DNA of 64,000 nt from Podospora anserina (GCA_017654855.1 CM030337.1:1612001-1676000); one strand, 5' to 3'. Shown: positions 1 to 64,000, numbered from the stretch's first letter. Notes: a model not told the origin generated them from the sequence alone. Numbers and translations: made by a program.

Positions 1-560
1 GTGTCGCGAACAGTGGCATCCGCGTCCTCGAGCAAATCCATCAAAGATGGCACATAGCTCCTAAACGGCATGCTACTCTCCTGGTGCATCTGAAGGAGCC
101 AGTGCAAGCTTGACTCCTTTGTCCTTGGGTTCTTCCCGGTCATGGCCAAGTTGCGTACTGCGCGCTCGACTTGTTCAGGCGCCACCTTGTATATCGTGAC
201 AAGAGCCTGTGTCGCGATATATCGAATCTTATCTTTATGATCGCCCAGTTTCTCAGCCAGCAGCGGCAATGTCCCTGTGCGCGCAACCTCCTTCGACAGG
301 CCCTTGGGATCTTGCTTTCTCAGTCGGGTGAGGAGATGGTTGAAGGTGCCAAACCCAGCATTAACGAGAACGCCATGTTGAGAGCTGGACGCAGATCGGA
401 GGGCGTCGAATAGTGGCGCGATACATGGCTCGGGGATGTAGTGCGACTTGATGCAGGACTTGGCTACGTTGATGTGTTGAATCTTGGTGTCGACAGGGGC
501 GTCGGTGCGCAGGATATTGGTAAGGTCGATGACCTGCTGCTCAGAGATTGGTTCCGCCAT
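1..560 (-). CDS. STU1: STU1/CLASP microtubule-associated protein, N-terminal part (runs off the window)
   Basis: My translation from ATG 560-558 is open to the window edge: MAEPISEQQVIDLTNILRTDAPVDTKIQHINVAKSCIK...LAEKLGDHKDKIR...KNPRTKESSLHWL...FRSYVPSLMDLLEDADATVRDT, which resembles the fungal CLASP N-terminal TOG/HEAT region. It is absent from the ORF track because there is no stop in the window. Confidence 0.85.
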   Translation of the reverse strand, partial: MAEPISEQQVIDLTNILRTDAPVDTKIQHINVAKSCIKSHYIPEPCIAPLFDALRSASSSQHGVLVNAGFGTFNHLLTRLRKQDPKGLSKEVARTGTLPLLAEKLGDHKDKIRYIATQALVTIYKVAPEQVERAVRNLAMTGKNPRTKESSLHWLLQMHQESSMPFRSYVPSLMDLLEDADATVRD

Positions 561-1249
561 ATCCTCCAAAGCAGAGGATTTCAGGTGTGATTGCGATAAA
601 ATGGATGGAGGAGGTTGTCGAGGTTGCGGGACCGGGTCGAGGTGGTATGATTAAAGGTCGGTCGCTGTGGTAGGTTGCGGAAAGTGGCAGAAAGAAAACA
701 AAACAAAAAATGAGCTGCTTATTAAGTTGCCGGCCCAGGGTTTTTATCAGCAAGCTTTCGCGACAGGATGTCGGCAGTCGCGCCCGTTATAGGGCTCCAA
801 AGACGCGCAATCGCAGGGTCGAAAGAGTACACGCGGACCTCGACTTGAAGCTTCGTTGCCGTTCCTTGTGGTGGATTGCTAAGGTAAATTTGGCTCGACG
901 TCGATGAGGAAGGGACACAGACCACAATTCTGTTTGCGGGATGTTCTCTGCAGCTTTTCGTCACCCCTTGCCCGCACCAAGTGGAGCACGGGCCATGCAA
1001 ATGATTGCTGTCAGGGGTCTCGGCATCCTCAATTCCCCGCAATTCCCCACCCCCTGTTGCTATTTCCCCACCTCTTATCGATATGCCCCACCTTCTAGAA
1101 CACCACGCTGTCGGTGTTGGTGCGCAATGTAAGCGGCACCTCCCTGCATACAGCTGGACCCGATATAAGCTTGAGCTGGGAATAGCTTCTACCAAATGCC
1201 ATTGTTTATTTTCTCCCAAACATCATCCTTCCCTCGTTAAACCGCAATC

Positions 1250-2228
1250 ATGACCTTCTACGAACAAACCCTAGCCCCCAGGCCTACCACCATCCTCGAA
1301 CCCCCCATCTCCCGCCCATCCGACGCCCCATCAGCAACCCAATCTCCCATCCCAATCCACCCCCCTAGGGACACCACCCCCAATGACCCCAAAACAACCA
1401 CCATTTCCTCCCCCAAACCCTTCCCCCTCCCCACCCTCCGCCTCGAAAACCGCAACCTAACCCACCCCGCCTCCGCCCTCCTCTTCACCTCCATCAACCC
1501 CGCCACCGTCCTCCCCGACTGCCTCCAAAACGTCCTCCGCCTCCTCTACCACACCCCCTCCTCCCACTCCTTCACCCCACCCCCAACCCGCTCCGTCACC
1601 CTCATATTCCGTGACATGGACGGCGTGGCCTACACAACCGGCACCGACCTCGACCACGACCACAAAGAAATCCACTTCAACCTCAACCACATCTCCAACG
1701 TAGCCTCCCGTCCCAACAGCCCAACCCGCGTCCGTGACGAGATCATCGGCGTCATCACCCACGAACTGGTCCACTGCTACCAGTGGGACGCAAAACACAC
1801 TTGTCCAGGGGGGTTAATAGAAGGGATCGCTGACTGGGTGAGGCTGAATTGTGATTTGTCCCCGCCGCATTGGAAGAAGGAGGTTGATGGCGGTATTGCC
1901 CCCCCCCCCCCTCTCTTTTCCATTTCAACCCCCTCTCCCTTTTTACCCCCTAATCCAATCCCCAATCACCGCCCACCCTTACTAACATACCCAAAAAGCC
2001 TGGGACAGAGGCTACCAACATACAGCCTACTTCCTCCAATACCTCGAAGACATCTTCGGCAACAGCACCATCCGCCACCTCAACGACCACCTCCGCCACC
2101 ACAAATACCACCAGGACTCCTTCTGGGAAGAGCAATTCGGGCTTGGGGTGGAAGAGTTATATGAGGGTTACGTCCAGCATCACAAGGAAGAGGAAAGGAA
2201 GGTTAAGAAGAAGCAAGACGACCTTTGA
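1250..2228 (+). CDS. BSP (basic secretory protein)/PBSP-family putative zinc peptidase, 2 exons
   Basis: Motifs MDGVAYT, KEIHF, THELVH (HExxH) and GGLIEGIADWVRL. Intron 1893-1998 (GTATTG...CTAAC...AAG) restores DGAWDRGYQHTAYFLQYLE. Stop TGA at 2226-2228. Confidence 0.85.
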
Positions 2229-2538
2229 CTGTAATCCCCCGCAGCATATCTATACTATACGAGTTACGAGACACGATGATACCTACAAAGATATCCTCTT
2301 TTTTTTTGGCAATATTCTGCTATATTTCTCAAAAAAGATAGCACGGGCCTATAGTCACCCCTAACAAGAACACCCAAGCCTGACCACCCATTTCCCTGTT
2401 ATGAAAACCGTTCCTAACGCCCAAAACACCAAACATATATAATGTAAACCCAAAACAGGAAGAAATGGTCGGTGGTATCGCGGGTATACATCCATAGACC
2501 CGGTATAAACATCATCAAGCACATCAACCGCGCCTCCT

Positions 2539-3687
2539 CTAAGCCCGAGCAACGCTCTCAGTCTCGCTAATCACACTGCCAACCTCGGACCAGCTACCAG
2601 GAGTGGCGATCCCATCGTCACTATCGCTCATGATGCCATAGTCCCCATCCTTGGAGGAAGCAGCATCAAAGTTGACATCAACGCCAGATTCAGCGATAGA
2701 GGCAGTGTCATCGCTAGGCGTTCTCTGTCCTTGGCTGAGGTACTCCCCATCAGACATCGGTGGCTCAGGCGTAACAGGCAGAGGCGAGTAAAACCCAGTG
2801 TTAGACTGAGCCCACGCCTGAATCGAGGCATAGGCATCAGACTGGGTGCTGCTGTAGCTGGCAGACATGTCTTGCTCCTCCTCGCGGCCGATGGTCTCGC
2901 TGCGGGTGGTGGGAGTGTGAGTCCCATCCTCGGTCTTCCCATAGGCGTCGGGAAACTGATCACGGAGGCTGGTATCGTTGGATTGCGAGTCGAAATCAAA
3001 GAGAACTTCAGGGTTGGTAGCAGCAACAGCCTTTTGCGCGGGCTCAGGGCTCTGGCTGCGGGGAGTAGCGGCATAGATATCGGATACGGTTTCGTCATGA
3101 TCGGGCTTCAACAAATTGGCGGCTTCCGTCTCGTCGATGTGAGGGCGCTCTTCCAATTCGATACCGTGCTCATCAGCAAAGGGGTTGTAAACCATTGCAG
3201 CATTCAGTCCGCACACGCCTTCGAGGTTGCCACGGCGTCTAACCACATTGTTTGAATCATCCGCTGGATTGGCGCCAGTGTTGTAAACCAAAGTACCGCG
3301 TTCACCAGAGTTGTCAGGCCGTAAGAAGTCATCAAAGGTAGGAAGGCGAGGAGTGGGCAATTCGGCCGATTGTGACTGTTGTTCGTTCCGGCGAGCGTTC
3401 CAATACATCAGTTCCTCTCGTTGTCTCCTCCGTGTTTCGTCGTCAGCATCAACATTGTGAGATTCGTAAAATCCGTGAGCGTCTTCTGGGCGGTTGAAAC
3501 GGGGCTGCCGGTTGTCTGGGTCGAAGTCGTCACCGAGAGAGCGGAGGGCGATGGCGATGCGTCTACGTAGGTCCTCGGCTACGCGGCGGACCTCGGGGCT
3601 TTCATAGATAGCTACAGCTACGGCTGCAGCTACGCCGACTGCAGCTATGCTGACTGAAGCAAGCAAAGCGTGGTTAACAGGGGGCAT
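2539..3687 (-). CDS. Hypothetical protein (382 aa) with an N-terminal hydrophobic anchor and an acidic low-complexity tail
   Basis: Long single ORF with gene-like codon use. Hydrophobic ALLASVSIAAVGVAAAVAVAIYESP start and C-terminal TPGSWSEVGSVISE. A probable 5'UTR intron donor (GTAAGT) lies near 4113. Confidence 0.75.
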   Translation of the reverse strand: MPPVNHALLASVSIAAVGVAAAVAVAIYESPEVRRVAEDLRRRIAIALRSLGDDFDPDNRQPRFNRPEDAHGFYESHNVDADDETRRRQREELMYWNARRNEQQSQSAELPTPRLPTFDDFLRPDNSGERGTLVYNTGANPADDSNNVVRRRGNLEGVCGLNAAMVYNPFADEHGIELEERPHIDETEAANLLKPDHDETVSDIYAATPRSQSPEPAQKAVAATNPEVLFDFDSQSNDTSLRDQFPDAYGKTEDGTHTPTTRSETIGREEEQDMSASYSSTQSDAYASIQAWAQSNTGFYSPLPVTPEPPMSDGEYLSQGQRTPSDDTASIAESGVDVNFDAASSKDGDYGIMSDSDDGIATPGSWSEVGSVISETESVARA

Positions 3688-4929
3688 GTTCGATGTCTGG
3701 TGTACGGATGATGGGGGATTGAAGAAATGCGATAAGCGGAGTGATAATGATAAGGTAGAGAGAGTGGGGCAAGATCAAGCGCTGGGAACTTCTCGACTTG
3801 GAAACCTTGAAGATATTCCTCGCTGCCTCCCTCTCACTGACAGTTGCTGAATGAGAAAGCAACAATACAAAACCCGAGAAAGATTCAACAGAGATCAAGT
3901 ATCCCAACAATTAAAATGAGCTGCCTCGAGGCTTGCGTGTCGTCCATTCGCCACTTGTCACGGGAGTGGCCAGTGCTGACCTAAACCTCGGGCGACAAAC
4001 AACGACGGTGATTTGCACTGAAGAATTGGCGGGGCAAACAAGGGTGCGGGGAACACAACGCAAAAGACAATGCTGTGGTTTTAGACAGGAGAAGGCTAGT
4101 AACAATAACTTACCTTTGGCCGCGATTGGCAGTGGCATCTTTGGAGAGAAACGGCTTCAATCTCCCAAACCTGCTGGCGACGGGTTTGTTTGGCGGGTAG
4201 AGGGTGATGGAAGAGGGAAAAAGGCAGTCAAAGGAAAGTGTCCCAGATAACTGGGAACTGGGGAGCGGCAAAGCAAGTTTGCGCATGCACGCTCGGTGAA
4301 CGGTAACTCCCTCGCCCTGGAAAGCTTACGTAGAGTGCAGGCGGGCGGGTAAGGCGGACCGGAGGCGCACCTCCATGGCAGGGCAGTGGGAAACTCAGTT
4401 TGGTATTCCAGGCACGGGCTCGGGGGCTTCCCCTCACTTTAAACTCATTCAACCTTGGCGTTTATGAGCAGGTGATTCGGTGCTCCAGATGTTTGACACG
4501 CTGGACAACGATGAGCGGTCAATTCCTACAAGAACGGCATTCCCGGTCCAGCCACTTGTTCATGCAGCTGCATAGAATTGACGAATGACCGCCGATAGCA
4601 TCAATGCTCAGTTTAGCAAATCAAGGAGTTTAGAGCCTCGTCACTGACTCAGAAACTCTCAGGAGTACTGGCCTGATTGCGTGTCAGCCTCGGATGTGGC
4701 GCAACTGGGCGTTAGTGTAGATGATTGGCTACACCACCACCACGTTGAAACGCATAATGTTGATATGGAGTTATGACAGCCCAAATAACTAGTGTATGAA
4801 TTGCAGTTAAATCGTCGATTCTGGGAGTACGAAGTAAGTTTTGGCTATTCGAGGGATTCTCTTTGTCTTCAGATCTGAAAGAGAAGTCTCCACACATTCT
4901 CTCAGCCTTGTAAGTGGACATCTCAAGAT

Positions 4930-5620
4930 AAGGTAGGAACTGGATAACTTAGCCCTGCTTTTTACATAAAAACTAACCCCAGCTTCATTGACTTACAGTC
5001 CAAACATTAGATATTTGAAATCCCAGCCTTATATATCAATCGTCCTGACTCTACCTACATAGATGCCGTTCTAGTATAAGATGTCCCAGACCTAGCTTTG
5101 TGTGTTTGTTGTCTTAACTTGACTGGAAATTCTTTCTGATATAGGAAAGTGTTGTTAATTATCTCAGGTAGTCTTTTTTCCTAGCTTTACTTTATAAGGT
5201 CTTAGCTTTCTTAAGACTTAATTCCAACTTTGTGTATCTTAATCTCAGTCTAATCCCAACTTTCTATCTCTGAATCACAGCTTAATCTCCGCTTTATAGA
5301 TATACCTATTATATATACCTATGTAAATAGTCTTAACTTTTTCGAAACTTAAGTAACATAAACTTTATTTATTCTTTTTCTTAGCTTAATATACCTCTAT
5401 TCTCCTCTTTAGTACCCCAACCTCAAATCCAAGCTTTATATTCTATTATCCTAGCTTTTCCTAGACTCAGTCCCAACTTTGAATGTCTATAATCTTAGCT
5501 TTAAATAACTTCAGTCCAAGCTCAGTCCCGACTTTATATATCCATAATCTTAGCTTCATATAACTTCAGTCCCAGCTCTATCCCATCTTTATACAGAGGT
5601 ACCTTAGTACATATAACCTT
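4930..5620. repeat. AT-rich, RIP-like degenerate repeat relic with TCCCAACTT units and a ~55-bp tandem duplication
   Basis: No ORFs; visibly TpA-rich and CpA/TpG-poor. 5466-5520 and 5521-5575 are near-identical (ctcagtcccRacttt...ataatcttagctt..ataacttcagtcc.ag), with a partial third copy to ~5593. Confidence 0.7.
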
Positions 5621-7299
5621 CAAATAGAATCAAGAGCGTCACTGAGCACAGGTATGCACAGGTCTGGACAGACTTGAATTGTGTTTGAGCTAGGTACGAG
5701 AGTACATCATACGTATATTTGAAGTTACCTAGCTAGCAGACCACCCCAGCTATCACCACATAACACGATGTTGAATCGTGAACTTGTCCACCTCAGATTG
5801 TAATCCCTATCCAAAATCCGTCAAGTTACTTGTAATGCTCGGTATGATGCGTGAATTCTCATCTCAGCAATGGCAGTGATCATCACAGCATTCGTACTTT
5901 CCGCATGTCCACGACGAAGAGCAGTGTTTGCACGCACTGTTGTGCTGGATGATTGGGGCCGAAAGAGGACCCAGCAACCCCTAGTGGTCATAATTTGAGA
6001 AGAACTAGGGGCTAGGACAATATGAATGTGATGTATGGATGAATGACTTACGAAAACTTCTCCAGCATACTGTTCGCAGTTGTCCTCTCAATGCTGCCCA
6101 TCCAACGACCAGCTAACGAAGTTCTGAGCGTTGGACATGATGATGGGTACAAGTTCTTCAACTTACTTGTAAGTACAATTGGAGTTTCCAGAGTACTCAA
6201 GCCGGGGTGTACATACCAGTGAGTTTTGAGAGAGTTGTAGGGAACAGCTCAACCGTCTAGTTGGACTGTTGTTTTTGAAATTGATGCTTGGAATGATAGA
6301 GTTCAGGTCATCTCCATCGCGTCCGAAGGCCTCTATTTATGCTTGGTCCAGTGTTCTGCAAGATCGCCCTCAGGCATCCAGGTACGACATACTTCGGTTT
6401 CGGTTCTACACATCGTACACCTGGAGAAGGCACAGAACTACCTTTTGCAGGCACAGTCACTATTCTGGTTGCTTCACAACCAATGATTTGGTGTTCGACC
6501 GCTGCTCCTTGATCAGGTGGCCTGGTGCCAAGGGCTGTTGGCTGTATTCATCCATGATTATCGTCTTTTGCCTCGCTTGCAAAGATAAGAGTTCACGACA
6601 AGGCAACGGCGGTCATAGGCTGTCGATAGGGCGCACTGTGTGCAATTCACGGAAGCGCCTATCCATCCTTGTGTAAAGCCGCATCGAGGCGGGGTGCTTC
6701 AAGCTAATGCACAGAAACACATGTAAGGTAGTCATATATAGAGAGCCTTGTCACGGATCGACAGTGGCCGGTTCCCCGAAAGCTGAGCGTAACAAGCAAT
6801 ATCTCGTGTGCTCTGTTGTGGTGTCTGGTAATGTGTTTGCCATTATCTCAACCAATCATTGGGTGTATGTGATGTGAGGGGCTGCGCCATTCACTGAGGT
6901 CTCAACATGATATGACTAGGCAGCCTGACGCTTGTCACTGCCCCTTGTGGCTAGGTGGGCAGGTAATGTGAATTGATGTTTAAACTAGAACTGAGTACCA
7001 TAAGAAGGGACCCTACCTGTTAAGGTAGGTAAGCATGAAGAAATAGCTTTCCAATAAGAATTTGCCATATCAGTGCAGCCTATGGTCTGACATCTGCTTA
7101 CAAAGACACCAACAACATGCCCACATCCACCCAGCCTGCCGAGTTTCTGATGCTGCAAGAAGCCCTGCCGCTCCGCCAATCCATTACTTGAGAGTCCTCC
7201 AGATATAACCATAAACGAAATATGTAGCAATGTTATTCTGAAGGAGAAACTGGATGGCCCAGGTTCTCTTCCCTTCCTTGAATTGGCATTTCTTTATGC

Positions 7300-8220
7300 T
7301 CAGAATACATCATGCTAACTTATCTGGCGGTAGGACCAGTCGTGGTAAGCGATTGCATCCTGCAAACCTAGCAACCTGAAACGGTCTCCATTAGGGATGG
7401 ATGTTGAGGAATGGCTGAAGGTGGCCATAAATCAAAGGTGGGGTTGGAGAAGATATGGTTCTTTGGCAAGCAATGGAGATAACCGGAAACAGATCAAACT
7501 TCAAGAAGAACCGAACCAGAAGCTTTGCGATGAATTGAGGCGAATAGCTATCTACCTATCTTGGAAAAGAGCCATGGCTATATACCTACTAAACAACATG
7601 CTGAACTACTAGGTAGTTAGAGCATGGTGCCGACTGAGCATCTATTAACCACAGACCAACTCTCATAGAAGAAGAATAACCTTTACTGATACTTCTCAAG
7701 GAATCGGAGCTCAGAGTAGGTACTATGCTACATCACTAGAGTCCGTTGTGGATCAACACTAGAAGCTCTAGAACAGGGGGATTTGGCGGGAGAGCGGGCT
7801 TGTGGAGAAGCGGTTCCTGGGACATCCCTTGGAGAATCTCAACAGGGGTCCTGCCAGGGCTGATGCCCAGAAATCAAACAAGCCTACAAACCACCAGACG
7901 ACAAGCGACGAGCGCTATTGCTAAAGAGCGGGATTTGCTTCCTAGAAAAAGAGAAAGATCCCAAATATCTCATGCCATGAGGTGTTTTTTTGACGGCTAG
8001 GTATTTTATCCACCTTCCGAAAGATCTGAGGGTTTGGGACTGGTTTGCCCGCCCGGAAAACTGCTGCCATTCGGAAGCCCCAGTTAAACTGTTCGGGGGC
8101 TGACCATAGGGTAGGCCAACCGCGGGGTTGTGACCACTTGTCAAGAAGAGTTTGCTTGAATGCTTCCATCTCATGAATGTCTCTACTCCGTACTTCCATC
8201 TGAACACTATTACCTTCATC
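7300..8220 (+). pseudogene. Probable degraded gene remnant of unknown family
   Basis: Intron-like signals (GCTAAC...TAG|GACCAGTCGTG|GTAAGC...TTAG) lead into a protein-like frame (MDVEEWLKVAINQRWGW...LCDELRRIAIYLSWKRAM...) broken by several stops. Confidence 0.3.
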
Positions 8221-8397
8221 TGCTTAACACGACGTCAACAACCACCACGCAAACATATTGTCCACCGACGTATAGGCACCCGGAAATAAAGCCTCCGAAG
8301 CTCCAACTGTTTGAGCAATTGGCCCCTATCTGGTAACAGTTTCCTTGGACCAGAATACTGCCAAGTGCGGGGAATGAGGGGGGTAAGATTGCTCAGG

Positions 8398-8404
8398 TGA
8401 GTCA
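8398..8404. promoter_or_regulatory. Cpc1/Gcn4 binding site TGAGTCA upstream of CysRS
   Basis: Exact TGA(G/C)TCA about 270 nt upstream of the CysRS start. Aminoacyl-tRNA synthetase genes are classic cross-pathway control targets. It also overlaps a possible GTGAGT splice donor. Confidence 0.5.
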
Positions 8405-8673
8405 CTCCTGCCTCGAATTGCCAAACAACAACTTAATCAGGGACAATCTATTAGCCAGGTTTATTTTCGCATACTCCCCTTCTCACCTTTTCACCAAAAG
8501 TACACTCATTCCCTTCTTCCGGACGAGTACTTCTTAATGCTGACAATCGTAACAATTGTAGCTGTTACCTAGTCGAACTCTTCCCCTCACCTTGACAAAG
8601 GTGCAACCACCGTTGGTTTTATTTCACCCCTTTTCTTCGATGCTAACGGTTTCAACAGTCACCCACAAACAGC

Positions 8674-11119
8674 ATGGCTTCCGACGCTCGTAAACAGCCA
8701 AAATGAACCCCCCCCAAGCCCATGACGCTCGGCTGCCCCTATTGAAGATCTACAACAGCTTAACGCGGACCAAGAATGACTTCATTCCAGTTGATCCAAC
8801 AGGGGAAGTCGTTACGTGGTACGCCTGCGGCCCTACAGTGTACGAAGACGCCCATCTGGGCCACGCCAAGAATTATGTGTCGACCGACATCATTCGCCGT
8901 ATCATGAGGGACTATTTCGGCTTCCGAGTCAAGTTCGTCATGAATACCACCGATATCGACGACAAGATTATCCTCCAGGCTCGTCGTCAACACCTGCTCG
9001 CGCGATTCAAGCATCAGCATGCTGAGGAAGAGACAGTTAGTGAGACGGTTCTGGCTGAGGTGAAGGCCGCATTTCTCCAATATGTTGGCAAGAATCTGCC
9101 GTCGTTGCCGGGGGATATGAACCCAGAGAGCTTCGCCGAGGAAGTCAACAAGGCGTACAAGGAAACGCTACAAAGCCAGAGTGTTACTGTCGAGGATTTG
9201 CTGCTCAGGGCGCATATTGGGACAGCACAGTTGGCTGCCGAGGCCCTCCAAAACCCTGAAACAGCGTCTGAGTTCTTCGCCAAAGCTGACGATGTCCTGC
9301 TGCCATATCTGGATGCATTGCATGGTGCCTCTATCGACTCGAACAATCATCAGATTTACCTGGAGCTGAGCCAGAAATTCGAGCGCCGCTTCTTCGAAGA
9401 CATGGATGCGCTGAACGTCCTGCCTCCAGATCAACTGACACGTGTGACCGAGTATGTCAGACAAATCGTCGACTTTGTAGAGAAGATTGTGGCGAATGGT
9501 TTCGGGTACGCTACCCCCGATGGTTCCGTCTACTTCGATATCGACTCGTTTGAGAAAGCTGGGCATAGCTACTCCCGGCTGGAACCATGGAACAAGAACG
9601 ACCCTGCCCTTTTGGCTGATGGCGAGGGGTCGCTGTCCAAAGGAGCATCTATGAAGAGGAGCCCGAATCATTTTGCCCTGTGGAAGGCCAGCAAGCCAGG
9701 CGAACCAGCCTGGGATAGCCCGTGGGGTCGTGGGCGGCCTGGGTGGCACATTGAATGCTCTGCCATGGCGTCGGAAGCGATAGGGAAGACGATGGATATC
9801 CATTCCGGAGGGGTTGACCTTCGTTTCCCTCACCATGACAACGAGTTGGCACAGTCAGAGGCGTATTGGTCGACTCCGGACTGCCATGTGCAGTGGGCAA
9901 ACTACTTCATTCATATGGGTCAACTGAGGCAAGTGATAGCACCAACGACTTCAGCGACACAGCGCAGCTAACTGAAAATAGGATCCGGGGCTTGAAGATG
10001 AGCAAGAGTCTTAAGAACTACACAACTATTCGAAGTGTGCTCTCCGAGAAAGACTGGACTGCTCGGTCTCTCCGAATCTGCTTCCTTTTGATGCCTTGGC
10101 AGGATGGTATTGAGGTGACGGATGAGCTCATGAAGGCGGTAATTGGGTGGGAGGGCAAGCTTAATAATTTCTTGTTGAAGAGCTTGGATCTGTCAAAACA
10201 CACTCGCCCCAATGCCGAGGGTCAAGATATTGGGGTTGCTGACCAGCAGTTGCTGAAGTCTCTGGAGAAGGCGAAGGCCGACGTCGACAATGCGCTCTGC
10301 GATTCCTTCAACATCTCCTCTGTGATGAGAATCCTCTCTGATCTTGTCACCGAGGCGAACTCAGCCGAGAAGCTTGCCGACGAAACAGTCCTCTCCCTGG
10401 CGCGCTGGGTTACTCGCATTGTCACCATCTTCGGCCTGGATCCTGAAGGGGATCTCACCAATTCAGAACGTATAGGGTGGTCCGGACTCAATATTCCGGC
10501 GCCAGCAAAGCCTTACATATACCCTGCATCGCAATTGCGTGACAAGGTCCGAACCCTAGCAATCGGCTCGGCGGTCGATCATGATGCCATTTCCAAGCTC
10601 GCTGATGAGGCAACCCTCGCCACGCCTACCTCTATCGACACTTCAGAGCCTTACAGTCAGGTGCTGCAGGAATTCCGCAAAAGCGTTAAAGATTTGGCAG
10701 CTGAGAAAGCACCGGCCAAGGATTTGCTTGTCTTGTGTGACCAGCTTCGCGATGTGCACCTCTGGAACCTAGGGATATATCTGGAGGACCGCAATAGCCC
10801 TCTTCCTGCCTTGGTGAGGCCTCTCGATAAGTCTCTCATAGAGGCTCGCGCAGAGCAAGAGTCCCTTGCTATCGCCAAAGCCAAGGCCAAGCTGGAGCAG
10901 AAAGCAAAGGAGGCTGAGAAAGAGAGGGAGCTGCGGGGACGTGCCAAAATCGATCCTGTGGCAATGTTCAAGACGTCTGAGTATAAGGAATGGGATGATA
11001 GTGGCATTCCTACTTTGGATGCCAAGGGGGAGGTCATTTCTAAAAATAGGCGCAAGAAGTTGGTTAAGGAGTGGGAGAAGCAGAAAAAGTTGCACGATGA
11101 TTGGCTGGCAACCCAATAA
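8674..11119 (+). CDS. Cysteinyl-tRNA synthetase (divergent), 2 coding exons; in-frame ORF starts at 8703, upstream ATG 8674 is out of frame
   Basis: CGPTVY..HLGH (HIGH motif), [24 protein letters not shown] (Zn ligands) and KMSKS. Intron 9929-9981 joins [18 protein letters not shown]. Eukaryotic C-terminal extension (EWDDSGIPT...[13 protein letters not shown]). Confidence 0.93.
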
Positions 11120-11469
11120 CTGGCTTAGGTAAGGGCTGGCTCCTTTTTTTTCCTCCGATTTTTCCTCCGTCTTTCCCTCCTCCAGATATTACCACCCTAC
11201 AAAGGTTGGAAGAGATGGGGGTTATGTACACATAGGATATCGTCGCAGAGGGGGGGGGCGGGTTTCAATAGAATAAGGGCTCCAGACAAATTGTTTAGGG
11301 TGTGTGTTGTACTGCTAAGAATTCCACCGAAGAGACCCATTTTAAAACATACCCTAAGATGCAAAGACCCAGTAACTCACGGATCCTCCTTACTCAGCCA
11401 GTTCCACATCACCTCCGTTTCTTCCATTCATAATATAGGAGTATAAGAAGTTTGGACTGGGGAAATAAA

Positions 11470-11690
11470 AGTTGGGACGAGAAGGGATAGAAGTTGGGAT
11501 TGGAATATAGAAATGCTGGGATTAGAAGGGTAAGATGCTGGGATTGGAAGATGGTGATGCTGGATTAGAAAGGTAAGATGTTGGGATTGGAAAGGTGAGA
11601 TGCTGAGATTGGAAAGGTGAGATGTAGAGATGGGGGGGTGAGAAGTGGGGACTATATGGGTGAGAAGTTGGGACGAGGCTGGGGTAAAAG
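11470..11690. repeat. ~22-bp degenerate minisatellite (GATGCTGGGATTGGAAAGGTRA), about 8-10 copies
   Basis: Successive units aaatgctgggattagaagggtaa / gatgctgggattggaagatggt / gatgctggattagaaaggtaa / gatgttgggattggaaaggtga / gatgctgagattggaaaggtga, with flanking aagttggga copies. Confidence 0.85.
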
Positions 11691-13547
11691 TATTAGGGGT
11701 AATGTATACTCTTAGCGTGTACAATACACATACCCAATAGGCAGGGCGATGCCTCCTCTCCACTATTTGTTCTGACAATAATTGGGGCGAAACTCCAGAA
11801 AGTTGTGGTGAATGAAATAGCTATGGCTGGAGCTTTGCTTTACTTACCATAACTGAAAGCTGGTAAATGTGGGAGTTTTAGCGACCAAGAATTCTCTGGA
11901 TGCTTATTGGCCTACTCCTTTGTTTGGAGTATTCACTCCTTTTTGGGAGATACGGGTGAAAGACCACGAGGACGACTTCGCTCCTGCCTTTTGTGGCAAT
12001 GGCAACCACAGTCAAAGGTATCTTGTGCCATTGATCTTTTAAAACATAACTTTTGTTAGTAAGTCTTTGTGATAAGAAAAGAGAGCGTTCGACACCTCGT
12101 ACTACAAGGTGGAAAGTATGGAGAAAATTTGTTAGGATACGGGCCTTCAAGGATAATTGATATGTCTTTGAGATAGTGAGCTAATAAAGGTAGGTAGGGT
12201 GCCTCCGAAGTTTTTCTTGCTTCCCCAAATCCAACTCAATAATATGATGTAAGGTACGGCAGGTACTTTGGGGCGCCCATGAATGTTCAGAGAAAACGAC
12301 GAGTTAAGTTGTGAATATAGTAGAGAATGCTCCCCTGTAATACCTACGTGGGGCTATGAAACTACCACTGTACTGATGAACAGATTAAACATCTTTTCAC
12401 AATTCTTCTAACTATATCTCGTGTGTCTTTCCACTTTCTTGAACAACATAGGTAATGGGCAAGCAATAAAAGTATACCCCCTTGAAATCCCACACTCGGA
12501 TCGCCAAGGCGAAACCACCAAAACAAGCTTTCAAGCCAAGATCAAGCCCGGCTTGGCCATCCTTCGTTTCCTCACCCCTTGTACCGATCTTCGACGACAT
12601 CGCATTCTAAAACTTGATATTGCTGGTGTCATTGTCAATTCCTATAAAACGGTCTTTAGCTTCCTCAGCGAGGCTCGGGACAGGCAAGGGTCTCACCTTT
12701 AATCAAGCGTTAGCTTTGAGGCTTATAAACCAGCAAATTCCCATTGGGCACTTGGGCAAGCGTATCGCTCAACGGTCTCCTGACCCCTCCTTAGTGTGAG
12801 CATGTTTTCAGTGGTACATAACTCCACTTCCGAGTATAGTGGCATAAGGAAGATGTCGGAATTTGAGTTTAAGGGTTTCCACTCCACTCGATCTAAACGC
12901 TCTAGCCCGCGCATAACGCTCCATGGGGATCCAACCTCTGTTAGACATCTCCACGGCAAAGGCGGCATAATTTCCAAGTGTTCATGCACCAAAGCAGGAA
13001 GGCAGGCATGTTGTAACTTTGATAATTTTTATTTTGTGTACATCCCTAGCCAAACTCGGATATTGTTCCTTCAAACTTAGCCAACTAATCAAATGATATT
13101 ATTTAACGCCTTAAACACCTTTCCCAATCCCGCTTATGACAAACCAAAACCAATGTGCCCCAAAAAAAAAAAAAAACAAAAAAAAACCCGCGATCTCTCG
13201 GAATCCCGAAAGTGGTGAAGACGGTGACGTCCCGAGCCAGTCGCTCGCGAAAAAGACAAGCTGAAAGAGCTCCACAATTGCGCGCGTTTCCAGCTTGTGC
13301 CGATGGGATCCACACCACAGCTCCACCCCCGATATATCCGTTCAATGGTAGAATTATCCCCGGATCCCGAATCCCGGGATCGTGGAGAAATATCGTGGGG
13401 GAAAGCCAGGAGGCGGGATTTTTGGACCCCCCAAAGCCCTGAACCCTATTCAGCTCATCCCGGGACTTGCAGCTGAGCGATATCGGCACCACCACCAACC
13501 ACCATCAGCAACTCAGAGAGAACATCGTGAGTGTGTGAGGTAGGTAA

Positions 13548-13875
13548 TCAGTGAGCAGAAGGGCTCGCTTGGTTGGAGTCAAGCGTTGTGATGGAGGAGG
13601 AGGAGTCGCCGCGGAGGGTCTTTCTTCTTTCGCTGCAAAGGAGAAATAACGGGTTAGTTGAGCGGTTTTGAGAGATGCGATGGATGAGAACAACAAACAT
13701 ACTGGGTATTCCGGTCGACAATGGTGCACTCCCACTTGGCACCAGCGGTGCGAATGTGGAACTTGACGCTACCGGTCTCGAGCAGGTTGCGGACCTTGGG
13801 GTCGTAGTGGGAGAGGTCAACCGTGCTGGAGGAAGCAGAGAGGTTGGGGGTGCTGGTGGTGGGTGAGGAAGACAT
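13548..13875 (-). CDS. Small 85-aa two-exon protein of unknown function
   Basis: Exon 1 13875-13703, intron 13702-13633 (GTATGT...CTAAC...TGCAG), exon 2 13632-13548. Product: MSSSPTTSTPNLSASSSTVDLSHYDPKVRNLLETGSVKFHIRTAGAKWECTIVDRNTHERRKTLRGDSSSSITTLDSNQASPSAH. Strong C-ending codon bias. Confidence 0.8.
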
Positions 13876-14039
13876 CTTGATAGTGAGGAGATATGTGTGT
13901 GTAAGTGTGTGTAGAGCTGGCGCTTATATGGCAGTGGCTGAGAGTGAAGAAAGGTAGACGAAGGTCAGAGAAGTGAGGAGGCAGTCGAGATGAGTTTGGG
14001 AAGCTAGAGAAAAGGAAACGGGAGACGGGGCAGAGCGTA

Positions 14040-14049
14040 AATTATATAG
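14040..14049 (-). promoter_or_regulatory. TATA box (TATATAA) of the small 85-aa gene
   Basis: The reverse complement of ATTATATAG lies about 170 nt upstream of the ATG and is followed by a pyrimidine-rich leader. Confidence 0.55.
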
Positions 14050-17000
14050 ACCAGGCACGAGGCACGAGGGGGAAGCCTCCAGAGCGCTGGACAAGGGGGT
14101 GGGCTGTCTGGCCCCTTCTCCTATCGGGTGTCACTAGCACGGGGCATCCATGGAAAGATACACACGGACTCGGGGACTCGGGTCTTCCAGTTCCTGGGGT
14201 CTCTCTGTGTGTGTATCGGAAAGTGGGTGTGGACTTGGTGGGTCAATAGGGGGAGCGCATACAGCCGAAGCCAAATCGCAGGAAGAGTTGCCCTAAGCAT
14301 GAGCCATTTTGTTTAGCTTCAGGTACGTACCTATGTACCTTGATAGCGATCCGACACATCAAGCACGCTTGCATGCCTGGGTCTTCAGCCGGCTGAGTCC
14401 ATGTTTTCTCTCGGTTGCAGCGAGAAGGTTGCAGAGATGTCTGTACTACTCAACCCTTCTTGCATTTCGTATTTCACAGATGGAGAATGGGGTTTGGTGT
14501 GGTGGCATCCCTATCTCGGCGCTTTTTCGAACCTGTAGCTAACTTGGGGTGGGATGCGAGGATGGAGAAGCGAACCACTGGACCCGCAGCTTAGGAACCC
14601 GGGCTCTCATGCAAGCACTTTGTTGCCGTGAAGCCGGGAGTCAGACATCATTATCCCAAGTTATGACATTGAGAATGGACATTAGCCAGTCGCGGTCAAG
14701 ATTGACATGGTGCAGCTGGGTTCCCCAGCCCACACACCACACTTGACCCAGAAACCGGAAACCAGCCAGCCGTTTGCTGACCAGGCTGGGGTCAACGTGT
14801 GCGGGGGAGGAGAAATGGAGGTGGCATGTAGGGGGTAAATACCTAACACCTGTGTTGGTGTGTTGTGGTCGTAGGTGGTATCAACGGTAGGGTTACCGGC
14901 TTGGTATTGTAAGCCACGCCGCCATGATCTCCGTTCCCGTCTTGGCTGTAGAGCTTGAGTTCCAAAGTTCTCCAGCCAGCACGCAGGGCTCCAGAGTACG
15001 AATGGAAGCGCCAAGGTTCCTGTCTCGGGCGATCACATCGTTCTGGAAAGATGAGAGCTGATGAGCCGACCCCCGCAATTGCAGAACACCACACCGTGTT
15101 TGTGGCAGCAGGTTACGTGCGTGTAGTCATCTCATTTGTCCAGGCCTTGGCATGTGTCGAGGGCACATCGGAATATCATGCCCGAAAATGACAGAAAGAG
15201 AACTCTGAAGGCGACCTCGAAGCGGCTCTTGCAGAAGTGGCAATGGAAGGACGAGAGTGTGGCAGCAAGCTCTTGCGGCCGGTAAACCAGTTTGGAAGGA
15301 GATGTGGTGGAGGCGCTTACATCAAGATGATGAGATTGAGGATCTCCGGCCGCAACGCGGTGACATGTCGAAACACAGAACAGGCGTCATTCCATGTGAA
15401 AAAGAATGAGAAGAGTTCTTGGAGTGAGTCTCCGATCACAGATTGTGAGACGAATGCTGAACTGGATGTCGTGCAGGCCAGTGTCGTGATAACGACATTC
15501 TCACGGTGATTGAGGGTGTGTGGCCCTAGCTTGTCTTTCCCGGCGTCTTGGCTCGGCCGTTAGCCAATCACAAGCTGGGGCATTTCTCGGATTGGTAAGT
15601 GGCGGTGAAGTGGGGTATTTTACCACATCTGCCAAGCGAGCCAAGCCGGCTGCCAAGTCTCAAAGTCTGGCACTTGGACGACACCTCATTCCAGCGTCCT
15701 GATCGATAGATCTCAGCATCAGGACAATCGAGCATCACAAATACCGTCTCAATTCCAGACTCGGGAATAATGACGGATAATTTCACTCGCATACCCTCCT
15801 CTTTGTGGCGCGGGACTTCGACAGCCGGACTGGATTTTCTCGCCGTAGAAACACAGCAACTGCAGCTCCATTCGACTGCTCATTGGTTGTGTAAATGTTC
15901 TGTAAGCGCTCCCCTACCGAGTCATGAGGGAATTCCCAACCGTTTCCATGCTTTTTCTAGCCAATGCTTGGCTCGTCCTAATCTTGGGAGCCTCAGGCCT
16001 CCCGATTCACTGCATCACCCAGTACCTCCTATCATGCTCTCAAGTAATAAAGCCGAACACGCGAAGAGCACGGGCTCCCGAGGTCCGTTACCCACTATGG
16101 AATCCTGGCCTTCTTCTAGACGATTGATGAGGGAAAAAGTCTCGGGTGCCTGCTTCTGGCTATAGCTACGACCGAGACCATGGCAAGACAACCAACTAGG
16201 CTCGTGTCTTACGAGACCGCCTAGAGTTGGGCTCTCATGATTCGAGACAGTAGTTCTCTAGTTCTTGGGTTAAAATGGTGTTCAGGGTGCAGCAGCAACT
16301 ACCACCAGGGATCCCTCGCCAACAACGGCGTGCCCTGGTCTCCACCATTGCGTACCGTTCCGTAATGGAGCGAGCTAAAGTGGCGAGCCGACAAATGGAG
16401 ATATCCTCGTCCTTGAACCCCTAGGAGCAGAGACCGCGTGACGGAATCACTGGCTCAGGAGAACGGGTTGGGCTGCGCTGGCGCCTTGTTCACCTGTTCG
16501 TGGTCGCCTTGAGCTTGGGGCGCTTATCCGGTGCGCCGGAAACACTGGAGATTCCAAGATGTTTGTCGGTATATGACTGACCACTTTGTTGCCACGAAAC
16601 TTGCTCGCGAATTGCTCACCCACCCCGACGAGCGGGTGGTTACCTTTCCGACATACAAACTGTTTCGGTTCCTTTCCACGTTGACTTTGCGAGCATCGGA
16701 TCACATTTCAACTACGGCAGTCAACCCTAGGAACGATGCTGCTAGTATCCGAGCATGCACTTCAACGGCTCGCCGCTCCAAATTCCTTCAAAAATTCGAA
16801 ACGATCTTGATTCAAAGCACCATGGAATGGACCCCTTCCTTATTAGGAGACCTACAGGTAACATGCCTTGGCAACCGACACGAGCTTCCCATGAGACATA
16901 CTGGAGATGCTGCTTAAGAGCCTCGTGCTCCTCACACCAAACAATGTCTAGACCATTCCAAGAGCCGCCAAGGCCTTGTTCAACATCAAACGTTACTTGA

Positions 17001-18912
17001 GATTAGGTGATTTTTCTGCACGAGGCGGATCGTACAACGCTGGCCAAGCCGGTGGTTCCGTATTGGAGTTCTTCTGAACAGCCAGTGGTCAGCTGGCTTC
17101 CCATCACAGCCGATGAATGTGAAGTCATCGCATTCGTACCTAGGTGGGCAGCATCTGGCACGTCGGTTCTGACAGCAAACGTGAACCACCAATCTGGTCT
17201 AGACCCTTGACACAAGCAAGCTGTCAATGACGACGCCCGTGCCACCTCCCAAGACGGAGGAAACCTACAACATAGGCTGACGAAGGTTCCCTAGAGTCCC
17301 CTGCCCAGCCGGGTGCTACATATGCGGTGCGACACGTTTGTCACATTATATGCCACCCTACTGCTTCCAGAGGAGTGTCAGTTGATTGTTGGTCTGGGTG
17401 TGGTTGTTCAACATGTGCTAGCAGAGGTCCTTCTGTTATCGTGAGTTTTTGTTACGTGAGTGGTTGGAAGTATCTGGGGAAACTTTGCATGAGTTTTGAC
17501 CCATAGTAAAGGAGAGAGGGGGGGGTCGAAGCGCATATATGTCCAGCTTGGGAGACCTACATGCGTCCAAGCTTATGCATGGACCGGCTTGGGTCAGCCA
17601 CGTTATGTGGTTCTTCCAACTTTGTATGGGATGCTGGCCAGCTTTGGAGGGGAGAATTTCCGAGTTGAGAATGACAAGCAGGAAGAACACCACCCCGGGA
17701 ACAGGTCGGTAAAGACTTATACGGTTGGCTTTTGCCAAAACCCCACGTTTTGGCCCTACACAAGGTAATAGCTCGTGGGATATGGCTGTATGGAATAGGA
17801 AAAGATCAGCACACCTTCTTGTGGTTGATGGATTGACAGGTGGAGGTGAAGAACGCCAGACTCTATTAGGTACCTTATCCAAGATGGTGTAGAGAAAGTC
17901 AAACTCATCACATTAAAAGTTCCAGGCATGATAGCAATCGAAAGCAAAAGCAAAGATCTATCTGTATCTTGGTGTGCAAAACATAAGCAAACACTGATGG
18001 CAATGATCTGCTTCATCCCAACGTACCACCGAAACTTGCAGCACTCGGATTTTCACCTAAGCTGACAACAGTTCTCGTTTCGACGTATCCCGAGACTTTT
18101 GACAACCCTACCCTCAGGTGGGTAGTCAGCTTCTGTTTCTCAACAAAGAAGTTCTTGCCCGTAAGTGATTTTCTCATTTCCTTTCCAACCAGCTCAAATC
18201 AATTGTGACAAACGTCCATGTTTTTACACCCTTCATCTAGGAAAACCCAAACCTCAAAAGAACCACTACAAAGTGCCTTTTATACAACTCACAACTCTCA
18301 CCCCCTTCTCCGCATTCCATCCTCTTCAAATAAGAAAGTTTTACAACATTGGAGGGTATTCATTATACCTGCGCACCACACCACCTTACCTACCTGATGG
18401 ACAATTCTCCATCGACACCCACCTCACTTCATTTCACCCATCTAAACAACAATCCCTCACTTACACAACCCGTTCCATCATGGCACATTAAAACTCACAT
18501 TCCCTTCTACTCCATCAGTTGGTCCTGTTGCCACGCTGTAGTCTCGTTGATACGGCAAGAAGAGAAGGTGGAGTAAGGGGATATGATATAGCGATGACGC
18601 TGCTCTCTCATCCATGTGCGCATCTCCCTCGGTAACCTTCAACCTAGTCAACCAACCAGAACTGACCTGATTTTCCCTCATAAGCCTATCTTATAGCAAG
18701 CTCTAGATTTGCTTACAGGCCCCGGTATTCACCTCATACCACATCAAGAAATGCCCATATAGCCTCACTTCAAAGGAAAGCACGCCGGAACCAAGAGTTG
18801 GGATCATTACAATCATCATCGTTATTTATCTCACAGCACCCCAAACAATTACTATCGAAAAGTCCGGTTACGCCGTACAAGTACAGTCTATAAACAAAGT
18901 TTGGTATCTCTT

Positions 18913-20387
18913 TTAAAGCTTCTCGATAATCGCATCCGTGAACTGCTTGGTGGAAGCCTTGCCACCAAGATCACCAGTAAGAGCCTTGCCCTCGGCAAGG
19001 GTGGCGAAAGCCGCCTTCTCGATGCGGTCGGCGTACTCGTTCAGGCTCATGTGTCTCAACATCATCATGGAGCTGAGGAGGAGAGCGGTGGGGTTGGCAA
19101 GACCCTTGCCGGCAATATCAGGGGCGGAACCGTGGACGGCCTCGAAGATGGAGCACTCGTCGCCAATGTTGCCGGAGGGGGTCAACCCGAGACCGCCAAT
19201 GAGACCGGCGCACATGTCGGAGAGAATGTCACCGTACAGGTTGGGCATGACGAGGACCTTGTCGTTGTAGGGGATGGGGTCGGTAGTCATCTTGAGGCAG
19301 GTGTTGTCGAGGAGCTCGGCGTCGAACTCGATATCGGGGAACTCCTTGGCGATGTTGTGGGCGCACTGGAGGAAAAGACCGTCGGACATCTTCATGATGG
19401 TGGCCTTGTGGACGACACGGACCTTCTTGCGGCCGATGGAGCGGGCATGCTGAAAGGCGAACCGGAGGACGCGCTCGCTGGCCTCGCGGGTGATGAGCTT
19501 GATGCTCTGGACGACACCATCCACCACAACGTGCTCAATGCCGGAGTACTCGCCCTCGGTGTTCTCGCGGATCAGGACGGTGTCGACGTTATCGTAGGGG
19601 GTCTTGTATCCAGCAACCGAGCGGCAGGGACGGAGGTTGGCGAAGAGGTTGAAAGTGCGACGAAGGGTCAAGTTGAGAGAGACGTGGCCCTTGCCGATGG
19701 GGGTCTGCAAGCCCATGTTAGAATGCGCCAACTTACACGATAGAAGTGGGGGCGGGGCATACAGCAAGAGGACCCTTGAGGGCAATCTTGTTTCTCTTGA
19801 TGCTCTCGATGGCATCGTCGGGGATAGCAGTCTTGCCATCCTTGAGGATGGGGTCGACGTTGATGGGCTCCCAGGAAATTGGCGTCTGTTCTTTTGTTTA
19901 GTCTTTGTGCTTTGTAGAGGTGGTATCGGATGAACGGAAGCTGTCGCGAAACGTACCTTGGCGGCGGCGAAGATGTCCTTGACGGCAACGGCAATCTCGG
20001 GGCCAATGCCATCACCTTCGATCAAACTGACTGTGTAGTTACCCTGGGATAGTCAGCCAGGCGTTTTGTTTTGTCGGCGAGGTGTCAAGGCTTGATTTTT
20101 GTTTGAGTGATTTTCAAGCCCCTCTTTGCGGCAAGCTGTCGCATGCGCCCCTCTGAGACCAACACATACCTTCACATCCTTCTTTCCCTCGTACTTGGCG
20201 ACCTTCTCGGAGTATAGTCTCTGGTTCTGTTTCGAGGGACCGGTATTAGCTGTGTGATTGTGACAGTGAGCTGAGTACAAGTTGGGATTCTTTGTCGCAC
20301 CTGCAGCGAAAGAGTGACGGCCGCGCGGGGAGCTGCGCGGAAGGCCTGGCGCTGCGCAGGGACAGCAATGGCACGGAGGGCGAACAT
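18913..20387 (-). CDS. IDH2: Mitochondrial NAD-dependent isocitrate dehydrogenase, catalytic subunit; 5 exons
   Basis: Presequence [21 protein letters not shown]. Motifs [47 protein letters not shown] and [13 protein letters not shown]. Four canonical introns. Confidence 0.95.
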
Positions 20388-21124
20388 GGTGACGGTCTGA
20401 TATGAATTCGTGGTTGGGTAAATGCCCGTCTCAAACAAGCAACAGGGCAACAAATGGAAAGAAAGAGCGGCAGACCAAGAGGAAAATCGTCAAAGTTTAG
20501 GGAAGCAAGAATGGCAGAGAGTTTTAGGTGCCAGGTTCCTAGAAGAGCAGGAGGATAAAAACCGACCTCAATGCAACCAACTGAATCCACCAGCTGATGC
20601 AGGTTTTGGCAGCGACGCAACGGGCAGCGCCTGATGGCCTGTGCTTTGCAGGGACAGGGCCAGTGATAATGAGACCGAGCTGACGGAGCTTCGCTGCTGA
20701 ATCTGTTCAATTACGTAGCCGATAGCGATAATTACTCACTCACCGCCCGAGGTCGCCTTCCATATCTTCCATATGGCCGGCAGAATCGACGCTTTTCTTC
20801 GGCCCTACACAGGCGGTGAACACTTGCCCTTCTTCACCCGATAACGCCGCCGGACCTTTTCGTTTCCGATGCTCGACCTCCACACGGCACGCGGGATGCC
20901 AAGCTCCAAGCTCCAATCCCTGCCACCCCGCCGAGACCCCTGTACGACGCCAACCGCAACGACTGCATTGACAGCCGCGGACGCATCACCAGAAACCGAC
21001 GACATCGACACAATGGAGCACCGCCACGATGCATGACTGATGAATTACATGTCCCCTTATCAACGAGAGATTCTAGTATAATACCAGTCTCCGATAGAGC
21101 AGAAGTCATCGCGACATCGGCGCC

Positions 21125-24100
21125 ATGGCTGACATCGAGCGAGAGCGGGCCGTTCTCGACTTCTACCAAATATCATCGCTGAAACCTGAAACGCTGGTCC
21201 AGTGGCCAACAGAGAAAGACCGCGACAGCGACGCCTCCGAAGATGAGAGTGTCAAGAAAAAGGCGAACAGGAGGAAGTCGAGATACCAGGCATTGGAAAG
21301 GGCTGTGAGCACCAGGAGTAGCTTCGTCCCTGGTTCTGAGACTTCAGGGAGTGGTGTTGCGAATTTGGTGCAGCGAGACGAGCCAGACCCCCTAGGGTCA
21401 ACTGACAGTGTTGTTCGGACATTGAAACAGCTGGGGGTTCCTCTTCAAGATGACTTGAAGCTTCGTAAGTTTGTAGGATATCGTGTTTTTGATATACCAA
21501 GATACTTACTTGGACATGTTCTCAGGCAACCGATTCCTCCTCTCCTCGACGACCTTCTCCCCAGCGCTCTTCCTATCCCAAATGCACGCCACAGCCGATA
21601 CCCAATCCCTCCTCAACGGTCTAGACATACTGTCTCGATCGATCGACCAAAAATCCGCCTCTTTGAAAGTGCTCGTCGAATCCAATTTTGAGCGCTTCGT
21701 CCGCGCCAAAGCCACCATCGACAATGTCTACAAAGAAATGAAATACCGCGGGGTTGATCCCACGCCGCCTCGGGCCAGGGCGCACTCTCGACATGCCAGC
21801 AGGAATAGTTTTCGGAGTGGCAGCGGTGCGCCCATGACGAGCCCCCTGAACCCTGCGACGGACCCTAGAAAGAAGAACGCTTTGGCGAAAGAAAGCGAGT
21901 ACGGTATTTTGGGTATCAAAGCGCCATTGCTTGATGTATCGGCCAAGGCAGAGGAGGTTTGGGGGCCAGCTCTCGGTGGCCGGGAGAAGGAAGAGCATTT
22001 GAAAACTGTGGTCTCGTCGCTGGATAGCTACAAGGAGTATGTTGAGATCAGTGCAGCTATCGCTGACAGCATCAAGCGCAATGATCATGAATCATTGGTG
22101 GAGGAATACACAAAAGCGAGAAGATTTGCCGAACAAGCAAAGCAGCTTGCGCAGGAACTCGAGGGGTCGCAGCCAGATGAGGACCAGGTGTATCGTATCG
22201 TACTGGCAGCGCGCATGTGGCATGACGTGGAGGAACAAATCAGCAACCTCAAACGTGATATCTGGAGGAGCTTGGTATCTCCATACAACATGGCAAAGCC
22301 AGACTCTGGGAAGTCGGGTGACCAGCATATGGAACTGATCACCCTCCTCCTGGAGCTCGGTGTGGAAGACAACCCCATCTGGGTGTGGCTGCTCAGTCGT
22401 TACGACTACTTGAAGAGCAAGATTCAGTCGACGACGGAGCGGTCCAAGGTCGAGATTGAGATCCTGAGGCGCCGTCTTGCCAATTCTGAGAAGCCGAGCC
22501 CTCAGACGATTGCTTCTCATATGCGAACTCTTGGACGTCAATCCCTCGAATCAAAGACTAAAACCTTTGACTCCCCTGACATTGCCGAGTTGTGGGAGCT
22601 CAACGTGGCTTATATGAGCAACTTGCTCTCCTCTCAGGGGATTTTGGGAGAGGTTCTCGAGTTTTGGCAGACGGTTCAGGGGTTTATTGAGGGGAAGACG
22701 CAGAGGAGCTTGCCGGTTGGGTATAGAGGCGAGTCGAAGGAGCATCATCGGTTGTCTCAACAGGGCACGGTTGATCTCCAGAAGGGCGCTGTGGAACTGG
22801 TCAGTTTGATTCGGGAGAGTGTGTTGATGTTTTTTGCTGGGCCTCCGCCAGAGGATATCTCGTTGCTGTTCTCGCCTATGCCGCAGACGCCGAGCACGCC
22901 GGGGTATGGTGGGAATTTGACACCGCGAGACCCGAGGTTCAATCTTGATCCGAATAATATCCCGCCACCGTCGCCGAGGAGAGGGGAGGCTTGGGAGAAG
23001 TTTGCGTTTTGGCCGCCGTGGTCTAATTCGTTGAGTGGTGTTCACTACCTCGCTCGGATGTTGGTTCTTGTTGGTGCGGCGGCGTGCGATATGGCTTCTA
23101 TTGAACCGGTCGGGCAGGGAGATGCAGCCGAAGTCGAGCGGGTTAAGACCCTGGTTGGCGTGGCAAGGGAACGATGCGTGACTGCGTTGTGCGCGGCGTG
23201 GAACAGGGACGCCGAAAACATCAAGTACGTGGAGGACTGGAACAGGTCCCCGGACAGAAAAGAGGTGACCAAGATGCCTGCCAGTTTCAAGGCGTTTGAG
23301 GGGGCGTTGTTGGCGGGTATGCAGAACATTCTCTACATCTCGGAAGCTATGGACAAACCGGGTGCTGGGGAGATTGTTCTGCCTCCGCCGCCGAAGCTGT
23401 TGCAGATGGTTAGAAGCCAGTATGTGACGACGCTGTACAAGGCGCTGAGCGGGATGGTGGAGAATGCGGAAAGGCCGGTGAAGAAGGCGGATGATGAGTG
23501 GACGGTGGATGTGGATGGGTATGTGCTCGTTAGCAGTGCTGCTGCGCCTAGGGCGTCGACGGCGGTGGGAGGGAGTACGATTGATGCTGGTGATCGGGTA
23601 TGTTTATTTTTCCCCCTCTATATCCATGAAGTCACTGACCGCAGTAGAACGTCCGCATGCTATTAACCCTCTCCAACCTCTCGGCCCTCCGCACCGAAAT
23701 CGTCCCCGACCTCAACACCCAGTTTGAAAACGCGTTTAGCGTCAAACTCACCGATGAGACAAAAACCATCCGTGACGTCCTCAGTCAAATCGATGCTCGG
23801 CTCTTCCAATCCTACACCCGCCCCGCCATTGAGACACTGAAACGCATCATCCGCGCCGGAGTGTCGGATCCAAACTGGGCGCCCTCCTCCCCGTCCCGGC
23901 CAAAAGAAGTCCGTCCTTATGTCTACGAGGCGCTCCTGTCTCTCGTCCTCGTCCACACTCAGGTATCGACCACAGCCGCGACATTGACCTCCCAGGTCCT
24001 GTCTTATCTGCTCGAACAAGCCTCGAAGGAACTGCTGGAAGCTTTCAAGTCGAGGCAGCGGTATAACCTTGAAGCACTGATGCAAGCAACATTGGATGTT

Positions 24101-24361
24101 GAGTTTGTGGCGCAGACGCTGAGCCATTACACTACTGACCGGGCAAGCGAGCTCCAGAGCCAGATTTATCAGGAGTTGGATGGGAGGACAGATAATGAGG
24201 CTAGGGCGAGGTTGCAGGGGGAGTTGCCGGAGATGAGGGCAGTTCTGAAGAGGTTGAGGGAGGCGAGTAAGAGCGAGTTTGCTTGTTTTAGGAAGCCTAA
24301 GAGGCCGGTAGGAAATGGGTTGGAGAGGAGGGAGACCGGGGGGAGTGTGGGGAGTTTGTGA
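21125..24361 (+). CDS. SEC5: Exocyst complex component Sec5; 3 exons
   Basis: FLLSSTTFSPALFLSQMH, LKVLVESNFERFVRAKATIDNVY and LMQATLDVEFVAQTL. Introns at 21465-21525 and 23598-23647. Confidence 0.93.
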
Positions 24362-25750
24362 GGAACGTTTTATGGATATTGAACTAAGGATCATTTCAGC
24401 AGAGCAGGTTAGGCATGTTAGTTGGGGATTTTCAGGGGGGGTTATGTTGGAAGAGAGAAGGAAAGTAGGTTATGGGAGTTAGTTTGGTGGTTAGATGTTT
24501 TGATAAGTCAGAGTGGTTTTGAAGAAGAATGTCTTTTGTGTGATCTTGGGCGTTGTTGTAAGTTGGGATATTGGAACGAGAAACTAGGAATGATACGCAA
24601 GAGAACCTGAGATAATAGACAAGCAAAGCCGGGACAAAGTTGGGATCGTATGCAGGAAAACCTCGGGTTATGCTTGGATAAATTCTTTCCATGTGTTTGG
24701 ACTGTAAGGACAGACAGGCAAGTTCAGCTGTATCAAATAAGAGAGAGAGAGAAACCCTTTCCAAAGCGCCCTATCTATGTTTCCAGCACCCCCTCCGCCA
24801 ATGATTTGTAGATCATATGCTTTTACTTTTAAATATGCTGCTCCTTTCAATATTGGTGAGATAAGTGGTCATCTTTACTTGGTCAAAGACATGTGTTAAA
24901 AGAGACGGAATAGTGACAAACATCTCTGGGAACGTGATCGCCAGATGAGTAAATATATATAGCGCCGTCCGTTAAAGCGATCCGTGGAAAAAAAAACGAA
25001 GTAAAAAAACGGCAAAGCAGCAAAGAAAAGGGCCTGCAAGTAGGCCTAAGATTGCAAATCCAATATAAATAACCAGGGCGTCTTGAAAGGTCATCTCGTC
25101 AGCAAATCTGGTTGCTTCTACATTAATGTGAAGATAAGAGTGTTCATCAGTGCCTGCGTATCTCATACCTCATGCTTTAACACATTGTGTACAAGAAAAA
25201 AACAGATATCTTCATTTTTATACTTGGGTATTTTTTGGTCTATTGAACCATCCGTATCAGCGCCGGAGAAAATCACCTCCTACTCCTTCCCACTTCCCTG
25301 CTGGATTTCGTCGACAACACCCCAAGTCATACAGTAACTCCATCATTATCTTTCATTTCCGCTTACTCCCTCCCAGCCTCCTGCAAAACTCCCCATTCAT
25401 TGTAGTCGTACAGTACGCTTGGTACATGTTGTGTGGTGAAATATATATGTCGTGTGCTTTTTTTAGGGTTTTGCGCTTTTGGTGTTTTTGTGATTTGGTA
25501 TCCGACAGCGTAAGAAATATAATGTCCGGTTTGTGTTGTTTGATTCCCCCCAACTGTCCAGGTGCAGGTATCCATTCGAGCTCATGTCAAAAAGCCCTCC
25601 CATCACTCCAACTCCCGCCTTTCGCTTCCAAGCAAGACAAAGCCAGATTAAATAGATCATCAACTGGGCAAACAAAAACAATGTTGGCCCGACATCTCTG
25701 AGAAATGAAAAAAAAAGCCATGTTGATGTTTAGTGCCTCCATCCAGCCCT

Positions 25751-28273
25751 CTAGTCTGAGGATGGTGGCAAGAGAAGCGTGGAGCAAAAGAGAAGCTCAA
25801 ATGATCGGGGGTCCGTCGGCGAGAAGTTCGGTTGGTCTTGTTTGGCTTTTACTGTAGCAACTGTACGTCATGACATGTTAGTTTCCCATCCATTGAACCA
25901 GAGAGAGCAAAAAAGGTGCTTACAGTCCAAGTCAATGGCCTCAAAATAGGCCTGGATCAACGGGTTCGCATCATCAGTCACCAACTTCCCATCAGACTCC
26001 CGACGTGATGTGCGTGGAAGCGCTTTACGAATCCCTAGCAACATGTGCAACAGCTCGGCGATGACGGAGCCCTGCTGGGCGAAGCTGCCTGGGTCCTTCT
26101 CGAGCGGCCACTGGCCCCTTAGGTTCGGCTGTTCCCAAGCCCGGAAAGCCCAGATGGACTTTTCCACGCAATTGAGCAAGATCAAAACGGCAAAATACAT
26201 GTTGTAGTCAATCTTGACTTTGCTGTCTTGCAGCACACGCTGCATGCCAGTCAACAGCGCTTTGCTAGTGGCCGCTGCTTTTCTCTCTGTGGCCGCGGCA
26301 AGCTGAAGACAGATTGTATGGAACAATTCGCCATCTGTCTCTTCCTTGATGATCCTGGGCTGAAGCTCGTTCTCCCCGTTCTTGACGGTGATGGTCCACT
26401 GTCGCTCGCGATCCAGTATTTCAACCAGACCCCACAACTCAAGGGACTTCTTGAGAAGCTCATCATTGGTTCTTGTCGCAACGTCGACGGCAGTCTGCAA
26501 AGTAATGCGCATAAACTGTGATGGCTCGCGCCGAATCATTTCTGGCAAGACCTCGCGCATGTACGTCTCCACTCGAGCAGGAACGTCTTGGTTGTCGTTG
26601 TCAAGCATGGCGATGTGGTAGCTGGAGGGATGGTCTTCTGCTATGCTTGCATCAAGCAGCTTCCCCTCCGCATCCCTCTCAGGCTCGCTCTGTAGAACGA
26701 GCAGCTGAAGTCGAGACTCGTAGTCCGGGAAATGACAAGCTTCAATGAAGATTCCATGGTGTTGAAGAGCCACAGTATGCTTGATCCCATTTACCCGGGC
26801 CTGGGCGAGGACTATTTGTACTCCGGCAGAGTACAGGTCCAACTGTTCTGAGAACTTGGTGCGCACGCACCCATTGCGCCACACGCGAGGTGATAGCACT
26901 TTGCGACAGGTATCACAGGGCGAACCCTGAGAGCACGTCTTTCGCAGCACGCGGCAACGAATGCAGGCTCCAATCTTGCGGACTTCCTGGACCTCCTTTC
27001 TCCTGTCAGGGTTGAACCGAGCGCGAGAATGTCGCGACTTGGCACCATTGGCGGTGTCGAGGCGGAACCCTCCCTTCGCGTGGGGCGCAGGAGGTTGAGG
27101 CAACGGGCTGTTCGGAGGCATCTGAAAAGAAGCCGCCGCGTAGTTGCCATCTACCCAAGCCGGCGCATCGCTCGTTACCGGAATCATAGGAGCATTGGGT
27201 ATGGTAGTGACTGGAATTCCAGAACTCTGGATCAGGGACTCGGGAAGCGCAGGCGGTGTGGGCGTCGGCGGTGGTTGGTCCTCCAGCCCAGACTGCTCAG
27301 GGGTCGAGATATTGCTGTTCTCGGCTACGGCAGCAGCTACGGCAGCAGCAGCAGCCGCGGCCACAGCGGCTGTATTCGCTTGACTCGCAGCCTCTGTCAC
27401 GGCCGCAACAGTCGCCTCATCGGCTAGAAGCTCGGGATCCAGGAATGCTGGGTGCAGGCGAGCAGTCGCAGCAGCAGCCATTGAAATGTTGGCAGAATCG
27501 GTATTGGCTTCATTTTCTGCGCGTAGTATTTCTTGGAGTCGCTCGTCGGTAATGAGGCCTCTGTCGCCGGCGTTCGGCGACGGCGGCTCAACTGAGAATG
27601 GCGGTCAGCAAAGCATCTCCCCAACATTTTGTTGCAAAACCCACCCTTCGGGTCTTTCTGCGCGCCAATGTCCTGATTCAACGGCGGATTGTCAAAATTG
27701 AATTGATCTTGCATATCAAAGCGTTCTCCAGGCTGTGCAGTCCCCAAATGGGTATTTGGGATTGCGCCCGTCATCTGGCCGCGATCGTCATTCTTCTCAT
27801 TCAAGTCGATTTGTCTCGAGACCTCAGCCAGCACTCCAAGAGCAGTCCAGTCGCGCGACGTCATAGGAAGGTCGACCGAAGAGCCATCGGAGACCTGGGG
27901 GTGAGCATGAGCCTGCTGGCTCTGCTGGAATGTCTTGGATGCATGGCCCATCCCCGAGAGGGTGAGCAACGCGCTGACTCGATCGGCTTCGCTGATGGCA
28001 GGGCATTTCTTGGTGAGATGGCTCGTCAGGCTGTCAAGGCGACCGCGAGGGAAGTGTTCACCACATCTGCATTGATTCCACGAGAGAGAGTTAGCAATTG
28101 AACATTGGACGGCGAGGTCAGTGTGTCGCAATATAAAGGCGGTCGGGTCTGGCGGTGGCCGGTAGGCGGTGGGCTTACGATTTGCAGGTATGAGGGTAGC
28201 GATTGCTCTGGTCCTGCAACTTGGGTCCTCTTTCGAAGTATTGCAGAATCAGGGCATTAGGCCGTCTGCCCAT
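25751..28273 (-). CDS. Zn(II)2Cys6-type transcription factor with an N-terminal C2HC/BED-like zinc finger; 4 exons
   Basis: MGRRPNALILQYFERGPKLQDQSNRYPHTCKS|CGEHFPRGRLDSLTSHLTKKCP (intron 28178-28067). RKIGACIRCRVLRKTCSQGSPCDTC...C cluster. Last exon ends ...FCSTLLLPPSSD* at 25751. Confidence 0.85.
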
Positions 28274-29481
28274 TGTCGCGATCAAACGGCCGGCCGGGCG
28301 GTCTGTGGGGCGAAAGCTATATACGTGCGGTGACGGTTTACAGCGAGAGTCGGAGAGGGGTCTTTTGGTGATGTGAAAATACTGCCGGTTTAAAAAAGTT
28401 GGCGGTCAGAAGGTTTGGTCGTCCAGTCCTTGCCGTGTTGGGATGGGTGCTCAGCCCAGCCAGCCCAGTGGGTCTAGTGGGTCACGTGGCTGGCCCGACT
28501 GCCGGGTTCACCAGCCACACTCACTACGGTAATACAGCACGGATTGAAATGCTCCGGTAATACGAAGAAAAGTAGCACACCAAGACCAGATTATCCGTCT
28601 GGGACTTCTAGGAAGTATCAATTCCCAAGATGCCAAGTAAATATCCAAGAAAGTCTGTCATCACGAGCCTACCCCTCTAGGCATGAGGTCAACACACACC
28701 TGTTAATGAACTGCGGCATCCACACGGGTAAATATCGCTGTATGGTGTGTAACGAATTACCTGCATGCCGGTCATCAAAAAAGAATTCCCCTACCCCGGT
28801 TGGCATCCCGCCCGTCGGGTTCTTGGCAGGCGTCAGTTAACGATGACATGAAGCCTAGTTGCTGGGGTCCCATTGTGTGCTGGACTGTGCTGTGCTGCGC
28901 TGTTCTGGCATATGAAGCATGCGGACGCCTCGGGGCACACACGCAGGCGGCATCCTCAAAACCCCGATTGCTCAGCCTCCTCCTCCCATGGATCACCGTC
29001 CACATCCACAGCTATCTATTTGTGTTCCGTTCCTGAGAAGCCGACCGTCTCACCTTCCGGGCCCTCAGTGACCTCACCATGTGTGAACACCCCCTTTATA
29101 ACAAGGGCACGCTAGAAAGGATAAGCTTTAATTAGCTAACTGAGCTCCATCTCCCACAACACCATCCCAGTATTGCAACCAGCCAAACCGGATCCAGAAC
29201 ATTTTCAGTGCCCTTCTCGAACAAATCTCGCCTCTTGCAACTACATTCCCTCAAGTCTCAGCACCAGTGTCGTCCTGCCAACTCAGCACATTGGCTCACT
29301 TGGCTCATGATCGGACCAATGTTCTCATGAAAATACTGTGTACCCGAAGACCAACACAATCTTTACCGAACCTTCCGTCTGTTTGATACGGCAACTTTCG
29401 CTACCTTGGGCCGATGATCTACGTCACATATTTCCTACCGATTTGACGCGCAGTCATAGTCACGGGCAAAACAAAACAACG

Positions 29482-32400
29482 ATGCTTCTCCTCCACCAAT
29501 CCGGCAGCGTCAAGATTGGCGAGGTGGTGCGCTACACAGTCACTTACACCCCCTCGGCAGATCGCATCCTCCCATCGCCAGAGTTCCTGTACTTGCGCAT
29601 CAAGAATACTTGTGCCATTGCTCTTCGCGCAGCCTTCGTTCACGGTCCTTACACACTCTCGGTTGCCGCCTACCCATCCCATTTCGATCCGAACGAGAAG
29701 TTTGAAGAGCCTCGTCGCTATGGCGTCCCCGAGTTCGAACCAATGCTCAAGGCCGGCGCGGCCTGGAACTGCCACTTGGTAGTGCCCGACAATATCAGAC
29801 AGTCTGCCGGTGAAGGATGCAGTCAACATGGATACCTTGGGAAAGGTCCAGAGTACGACGGGGAGAGTGTATCTTGGATCATCGAGGTTGCGTCGCAAGT
29901 GGTTTTTTCGACTTCGGCGGCTGTGCACTACGAAGTTCTGTTGGCACGAGACGAGAAATCGTTGAACCTGGGCTCTGTTGTACCTGTAATAGGAGGTCAG
30001 TCACAAGCACCACAGCCAGGGCGGGTCAGCGACTTCCAACAGAGTGCGGGTGCTATCAAGGACCATCCGGCGCAACAAAAAGGTGTTTTCTCCAGGGCAG
30101 TCCACCTGAAAGTTGAGGATACAGCAAGTTTGTGGAACACGCCCCAGCTTCCAGGATGGGACGACATAGGTTGGCTACGGGCAAGGAGCGAAGGAGGAGC
30201 TGATGCCCCAGTAGAGCCTGTGATGGCCAGTGGCAAGCCCGAAGACAGGCGCCCCAGACGGTCATTCAAACAGAGAAAGGTCCATCTCGTGATTCTCACA
30301 CACGGCCTGCACAGCAATCTGGGCGCCGATATGTTGTTTTTGAAGGAAAGCATAGATGCTGGAGTCAAAAAGGCCAAAGCGGATGCCAAAGCCCGAAAAG
30401 CCCGAGAGCGGGCAGCCAAGAAGAAAGAAGCAACGCCTGCCGGGGCAGACACTGAAGGAAAAGCTAATACCGAAATCCCCGAGTCAGTGGGCGAGGAAAA
30501 TAAGGATGAAGATGAGGAGGACGAGGACGACGAGGAAGTCGTAGTACGCGGATATTCTGGGAATGCAACAAGGACAGAAAGAGGTATCAAATACTTGGGC
30601 AAACGGTTGGCAAGACATATTTTGTCCATGACTTATCCAGACCAGCCCTGTCTCCCAACCGCGAAAGCAGCTTCGGAAGCAATCGCTGCCACACTCAAGG
30701 CAAGCTCTCAGAAAAAGAATGGCGGCGAAGAGGCCCACAAACACAGTACAATCCACCATGCTCCATCTCCGAGCAATCGACTCTACAAGTTCACCAAGAT
30801 CAGTTTTATCGGCCATTCACTTGGTGGTCTTGTACAAACCTACGCTGTTGCTTATATTCAGAAACATTCACCGCAGTTCTTTGACCTGATCGAACCTATC
30901 AATTTTATCGCCATGGCCACACCCTTCCTCGGGCTGAATCACGAGAATCCCCTGTACGTCAAATTCGCTTTGGATTTTGGTCTTGTTGGAAGGACAGGCC
31001 AAGACTTGGGTCTCACTTGGAGAGCTCCAACGATTGCGAGAAATGGTTGGGGTGCACTCGTGGGCAATCTTGGGGAACAAGCACACAAACGGGTGTATGG
31101 CGAACATCAGCCGGAGTCCAAACCTCTGCTCCGTATCCTGCCCACCGGACCAGCACACAAAGCATTGAAAAAATTCCGAAACCGAACCGTCTACTCAAAC
31201 GTGGTAAATGACGGAATTGTACCGCTTAGAACTAGCTGCCTCTTGTTTCTCGATTGGCAGGGCCTGGGACGGGTGGAAAAGGCACGAAGAGAAGTCGGCT
31301 TGGTCGAAGCTGTTGTACAAGCCGGGTGGGCAGAATTAACAGGCGCAAATGTCACCACTCCACGACTTGCACCATGGTCACCAGAAAACAACGAAAAAGA
31401 AGAGGCCAACGAGACGGGCAAAACCACACCTACAGACACAGAGGAGCTTCTTGAAGTGCCTCAGCCACCGACTAATGCCATGTTGGAGGATGATCGACAG
31501 AGTCTGAGATCTGCTGTCGTCAGCCCTTTTCAAGAACAACCGGCTTCTGCAGACTTGCAACAGCTGTCAAATTCGACGACAAACACTTCCAACCCCTTAT
31601 CTGGCCTGTTCAACTTCTTCCGGACCGAAAGCCCCAAGCCCCAACCGCCCCCCTCCCCGAAGATAAATAAGATTTATCAACGAAGTCAGACTCTCAAGGT
31701 TGAGAGCGGCTCTACCTCTCTGTCGGTTACCTCTTCGTCCACGTCTAAAGTGACAAGTGGGACTGAGCTTGGAGATGATGCGGAGGGCCTGACAGCACCA
31801 CCAAGAACATCAATTTTTGAGTCGGCCGGTGACTTGCTTAACCCAAAATTACCAACCGTTGAGTATCTCATCGATCCATCAAAGCGGCACCGAACCATCT
31901 TCCATGACAGAATCTACCACCCATCCGATATCCCTCCACCGCCAGTCAAGGACCGGACGTCGACTCTCCAGATCCGCCGTCGCTCTCTCTCTCGGTCCAG
32001 TAGGACGGCCCTGAGCGAGAGCAACTCCCCTCTCGGATCTCCAGGCATTCAGCACAAGGACACTGGCCTTTCTCAGCAGTCGGAACAGTCCACCAAATCG
32101 ATGCCAGTAGACTATGAATCTACCGTCAACTCTGCACCCAGCTCGTCCCACGACGAACCAGAAGTGGTCGACTCCTCACAGATGCGAGTTGAAGAAAAGA
32201 TTGCGCGCGCCTACCATCGCGGTCTGTCCTGGCGAAAGGTTTTGGTGAAACTAGAACCTGACGCGCACAACAACATTGTGGTTCGCCGCATGTTCGCCAA
32301 CGCTTTCGGCTGGCCGGTCATCCACCATCTCGTACAGTCTCACTTTAGTGACGAAGCTATGGCAAGAGTAAGGGACGAGGACGAGCCAGGTGTGGAAAGA

Positions 32401-33240
32401 GCCAAAGGGCTAGACCAAAGCGCGGATGAAACAGGCCGGGAAACGAAGGAAACGATTCGTGGTGGTGACCATCGGGGTAGAAACGTCACGGTGCGCGAAG
32501 GGGATTCATCTCACGATGACGACATCATCAACGCGGAACGGTACGATGTCGTTCCTGAACTTGCGCCGAGTCCGAGGTCGCCAAGGTCGTTGAGTAGACA
32601 GGGGAGCACCAATGCTTTGGGTGTCTTTTCCAGCACGAACCCGACAACCCCAACAACGGCGACGCGACCCCCGATCGATCGATACGACTCCATGTCCTGG
32701 AGCGATAGAGACTGGGCAGACAGCGCAGACGAAAGTGATGAGAATGGTGGGGGGGCGAGCTACTGGAGCAGGATGGCTGCTGGGGCAAATGTGAAGAAAC
32801 CCCAGCCTAGCCCTTCTCACACTCACCCTTTCCCATCCTCCTCTGCTGCCACGACCCCTACCCCGGCGGATCCAAACCCGGGTGGTGGTGGTAATGCTGA
32901 CAAGAAAGGGAGAACAGTTGCTGTTGCTGCAGGAGGGAGTGTAGAACAGCCGGGACCGTTGACGCCGACGGGGTTTATGATGAGGAGTGTAAGTCCGTTG
33001 AGCTGGAATTGGACCGAGAAGATTGTGGGGAGGGGGAAGACGGGGAAGAGGACGAGTAGGAGTTTAAGTCCCGGACGGGGGAATAGTGTGTTGACGACGC
33101 CGACGGCTAGTACGCCGGGACTGGGGTTGTTGAGTAGACCTAGTTTGGCGTTGAGTCAGGAGGGGTATTTCCCTGGGCAGGATAGAGGGATGGTGGGGGA
33201 GGGGGAGGGGGAGAAGGGGGGGAAGGATAAGGATGTTTGA
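29482..33240 (+). CDS. DUF676 putative lipase/serine esterase (Rog1/Lpl1-like)
   Basis: HLVILTHGLHSN, ISFIGHSLGG (GxSxG nucleophile), ATPFLG and RTVYSNVVNDGIVPLRTS. Likely ATG at 29482 (MLLLHQSGSVKIGEVVRY). Confidence 0.88.
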   Translation: MLLLHQSGSVKIGEVVRYTVTYTPSADRILPSPEFLYLRIKNTCAIALRAAFVHGPYTLSVAAYPSHFDPNEKFEEPRRYGVPEFEPMLKAGAAWNCHLVVPDNIRQSAGEGCSQHGYLGKGPEYDGESVSWIIEVASQVVFSTSAAVHYEVLLARDEKSLNLGSVVPVIGGQSQAPQPGRVSDFQQSAGAIKDHPAQQKGVFSRAVHLKVEDTASLWNTPQLPGWDDIGWLRARSEGGADAPVEPVMASGKPEDRRPRRSFKQRKVHLVILTHGLHSNLGADMLFLKESIDAGVKKAKADAKARKARERAAKKKEATPAGADTEGKANTEIPESVGEENKDEDEEDEDDEEVVVRGYSGNATRTERGIKYLGKRLARHILSMTYPDQPCLPTAKAASEAIAATLKASSQKKNGGEEAHKHSTIHHAPSPSNRLYKFTKISFIGHSLGGLVQTYAVAYIQKHSPQFFDLIEPINFIAMATPFLGLNHENPLYVKFALDFGLVGRTGQDLGLTWRAPTIARNGWGALVGNLGEQAHKRVYGEHQPESKPLLRILPTGPAHKALKKFRNRTVYSNVVNDGIVPLRTSCLLFLDWQGLGRVEKARREVGLVEAVVQAGWAELTGANVTTPRLAPWSPENNEKEEANETGKTTPTDTEELLEVPQPPTNAMLEDDRQSLRSAVVSPFQEQPASADLQQLSNSTTNTSNPLSGLFNFFRTESPKPQPPPSPKINKIYQRSQTLKVESGSTSLSVTSSSTSKVTSGTELGDDAEGLTAPPRTSIFESAGDLLNPKLPTVEYLIDPSKRHRTIFHDRIYHPSDIPPPPVKDRTSTLQIRRRSLSRSSRTALSESNSPLGSPGIQHKDTGLSQQSEQSTKSMPVDYESTVNSAPSSSHDEPEVVDSSQMRVEEKIARAYHRGLSWRKVLVKLEPDAHNNIVVRRMFANAFGWPVIHHLVQSHFSDEAMARVRDEDEPGVERAKGLDQSADETGRETKETIRGGDHRGRNVTVREGDSSHDDDIINAERYDVVPELAPSPRSPRSLSRQGSTNALGVFSSTNPTTPTTATRPPIDRYDSMSWSDRDWADSADESDENGGGASYWSRMAAGANVKKPQPSPSHTHPFPSSSAATTPTPADPNPGGGGNADKKGRTVAVAAGGSVEQPGPLTPTGFMMRSVSPLSWNWTEKIVGRGKTGKRTSRSLSPGRGNSVLTTPTASTPGLGLLSRPSLALSQEGYFPGQDRGMVGEGEGEKGGKDKDV

Positions 33241-33655
33241 GGAAGCCCGTAGGAGAGAGGTGGGTTGTATGGCTTGGCAGAGCAGAGCGGTTGTTTGGGA
33301 GCCCGGGAGAAGTAGTTTTGGTTTAATAGGCATTATTCTTGAGGCATTGAATAGCATAGGGGATGCCTGAACAGATGTTTTTGCTACATACTTGTGGTGA
33401 CTTGAGTTCTTGTTGGATTTTGAATGTTCTACGGTTCGGCTTTGGAGTCTTCATCCTTGGCTTTTTACTGGCCTGATTCCAACAACGCATTTCTCAGGTC
33501 TGTTGATTCGAGTGATTAGTCACCCGGTCATAAAGCAGCTTCTTTGTTCACCAATCTGGTAGTTGCCGCCCAGGTGTTCGCTTCAGGATTTGAAGAGCCT
33601 TTCTCCCTACACAAATGCAAAGATCACCTGATCAACTCACCAAATCACCATAATA

Positions 33656-33740
33656 GGGCGTGTGGCTCAGTTGGTAGAGCGTTCGCTTAGCATACTCACC
33701 TGTATGCGAAAGGTCCTGGGTTCGATTCCCAGCTCGTCCA
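33656..33740 (+). tRNA. tRNA-Ala(AGC) with a 12-nt intron (33693-33704)
   Basis: Full cloverleaf: GGGCGTG/CTCGTCC acceptor with G3:U70, D arm GCTC/GAGC, anticodon arm TTCGC-TTAGCA[intron]T-GCGAA, T arm CTGGG-TTCGATT-CCCAG. A TTTT run follows. Confidence 0.96.
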
Positions 33741-34307
33741 CATCCTTTTGCTGCTTCCCCCCTCTCTTTCACTTGAGGGGGTGGGGCAGGACTTCTTTTT
33801 GGCTGATCTGGCAAACCTGGACTTGGGACATGGTGATCATTGCTTGTTTCCTGTTCTTGGGGAGATTTGGTTGTGTGAAACAGTCATCATCATCATCAAC
33901 CGGGAGTCCGAATAAGAACCGAGTCGTCCGGTTCGGCGACTTTTTGGGTTGGTTGGTCTTTGCGGGAAGCTGGGATGGCCAGTGTTGGGAGCCGGTCACG
34001 CAATCCCGAGTGCGGTAGCGAGGTGGTGGGGTTTTTTTGATGTTTTTGTTAGTTTGAGGTTCCAGAGACTGGGAGATGAACGAGGTGTGGGGTTTTTGGG
34101 TTCTGGTTCCTGAGGCTAGTAGGTGGTTGAGGTGACTGTCAAGATGTCAAGCCGGACAGAGGTGAAAAAAACGGGCTGACGGGTAAGACCCCGGGTAGGC
34201 GGGAAGGGCAAGGGGAAGGGGTGGGGGGTTGTAACCAGGTTTCTCATGTGCTGTGTGTGATTCTGTGATTGATGGGACCTCGTCTGACACCTTGCCTAGC
34301 CTTAATT

Positions 34308-34344
34308 TATGTATGTAGGTATGTATGTATGTATGTATGTATGA
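34308..34344. repeat. (TATG)n microsatellite
   Basis: tatgtatgtaggtatgtatgtatgtatgtatgtatg. Confidence 0.9.
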
Positions 34345-35509
34345 AGAGCTGTCGTGGAGGTTCTTCCAGGTTGGGACGGCTGCAGCCGAGTTGACCGCTA
34401 CTTGCATACCTCTTCTCACCACCCATCGACAGTCAGGGTGCGCCTGGCACTGTGTCGATTGTTTGAAGGTGGGATGAGGGAATGTGTTGTCGACTGCATG
34501 ACTGAACAGCACCGCCTTGTTGTTGTTTAGCCACGATGGCAGGATATACCCCGGGGAGGTCCCCATGGTATGGACCATTCAAGAAACTCCCAGATGTGCT
34601 GGCTAGTTGACAATTACTGTTTTTCGCTTCAGGTTTCTGTTCTTGAAAGTGTCGACAAGAGAGCCATTCGAGAGTGCGGGGTCCACCGGGCGCTGGCACG
34701 AAGTTCGGGGTCCTCTCACAGAAAAGAGGATGGGCCCGATTTACGAACGTGGGGAGAGCAGCGTCATCCAATGACAATTACTCCGGGTACGGCGAGCTTC
34801 GAGCACCTGCATCCACCTTGGAAGGTCATCGATCCGCGCACTGTGTGCTAAAGCGCCGGTGCACTCCCGCTCCCGGTCCCAGTGGTGGCCTTCCGTCTGG
34901 CTTTCTGCTTCCCTCTTCCCACCTCCCACCCAGGCTTCGGGTGGTGCTTTCATCACGCCTTTTTCCTTTTTTTTTCTGGGTTTTTGTCTCCAGTTTTTTC
35001 CTGTTTCTCCTATCATTGATTCAGTCACCGTTCTCCTCGGTCTAGGAAGTTCGAGAAACGTACCTCACACGGTGCGCTGTTGTTGTATAAGCTGGAACCA
35101 CGAAGGGCCCAGGCTCCCTTTGCCCCTCGGAAGGACTGAGTTTATATCTGAAAGATTGATTCACCACGAGTATGCCATCCCGACTTTCCCTCTCTCTTTC
35201 TCTTCCCCTTTCTATTGTCTTGCAATTGTTCTGCCCGGCCTGAGCTGTACTTATCCCTGAGATACCCATGTTCAGCCTTTGTTCTCCTCCTGCCCGCTCT
35301 TGTACCCCCTCCATTATTTTCATTACCACTGTTTACGGTTCTATACGAACTCAATTACTTCTAATACTTCTGTCACTGCTCCAACAAGCTCGAATCTCGA
35401 AGCTAACCAGACCGGGCTCTTCCGTTCCTCCGATAGCTCTGGACATCCATCCCCATCGCCTTATCAACAGACAGACACTTAGGTTGCTCTCTTCCTCAAT
35501 ACCGCTACC

Positions 35510-37400
35510 ATGCATATCCGCGAGATGCTCGCCGATGCCGAAAGGACCGGCGCACCGTCCTTCTCGTTCGAGTACTTCCCGCCCAAGACGACACAGGGTG
35601 TCCAGAACCTCTACGACCGCATGGAACGCATGAACAACTTTGGGCCAAAATTCATCGACATCACATGGGGTGCTGGCGGCCGGATTGCCGAACTGACGTG
35701 CGAGATGGTGGTACAGGCGCAGACATATCTGGGGCTCGAGACATGCATGCATCTTACCTGCACCGACATGGGCGAGGAGAAGGTCAACGATGCCTTGCGA
35801 AAGGCTTACAAGGCTGGGTGCACCAACATTCTGGCTCTGAGAGGTGATCCACCTCGCGAGAAGGAGAAGTGGGAGGCTGCCGAAGGTGGTTTCCGCTACG
35901 CACGCGATCTTGTCCAGCACATCCGGAAATCCTACCACGAGCACTTTGACATTGGCGTTGCCGGCTATCCCGAGGGTTGTGACGACAACAAGGACGAGGA
36001 TCTACTGTTGGATCACTTGAAGGAGAAGGTCGACGCCGGTGCCACATTTATCGTGACTCAGATGTTCTACGATGCCGACAACTTTGTTCGCTGGGTCGGC
36101 AAGGTCAGAGCTCGGGGCATCAACGTCCCAATCATTCCCGGCATCATGCCCATTGCCACCTACGCCAGCTTCCTTCGCCGCGCCAATCACATGAACTGCA
36201 AGATCCCCGACGAGTGGATGCAGAGACTCGAGCCGGTCAAGAACGACGATGTGGCGGTCAGAGATATCGGGAAGACGCTCGTTGCTGAGCTGTGTCGCAA
36301 GATTCTTGCGGCCGGAATTCACCACTTGCACTTTTACACCATGAACTTGGCACAGGCCACCCGCATGGTGTTGGAGGAGCTCGACTGGATGCCATCCCCG
36401 GATCGCCCGGTCAAGCAGGCACTCCCCTGGAAGAGGTCTCTTGGCTTGGGTCGCCAGGTCGAGGATGTCCGGCCCATTTTCTGGCGCAATCGCAACAAAT
36501 CTTACGTTGCTCGCACGCAAGACTGGGACGAGTTCCCCAACGGTCGCTGGGGTGACTCTAGGTCGCCGGCCTTCGGTGAACTGGACGCATATGGTATTGG
36601 TCTGACGGGCACCAACGAGCAAAACCGCCAGAAGTGGGGCGAGCCAACTTGCATCCGCGACATCGCCAACCTCTTTGTCCGCTACCTGAAGAAGGAGATT
36701 GAGTATCTCCCATGGAGTGAGGCACCAGTCGCCGAAGAGGCCGATTTGATCAAGGACTACCTTCTTGACCTCAACAAGCGGGGTCTGATCACGGTAAATT
36801 CTCAGCCGGCTGTCAACGGTGTCAAGTCTACCCATCCAGTACACGGATGGGGTCCATCCAAGGGTTATGTCTACCAGAAGGCCTACCTCGAATTGCTCGT
36901 TTCCCCAGAAGTCTACCCAGAGATCAAGAAGCGCATTGAAAACCACCCCGATTTGACGTACCACGCGGTGACCAAGTCTGGCATGCTTGAGACCAATGCT
37001 CCATCCGACGCGCCCAACGCCGTAACGTGGGGTGTTTTCCCCGGAAAGGAAATTGTTCAGCCTACTATCGTTGAGCGAATTAGTTTCCTCGCCTGGAAGG
37101 ACGAAGCGTTCCAGTTGGGATCTGACTGGGCTCGCTGCTATGAGGCTGACACCCCAAGCCGTCTGTTGCTCGAGGACATCATGAAGTCGTGGTACTTGGT
37201 GAATATCGGTAAGCTATCTTCTATTTCTTTTTTTGTTGATTTGGTGATACTAACAGTCCTGCACAGTCAACAACGATTTCCACCAAGGAGAGACGCTTTA
37301 TGAGGTTCTGAACGATCTCCAGGAGCCCAACTTGGACAAGGTCCCGCAACCACCAGCCACCAATGGCGAAGCTGCCAACGGCGTTGAGGCCTCAACATAA
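35510..37400 (+). CDS. MET13: Methylenetetrahydrofolate reductase (Met13-type); 2 coding exons
   Basis: FSFEYFPPKT, ITWGAGG, CMHLTCT, NILALRGDPP, TQMFYD, and regulatory-domain WDEFPNGRWGDSRSPAFG. Intron 37209-37267; stop TAA ends at 37400. Confidence 0.95.
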
Positions 37401-39529
37401 TGCCTCTTGAAAGGACACGACTCTGAAGTTGAACTTTTAAGGGTCGTGTTTTCTTTTTTCAACACATTTGCATGGTCAAATCTAATTTCAACACAGCGTT
37501 GCCAATCATGGCAGCAAAGCCCCTTAATCTTCTCCCATCTTCTGCTTCTGTCGGGGACAAGAGGGAAGACGAGGAGAAAGGAATGCGCATGAAAAATGGT
37601 TTAATGAATGAATTTCAACAAGACTCACAGCATTATACAAGAACAGCATTTATCTGGGGCGTTATTTTCAACAATTGATCGTGCATTTTTCTTTTGGACT
37701 GTTCGGATTGGGAGTGTGGGAGGGTTGGGGGGGCCGGCGAACAAAACAAACATCACCATCGGGGTTGGGGACTTGATTTTTCAACAAAAATTGGGGCATT
37801 CAACTGGCATGGGTGGGATGGTGAGGGAAAAGGAAACAAAGGAAAACTCAAATGGGGGGTTTTTCATGCATTCATGGAGAGATATCTCAACGATACCCAA
37901 GAGGAGGAGGACGAGGAGGTAGAGGACAGAGAGAAGGTCACAGGAATTGGAATTCAATTGATGTGCAACAATGCAACAAATAGATATGAAAACTATCCAG
38001 TTATATATTTTCGGTCCAAGCTTTACTTTCCTATTTTCAAACTTCAGGCATCGTTGACCCAGGCTTACAATCTCTCTATAACAGAACGAATAGACGAGAA
38101 GGTATGTAGGGATGTCTCAGCCCTTTATCCAGCAAGGGCACATACCATTCTTCCCTGTCTTCTTGACCAAGCGTCATCCCTTCTTGAGCCCCTTTTCCAC
38201 TAAATCTATCTCGACGTTGTAATTCATCCTCCATCCTTGACCCTTCCCTCACCCTAGACGTGATCTCGCTCCCCAGTATGTCTTTTCACTCGTGCCTCGT
38301 GTCGCTGTCAGCGGTGACCGGGCTCCAGGGCAGATCCGATGCAAAGCAACGAGCCAAGGCATCCTTTGGGAGCTCCTTCTTCTCCTTCTTGCGATCCTTC
38401 TGGGCAGACTTTTTGGTGCTGTCCTGGCCGGAAGAGAAAAGGCTGCCAGTGGAAGTTCTTAGATGGCTTGAAAAGAGCATGCAAAGTGTAAGGGGAGGAA
38501 GAGAGCTGACCTTGTTACTTGGGACGCGGACTTTTCGAAAGAGGCAGCATTCTGTCCAATTATCAGTGTACACACTGCGACAAGCGATTCACCACAAACT
38601 CGAACTGTCAGAGACATATCCAAGGCACCGCACTGTGTAAAGCAGCTGGCGCGCAGGTCAGAAACCTTGACAAGAATCGTGATTAGCCATCTGACATAGG
38701 AATCATGACGTTGAGAGCTAATCACGCTTTCTAACATTGCGGGGCTGGCAGCCCCGCAGTGTGATGGATTCGTAAGTTCGGAAATCATCCCTAGAGCTCG
38801 ACATGCATCACCACTAACAGAGCATCCTTGACCTGCAATCCTCTCCAACGTCCTCTCCAAGGGTCTCGTCGCGGAGAGGATGCCTCTAGGTTTTCTTGGT
38901 TTGGGTGTTGGACGAGGAGGAAGGGTTTTGCAGATGCCTCGGTGGAGGGCTGGTGTATGTCTGGATCTGGGGGCGTGTCTGACTGATTATTGTATTGAGT
39001 GAGGCCTCTTGTGGATGGCCACACTTTTATTCAACTTAATTGTGGCTACAAGCTTGACTGTTGTGCGAGGCGGCGATGAGCCAACCCAGCCCACATGGAG
39101 ACAACCTACGGAAGAGATGAATCCAACACAATCGGTACATGGGACAGCTAGGAAGGATTAGCCTTCACTACTATGTTTTCTTTTCTTGTTATCAAACAAA
39201 GTTCCAGACTGGCTTCTGTTTACGCCCGTGTGTGGTCGTGGTGTCCCTTACAGTAAATAGGTCTCAATGGTGGCATCCATCCAACTGGACATTCCATCTC
39301 TAGCCCAGCCAAGCTTCGAGAAAGGTAAAGTTGTCAAGCTCCTCTCCGTATCCGCCCTCAACATGAAAGATGTGCAAGCACAAACCAACTCTCCTGCCAT
39401 CCCCAAGACAGCAAAGGCCCCACCGGCCCCCAACGCACAAACCACCTGCCCCCTTGTCTCAAACCCCCTTTCCAGCTAACGTCGACCATTCATGAGTGTC
39501 ATTTCCGCATTAATTTTCACCCAGCAAGA

Positions 39530-39605
39530 GTTGTATGTTGTACCAAGATGGTACACGTGTTCATCTTGCTGCGGGGGTGCTGGAGTTCGAATCTCGGTTC
39601 GAGCA
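39530..39605 (+). pseudogene. Degenerate tRNA-like sequence (tRNA pseudogene)
   Basis: Intact B box/T loop GAGTTCGAATCTCGG followed by an acceptor-like TTCGAGCA, plus tRNA-like AGATGGTA and TTCATCTTGC segments. The stems no longer pair as a cloverleaf. Confidence 0.45.
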
Positions 39606-40028
39606 CTTACCAGTAATATTTGTTGTAAAATCTTTGGGTTTCCGTAGTCAGCCTTGAGCTGGTGAGCTTTTGGCTTTTTTGCAGGACTGAATTTTTTTCG
39701 GAATCATATGAGAATGAATGCCTATGGCCTATTTTCCTTGATGAGAAGATGGGTTTTCGTGTGGGTGGTTAGAGGTGGTGGTGATGATGTGTGGTTGGTT
39801 GGTGTCGGTGGTCGAGCACATCAGAGGTTTGGGGTTCTATATCGCACACCACATCCTCCAGATTGACAATCAGCATCATCCAAACAGCGATAGCTTGTCA
39901 AAACACAATGTTGAATTTTTCCAAAAAAGAATTGTAACTTTGTTGTTATGATATCCTCTGAGCCCATATATATGTACCATCCTATCCCATACTATTCTGT
40001 TATTTTATTAACTGCCTCTCAATCATCA

Positions 40029-43000
40029 TCAACTGCTTCCCAAAATCCCCTCATACGCATCCTCCACCTCTCCCGCCAGCTCCAACAAAGCAACAATCAC
40101 AATCTGATGCACCAAGTTTGGGAGCCTCTCCCTGTGCAACCCAATCCACTCCAGCGGCGGCGTCGCCTCCCCCATATCCCTCAGCTGCGGCGTCTCAATC
40201 ACCGGCTCCTCCAGCGCCCGGTACTCATACTTGCTCATCGGCACCTGGACCTCCGCCGTGATCTTCTCCGTCTTCTCACCTTCCCCTTCCTTTCCTTTGC
40301 CTTTTGTCTTGTCTTCTGTCACCTTGATGCTCGTTACACTTGGCAGCTCCCTCCCCCACGTTTGCGCGAGAGTCTTGGCGTGATTAGCCCACATGCCTCT
40401 GATGTAGGAAATCCGGCTGTAGTTCCATCCGACTTCGACCTTGCCCTCAAAAGCCGATTTGAAGATATAGTCTATTTGCTTGGGGGTCGCGATGGCTTGC
40501 CAGGTTTGCATCACCGCCTCGACTTGCGGAACCTTGAGGATGGTGCCTCCTCGTGACCCAGTAGCGCTAGTAACGACATCCTCAACCGAGAGCTCAGAGA
40601 GCGTCTTTGGGGAAGTCGTGTTCCGTACACCCGCCAACCCGATCCTCAACTGCCCAAGCGTCAACCCCAATATCGAATGGATCCTCCCTTCACCTACACT
40701 CGCCGCAAACCTTGCCTGAGCATTGAGCGCCTCCATCTTGAACACCTGATGATCCGAGAACGTGCTGGGGAAAACGCCCAGGTTGACAGCCCTCAGCGTC
40801 ACCACCACATCAGTGTCAAGAGAAATCGGACTCTTGCTCACCGCACTCTCAGGATCATTCCTGTCCGGCGACCCTGCTCCCCCATTTTGCGCATTACTCA
40901 ACCTCTTCACCACCCCTTCCACCCCTTCCACTCGTCTCCGTTTCATGTACCTCTCCACCTCCTTCAGCCCAACCTCAAATCCTTCCCTTCTTTCTTTTAT
41001 TAGTCTCTGAATAGCCTGCCACATCGCCACCCCCTGTGCCGCCGAGCTCGTAGTGCCAAAGACTTGAACTGCTTCTCCGTCAAAGATGGCGACAAGCCTA
41101 TCACCCGTCCCGTCTTTGCTTCTGCGAACGTTGTACATCAAGAACTCGAGCTGTCTCACGTCCGCGACGAGGAAGGCCTGGTAGTCAAATGCCGCTTTCA
41201 CTCTCAGTTGGCTGAACCCGACCGAAGCTTGAATCATAGGCGTCTCGTTCAGTGCTTGCTCCCGTTGCGGCCACTCAATGCTCGTCCGGAGCTTGAAGTC
41301 TTGAAGGGTGACAAACCCAGACATCCTCCCCGTAGACTCAATCCCAATCATCTTGAACCCAAGGCAGAGGTTTTGCTCCCAGTCCGACGTCTTTTTGCTA
41401 GAAACCCAAAAGTCATTGATCGAAAAGGTCGACTTCCCCAACGCCTGTCCCAAATCAACGTTGATCTTCAGTGCCGTGATACTGATACTCGCCGTCCAGG
41501 GAAACGCCGCCGTCCGAGCCACCTGCTGATACCGCTGAACAAGATGCCCCTGCGACGTCTCCGTAGCAAGCTTAGCAATCGGTGAAGAAGCAGCATCCAC
41601 CATCGGATTCTCCAGCACCTCCCTCGGCAGCCAAATCTCCCTAAACAGCAAAAAGTCCTGGAGCTGCTTCGCGTTGACCGAGACCTCCATGGGACTGACT
41701 TTGAGAATCGCCGAAACTCCGCTCGTGCCACTGACATGCCTACTGTTCAACAGCGAGAGCACAATCGACTGCACCTTGAAGCTCCCCGTTGGCTCGCGAG
41801 AGTAGACATGCTTGACAGAAGCCTGCAGGTTGGTGAACGCGCCTGACAAGGCAAAGAAGTTCCCGTGGTCGATCGAGCGGACCGTGTTGGCGGTGAAGTA
41901 GACATCCTCAAAGCTCGCCGTAGCAGCCACCTGAGCAATAGGATGACAGCTCAGCGAAAACTCCTGCTTGCAGATCCTCAACCCAAGGTTGAGTTTCATC
42001 CGCCCCAACACAGCCGTCGGGTCTGCCGTGAGGATGCTATCCTCCTCGACAAGCTTGACCTTGGCCGCGATGTTCTCCGCCTGTGACTGCGCAGCACTCG
42101 GTTGTTTCTTGCGGTCATTCTCCCTGCTGCTAACGACATGCTTGATGCTATTGCTGATATCAACAATCAGCGGCACCACCGACGGCGAAAGAATATTCGT
42201 CGACGGATCCAACTTCACCTCCGCATGAAGCGACGGATCATCCCTCGCATTATCCCTATACTCCACCTTCCACGCCAGCCCAGGAGATCTCAACACGGTG
42301 CTCCCCGCTGTTGTCCCATCATGACCCTGCCGTGTCCCCGGCCTCACAGCAACCCTCGTCGCACTCACAATATCATCCGGCGCCTTCTTCCCACTCAAAT
42401 GCACCACCGCCCCCGCAAAATCGGCATCCACCAGCAACGACTCCATCCTCTTTTTCCCAAAAATACTTGTGCCAGTCTTCCTCTCGTTCACTTCTTGCGT
42501 CCTGTCAGGCGAAACCGGCTCCGAACTACCCATCCTCTTGTTCACAACCGGATTCCAATTCTGCGACGCCCTCTGCACATTCCTAAGGCTCAAACTAATC
42601 GAATCATTCAGCTTCGCCGCCGGAATAATACACCCACTCGTCAGCCTCAAGTCCAAGCTCTTCCCAACCGCCTGGAAAGCCAACCTCCTCGCCTCTGCCG
42701 TAGAGACATACGCCAGCTTGAAAATAATCTCCGGCAACAACGCCGAATTCGGCGATCTGACCTTCTTGTCTTGCTGGGCAGGGTTGACCATCTGCAGCTG
42801 CAAATTCTCAATCGTCAACCTCGCCGAGTTCCTCGTCCTCGTCCCAAACTCGATCCGTTCAAGCGTCAAAACAAGATCCTCCTTATCATCATCCTCCATC
42901 ATCTCCAGCTCACCACCACCACCACCACCAACCAACCAAGCAACCAGAATATCCTGCATCTCAAAAGTATAAGTAACACTCGAGAAAAACGCATCAATAA

Positions 43001-46000
43001 TATCTCCCCCTTCTTCCTCCCCCTCCTCTTCACCCCGCGCTTTTCCCTCCCCATCATCAATCATAATCCTCGGCCTCGACTGCCTCAACTTTTTCAAATA
43101 CTCCAGCTCCTTGCTCGTGTCAAGATCCTTGATCTTATCCCCCATGTACCCCAAAACATCAACAACAGTCGACACCGTCTCAGGCGAGAGCTCAACCCGA
43201 AACCCATCACTCTTGACATTAAAAAACCTCCTCTCCTCCTCCTCCCCATCTTCTCCCCGTTGCGAACTCCCCGTCACCACCGCCCCAAAAGCCACACTCC
43301 CACAACTCCTCATACCACCATCCCCCCCATCATCCCGTCCCTTCCTAATCTCAAACCTCACCCCCCTCAAGTTAACATCAAACTGCGGATGACTCAACGT
43401 AGGCCCGTGCCCGTCCACCCGGTTGTTAACCCCCACATGAACCCTATCAAGCCTAAACAGCACATTCGCCACCACCGGTTCCTTCTCCGACGGCAGAGGA
43501 CTATTCCCAAACACCTCCAACCCTGCAAACGTGAGGTTGGTCGAGTAAGCCATTATCGTCTCGGTCTTCTTGTCCTTGTTAAGCGGTTTATCCTGCTGCT
43601 GGTGGTGGCCAACAACGTCATCGACATGCTCTCTTATAACCCTCCCCTGCTGCTGCAACTCACTAACAGCATTGGAGATCTCAGGCCTGTTGAGCGCAGA
43701 AAGGAGGCTGTACACAGCCGACGCATCAAGCTGCACCAGTTCCACAGACGAGTACACGCTGATCGTGTGCTCGCCCGGTTCAATGTGGCTTATTATCCTC
43801 CCGCTCGCGGGCGGGATCTGAAGGAGCGAGATGCTGCGGGCGACATTGTTGACCCTGATTTGGATGTCGTGCTGGTTTTCCTTGATGTCAAAGTCAAAGA
43901 TGAGCTCCTTGCCAAAGTCGGCTGCCATGGCGGCTCTGGAGACGGTGCCGTGGATGGTGTATGTGAGGGAGCGAAGGAGGGGCACGGTGATGGTGTATTG
44001 GTCCATAAAGAGCGCGGCGTTGGCCTTGAAGGCGGATAGTCGGTCTGCCATCTTCTTCTTCGGGGGCGAAGGGTTTCTGGGTGAGGGGGGGAGGAGTTGG
44101 TCTTTTAGTTTGTACAGCTGTGCAAACTCGTCGCGGACTAGCAGGTCGAGGACTTCTGCGAGGGTGACGGGGTCTTGTCTGATTGTCAGGTTCATGTACT
44201 GGTTGCTTGCCGTTGTCTTGATCGTGTGGGAATCGGTGGTTTGCGTTGCTTGGAACTCGTGCGAGACGAACACACTCGGCTGTTCGAGCACCAGCTTGGC
44301 AAGCTTCTGGTGATGACTGCGGAGACTGGAGGACGCAGAGTCGCAGCTCAGAATACCGTTCGTGTTCAATGTATTGTCGGCTTTTCTCGTAGCCAATACT
44401 GAAATCTTGGCCCCGTTGCTGAAAGACGATGAGTAGAGGTTGACAGCTTCCAAGATGAGAGAGCCATGGTCGAGAGACAGGACGCAGTGAACTGTCTGTC
44501 TCTGAACCTTGACGGGTGTCTTTGGTCTAGGTGCATTCTCTGGCTCAGGCTCCGGTTCCGGTTTGCTTTGCATCTTCTTGGCCATCCTCAAGATACTGCT
44601 CGCCAGTTCGCAAAGCTCCCAGTTCAAGCTGACAGCAGCATCCTCGCAGTGAACATTGACGAGTACGGCAGGCTGGTCACCCGCCTGGTTCTGAAGAGCA
44701 GGTTTGACCTGCAGTCTCGTCGTAAGATCCACCAGCGTAACAGCATTCTGCTTCGGTCCTGGATTCAAAGCAACTTGAAACTGCTTGATCCTCGCAACAG
44801 CCATCACCGGCTTGTCCGAACCCCCATTACTCTGCGCCTTCGCCGGCGGTCCAAAAACAATATTCAATAGCACGCTTTCGGAAACATTCTCCAAATCCCA
44901 ACTCCTCCACTTCTCAAAAGCCGACACCACCTCCTGCCTGAGCTGGGCCGATGCTTTCGTCAACGGCGCAAAACAGTCCATCTTGATCTGCTCCCCTATT
45001 AACGGAGCCAAAACCGACCAAGTCTGGCGAAGACGCATGATCAGTTTCCAAGAATCATACGTTCTCAAATGCTGAGACGCCGAGCGAAGCACCGATGAAG
45101 GCCGTATGAGAAACGAAGGATCTTGAATATTCTTGCCGGAAGAAACAAGCCGTCGAACCAGATTCCGAGACCTGACACCCTCTTGTGACGACACCTCAGC
45201 AAACACCTTCCCGAGGTCAGCCCCCAGAACACCGGCGCGGTGAATCAACGAGGCCAGATAATCAACTTTCTCAGACGAAGTACTGCTCTGGATATTCCCA
45301 ATCTCAACATCAAGATAAGAGACATCCTTGGTCCCTATCGCCGCCGCCACATTGTCGATGCGAGCCACCGCAGCTGCCTGGGCCCCCGCCATGTCCTGAT
45401 ACCGCTCAGTGGCAGAAACAGTAGCCGAATCCAGACGAACGTGGAAAGAAGTCCGAGCCTCTTTCGACTCGGGTTTGAACGCATCCTTCCACGTTGTTTC
45501 CGTCCGGGAGGTAAGCACCAGCTTCGAAAGCGCAACATCATACTGGTCCTGCTCGTCCATAGGCTGCTCAATCGAGTTCGGATCAGACGAATTAACAAGC
45601 CGCAAGTTGGCATGTGGCAGCTTGACCAATATATCACCAATACGTCCCTTCAAATGCTGATCCTTCTGCATGTCCAAAACCTCCTGAACAGAGCTGATTT
45701 GCATAGCGTCAAGAATAACATCAGGATCAACAGGCTGCAGAGCCCCCAGCAGCGTCGCGACATGCCGTAATGATGTTGGGTTGCAAAAAGCCGTCAAGCC
45801 ATTGGGGAACTCAACAAGAACACCAGTGTACGGCAACTCTTCGCTGAGTTGACTAGGATCGATATCTCCAAGATTAAAGTCTGACGAGTCAAAATCATCG
45901 TCGTCATCGTCCGCCTCTATGCTCTGTAGCAGCACCTCCTTATGGCTTGGCTTGACGTTCTCAAGCGGAAAGTACGGCGCAAAATACTGGCTGGAAAATG

Positions 46001-49000
46001 CAACCGTATTGTGAACCACGTCTTGACGCTGTTGGCTATCCTCTGGAGCGCTGTAAAAGGCAGAATGGCGAGTTGACGGTGAAAGTTCTCGTCCATGCAA
46101 TGACCCCCGGCCACCAAACCGGTGACGGACAGGAGATCGGAGATACTGGTCTGACTGTTTCCCTAATCCACTTGGCCGCGGCGAGCTTGCAGGCTTCAGA
46201 ATACTGCTCTGCCCCGAACTGGCAATAGATAGGAAGGAGGATTTGTGCCGTAAGCCTCGGGATCGCCTCGATGTCCCCCTAGAGTTGAGAGATGCCCTAT
46301 CATCCCCTCCAAAGTCTGCTATTGTCAGTGGCAAGGGAACAGGCGGCACGCTCTGAGACGGAGGGTCAACCGGCTCAGGTACAAAATCATCCGTGAACCC
46401 AGGCAACACGAGAAAAGGCGTTCGATGAGTACGCTGATCGTGGCGACGAATGAGCTCCTGTTGAAGTCTCCGCTCCTCAGAAAAGTTCGCCTTTCGCCCT
46501 ATCATGGCGAGCCGTACACTGGTTTCCACAAGTGCATCCGTCTCTACTGGATGTTGAGGGCGTGTCTTGTATCGTGTTGCTGATTCTGCATTGACACAGG
46601 ATAGCTTGACATCCGGGATCTTGACATTGGCCCGCTTGGAGTAATGTGACCCAGCCCAGTCGTTGAAGTTTACATCGATCAGGCCAGTGGAAAGAAGAAA
46701 GGCAGCTTCCTCAACGTGGATCCAAATCCGCACTGACTCCACAAACACCCGGAGAAAGGTGACATCGTAGACGACAATCGAGGAGAGTATGATGAGGGCG
46801 TTCTCTTCGTCGTCCAAGCAGAACACGAAGGCCTTGCCTGCACTGACTAGTGTTGTCAGGAACTCTGCTGTACACTCGCCAGTGACTGCCCCGACAGAAA
46901 GATCCCAGTTGCACATGTAGGTGGGCTCGGCTGGAGGCAGCCCGAATAGGCGATGGCCATAGACTGTGATCCCATCCACAAAGAGCTGGGTGCTTGACGT
47001 TGCGCTGATGGGTGTTTCTGCCCCTGACTCTGTATTCCCCAAGGATAGGTTGAGCGGTGCAAGAGTCAGTTCCATATCCATGTAGTAATTAGTAAACCGC
47101 AGATCGAGGGCAAGGTTTGCTGTGTCGATCTGGATGTGCCGCTGGCATGAGTAGAGATTTACAGGAAGCAAAATCTTCGGGTCATCCGCTCTTATGCTGA
47201 GGATGACGTCAAGGTCGTTCGTCTTCTTAGGCGGCGGCTTGTTGGCCAGCTCAGCACTTGGATCGTTAGCTTTCAAGCGTAGCATATCTTGATACTCCTC
47301 CAACGTCTTGAAATGGACGTCTTCACCGAAATAATTGTCCTTGAGGACAAGCATGTAACGAACCAGAAACCCATGCAGCTGAGCGACCGGCGACTGCCCA
47401 GAGATATTCAGGACGATGGTGTCAATGTTAGATGGAGAGGTAGTTACGTTGTAGTGATAGGCGCCATCGATGACCAGATTTTCCAGATGCCCAACCTCTT
47501 TTGACGTGAGAAACGGCGCTTGTGTATTCCACGGTGGCACGTGCAAATCGACTGATGCATTTTCTGCACGAATGTCGAAGGGGATGGCATTCTTGCTGGG
47601 CCTGAAGGTATCAATCGGCACAGATGTCACGCATCGAAGAAGTGGGCTCGATATTATGAGGAATGTGTTGTCATCAAGGTCCGTCGGGCTGTTGATGATA
47701 TTGGCATCGTTGAGATTCAGGAAAATGCGGACGTTTTGGAGCTGGAGGTTGAGATGGTACCTGAATGGGGTGAATACCATGTAGTCAGGTGGAGGCCCAG
47801 TTGTCCAGTCATCTACTAGGTCGGTGAGAAGAAATATGTGATCCCGCAAAAGGAAGAGCGATAGGTCATCACTGGCAATGTTGAAGTGCCATTGCCGAAG
47901 AGAGTTCCAGCGCAATGGGGTGGACAAATCACAAGATATTCTCTGCCTACCCGATTTCCATAACACCTCGTGGTTTATGCTGCTCGATATCTCGGCACTG
48001 GGAAAGTCGACCTTGAGCGAGTTGCTATATCCGGAGCTCCCAGCTGTCATGTCCATGGAATAAGTCACAGTCGTATTGACCGGGGCTTTGATGTCAAGCC
48101 AGCCATATGGTCGCTGGTGGACCTCAGCGGCCTGATCAGACTTCTTGGATCGAGCGCGAGACTTGCGAGTATCGTTGGCGCGTGTATTGTTATTGGGGTC
48201 TGGCTCCTTGCCCTTCCATCTCCAATTTTTCGATTCCTCCCTGACGGGAATGCGGATATTGGTGGTGTCCTCAAGTTCGAGGTAGAACTTGAACTGCGTC
48301 GGCACGCGATACGCACCGGGGACAAGATGCGGTGTTGGAACAGCATCCTTGCAGAGGCTGGGTACAAAGATGCGCTGAAGTTCCGCACGATGTCTGTCTG
48401 CCCATGGCCCATAGTTCACAGAGCCACCGTTTATTGATAGTTTGATGGCCCATGCTGGGGGCTCGTCACCATTGATGTTGGACAGCAACTCTGGGGCTTT
48501 CTCCGCCGGTGAAGCTGTCATGGGCTGCACAAGTCCTGGGACATCCCAGTATATCGTCAAGGTGGCTTCTGGACTATCCAAAAGGGTGGGCACCGCAGCA
48601 TACTCGATGGACGACCACCTGGACTTTTGATCCTCCGCCTCTTCGGAAAGGTAACGTGACAGCCCTTGCCAGTGACCACTTCCAGGCACTTGGCTTGCAG
48701 CGGTCCCGATACCTCTGCTTGATGGAGAGAAGGACTCAACGGACTTGTTCCAAAATGGTATAAAGCCCCTGAGACCCTCCCGTAGTCGACTCCTTTGACC
48801 TCGCAAGAACGAACCCTTTTTCGGCGGAGACAAGGACCCCTGGGCACTCTGTTTCTCTCGTTCGGCACGGTTGACTTGATCCTCCTTGAAATCTGGATTT
48901 TCCTTCATCTCGATCACGGGGTGTTTGAACTTCAGCCGGAAGCATTGTCGGTACGGGTCAGTCGTATCGGTCTCGGTGGCCGTAGCATCGATTTCGCCTG

Positions 49001-49955
49001 AGAAAGACTCGGTCTTGACAATCAATACCGCCGTGGTATTCTCATTGCCCATGACCATGGCCGCTCCTTTGCATTTCAAGTGAATTGGCAAGGTCTGCAA
49101 AAAGAGTGGTATGTCATCCACTCCGCTCGGGCTGCTGCTCTCCTCATCCCTGCCTGTATCAGAAGCAGACGATAGGAAGCTGTCGCGCCTTTTCTCTTGA
49201 GTGTCCGATCGGTCGTTCTGGGCGGTGAAGCGTCCTGCTGATGGGCTTCTGGACGCACTTGACCGTCGCGATCGGCGTCGGCGCAAACGAGAGGGAGGAC
49301 CAGCCGGCACATTTTTATCGCCCAATCCATGATGTACCTCATCCACCAACTTCTCGGAGTTTGAAAGACCAGCTACTATCGAGTCGTAGGCCGGGCTCCG
49401 ATTGTATATAAACCACTCCAAGCCACGGAGCGAGACTACAACACGGCACGGTGTCCTCCTTGAGTGTTCGTCGGAAGCAACATCTTGCTTGTTTCCCTTG
49501 CCCTTTGCCTTCCCAATCTCCACATGCCGGACCCTTCGTAGCCAGTATGCCCATGTGATGTGTCCATTCTGAACTAGAATCGTCTCGTTATTGCCGTGAT
49601 ATCGAAGACCGGTGAAGAAGATGCGTCCAGCGAGCAAGGATATTTGGAGCGCCTGAATATCGATGTAGATTCGGTATTGGTGCCATGTGTACGTTCGTAT
49701 CCCCCACGATACAATCGACGCGAAGACTCTGTTGAAGTAGAGCAAGGAGAATGTTGATCTTTTGCTGGGTGGTAAGCATCACATGCCTATATGGGCTCCT
49801 AATGCATCGCCCACTTACAAGACACCACAAGCTATCAGGATCCCGCAAAATTGCCTGCCAACAAGCCATTAGTCGATATATCCATGTTAAACCAATCTTA
49901 TGATACCAAGAGCTTACGCATTGAAGGCAGTTTCATTGCTGAACCAGCCCGACAT
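40029..49955 (-). CDS. CSF1: Csf1/BLTP1 bridge-like lipid transfer protein (~3270 aa); 3 exons
   Basis: Spliced start MSGWFSNETAFNA|QFCGILIACGVL|STFSLLYFNRVFASIVSW; IQALQISLLAGRIFF; YGPWADRHR; C-terminal PQLRDMGEATPPLEWIGLHR. Confidence 0.92.
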
Positions 49956-50615
49956 ATTGGTGAGTTGATGGTGGGTTCGTCTCGCCACGGGCGCCGCGTT
50001 GCTGTTGAACCCCTTTCAGGCCGTATGCGCCGCTCCTCATTCCGCCGTAAGAAAGTGGAAAGGTAAAGTCAAATTCTATCGCATGTCAAAAAAAATATTC
50101 CGCGCGACCCAAAACTCCGGTAGCAAAAGACAAAAATGTATGGAGCTTGTATTGCAAGAGCAATCCGGCTCAGTTGTAATTGGAAAGCTTCAGACACGGA
50201 CCAGAAGTGCTGTCGCGACACTATCGACAGGGGGTAGAGTCCACTGAGAGACTGTGCGTCACTGAAAGCAGGTTGCCGGCGGGCATCCCGCTCTCAAGAA
50301 CCCGGCAGGCAACTGGCGCAACAATTTTGTTCCCTACCGGCGCGTGGGTGGAAGGTACTTTGATACATGCCCAGCGCTGTAACACCCCAGCCAAGTGCGC
50401 GGGACCACCCCAGTTGCCTCTGCGGCGCTGTTTGGAGCTTCTGGCCCGAGGATCGTCGTCATCTCAACCGCCTCCAACACAACCACACAACGTCGTTTTC
50501 TGGGAGTTTTGTGCTCCACCACCATGCACTTCGCACCTTTGAAGGCTGCTTTTCCCACCGGTTGATCCCGGTATTTGCTTACATTTCCCACGTCTGTCCA
50601 GCACCCATCGTGACA

Positions 50616-52604
50616 ATGGGGGGCTCAGGTCAGAAGTTCGAGACCATCACAACTGTGGTTGCTGGTGTCGCGTCCATTATCGCGACCTTGTTGTCTATTG
50701 TGTATGGCTTCCTCTAGCTTCTGTGTCTTGCCCCGGGTCAAGGCTCTCCACTAGTATGTCCCGTTAACTGACTCGTTTGCTGAACAGATCGATATGGCTG
50801 CAGACGTGAGTCCATACCCAAGTGTGGCATCCACCATGAGACGAATCCCAGTAACAGCGAAATAGTAAGAATTACCGGAAGCCGTTGCTACAACGCTATG
50901 TCGTCCGCATCCTCCTTATGGTCCCCATTTACTCCATTGCCTCGTGGTCCAGCATGGTCTCGCGAACAGCCGCCGACATACTCGACCCGATACGAGATAT
51001 CTACGAGGCCTTCACGATCTACACCTTTTTCCAGCTCTTGATCAACTACCTTAGTGGTGAGAGGGCACTGATTATCATGACACATGGTCGGAAGCCTGTT
51101 CACCACGTATGGCCCCTGAACCATGTGCTACCTCCCTTCGACATATCTGACCCGCATACCTTCCTCGCCATCAAACGCGGTATTCTACAGTATGCGTGGC
51201 TCAAGCCTTTGCTTGCACTAGCGACGGTCATCATGAAGGCTACTGGGACATTCCACGAGGGCAGAATTCAACTCGACTCGGGATACCTTTGGAGCGGTCT
51301 TATCTACAACGCCAGTGTGACTATCAGTCTGTATGCTCTGGGCCTCTTCTGGGTCTGCATGAATGACGATCTCAAGCCTTTCCGGCCGATGCCCAAGTTC
51401 TTGTGCGTCAAGCTTGTGATTTTTGCCTCGTATTGGCAAGGCTTTGCCTTGTCGATATTAGTTTGGCTCGGTGTCATCCCAGAGGGCGCCGACAAGTCTT
51501 CAGAGAGTATGGCTGCTGCCATTCAGGATTTTTTGATATGCATCGAGATGCCGGCCTTTGCCATCGCTCACTGGTATGCCTTTTCGTGGCACGATTTTGC
51601 CGACAACAGGATTTCTTCGGCAAGAATGCCTGTACTGTATGCTGCGAGAGATGCTTTTGGAATCCGCGACCTCATTCAGGACTCCAAGGAGACATTCTCA
51701 GGAGACAAATACGGCTATCGGGTCTTCGATTCTGGGGACAAGATCATGGCCCATGAAGCCTCCCGATCACGACTGGCTCGCATCAAGGAAGGCATGCGCT
51801 ATGAAAGGGGAGGCAAGGGCAAATATTGGATTCCGAGGCCTGATGAGATCAACCAGACGACACCTCTGCTCGGTAACAACGGCGGGCCAAGTCGTCGAAA
51901 CGGGTCTCAGTCACCACATACCAACGATCTAGATGAGTTGATACTTGATCCAGATGAAGAAGCCCTCTACAACAGTGCCAGGAAGCTTGAGTTTGGGGAT
52001 TGGAACGTAGGTGGCGTCTCTGCTCACATGACGGTTTCCGTTACTGATCAAGATTTAGTACCCGGTTATCACAGCAAATCAGCCAGCAAGTGAGAGGTAC
52101 CGGTCGCCGTTCCCCAGCCCGTATCAACAAAGCCCCTCACGACGTACACCCGATGGTAGCTTTTACCAGCGCTCTTCCACAAGCTCGGTTCCTTCGTTGA
52201 ATTCGAATGCGGCACTAGACCGCAGAAAGAAGCAAGCACCAGAAGGACCACAAGCTGGTATCGATGACAAGAAAGGAAAGAACAAGGCCAAGGGGTCCAG
52301 CTCAACTGGAGTTGGTGGTGCTGATCCACTCGAAATTGCCTATGGTCCAACAATAGGAACGCACAAAGAAATTACCGAGGACGACTTTAACGTTGATGTC
52401 GAAAGCGGCTTGCACAAACCACAAGATCATGAGTTTGTTGAGCCTCATCCTACGCCTCCTCCACGGGAGGATGACGAGAGCCCGATCAATGAGGAACGTG
52501 GACAATGGGAACGGAGTGATGGTGATGGTGCAGATGACAGCCACAAAAGCCCCCAGTATGCAACTGGGAGCGAAGAGGAGTTCCAGAATGTCTGGGGACG
52601 GTGA
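50616..52604 (+). CDS. DUF300/OST-alpha/TMEM184-family membrane protein (Hfl1-like); 4 exons including an 18-nt microexon (50788-50805)
   Basis: Splicing restores SIV|SIWLQT|KNYRKPLLQRYVVRILLMVPIYS. Also RDIYEAFTIYTFF, KFLCVKLVIFASYWQG and QDFLICIEM. Confidence 0.9.
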
Positions 52605-54258
52605 TTGAAGTTGTTGATTTTGCCACCTTTGAGCATTCGTCGAGGTTCTTTTTAGATACCCGCCTTGAAGATGAATCAGGTTTTATGTACACGGTTATGG
52701 ATGTCTGGGTTAGTCTGAGCATTACATGGAGTTGGTGGCGGCGAGGGCATGGTTTGCGAGCGTATCTTTACACACTGCTTTGGAATAATAACAGAGTTAC
52801 TCTTCAAACGTCTTTGGACCATAGGTCAAGGGCTTGCTTGACCTCAAGGTGTTTACGTTGCCCCCGGGTGTAATGTGAATCGTGACGTCTAACAGGCACT
52901 GGCTAGATAATCTAGCCTGCGGCAAGTGGCAAATCCGGCAAATCCGAGCCAAGCCACTTGTAGCTTGGAATTCAAGCTCTTTGGGCAGCGATCCAGATCC
53001 ACATGCGGTTCGTCAAAGCACGGTTCAGCTGAAGCTCAGCTTTGCTTGTGCTCAGAAGCTCATGAGCTCTCATTCAACCTCATCATCGAGGAATGGACAC
53101 GGTGGGTGTAACCATGTCCTGTACAGTATACCTAGGTACCCTGTTAAAACCGAGATGCAACTTTGTATCCATATCAGCCAGAGGTTCGAACTTCACGGCT
53201 CCACCGGTTTTTTAATTGTTTCTTCTTCCTTGCCTAGGCGCCGTTGATAAGGCCAGCGTTAACCCCGCAGTTTCCGTTATGCCCATGGCATGGTCCCACC
53301 AACCGGTGCAACCCGTGTGAGAAAAAAAAATCAACAGGCCACAATGTAGTGTGACATTTTGTGGTTTCGGTGTCTGGCGCTAGCGGTGTTTGATGCGAAA
53401 CGAGCTGCCGAAAACAGTGGTCAATTGGAGCTCCAACGGCGAGAGGTGGCTGGCAAAAGGGCGAGCTTCCCAGTTCCTTCACCTTGATTTGTGAGCTTCC
53501 TCGACGTTGCTGTTGCAATGTGGTCTGTGCTTTTTGGCCATCCTCGAAAGAAAAGAGGGGCCTCATCCCTACCTACTTGGACGTAAGCGGGGTCTAAGCT
53601 CCGAGAGCACCTCAAAGCAAGTGCTTGTTGTTGGAAATAAAAAAGGTCGAGGTTTGAAGAAATTATAAGCTCTCGAGACAGGGTCGAGTAGAAGAAAATA
53701 AGACATCAAAACCATCAGCCAACTGATATTATCCTCAGGGTATGCATAACAATATCCATCTATGCTTGTCTGCCTGCTGCCGCCGCGGGGGTTCTCTTTT
53801 TTTTTTGGCTGGATTGGCGAGGGGAAAGAGTGAGAGGAGGGGGAGGGGCAAAACAGGGCTTGACCCTCCCATGTCAGTTGCATCAGCCGACGCACAAGTG
53901 GCAGGGGGCCAATGGAGGGGCACCAAATCCACCAAATTGATATCATCGAGCCCCACCAATTGTTACCCCTCCACCTTCCCCTCCCCATCGCCTTTTTTTC
54001 ACCTTTTTCTCTCCCTCACAGCAGGCTTCGCATCCCACCGGCTCTGCTTTCTCAACCCTCTCTGTTTTTTTTGTTAGCTGTCGGTCTGGGGCTGATAGCT
54101 GATCCACTGAAGCAGGACTACGGTACCCTGGTTAGCCGACTCTCGGGTTTGCTCGACCAACTTTAGGGAAGAAAATTTCTCTGCTCGCGGAGTTTCTTCA
54201 CCTCGACACCATCAACCAAAAAACCCATTTCTAGGAGGTACTCGTCAATACCGCCAAG

Positions 54259-57191
54259 ATGGTCAAGTAAGTGCCTCTTCACGCCGCCGTACACCTCTGC
54301 TCGTCTCTGGCGCTTCGAGGGCTCGTCGTCGATGACCTCTTTGTCCGACGGCATCGATGCGCGCGCCCAGGTTACCCCGCCCGGAGATAGCAAGAAGACT
54401 GAGCAGAGGTGTTGCACGACAACACGTAGGTGATGGCGATGATGTTAACCATGGTCCCTCTGCAGCTTCACTATCGACGAGATCCGTGCCTTGATGGGTA
54501 AGTCTTCCTCTCTTCGTCGCTGAGCATGTCGGCGCCATCTCGAGATATCATGCTGACCCTCCCCTCCAGACAAGCCCACGAACGTGCGCAACATGTCCGT
54601 CATTGCGCACGTCGATCACGGCAAGTCCACCCTGACCGACTCTCTGCTGGCCAAGGCTGGTATTATCTCCTCCGGAAAGGCCGGTGAGGCTCGTGCGACA
54701 GATACCAGAGCCGACGAGCAAGAACGTGGTATCACCATCAAGTCCACTGCCATCTCCCTGTATGGTACTCTTCCCGAGGAGGAGGATCTCAAGGACATTG
54801 TTGGCCAGAAGACCGACGGTTAGTAATCCTCCATCAGTTTTGCTTGCTGGTTAGGGCTGCGAAATGCTGACTGTCGATTCACAGGCAAGGATTTCTTGAT
54901 CAACTTGATCGACTCGCCCGGTCACGTTGATTTCTCTTCCGAAGTCACTGCCGCTCTCCGTGTCACCGATGGTGCTCTCGTCGTCGTCGACACCGTCGAG
55001 GGTGTGTGCGTCCAGACCGAGACTGTGCTCCGCCAGGCTCTCGGTGAGCGCATCAAGCCCGTTATCATCATCAACAAGGTCGATCGCGCTCTTCTCGAGC
55101 TCCAGGTCTCCAAGGAGGATCTTTACCAGTCCTTCTCCCGTACCATCGAGTCCGTCAACGTCATCATCTCCACCTACTTCGACAAGTCGCTCGGTGATGT
55201 CCAGGTCTACCCCGACAAGGGCACCGTCGCCTTCGGTTCCGGTCTCCACGGCTGGGCTTTCACCATCCGTCAGTTCGCTACCCGTTACGCCAAGAAGTTC
55301 GGTGTCGACCGCAACAAGATGATGGAGCGTCTCTGGGGCGACAACTACTTCAACCCTAAGACCAAGAAGTGGACCAAGAACGGCACCGCTGACGGTGGTG
55401 CTCAGCTCGAGCGCGCTTTCTGCCAGTTCATCTTGGACCCCATCTTCAAGATCTTCGCCGCTGTCATGAACTTCAAGAAGGACGAGGTTACCACCCTCCT
55501 CGAGAAGCTCAACCTCAAGCTCGCTGTCGATGACCGTGAGAAGGAGGGCAAGCAGCTCCTGAAGGCTGTCATGCGCACTTTCCTTCCCGCCGCTGACTGC
55601 TTGTTGGAGATGATGATTCTTCACCTTCCTTCCCCCGTCACTGCCCAGAAGTACCGTGTCGAGACTCTTTACGAGGGTCCCGCTGATGACGAGGCTGCCG
55701 TCGGTATCCGTGACTGCGACCCCAAGGGTCCTCTCATGCTTTACGTCTCCAAGATGGTTCCCACTTCCGATAAGGGTCGTTTCTACGCTTTCGGTCGTGT
55801 CTTCTCCGGTACCGTCCGCTCCGGTCTCAAGGTCCGCATCCAGGGCCCCAACTACACCCCCGGCAAGAAGGAGGATCTCTTCATCAAGGCCATTCAGCGC
55901 ACCGTCCTCATGATGGGTGGCAAGGTCGAGCCTATCGATGATATGCCCGCTGGTAACATTGTCGGCTTGGTTGGTGTTGATCAGTTCTTGCTCAAGTCTG
56001 GTACCCTCACCACCATCGACACCGCCCACAACCTCAAGGTCATGAAGTTCTCCGTCTCCCCCGTCGTGCAGCGCTCCGTCCAGGTCAAGAACGCCCAGGA
56101 TCTTCCCAAGCTTGTCGAAGGTCTCAAGCGTCTCTCCAAGTCAGACCCTTGCGTCCTTACCATGACCAACGAGTCCGGTGAGCACGTCGTTGCTGGTGCT
56201 GGTGAGCTCCATCTCGAGATTTGCTTGAAGGATCTCGAGGAGGACCACGCTGGTGTCCCTCTCATCATCTCCGACCCCGTCGTCCAGTACCGTGAGTCCG
56301 TCACTACCAAGTCCAGCATGACTGCTCTCTCCAAGTCCCCCAACAAGCACAACCGTCTCTACATGGTTGCTGAGCCCATTGAGGAGGAACTTTCCGGTGC
56401 TATCGAGGCCGGCCGCATCAACCCCCGTGATGATTTCAAGGCCCGTGCCCGTGTCCTTGCCGATGACTTCGGCTGGGATGTCACCGATGCCCGCAAGATC
56501 TGGGCTTTCGGTCCCGATGGCAACGGTGCCAACTTGCTCGTCGACCAGACCAAGGCCGTCCAGTACCTCAACGAAATCAAGGACTCCGTCGTCTCTGGTT
56601 TCCAGTGGGCCACCCGTGAGGGTCCCGTTGCTGAGGAGCCCATGCGCAGCATCCGCTTCAACATCCTCGATGTTACCCTCCACGCCGATGCTATCCATCG
56701 TGGTGGTGGCCAGGTTATCCCTACTGCTCGTCGTGTCCTGTACGCTTCTGCTCTTCTTGCCGAGCCCTGCCTTCTCGAGCCCGTCTTCTTGGTCGAGATT
56801 CAGGTCCCCGAGCAGGCCATGGGCGGTGTCTACGGTGTCCTTACCCGCCGCAGAGGTCACGTCTTCGCCGAGGAGCAGCGCCCCGGCACTCCTCTCTTCA
56901 ACATCAAGGCCTACCTCCCAGTCATGGAGTCCTTCGGTTTCAACGCCGATCTCCGCCAGGGTACTTCCGGCCAGGCTTTCCCCCAGTCCGTCTTCGACCA
57001 TTGGCAACAATTCCCCGGTGGCAACCCCATCGATGCCACCTCCAAGGCCGGTCAGCTCGTCCAGACCATGCGCAAGCGCAAGGGTCTCAAGGTCGAGGTT
57101 CCCGGTGTCGACAACGTGAGTTTTATTCTTTACATTATGATGAGCGCAACAGTCTTGCTAACAATGCATACAGTACTACGACAAGCTTTAA
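54259..57191 (+). CDS. EFT2: Translation elongation factor 2; 5 exons
   Basis: [53 protein letters not shown]; diphthamide loop [11 protein letters not shown]; last exon YYDKL*. Extreme codon bias. Confidence 0.98.
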
Positions 57192-57598
57192 ATGGTGCCT
57201 GCCGATTGGCATATGACTCCTTTCCCTGTGTACTCAGCGTGATGAAAAGTTGGGGCGCATGGTTAATGTCTGGCGGTTACGACCCTGGGCGTGGAGGAGC
57301 AAAAACTAGGAAGGACGGTGGTGCGAAAAGGCAATTTCATAGAAAGTTGATGGCACCAGATTTTTCCTTGCTATACTTTTGCTTTGGGCCTGTTTTAAGT
57401 TACGTAGATATGAATTACTTGCATTGACAAAGAATTATGTTATATCATGGTGCCTAGATGTGAAGTGTCTCTTGTCATATCTTGAAGACTTTGGATGGAA
57501 GACAGAGCGGCTGGGCAATATGTTGACCTAACAGTTTGTTCTTTTCTTATGCCAGGCCAAGTCTCCCCTTATCATGTCTGCTTCCTGCCTGCTCTATC

Positions 57599-57718
57599 AC
57601 ATATGACCATAACCAGCTACAAATACGGCATCCCGTCCGCTCTGCCCTCGTCAAATAGTTGAGTGCCGAATCAGTACTCAGGTGGGTGACTACTGGGGAA
57701 TCCTCGGTGTTGTATGTT
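57599..57718 (+). rRNA. 5S rRNA gene, divergent type
   Basis: 120 nt: ACATATGACCATA...ATCCCGTCCGCTCT...AGTA...GGTGAC...GAATCC..GGTGTTGTATGTT, followed by an oligo-T terminator. The ends pair as helix I. Confidence 0.92.
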
Positions 57719-58164
57719 TCTTTTTCTTTTTCCCCTTACATCATATTATACGACCATGCCAAAGATGACTTGCCTGTCAACAATTAACAGGATTAGCTTC
57801 TCGTCATGTATTCTTTTGCCTTTCTTGTTGGTCGTTTTGGTGAACTCTCGCTCTATCCAGAGTTGCTTTACCCTACATCGATCCTGCAGGAGTCTCCCTT
57901 GGGTCTGAAGGAAAGCATACAAAGAACAAATTTATCCCTAATGATTATCACAACGGGAACATGATCGCTTTTTGGTCTCTGTCCATTTCATTTTCTTTCT
58001 CTTTTCCATTAATCGCAAAAATAGGGTATCGAACACGATTATTAAAACACACAACTTTTTCCCATCCTGACCCCCCCCCTTCTTTCTCCCCTGTCCCATT
58101 CCTCTAACCATCTCTCTCCCCACCAACCAACCCCCTCAACAGCTATATTCGCTACACACCACCT

Positions 58165-58901
58165 TTATTTCCCCTCAACCAACCTCTCCACCTTTTCCAG
58201 GAGTATTTTGCTCTCCCTTCCGAGTCTCATCTTGCCGTTCTTGTCCGGCCTCTTGGCCTTGTCCATTTGCCTTTTCCACTTTTCTCTCTGCTTGATCCTG
58301 TCTTCGCGTTCCTTTTGCCTCCGGGCAAATTCGGCGTTGCGGGCTTCCTGCTTTGCCTTGAGTTCAGCCGCTTTGGCGAGTTCTTTTTCGTAGTAGTCGG
58401 GTTTGCGCTGCTTTTGGTTTTTGCCGCGGGAGCGGTCCCCGTTGTTGCGTTTGGGGAGAGGGGGGAAGTCAGGAGCGTTGGCGTTGGGATTGGGGGGTTC
58501 GTCGGTTGTGAGGAGGTGGAGGCGGTCGGGGTGGAGGTCTGGCTCGGGAGCTGGGCCAGTTTGGGAGGGTGAGTTGGGTGTTGGTTCGGAGGGCGCGCCT
58601 GCTGGGTGGATTATGGGAGAGGGTGGGAGCTCGGGGAGGGCGGGGGTGGGTTCAGAGGCGTGGGCGGCTTTGATCTTGGAGTATTTTTTTTTAATTTTGG
58701 CTTTGGTGATGAGGTCTTTTTTGATTTTGGTCACTAAGAGATGGTTAGTATAAGGGCGGCGCAAGACCATTGGGGTGGCATACCCTTGCGCTTCCAGGCG
58801 CCGTCGGGGAGGTTGTCGGGGCCTACTCGGAAGCCCTGGCGGGGTTTCTTTGTGAATTTGTCGGCGGCGTCGCCGTCTTCGTTGGGGCGCTTGGGTGCCA
58901 T
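58165..58901 (-). CDS. FYV7: Small basic rRNA-processing protein (Fyv7-like); 2 exons
   Basis: MAPKRPNEDGDAADKFTKKPRQGFRVGPDNLPDGAWKRK|VTKIKKDLITKAKIKKKY...GKMRLGRESKILLEKV, with intron GTATGC...CTAAC...TTAG. Confidence 0.75.
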
Positions 58902-59007
58902 TTTTGGGGTTGGTGTGATGTTGGGGTGTGTGGGTTGAATGAAGCTCGATCTACGATTGACGATACTTGGAGCTGGTGGTGGAGGGACTTTTTTGCCAGA
59001 AGATTCG

Positions 59008-59024
59008 CGATAAGCGCGTTATCG
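59008..59024. promoter_or_regulatory. Inverted repeat CGATAA-N5-TTATCG upstream of the Fyv7-like gene
   Basis: cgataa gcgcg ttatcg, about 110 nt upstream of the ATG; a candidate GATA-type or dimeric factor site. Confidence 0.4.
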
Positions 59025-60277
59025 GGACTTGGCAGTTTGGGCGGTGAAGCAATTAAAGGTGGGTCGAGTTGTGCAATGGAACGCTAGATGCGCTAATGCT
59101 CGAGGTTCGGTTAGTCACAGCCAACACATCTTCCTTTGTACTGCCGGGTATCAATCAACACTGATCAGGCGCACCAAAGAATTTGGAGATGGCGCAGAGG
59201 CACGGCAGATACGGGCTGTTTTTTCCTTTCACCAAAAGAGCTCGGGTTTCAGACACAGGGCGAGGGTGACAAGCCGGCCGGAAAGATCCATGCTGACACT
59301 GACTGGCACCTTGAACGGCATTTGGCGGATGTGTTCCGACATGCTACCAGAAGTGGCGATGACGCACATTGGTTCTGGACAATCTGTTGGCCAACCACCT
59401 GGCGTTCGCTTTCTTGCTGTTTTCCCTCACTCATCATCAGCCACGAGAGCCAACGGGTCTTGCTTGGTCGGACCTAAGACAAGTGCAGTCACGACAATCC
59501 ACGGGGCATCGGGCATGCCAGCGCCACCACAAAAAGAAACCACATGAAGGTACCCGGCATTGTTCGTGGACATCGCTAACCCCCACTGAGCAGCGGAGTA
59601 CTTAAACCGCCCACAGAAGCCCAGTCCTGGTCTAGCGTCCCCTGATGTGACCTGCCGTCACTATGAGAATCGAGCAACGTCTGAAGCTCAGAATCATTCA
59701 CTCACATCGACGCAACTTTTGGTCCGAACCGTTTTCTCTTTCCCAACGCCTCGGAGCAAGTCAGCTTGCTTCATTCAGGCTCTTACAAGCCCCTGTCTGG
59801 ACTTTTAATAACCCGCGCAAGGCACAGCTGCCGTTTCCAGCGCTCATCTGAGAAATAAAGAAATCGAGTGACTCGGGTCACGACCTTATCTCGGTACCGC
59901 TCGTCATTATTCATTCAGAACCCTTCTTTTCCAGCCAAAACATCAAACTGCTCTCAAATTTGCACGTATCAAACCGACTTCTTTGCTATTTGTCTTTGCT
60001 CGTCGGGTCCCTGCTCCGGTGTCACTACTGTTGTTATTTTCTTATTCCGCCAACTGCTCCGAGGCCGAACAGACAGCGCATGGCTGAGGCCCGAGGCGGA
60101 AGCAGAGGCCTTCGCGCGTGGAGAAAAAGGTCCAGCTCACGGTGCTTCAGTTTGGCCACACGCCATGGGCACCTTGAATGACATAGGGTGACGGGAATTT
60201 GAACTCGTCTCATATTGCCGACGTCTTAATTTCTCGCTTCAAGTGGTCTGATCTGGGATTTCGAAAGTTCAAACATC

Positions 60278-61780
60278 ATGCCCATGCTGCGAGAAGACGA
60301 CGCAGGCCAGCAAGATGCTGTGCCAGATGTGCCGGATCATGTCGAAGATAATTTCACCAAAATAATTCCTCCACAGTTGCAACCGGGTCTCTCAAGGTCA
60401 TTGAGCAGGAAACTGTCAGAAGAAAGTATCAGAACCGAGTTGTGTGAGGGACCTATACCGGATAGCCCTCCCGTCCCTTACAAGTCGACCACGCCTGAGC
60501 CACCATCACATGCCGTCTCTGACCGCGCCGAGTTGATTGAACGCATCAAGAGAGGGGAAAGCCCTACCTGGGTGCCAAATCGTCATCTGGGATCGTTGTT
60601 CCAGCAAGACAATATCTCGCTGCCGCCTCGAACACCGCCACCACCACCACCACCACCACCACCTGCGTCCATGTCCCCGGGGCTACTACCTCCCCCTACC
60701 ATAACACCCGAGAAAAAGGATGGGGATGTGATCGGGCTGCAACCTGATGCTCAACTTCAGGAAGGACTAAATATCGAAAGACCACGATCCGCGCTCCATA
60801 GCGGCAATTTCACACCGCAAGAGCTGTCTCCTGGTGAGGTAGAGAAGGAAGCGAGGCAAAGTCATCACAACCCCTTTCAACCGCCCAGCAGTGCTCCATG
60901 GATTGCGACCTCACCACCAAGAGACTTTCATCCCTTTGGTTACGGGAATGCAGCTGCAAGCCACCGCAAGGATGCGTTCGACTACCGCAAGGAGGCCTTT
61001 GGTACACCGGGAACACCTTCACTTAGCTCGTCTCTTTCATCAAGCTTTGTCTACAAGCCACCAACGAGTCCGCTTGTTCAGTCAGAGATCAACGAGGAAA
61101 TCGACTTGGCGCTACCCTTGAATAGTATCAATATTGCTTCGAGTAGTCCCCGGGCGAGCCCACGAAGGCACATGCTCAACTTCGGACCACCCTCCCTCAA
61201 CAATGTGGCTGGCCAGAGACAAGTGCCCCAACGTCGTGAGGGCAATCACCCATATCAAGCCCACCAACCTCGACGATCTCTGAACTCAACTCCTGTATTT
61301 TCCTTTGCCGGCTCACCACCACCACCACCACCCACCCCTTGGAGTGCAAGACGACCGTCGGTGGGCTCAGAGGCATCCCCTCTCCATCACGCCTCCCTAG
61401 TCGGATCCTACGAGGAGAGCATCCTCCGAGGTCGCATGTCAACCACCCCCTCCAAACCTCTAGAATTCATAGCCCAAATCGGAGTTCTCGGTCTAGGAAA
61501 ATGCAAGTCCAGCCTCCGTTGCCCACCACATGTCACCCTCCCCTTCTCGGCCGTCTTTTACAGTTACGCCAGCACCTCCCATGGCAGAAGCAAAACACAC
61601 GATGGCCCAAGTCCATACGTAGGGAATATCGATCTCGAGAATGGACTCACCAACCCCGACGAGGGCCAACGAGCAAAGAAGAAACTCCAGTCACGATACC
61701 CCGAGCGGAAGGTCACAGCAGCAGAAGATGATGATGACGAAACCGGCGACCACCTCTCCGACAGTAGCAAACACCCAACC

Positions 61781-61832
<52 letters not shown>

Positions 61833-62674
61833 GCAGCAGCAAGAAACGCCGCTCCCGCTCCCCCAAATCACCCCCCGGAGGTCGGTACCGCATCCCGGAA
61901 AAGGGACAACTCCAAATCATCATCAAGAACCAAAACAAAACGGCGCTCAAGCTCTTTCTTGTCCCTTACGACCTTGCGGGGATGGAGCCAGGGACGAAAA
62001 CTTTTGTCAGGCAGAGGAGTTACTCGGCCGGTTCGATACTGGAGACTAAAGTCCCTGATATCAAACCTGTCGTCGACGCCAACACGTTGGGTAGTGACAG
62101 GGCGACGCTTCGTTATTTGGTTCACTTGCATATTTGCTGCCCGGCAAAGGGGAGGTATTATTTGTATAAATCGATCAGGGTGGTGTTTGCCAATAGGGTT
62201 CCCGATGGGAAGGAGAAGCTCAGGAATGAGATTACGCATCCTGATCCGAGGTTCTCGCCTTATAAGCCGGTGAGGGTGATGGGTCCTTCTCCGGTGGTGG
62301 GTGGGGGTCAGGGTGAGAGGAGGAGGAGTGTTGGGTTTGCTTTGCAGCAGCAGCGACAACAACAACAACAAGATCAACCGCGGGTGGCTTTCGGTGCTTC
62401 TGGGAGTCTGCCGAGGGGGTTTCAGCAGCCATTGCAGCAAACACCGGAGAGGGGGGGTGATAATACGGAGGAGGGTGTATCGCCTATGTCGGGGGTGCAA
62501 ATGACTGGTTTGGCTGCGGCGAGTTATGATAAACTCAGCAAGGGAGATGTTGGTTATGGCGGGAACACCACTGTGGGAAGCACACCGTCGGCGGGACTGC
62601 TGTCTCAAAGGCTGAGGTCGCTCGGGGAGCAAGATAGACGGCCGTTTCAGCAGCCGGATTCGGAGTTGGCATGA
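60278..62674 (+). CDS. Atos/FAM214 homologue (DUF4210 plus C-terminal chromosome-segregation domain)
   Basis: LVGSYEESILRGRMS, FIAQIGVLG, CPPHVTLPF, YRIPEKGQLQIIIKN, KLFLVPYDL, TFVRQR and LRYLVHL. Confidence 0.88.
61781..61831 (+). repeat. (AAC)17 coding microsatellite (poly-Asn)
   Basis: 17 perfect AAC units inside the Atos-like ORF. Confidence 0.95.
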
Positions 62675-62946
62675 GGGAGGGAGAGATGTGACATTTGGTA
62701 CTAGTTAGACTACCCTCTTGTTAGAAGCTGTCAGGATCAGGACTTTTCCATCATGTAGGAGTAATTTGGAACTGTCTGGGCCGGTAGATAGAGACGACAA
62801 AGGTCATATCTTGTTGAATTCATAAAAATCACACAAATCACATTAGGGCTTACATATGCTTCCAAATCAAAATTGCATTGGCTCTTCAAGGATATATTCT
62901 TTCAAGATTGGTTATATACCTAGTCCACCCACAAAACCTACATCAT

Positions 62947-64000
62947 TCACCTCCCATACAGCAACTTCTCCACCCTCTCCCCAATAGCCAAACAACTCGT
63001 CAGACCCGGGCTCTCAATCCCCAACAAATTCACCCACCCCTCCCACCCCTTCTCCCTCTCAATATAAAAATCCACAAACCCTTTCCCATGCGCGACGGCG
63101 CTCGCCCTCCCCAGCTTCGGCCTAATCCCCGCGTAATCCGGCACGAGTTGCCCCTCGTCCAGACCAGGCAAATACCTCTTGACCTCCCTGATCGTCTCCC
63201 CCAGCCTAGCCTGATTAACCTCCAAATCACCCGGACCATCAACCCACTCCACATCCGGCCCAAATTTAATCCTGCCCGCAAGATCCATGGTCAGATGCGT
63301 CCCCAGCCCTCCATGGCCAGGCTCAGGGGCGGGGTAGATCAACGTGTTAACCTTGGGCTGGGGGGCAGGGTAAGAAAAGTAATTCCCCTTCGCATAGTAC
63401 AGTTTCTTGTGTTGATCCTCCGGAACGATGAGATTGTTGATCTCAACCGCGCCCAATCCAGCAGCGTTGATGAGAGTTTCCGTTGTAATGGCGGAGGTTT
63501 CACCGCTGGGATCAGAGACGACGAGTTCCCAGCCTGAGGAGCCCTTGTTCCCTAGCGGGGTAATACCTTTCACATCGGAGGATAACGCGAGAGTACCGCC
63601 CGCTTCTTCAAACAGACCCAACAGGGTGAGCATCAGCGCGTGGGAGTCGATAATTCCCGTTGTTGGCGACTCCAAAATGGCTTTCTCTGCCCTGACGGCT
63701 GGTTCCCTTTCTTTGGCGGTTTCTAAAGAGACCCACTCAATAGGGACGTGCAGTTCATTCTTGCAAAAGTTGTGGATTTGCTCGAGGGCCGCGAGTTGGA
63801 GGTCGTTTTGGGCTACGATCCATTTCCCTGTGCGGCGGTGGGGGATGTCATGCTTCGCACAGAGGGAGTAGAGCAGTTCCTTGCCTCTGAGGCAGAGGGA
63901 AGTTTTGAGGGAGTCAGCACCGTAGTATATGCCTGCGTGGATCACCTCGCTGTTGCGGGACGAGGTTTCTGTTCCGATGGCATTGTGGCGCTCGAGGAGG
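62947..64000 (-). CDS. L-2-hydroxyglutarate dehydrogenase-like FAD oxidoreductase (start lies beyond the window)
   Basis: ERHNAIGTETSSRNSEVIHAGIYY, LINAAGLGA, KGNYF, GLGTHLT, FGPDVEW, YAGIRPK and LLGIESPGLTSCLAI. Confidence 0.9.
   Translation of the reverse strand, partial: LLERHNAIGTETSSRNSEVIHAGIYYGADSLKTSLCLRGKELLYSLCAKHDIPHRRTGKWIVAQNDLQLAALEQIHNFCKNELHVPIEWVSLETAKEREPAVRAEKAILESPTTGIIDSHALMLTLLGLFEEAGGTLALSSDVKGITPLGNKGSSGWELVVSDPSGETSAITTETLINAAGLGAVEINNLIVPEDQHKKLYYAKGNYFSYPAPQPKVNTLIYPAPEPGHGGLGTHLTMDLAGRIKFGPDVEWVDGPGDLEVNQARLGETIREVKRYLPGLDEGQLVPDYAGIRPKLGRASAVAHGKGFVDFYIEREKGWEGWVNLLGIESPGLTSCLAIGERVEKLLYGR

Follow-up and report, generated by a model that had tools for sequence, protein, structure and literature searches.

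The cysteinyl-tRNA synthetase (CysRS) gene in this stretch of Podospora anserina DNA lies between two oppositely oriented arrays, which are probably distantly related minisatellites of one 22-nt family, located at two intergenic spots beside a resident gene, rather than the two termini of a single element. The probability of this reading can be put at about 0.55. We infer both that the arrays belong to one family and that the two spots are independent. Coordinates are those of the window, i.e., the whole 64-kb stretch of DNA analysed.

Two Arrays with a Common Core

The left array relic (~4975–5595) is C-rich on the plus strand. It is AT-rich, and its units contain the core TCCCARC in 22-nt (also 11-nt) phase. 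The right minisatellite (~11450–11690) is on the minus strand. It is intact, consists of ~11 units of 21–22 nt, and is free of the signature of repeat-induced point mutation (RIP). Tandem Repeats Finder reports two blocks on the left, 5217–5287 (period 32, 2.2 copies, 74% matches) and 5466–5593 (period 55, 2.3 copies, 83% matches). Its calls on the right are 11481–11624 (period 22, 6.6 copies, 72% matches) and 11473–11625 (period 44, 3.5 copies, 81% matches), and the repeat search finds six copies here, spaced by 22/22/43/22/22 nt. Read on the minus strand, the central units of the right array are TCCCAGCATCTYACC.. and the edge units are TCCCAACTTYTAT... The core-like sites of the left relic in 22-nt phase are 4977-4999-5021, 5428-5449-5471, and 5526-5570. 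The preliminary description placed this relic at 5220–5595; a plus-strand array is present there, but core-like sites extend to ~4977, beyond 5220. Both arrays are composed of short units (10–100 nt) joined head to tail with the copies in register, as minisatellites are.

The sequence TCCCARCTT has nine sites in the 64 kb, where 1.44 would be expected; none of 100 shuffles yields as many. Two of these sites are in the left array (plus strand), three in the right array (minus strand), and four elsewhere. AATCCCARC is likewise seen nine times (1.41 expected): two in the left array (plus strand), four in the right array (minus strand), and three elsewhere. No further array of the TCCCARC family was found within the window. 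Tandem Repeats Finder, the repeat search, and the motif enrichment with its strand separation confirm the oppositely oriented TCCCA(A/G)C arrays described around CysRS.

Part of the P. anserina genome paper deals with microsatellites, minisatellites, and indels, sought as candidate polymorphic markers, and with RIP (PMC2441463). The arrays resemble fungal intergenic minisatellites and RIP relics in their head-to-tail 22-nt units, their higher-order periods of 32–55 nt, and their intergenic position, and the AT-richness and dinucleotide indices of the left block are also those of RIP relics. Unlike usual fungal minisatellites, there are two arrays, apparently of one family, 6 kb apart in opposite orientation.

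Similarity between the Two Arrays

Both arrays have the TCCCARC core and the 22-nt phase, and some of their units match over the full length. Their overall relation is weak: identity is 59–87% in short HSPs, and the spacers outside the 7–9-nt core barely align. In a sensitive blastn search of the left array against the right, 10 of 12 HSPs are inverted (minus strand). The best one shows 64.5% identity over 110 nt (E 1.4e-4). The inverted HSPs cover 4975–5522 on the left and 11449–11563 on the right, and no similarity is seen beyond the arrays. Left units match the edge units of the right array as whole units, with 82–87% identity over 22–23 nt; the best unit match (87% over 23 nt) is between 5249–5271 and 11483–11504, at the inner edge of the right array. 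With overlapping HSPs counted, the most frequent single mismatch class is C>T in the right-to-left direction (35/143), and transversions (77/143) are more numerous than RIP-type transitions (42/143), indicating that RIP alone is insufficient to explain the divergence of the arrays.

The arrays could instead be unrelated low-complexity pyrimidine/purine tracts, separately expanded and alike only by composition and a short word. The unaligned spacers and the dominance of transversions are consistent with this. Local alignment of the left array with the reverse complement of the right array scores 34; 200 dinucleotide shuffles score 22.6 ± 3.2, and the best of them also reaches 34. A position matrix of the right unit gives 51 hits of at least 10 bits in the window, and 32 of these fall in CT-rich sequence unrelated to the arrays. 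The exact triple core at 22-nt spacing is also seen in 37 metagenome stretches, with other spacers in 37 of the 37 printed flanks, which indicates that such cores arise independently in tandem repeats. One metagenome stretch (L036) contains close-packed ORFs in AT-rich DNA and is prokaryote-like. Against this stand the 6-fold enrichment of the core, beyond the count of any shuffle, the 22-nt phase common to both arrays, the single relative orientation of most HSPs, and the whole-unit matches between left units and right edge units. An origin from unrelated tracts is considered rather unlikely.

Base Composition and Probable Decay of the Left Array

The thresholds for RIP are TpA/ApT above ~0.89 and (CpA+TpG)/(ApC+GpT) below ~1.03. 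The left array (GC 0.33) is past both, with 1.31 and 0.85, respectively, while the right array (GC 0.46) is not, with 0.67 and 1.43. The values for the whole 64-kb window are 0.64 and 1.26. When the 64 kb is scanned, 400-nt segments below 38% GC are seen solely in 4901–5700.

If the arrays are minisatellites of one family, the ancestral unit could be roughly TCCCAACTTYTAT..., 22 nt long with the TCCCARC core. Arrays of this unit might have grown and shrunk by replication slippage or unequal exchange. The left array (~620 bp) would then have reached a length exposed to RIP and become an AT-rich relic. The right array (~240 bp) would be below the RIP size threshold, its homogenisation may be ongoing, and its central units may represent a derived TCCCAGCATCT type.

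Search for Hallmarks of a Mobile Element

The preliminary description proposed that the arrays could be subterminal repeats of a non-autonomous element with CysRS as cargo, or equally two separate insertions from one family of repeats. The former would make 4975–11690 a worn foldback-like or other non-autonomous element, in which the array subrepeats are transposase-binding sites. In Foldback (FB-type) transposons and in the subterminal repeats of CACTA and hAT elements, unrelated DNA can be enclosed by inverted arms that consist of short tandem subrepeats. The two arrays here are also inverted arms of tandem subrepeats, and by description they resemble these systems in the conserved and regularly phased core with free spacers. 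They enclose ~3 kb without recognisable coding genes in an otherwise gene-dense core region.

Unlike in these systems, the arms are only 59–87% alike and unequal in length, one locus is known, and neither defined termini nor a terminal motif is seen. RIP-like indices appear in one arm, although RIP is expected on both copies of a recognised duplicate. No terminal inverted repeat was found, and no inverted similarity extends past the arrays. A direct repeat beside the outermost core-like units (~4976 and ~11688) was not seen by eye, where the element ends are not defined. None of the 16 flanking and interior ORFs tested contains a transposase or recombinase domain in Pfam. Starship giant elements are described as carrying a terminal "captain", a tyrosine recombinase with DUF3435, on one side (PMC11905480). 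DUF3435 is absent from the same 16 ORFs and from 12 further ORFs. All of this agrees with the earlier remark that no transposase, recombinase, clear TIR, or TSD is visible. All 24 sequencing runs listed have one organism label. The whole stretch is intact (share 1.00, all sampled words) in the 14 of them that contain it, which perhaps represent one strain; several may be from the source strain.

The pairing itself is not beyond chance. For two arrays in 64 kb, the probability of inverted orientation is 0.5 and that of a distance within 6.5 kb is ~0.2, together ~0.1 by simple arithmetic, and inverted bracketing at 6 kb is therefore close to the chance expectation. The cargo proposal found no positive support in the termini, the ORFs, the one-sided RIP indices, or the clean branching of CysRS shown below, and it is very improbable. 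The alternative of one repeat family present twice independently fits better, and this part of the preliminary description is near the reading preferred here.

Transcription Units around the Arrays

Transcription units and splice joints were taken from RNA contigs of four runs from four studies. Between the arrays, a spliced transcript that lacks any long ORF is seen at 5687–7021 on the minus strand. Its intron, 6156–6216, is CT..AC on the plus strand, corresponding to GT..AG on the minus strand. The joint 6155/6217 is found in three of four runs; the remaining run has 6161/6217 instead. The longest ATG-ORF of the spliced transcript is 56 aa, with no Pfam match. Low-depth plus-strand transcripts at 7021–7915, with GT..AG joints 7021/7103 (one run) and 7260/7332 (two runs), are located between this non-coding unit and the CysRS leader. 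Pfam domains are absent from all 10 interior stop-to-stop ORFs of at least 70 aa. The description of the interior as containing only gene remnants besides CysRS thus holds for coding domains, but not for the spliced transcript at 5687–7021.

The left flanking gene (2539–4389, minus strand) encodes 382 aa from the first Met and includes a stop-to-stop ORF at 2539–3774 and a 460-nt intron at 3654–4113, whose joint 3653/4114 (CT..AC) is found in three of four runs. No Pfam family was found for it. The right flanking transcript (12262–12700, minus strand) is convergent with CysRS. Its contig pieces are 12262–12643 and 12365–12640, with an intron at ~12641–12695 and the joint 12640/12696 (CT..AC) in one run. 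The surroundings consist of core genes: BSP peptidase, Sec5, MTHFR, Csf1, and an EF-G-like protein by Pfam, and NAD-isocitrate dehydrogenase, named by reading its ORF. Of the 12 further ORFs scanned for DUF3435 with Pfam, nine matched housekeeping families and three matched nothing.

The opposite orientation of the two minisatellites may follow the two divergent transcription units, the non-coding one (minus strand) and CysRS (plus strand). In both cases the G-rich strand is the sense strand directly 3' of the unit, in line with the G>C skew that follows the majority of genes in this window. With 14 gene ends set from ORF stops, G exceeds C on the sense strand in the 3' 700 nt of 11. The strand skew is not significant when the two arrays are left out.

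An array of protein-binding sites would likewise show a conserved core, free spacers, and a phase of two helical turns. The arrays could be functional cis elements 3' of the two divergent units, with phased binding sites for termination or insulation. They start ~100–250 nt from where the RNA contigs of the adjacent units stop. The lowest contig end of the left unit is 5687. For the right unit, contigs from two studies end at 11219, a weak hint only; RNA ends are not definable from contigs, and one contig (X19, 10927–11573) enters the right array. The sense strand of both arrays reads AAGTTGGGA or GCTGGGATT, and this word is also found twice (24560 and 24637) directly past the stop codon of Sec5. 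In the 700 nt past the 14 gene ends, TTGGGA is seen 11 times in sense and once in antisense. The sample is, however, tiny: without the two array-bearing units the counts are 5 and 1, and GGGATT is unbiased (4 versus 3). The RIP-like decay of the left array also argues against constraint. We know of no factor that binds the TCCCARC core, and a cis-regulatory role appears quite improbable.

The CysRS Gene

The transcription unit of CysRS is 8206–11256 on the plus strand, and its CDS (8703–9928 and 9982–11119) encodes 787 aa. The GC-AG intron at 9929–9981 (joint 9926/9980) and the 5'-leader intron at 8599–8656 (joint 8598/8657) are each found in four of four runs from four studies; further leader introns, 8395–8452 and 8500–8561, are seen in one run. 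After splicing, the frame is open. The gene encodes a class I synthetase and is both expressed and correctly spliced. Among solved structures, it matches 9yru (E 4.6e-96) and 1li5 (E 4.2e-59), and in precomputed annotation PF01406 is present on 120 of the 120 homologs listed. The HIGH (as HLGH) and KMSKS motifs can be read in the translation. In alignments with E. coli CysRS and other solved CysRS structures, the residues corresponding to C28, C209, H234, and E238 of the E. coli enzyme, which bind zinc and cysteine, are also kept. The nearest relative, the P. comata protein P0001 (97%), has Y at the position equivalent to C209.

An upstream ORF (uORF) at 8674–8706 on the plus strand keeps the ancestral start. 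The CysRS N-termini of relatives begin with MASDSRKQPRW..., and tblastn places MASDAR at 8674–8691. The TGA of the uORF overlaps the main ATG at 8703 (ATGA), so that the frame is broken by 1 nt when compared with the Triangularia proteins. The RNA contigs contain neither insertions nor deletions. Translation of CysRS starts at an internal AUG, which arose through the 1-nt frame break. In its motifs and aligned residues, the protein is like canonical eukaryotic cytosolic-type CysRS (PF01406; 9yru, 1li5); unlike these, it has an N-terminus shortened by the frame break, an overlapping uORF, and a GC-AG intron. No CysRS remnant was found elsewhere in the 64-kb window.

Phylogeny of CysRS

CysRS falls in a clade of 62 rows that mixes four fungal classes, with support of 100 (FastTree, 123 rows; IQ-TREE quick, 56 rows). 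It is 55–61% identical to the members of other fungal CysRS clades that were compared: A. fumigatus 55%, C. parasitica 58%, Madurella 59%, and A. terreus HFD88 61%. Distances within the clade are nearly flat, 0.31–0.55 whatever the taxa. The AU test rejects a single clade for its Sordariales members (p-AU 1.3e-5) and does not reject one for all its Sordariomycete members (p-AU 0.10). The non-vertical pattern would favour the cargo proposal. However, CysRS is apparently vertical among the closest relatives. The branching is (((window, P. comata), T. verruculosa), T. setosa), and then A. backusii, with supports of 99–100. Such clean Podospora/Triangularia branching argues for long residence and against recent capture. 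Any delivery would be old, whereas minisatellites turn over fast.

Accessory, horizontally spread copies of aminoacyl-tRNA synthetases are found in bacteria, such as drug-insensitive IleRS, ThrRS, and TrpRS. In the portion of a review on duplicated synthetases that lists CysRS paralogs, these are bacterial only (CysRS* and MshC; PMC9437257). The CysRS of this clade resembles the bacterial accessory enzymes as a second synthetase type with a patchy distribution and a gene tree conflicting with taxonomy; at least five species in the tree rows carry it alongside another CysRS. Unlike them, it is found in a eukaryote, and no biosynthetic cluster is seen beside it in Pfam searches of the neighbouring ORFs. 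To our knowledge, no CysRS-targeting fungal metabolite has been described.

The gene had been called divergent at the outset, which is right in an unexpected way, as shown by the homolog listing and the FastTree phylogeny. This CysRS is a member of a separate, patchily distributed fungal clade ("type A", our label) whose gene tree conflicts with taxonomy, and the synthetase is a more unusual item of this locus than the arrays.

Search for a Mobile Element between the Arrays

Two repeat arrays with the core TCCCARC lie on either side of a gene for cysteinyl-tRNA synthetase (CysRS), which is encoded on the forward strand. The idea that the interval between them is a mobile element carrying CysRS as cargo is unsupported. 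Neither a repeat search nor blastn finds similarity beyond the arrays themselves, termini were not found, and no TSD is seen by eye at the array edges. Pfam finds no transposase or recombinase domain in the 16 ORFs scanned inside and flanking the interval. The statement of the preliminary description that no transposase, recombinase, clear TIR or TSD is visible thus agrees with Pfam, repeat search, blastn and inspection by eye. The left side was also considered as an inverted duplicate of CysRS, and this was rejected because tblastn finds no other CysRS fragment in the window.

The neighbourhood consists of housekeeping genes. Neighbours named by Pfam are a BSP peptidase, Sec5, a DUF676 esterase, MTHFR, Csf1, and an EF-G-like protein. 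An NAD-isocitrate dehydrogenase was named by reading its ORF, not by family search.

Structure and Likeness of the Two Arrays

The presence of two tandem arrays around CysRS, proposed earlier from the sequence, is borne out by Tandem Repeats Finder, by in-register copies and by word enrichment. In the left array (about 4975–5595, C-rich on the forward strand), Tandem Repeats Finder reports two blocks, 5217–5287 with a period of 32 and 5466–5593 with a period of 55. The right array is a minisatellite on the reverse strand (about 11450–11690). Here, the same program reports 11473–11631 with periods of 22, 43, and 44, and the repeat search finds six copies in register, spaced 22/22/43/22/22. The words TCCCARCTT and AATCCCARC have 9 matches each in the window, where 1.44 and 1.41 are expected, respectively, and 0 of 100 shuffles reach 9 in either case. 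The opposite orientations of the arrays are likewise confirmed: matches to these words are all on the forward strand in the left array and all on the reverse strand in the right array.

The left relic contains core-like sites in 22-nt phase, sometimes 11-nt, which reach about 4977. When a position matrix is made from the right-array units, its top match outside the right array is position 5254 in the left array, at 18.1 bits; the units were cut in two mixed registers, and most matches are CT-rich noise. A G-rich stretch at 24380–24680, immediately downstream of the Sec5 stop codon, contains AAGTTGGGAT twice. Its blastn similarity to the left array is weak (73–83% over 24–37 nt, E 0.3–0.9).

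The left and right arrays resemble each other only weakly. Sensitive blastn of 4300–5900 against 11100–12600 gives 12 HSPs, 10 of which are inverted, and all 10 inverted HSPs are confined to 4975–5522 and 11449–11563. The top left–right HSP shows 64.5% identity over 110 nt (E 1.4e-4). Local alignment of the left array yields a score of 34 with the reverse complement of the right array and 19 with its forward strand. Dinucleotide shuffles (n = 200) score 22.6 ± 3.2, and their maximum of 34 equals the observed score. The left units are closest to the edge units of the right array, of the TCCCAACTTYTAT type (up to 87% over 23 nt), and are less like its central units, of the TCCCAGCATCT type. There is moderate support for a descent of both arrays from one unit type, in which case a derived unit would have been homogenised later in the right array. 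The arrays are probably related, and as repeats they are of an ordinary sort: one is a minisatellite, the other a RIP-like relic, and both are built from one type of unit.

A pattern scan for the triple core at 22-nt spacing yields 37 metagenome stretches, many of which come from one assembly. They were rejected as relatives of the arrays: the 37 printed flanks are tandem repeats with other spacers. The most similar-looking stretch (L036) was rejected as well, as it is prokaryote-like, with close-packed ORFs in AT-rich DNA. Among the stretches L003–L037, many from one metagenome assembly, a 22-nt satellite, GGAATCCCAACTGAGTAACACA, is seen, which is abundant in one assembly and is often located at contig ends. 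This satellite is unrelated to the window except for the 9-nt core.

RIP-like Signature and Orientation of the Arrays

The left block has a GC content of 0.33, a TpA/ApT ratio of 1.31, and a (CpA+TpG)/(ApC+GpT) ratio of 0.85. The corresponding values of the right block are 0.46, 0.67, and 1.43, and the two dinucleotide ratios of the window overall are 0.64 and 1.26. Across the 64 kb, 400-nt windows below 38% GC are confined to 4901–5700. Compositionally, the left array resembles a RIP relic, and the right array does not. The dinucleotide indices reveal no RIP signature in the interior (5601–8650) or in CysRS. Among 143 right-to-left mismatches, counted over HSPs that overlap, C>T is the commonest class (35), and 77 are transversions. 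RIP is therefore only part of the left–right divergence, and as its full cause it is rejected. That the two arms differ in RIP history is easier to reconcile with independent arrays than with a recognised pair.

Each array lies directly downstream of a transcription unit, and these units are divergently oriented. The sense strand at both arrays reads AAGTTGGGA or GCTGGGATT, and the same word is seen twice just after the Sec5 stop codon. Downstream of 14 gene ends, which were set from ORF stops, TTGGGA occurs 11 times in sense and once in antisense, or 5 times and once when the two arrays are subtracted. On the sense strand, G exceeds C downstream in 11 of the 14. These counts are suggestive only; on this view, the array orientation would be a side effect of base composition on the strands downstream of genes or, possibly, of function.

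By our own arithmetic, two random arrays in 64 kb are inverted relative to each other half the time and lie no more than 6.5 kb apart in about one fifth of cases. Since inversion and proximity are this common at random, the bracket formed by the arrays carries little weight. Inverted pairs of such arrays can easily mimic the ends of an element.

Transcripts of the DNA between the Arrays

Twenty-four sequencing runs match the window, all with one organism label, and all sampled words are found in 14 of them. None of the runs is recorded as RNA, and six bear a tentative RNA label. Contigs from four runs of four studies were aligned to 3500–13500; the presence of spliced joints indicates that they are RNA-derived. 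Between the left array and CysRS, they reveal a spliced unit at 5687–7021. Its intron (6156–6216) has CT..AC ends, which places the unit on the reverse strand; three of the four runs contain this intron, and the fourth uses an alternative donor. The longest ATG-initiated ORF in the spliced form is 56 aa. Joints of low depth are also seen on the forward strand, at 7021/7103 and 7260/7332.

No Pfam family is found at E values up to 0.07 for the 10 interior ORFs of at least 70 aa and six flank ORFs, and the few matches at E 0.08–0.16 among these 16 ORFs are noise. Rfam (3500–13500) and a tRNA scan of the window yield no match, so the non-coding transcript has no snoRNA-host or tRNA explanation. 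The DNA between the arrays had been described as gene remnants, which is fair given ORFs lacking Pfam families; it can be added that transcription and splicing of the remnant continue.

Contig cover is absent from 5170–5503 in all four runs, and the right array is mostly uncovered in three of them; this is not evidential. Past CysRS, contigs of two studies end at 11219 and one ends at 11256, and one contig (X19) extends to 11573, inside the right array. RNA contigs of two runs (X15, X19) match the 35 nt at 12139–12173 only, with 183–255 non-fitting letters on either side, which indicates that the same segment is part of a transcript from elsewhere. At 7678, the window has A and the contigs of these two runs have G, for which strain variation and RNA editing are both possible causes. 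Three of four runs contain a 460-nt intron with CT..AC ends (3654–4113, reverse strand) in the 382-aa gene flanking the left array, close to the gene's 5′ end; this gene has no Pfam family.

Structure and Start of the CysRS Gene

CysRS is a functional-looking, expressed, resident gene. Its spliced CDS consists of 8703–9928 and 9982–11119 and encodes 787 aa. The joints 8598/8657 and 9926/9980 are present in all four runs. The position of the latter is ambiguous by up to three nucleotides, and its sole splice-like reading is a GC..AG intron at 9929–9981, the removal of which restores sequence conserved in relatives. Two more introns in the leader are seen in one run, whose contig reaches back to about 8206. 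The protein matches solved CysRS structures, namely 9yru (E 4.6e-96) and, from E. coli, 1li5 (E 4.2e-59). HLGH and KMSKS are retained, as are the residues that align with C28, C209, H234, and E238 of E. coli, which serve as zinc and substrate ligands.

The N-terminus of CysRS in relatives reads MASDSRKQPRW-IAPQAHD. In the window, this ancestral start survives as a 10-codon uORF (8674–8706) whose TGA shares nucleotides with the main ATG (8703), forming ATGA. The layout is equivalent to the loss of 1 nt from what was the Trp codon. No indel relative to the window is seen in the RNA contigs, so the frame break is not an assembly error. The CysRS of Podospora comata (protein P0001) also begins at the same internal Met. 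A poly-C tract directly follows the start, and the length of the poly-Pro differs in P. comata, as judged from the protein.

P0001 has Tyr at the position equivalent to C209, aligned with the Cys of WHIEC in the window. Several other changes in P0001 are possibly G:C>A:T at the DNA level. Such changes may reflect relaxed constraint or mild RIP in P. comata. The P0001 model is also without the 12 residues directly before the 9929–9981 intron. This gap is probably an artefact of gene modelling, in which the annotators would have needed a GT donor and the intron has GC.

Phylogeny of the CysRS Lineage

Among the matches listed, the closest relative of the window CysRS is P0001 (97% identity), followed at full length by Triangularia verruculosa (87%), T. 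setosa (85%), and Apiosordaria backusii (82%). The first homologue search contributed the best 120 of 5174 matches, and queries from Parathielavia and Madurella brought the set to 165 proteins. After 43 unnamed or near-duplicate proteins were left out, the FastTree phylogeny contained 123 rows, the window and 122 named proteins. The window CysRS falls inside a 62-row clade with support 100, composed of 46 Sordariomycetes, 9 Dothideomycetes, 4 Eurotiomycetes, and 3 Leotiomycetes. The clade is kept with support 100 in a quick IQ-TREE analysis (LG+G4) of 56 rows, comprising 48 clade members of at least 740 aa (14 shorter ones were dropped) and 8 outgroups.

At least five species in the 123-row set combine a member of this clade with another CysRS: Byssothecium circinans, Periconia macrospinosa, Pseudovirgaria hyperparasitica, Thyridium curvatum, and Aspergillus terreus. 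Species-pair distances, compared for four of the five, are flat within the clade (0.31–0.55), and those of the other copies span 0.15 (within Pleosporales) to 1.22 (across classes). The ratio of clade to other-copy distance accordingly runs from 2.0 to 0.32. The window CysRS is no nearer to Cladorrhinum, of the same family (0.49), than to A. terreus (0.41). Neurospora and other well-studied Sordariales are absent among the best 120 matches per search, which suggests that the clade may be distributed patchily. The distribution and the distances point to a non-vertical past of the CysRS lineage.

In AU tests on the 56-row tree, a single clade of the 13 Sordariales members is rejected (delta lnL 155, p 1.3e-5), and a single clade of the 37 Sordariomycete members is not (p 0.10); both tests are weakened by the choice of groups after the tree was seen. 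Class-level scrambling of the clade is thus not upheld as proof of transfer. Within the clade, the window and P. comata are joined successively by T. verruculosa, T. setosa, and A. backusii, with supports of 99–100. This branching matches the relationships of these species, and CysRS therefore looks long resident in this lineage.

P0020 of T. curvatum (1259 aa), in the same clade, is annotated as a fusion to peptidase M20 domains (PF01546, PF07687); it is either real or a neighbouring gene merged by annotation. Another taxonomically odd clade, which includes P0070, P0076, and P0082, unites CysRS proteins of Madurella, Coniochaeta, Phialemonium, Diplogelasinospora, and one Cytospora at 65–85% identity; the CysRS of other Cytospora species is of a different type. 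The ESM Atlas search returned generic CysRS clusters only.

Implications

It can be speculated that the window CysRS belongs to a horizontally moving accessory lineage of filamentous ascomycetes and that the arrays, together with 3 kb of non-coding spliced DNA, are its eroded delivery vehicle. We regard this as very unlikely, at roughly 6%. A foldback-like or larger element would then have brought the gene into an ancestor of Podospora and Triangularia. If this is true, an aminoacyl-tRNA synthetase would be cargo of a eukaryotic mobile element, perhaps kept for resistance to a CysRS-directed metabolite or for cysteine/persulfide metabolism. A limited literature search found nothing on accessory fungal CysRS, on this repeat family, or on aminoacyl-tRNA synthetase cargo in Starships.

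Translation enzymes are usually treated as stable markers that pass vertically. A lineage of CysRS scattered over four classes of fungi, with nearly flat distances and a further CysRS in at least five of the species, would clearly exemplify in eukaryotes a synthetase that is accessory and possibly transferable. So far, nothing links these points to the arrays. With strong RNA contig cover, a GC-AG intron, and the overlap of an AUG with a uORF stop codon, CysRS of P. anserina is also a natural test of translation start choice.
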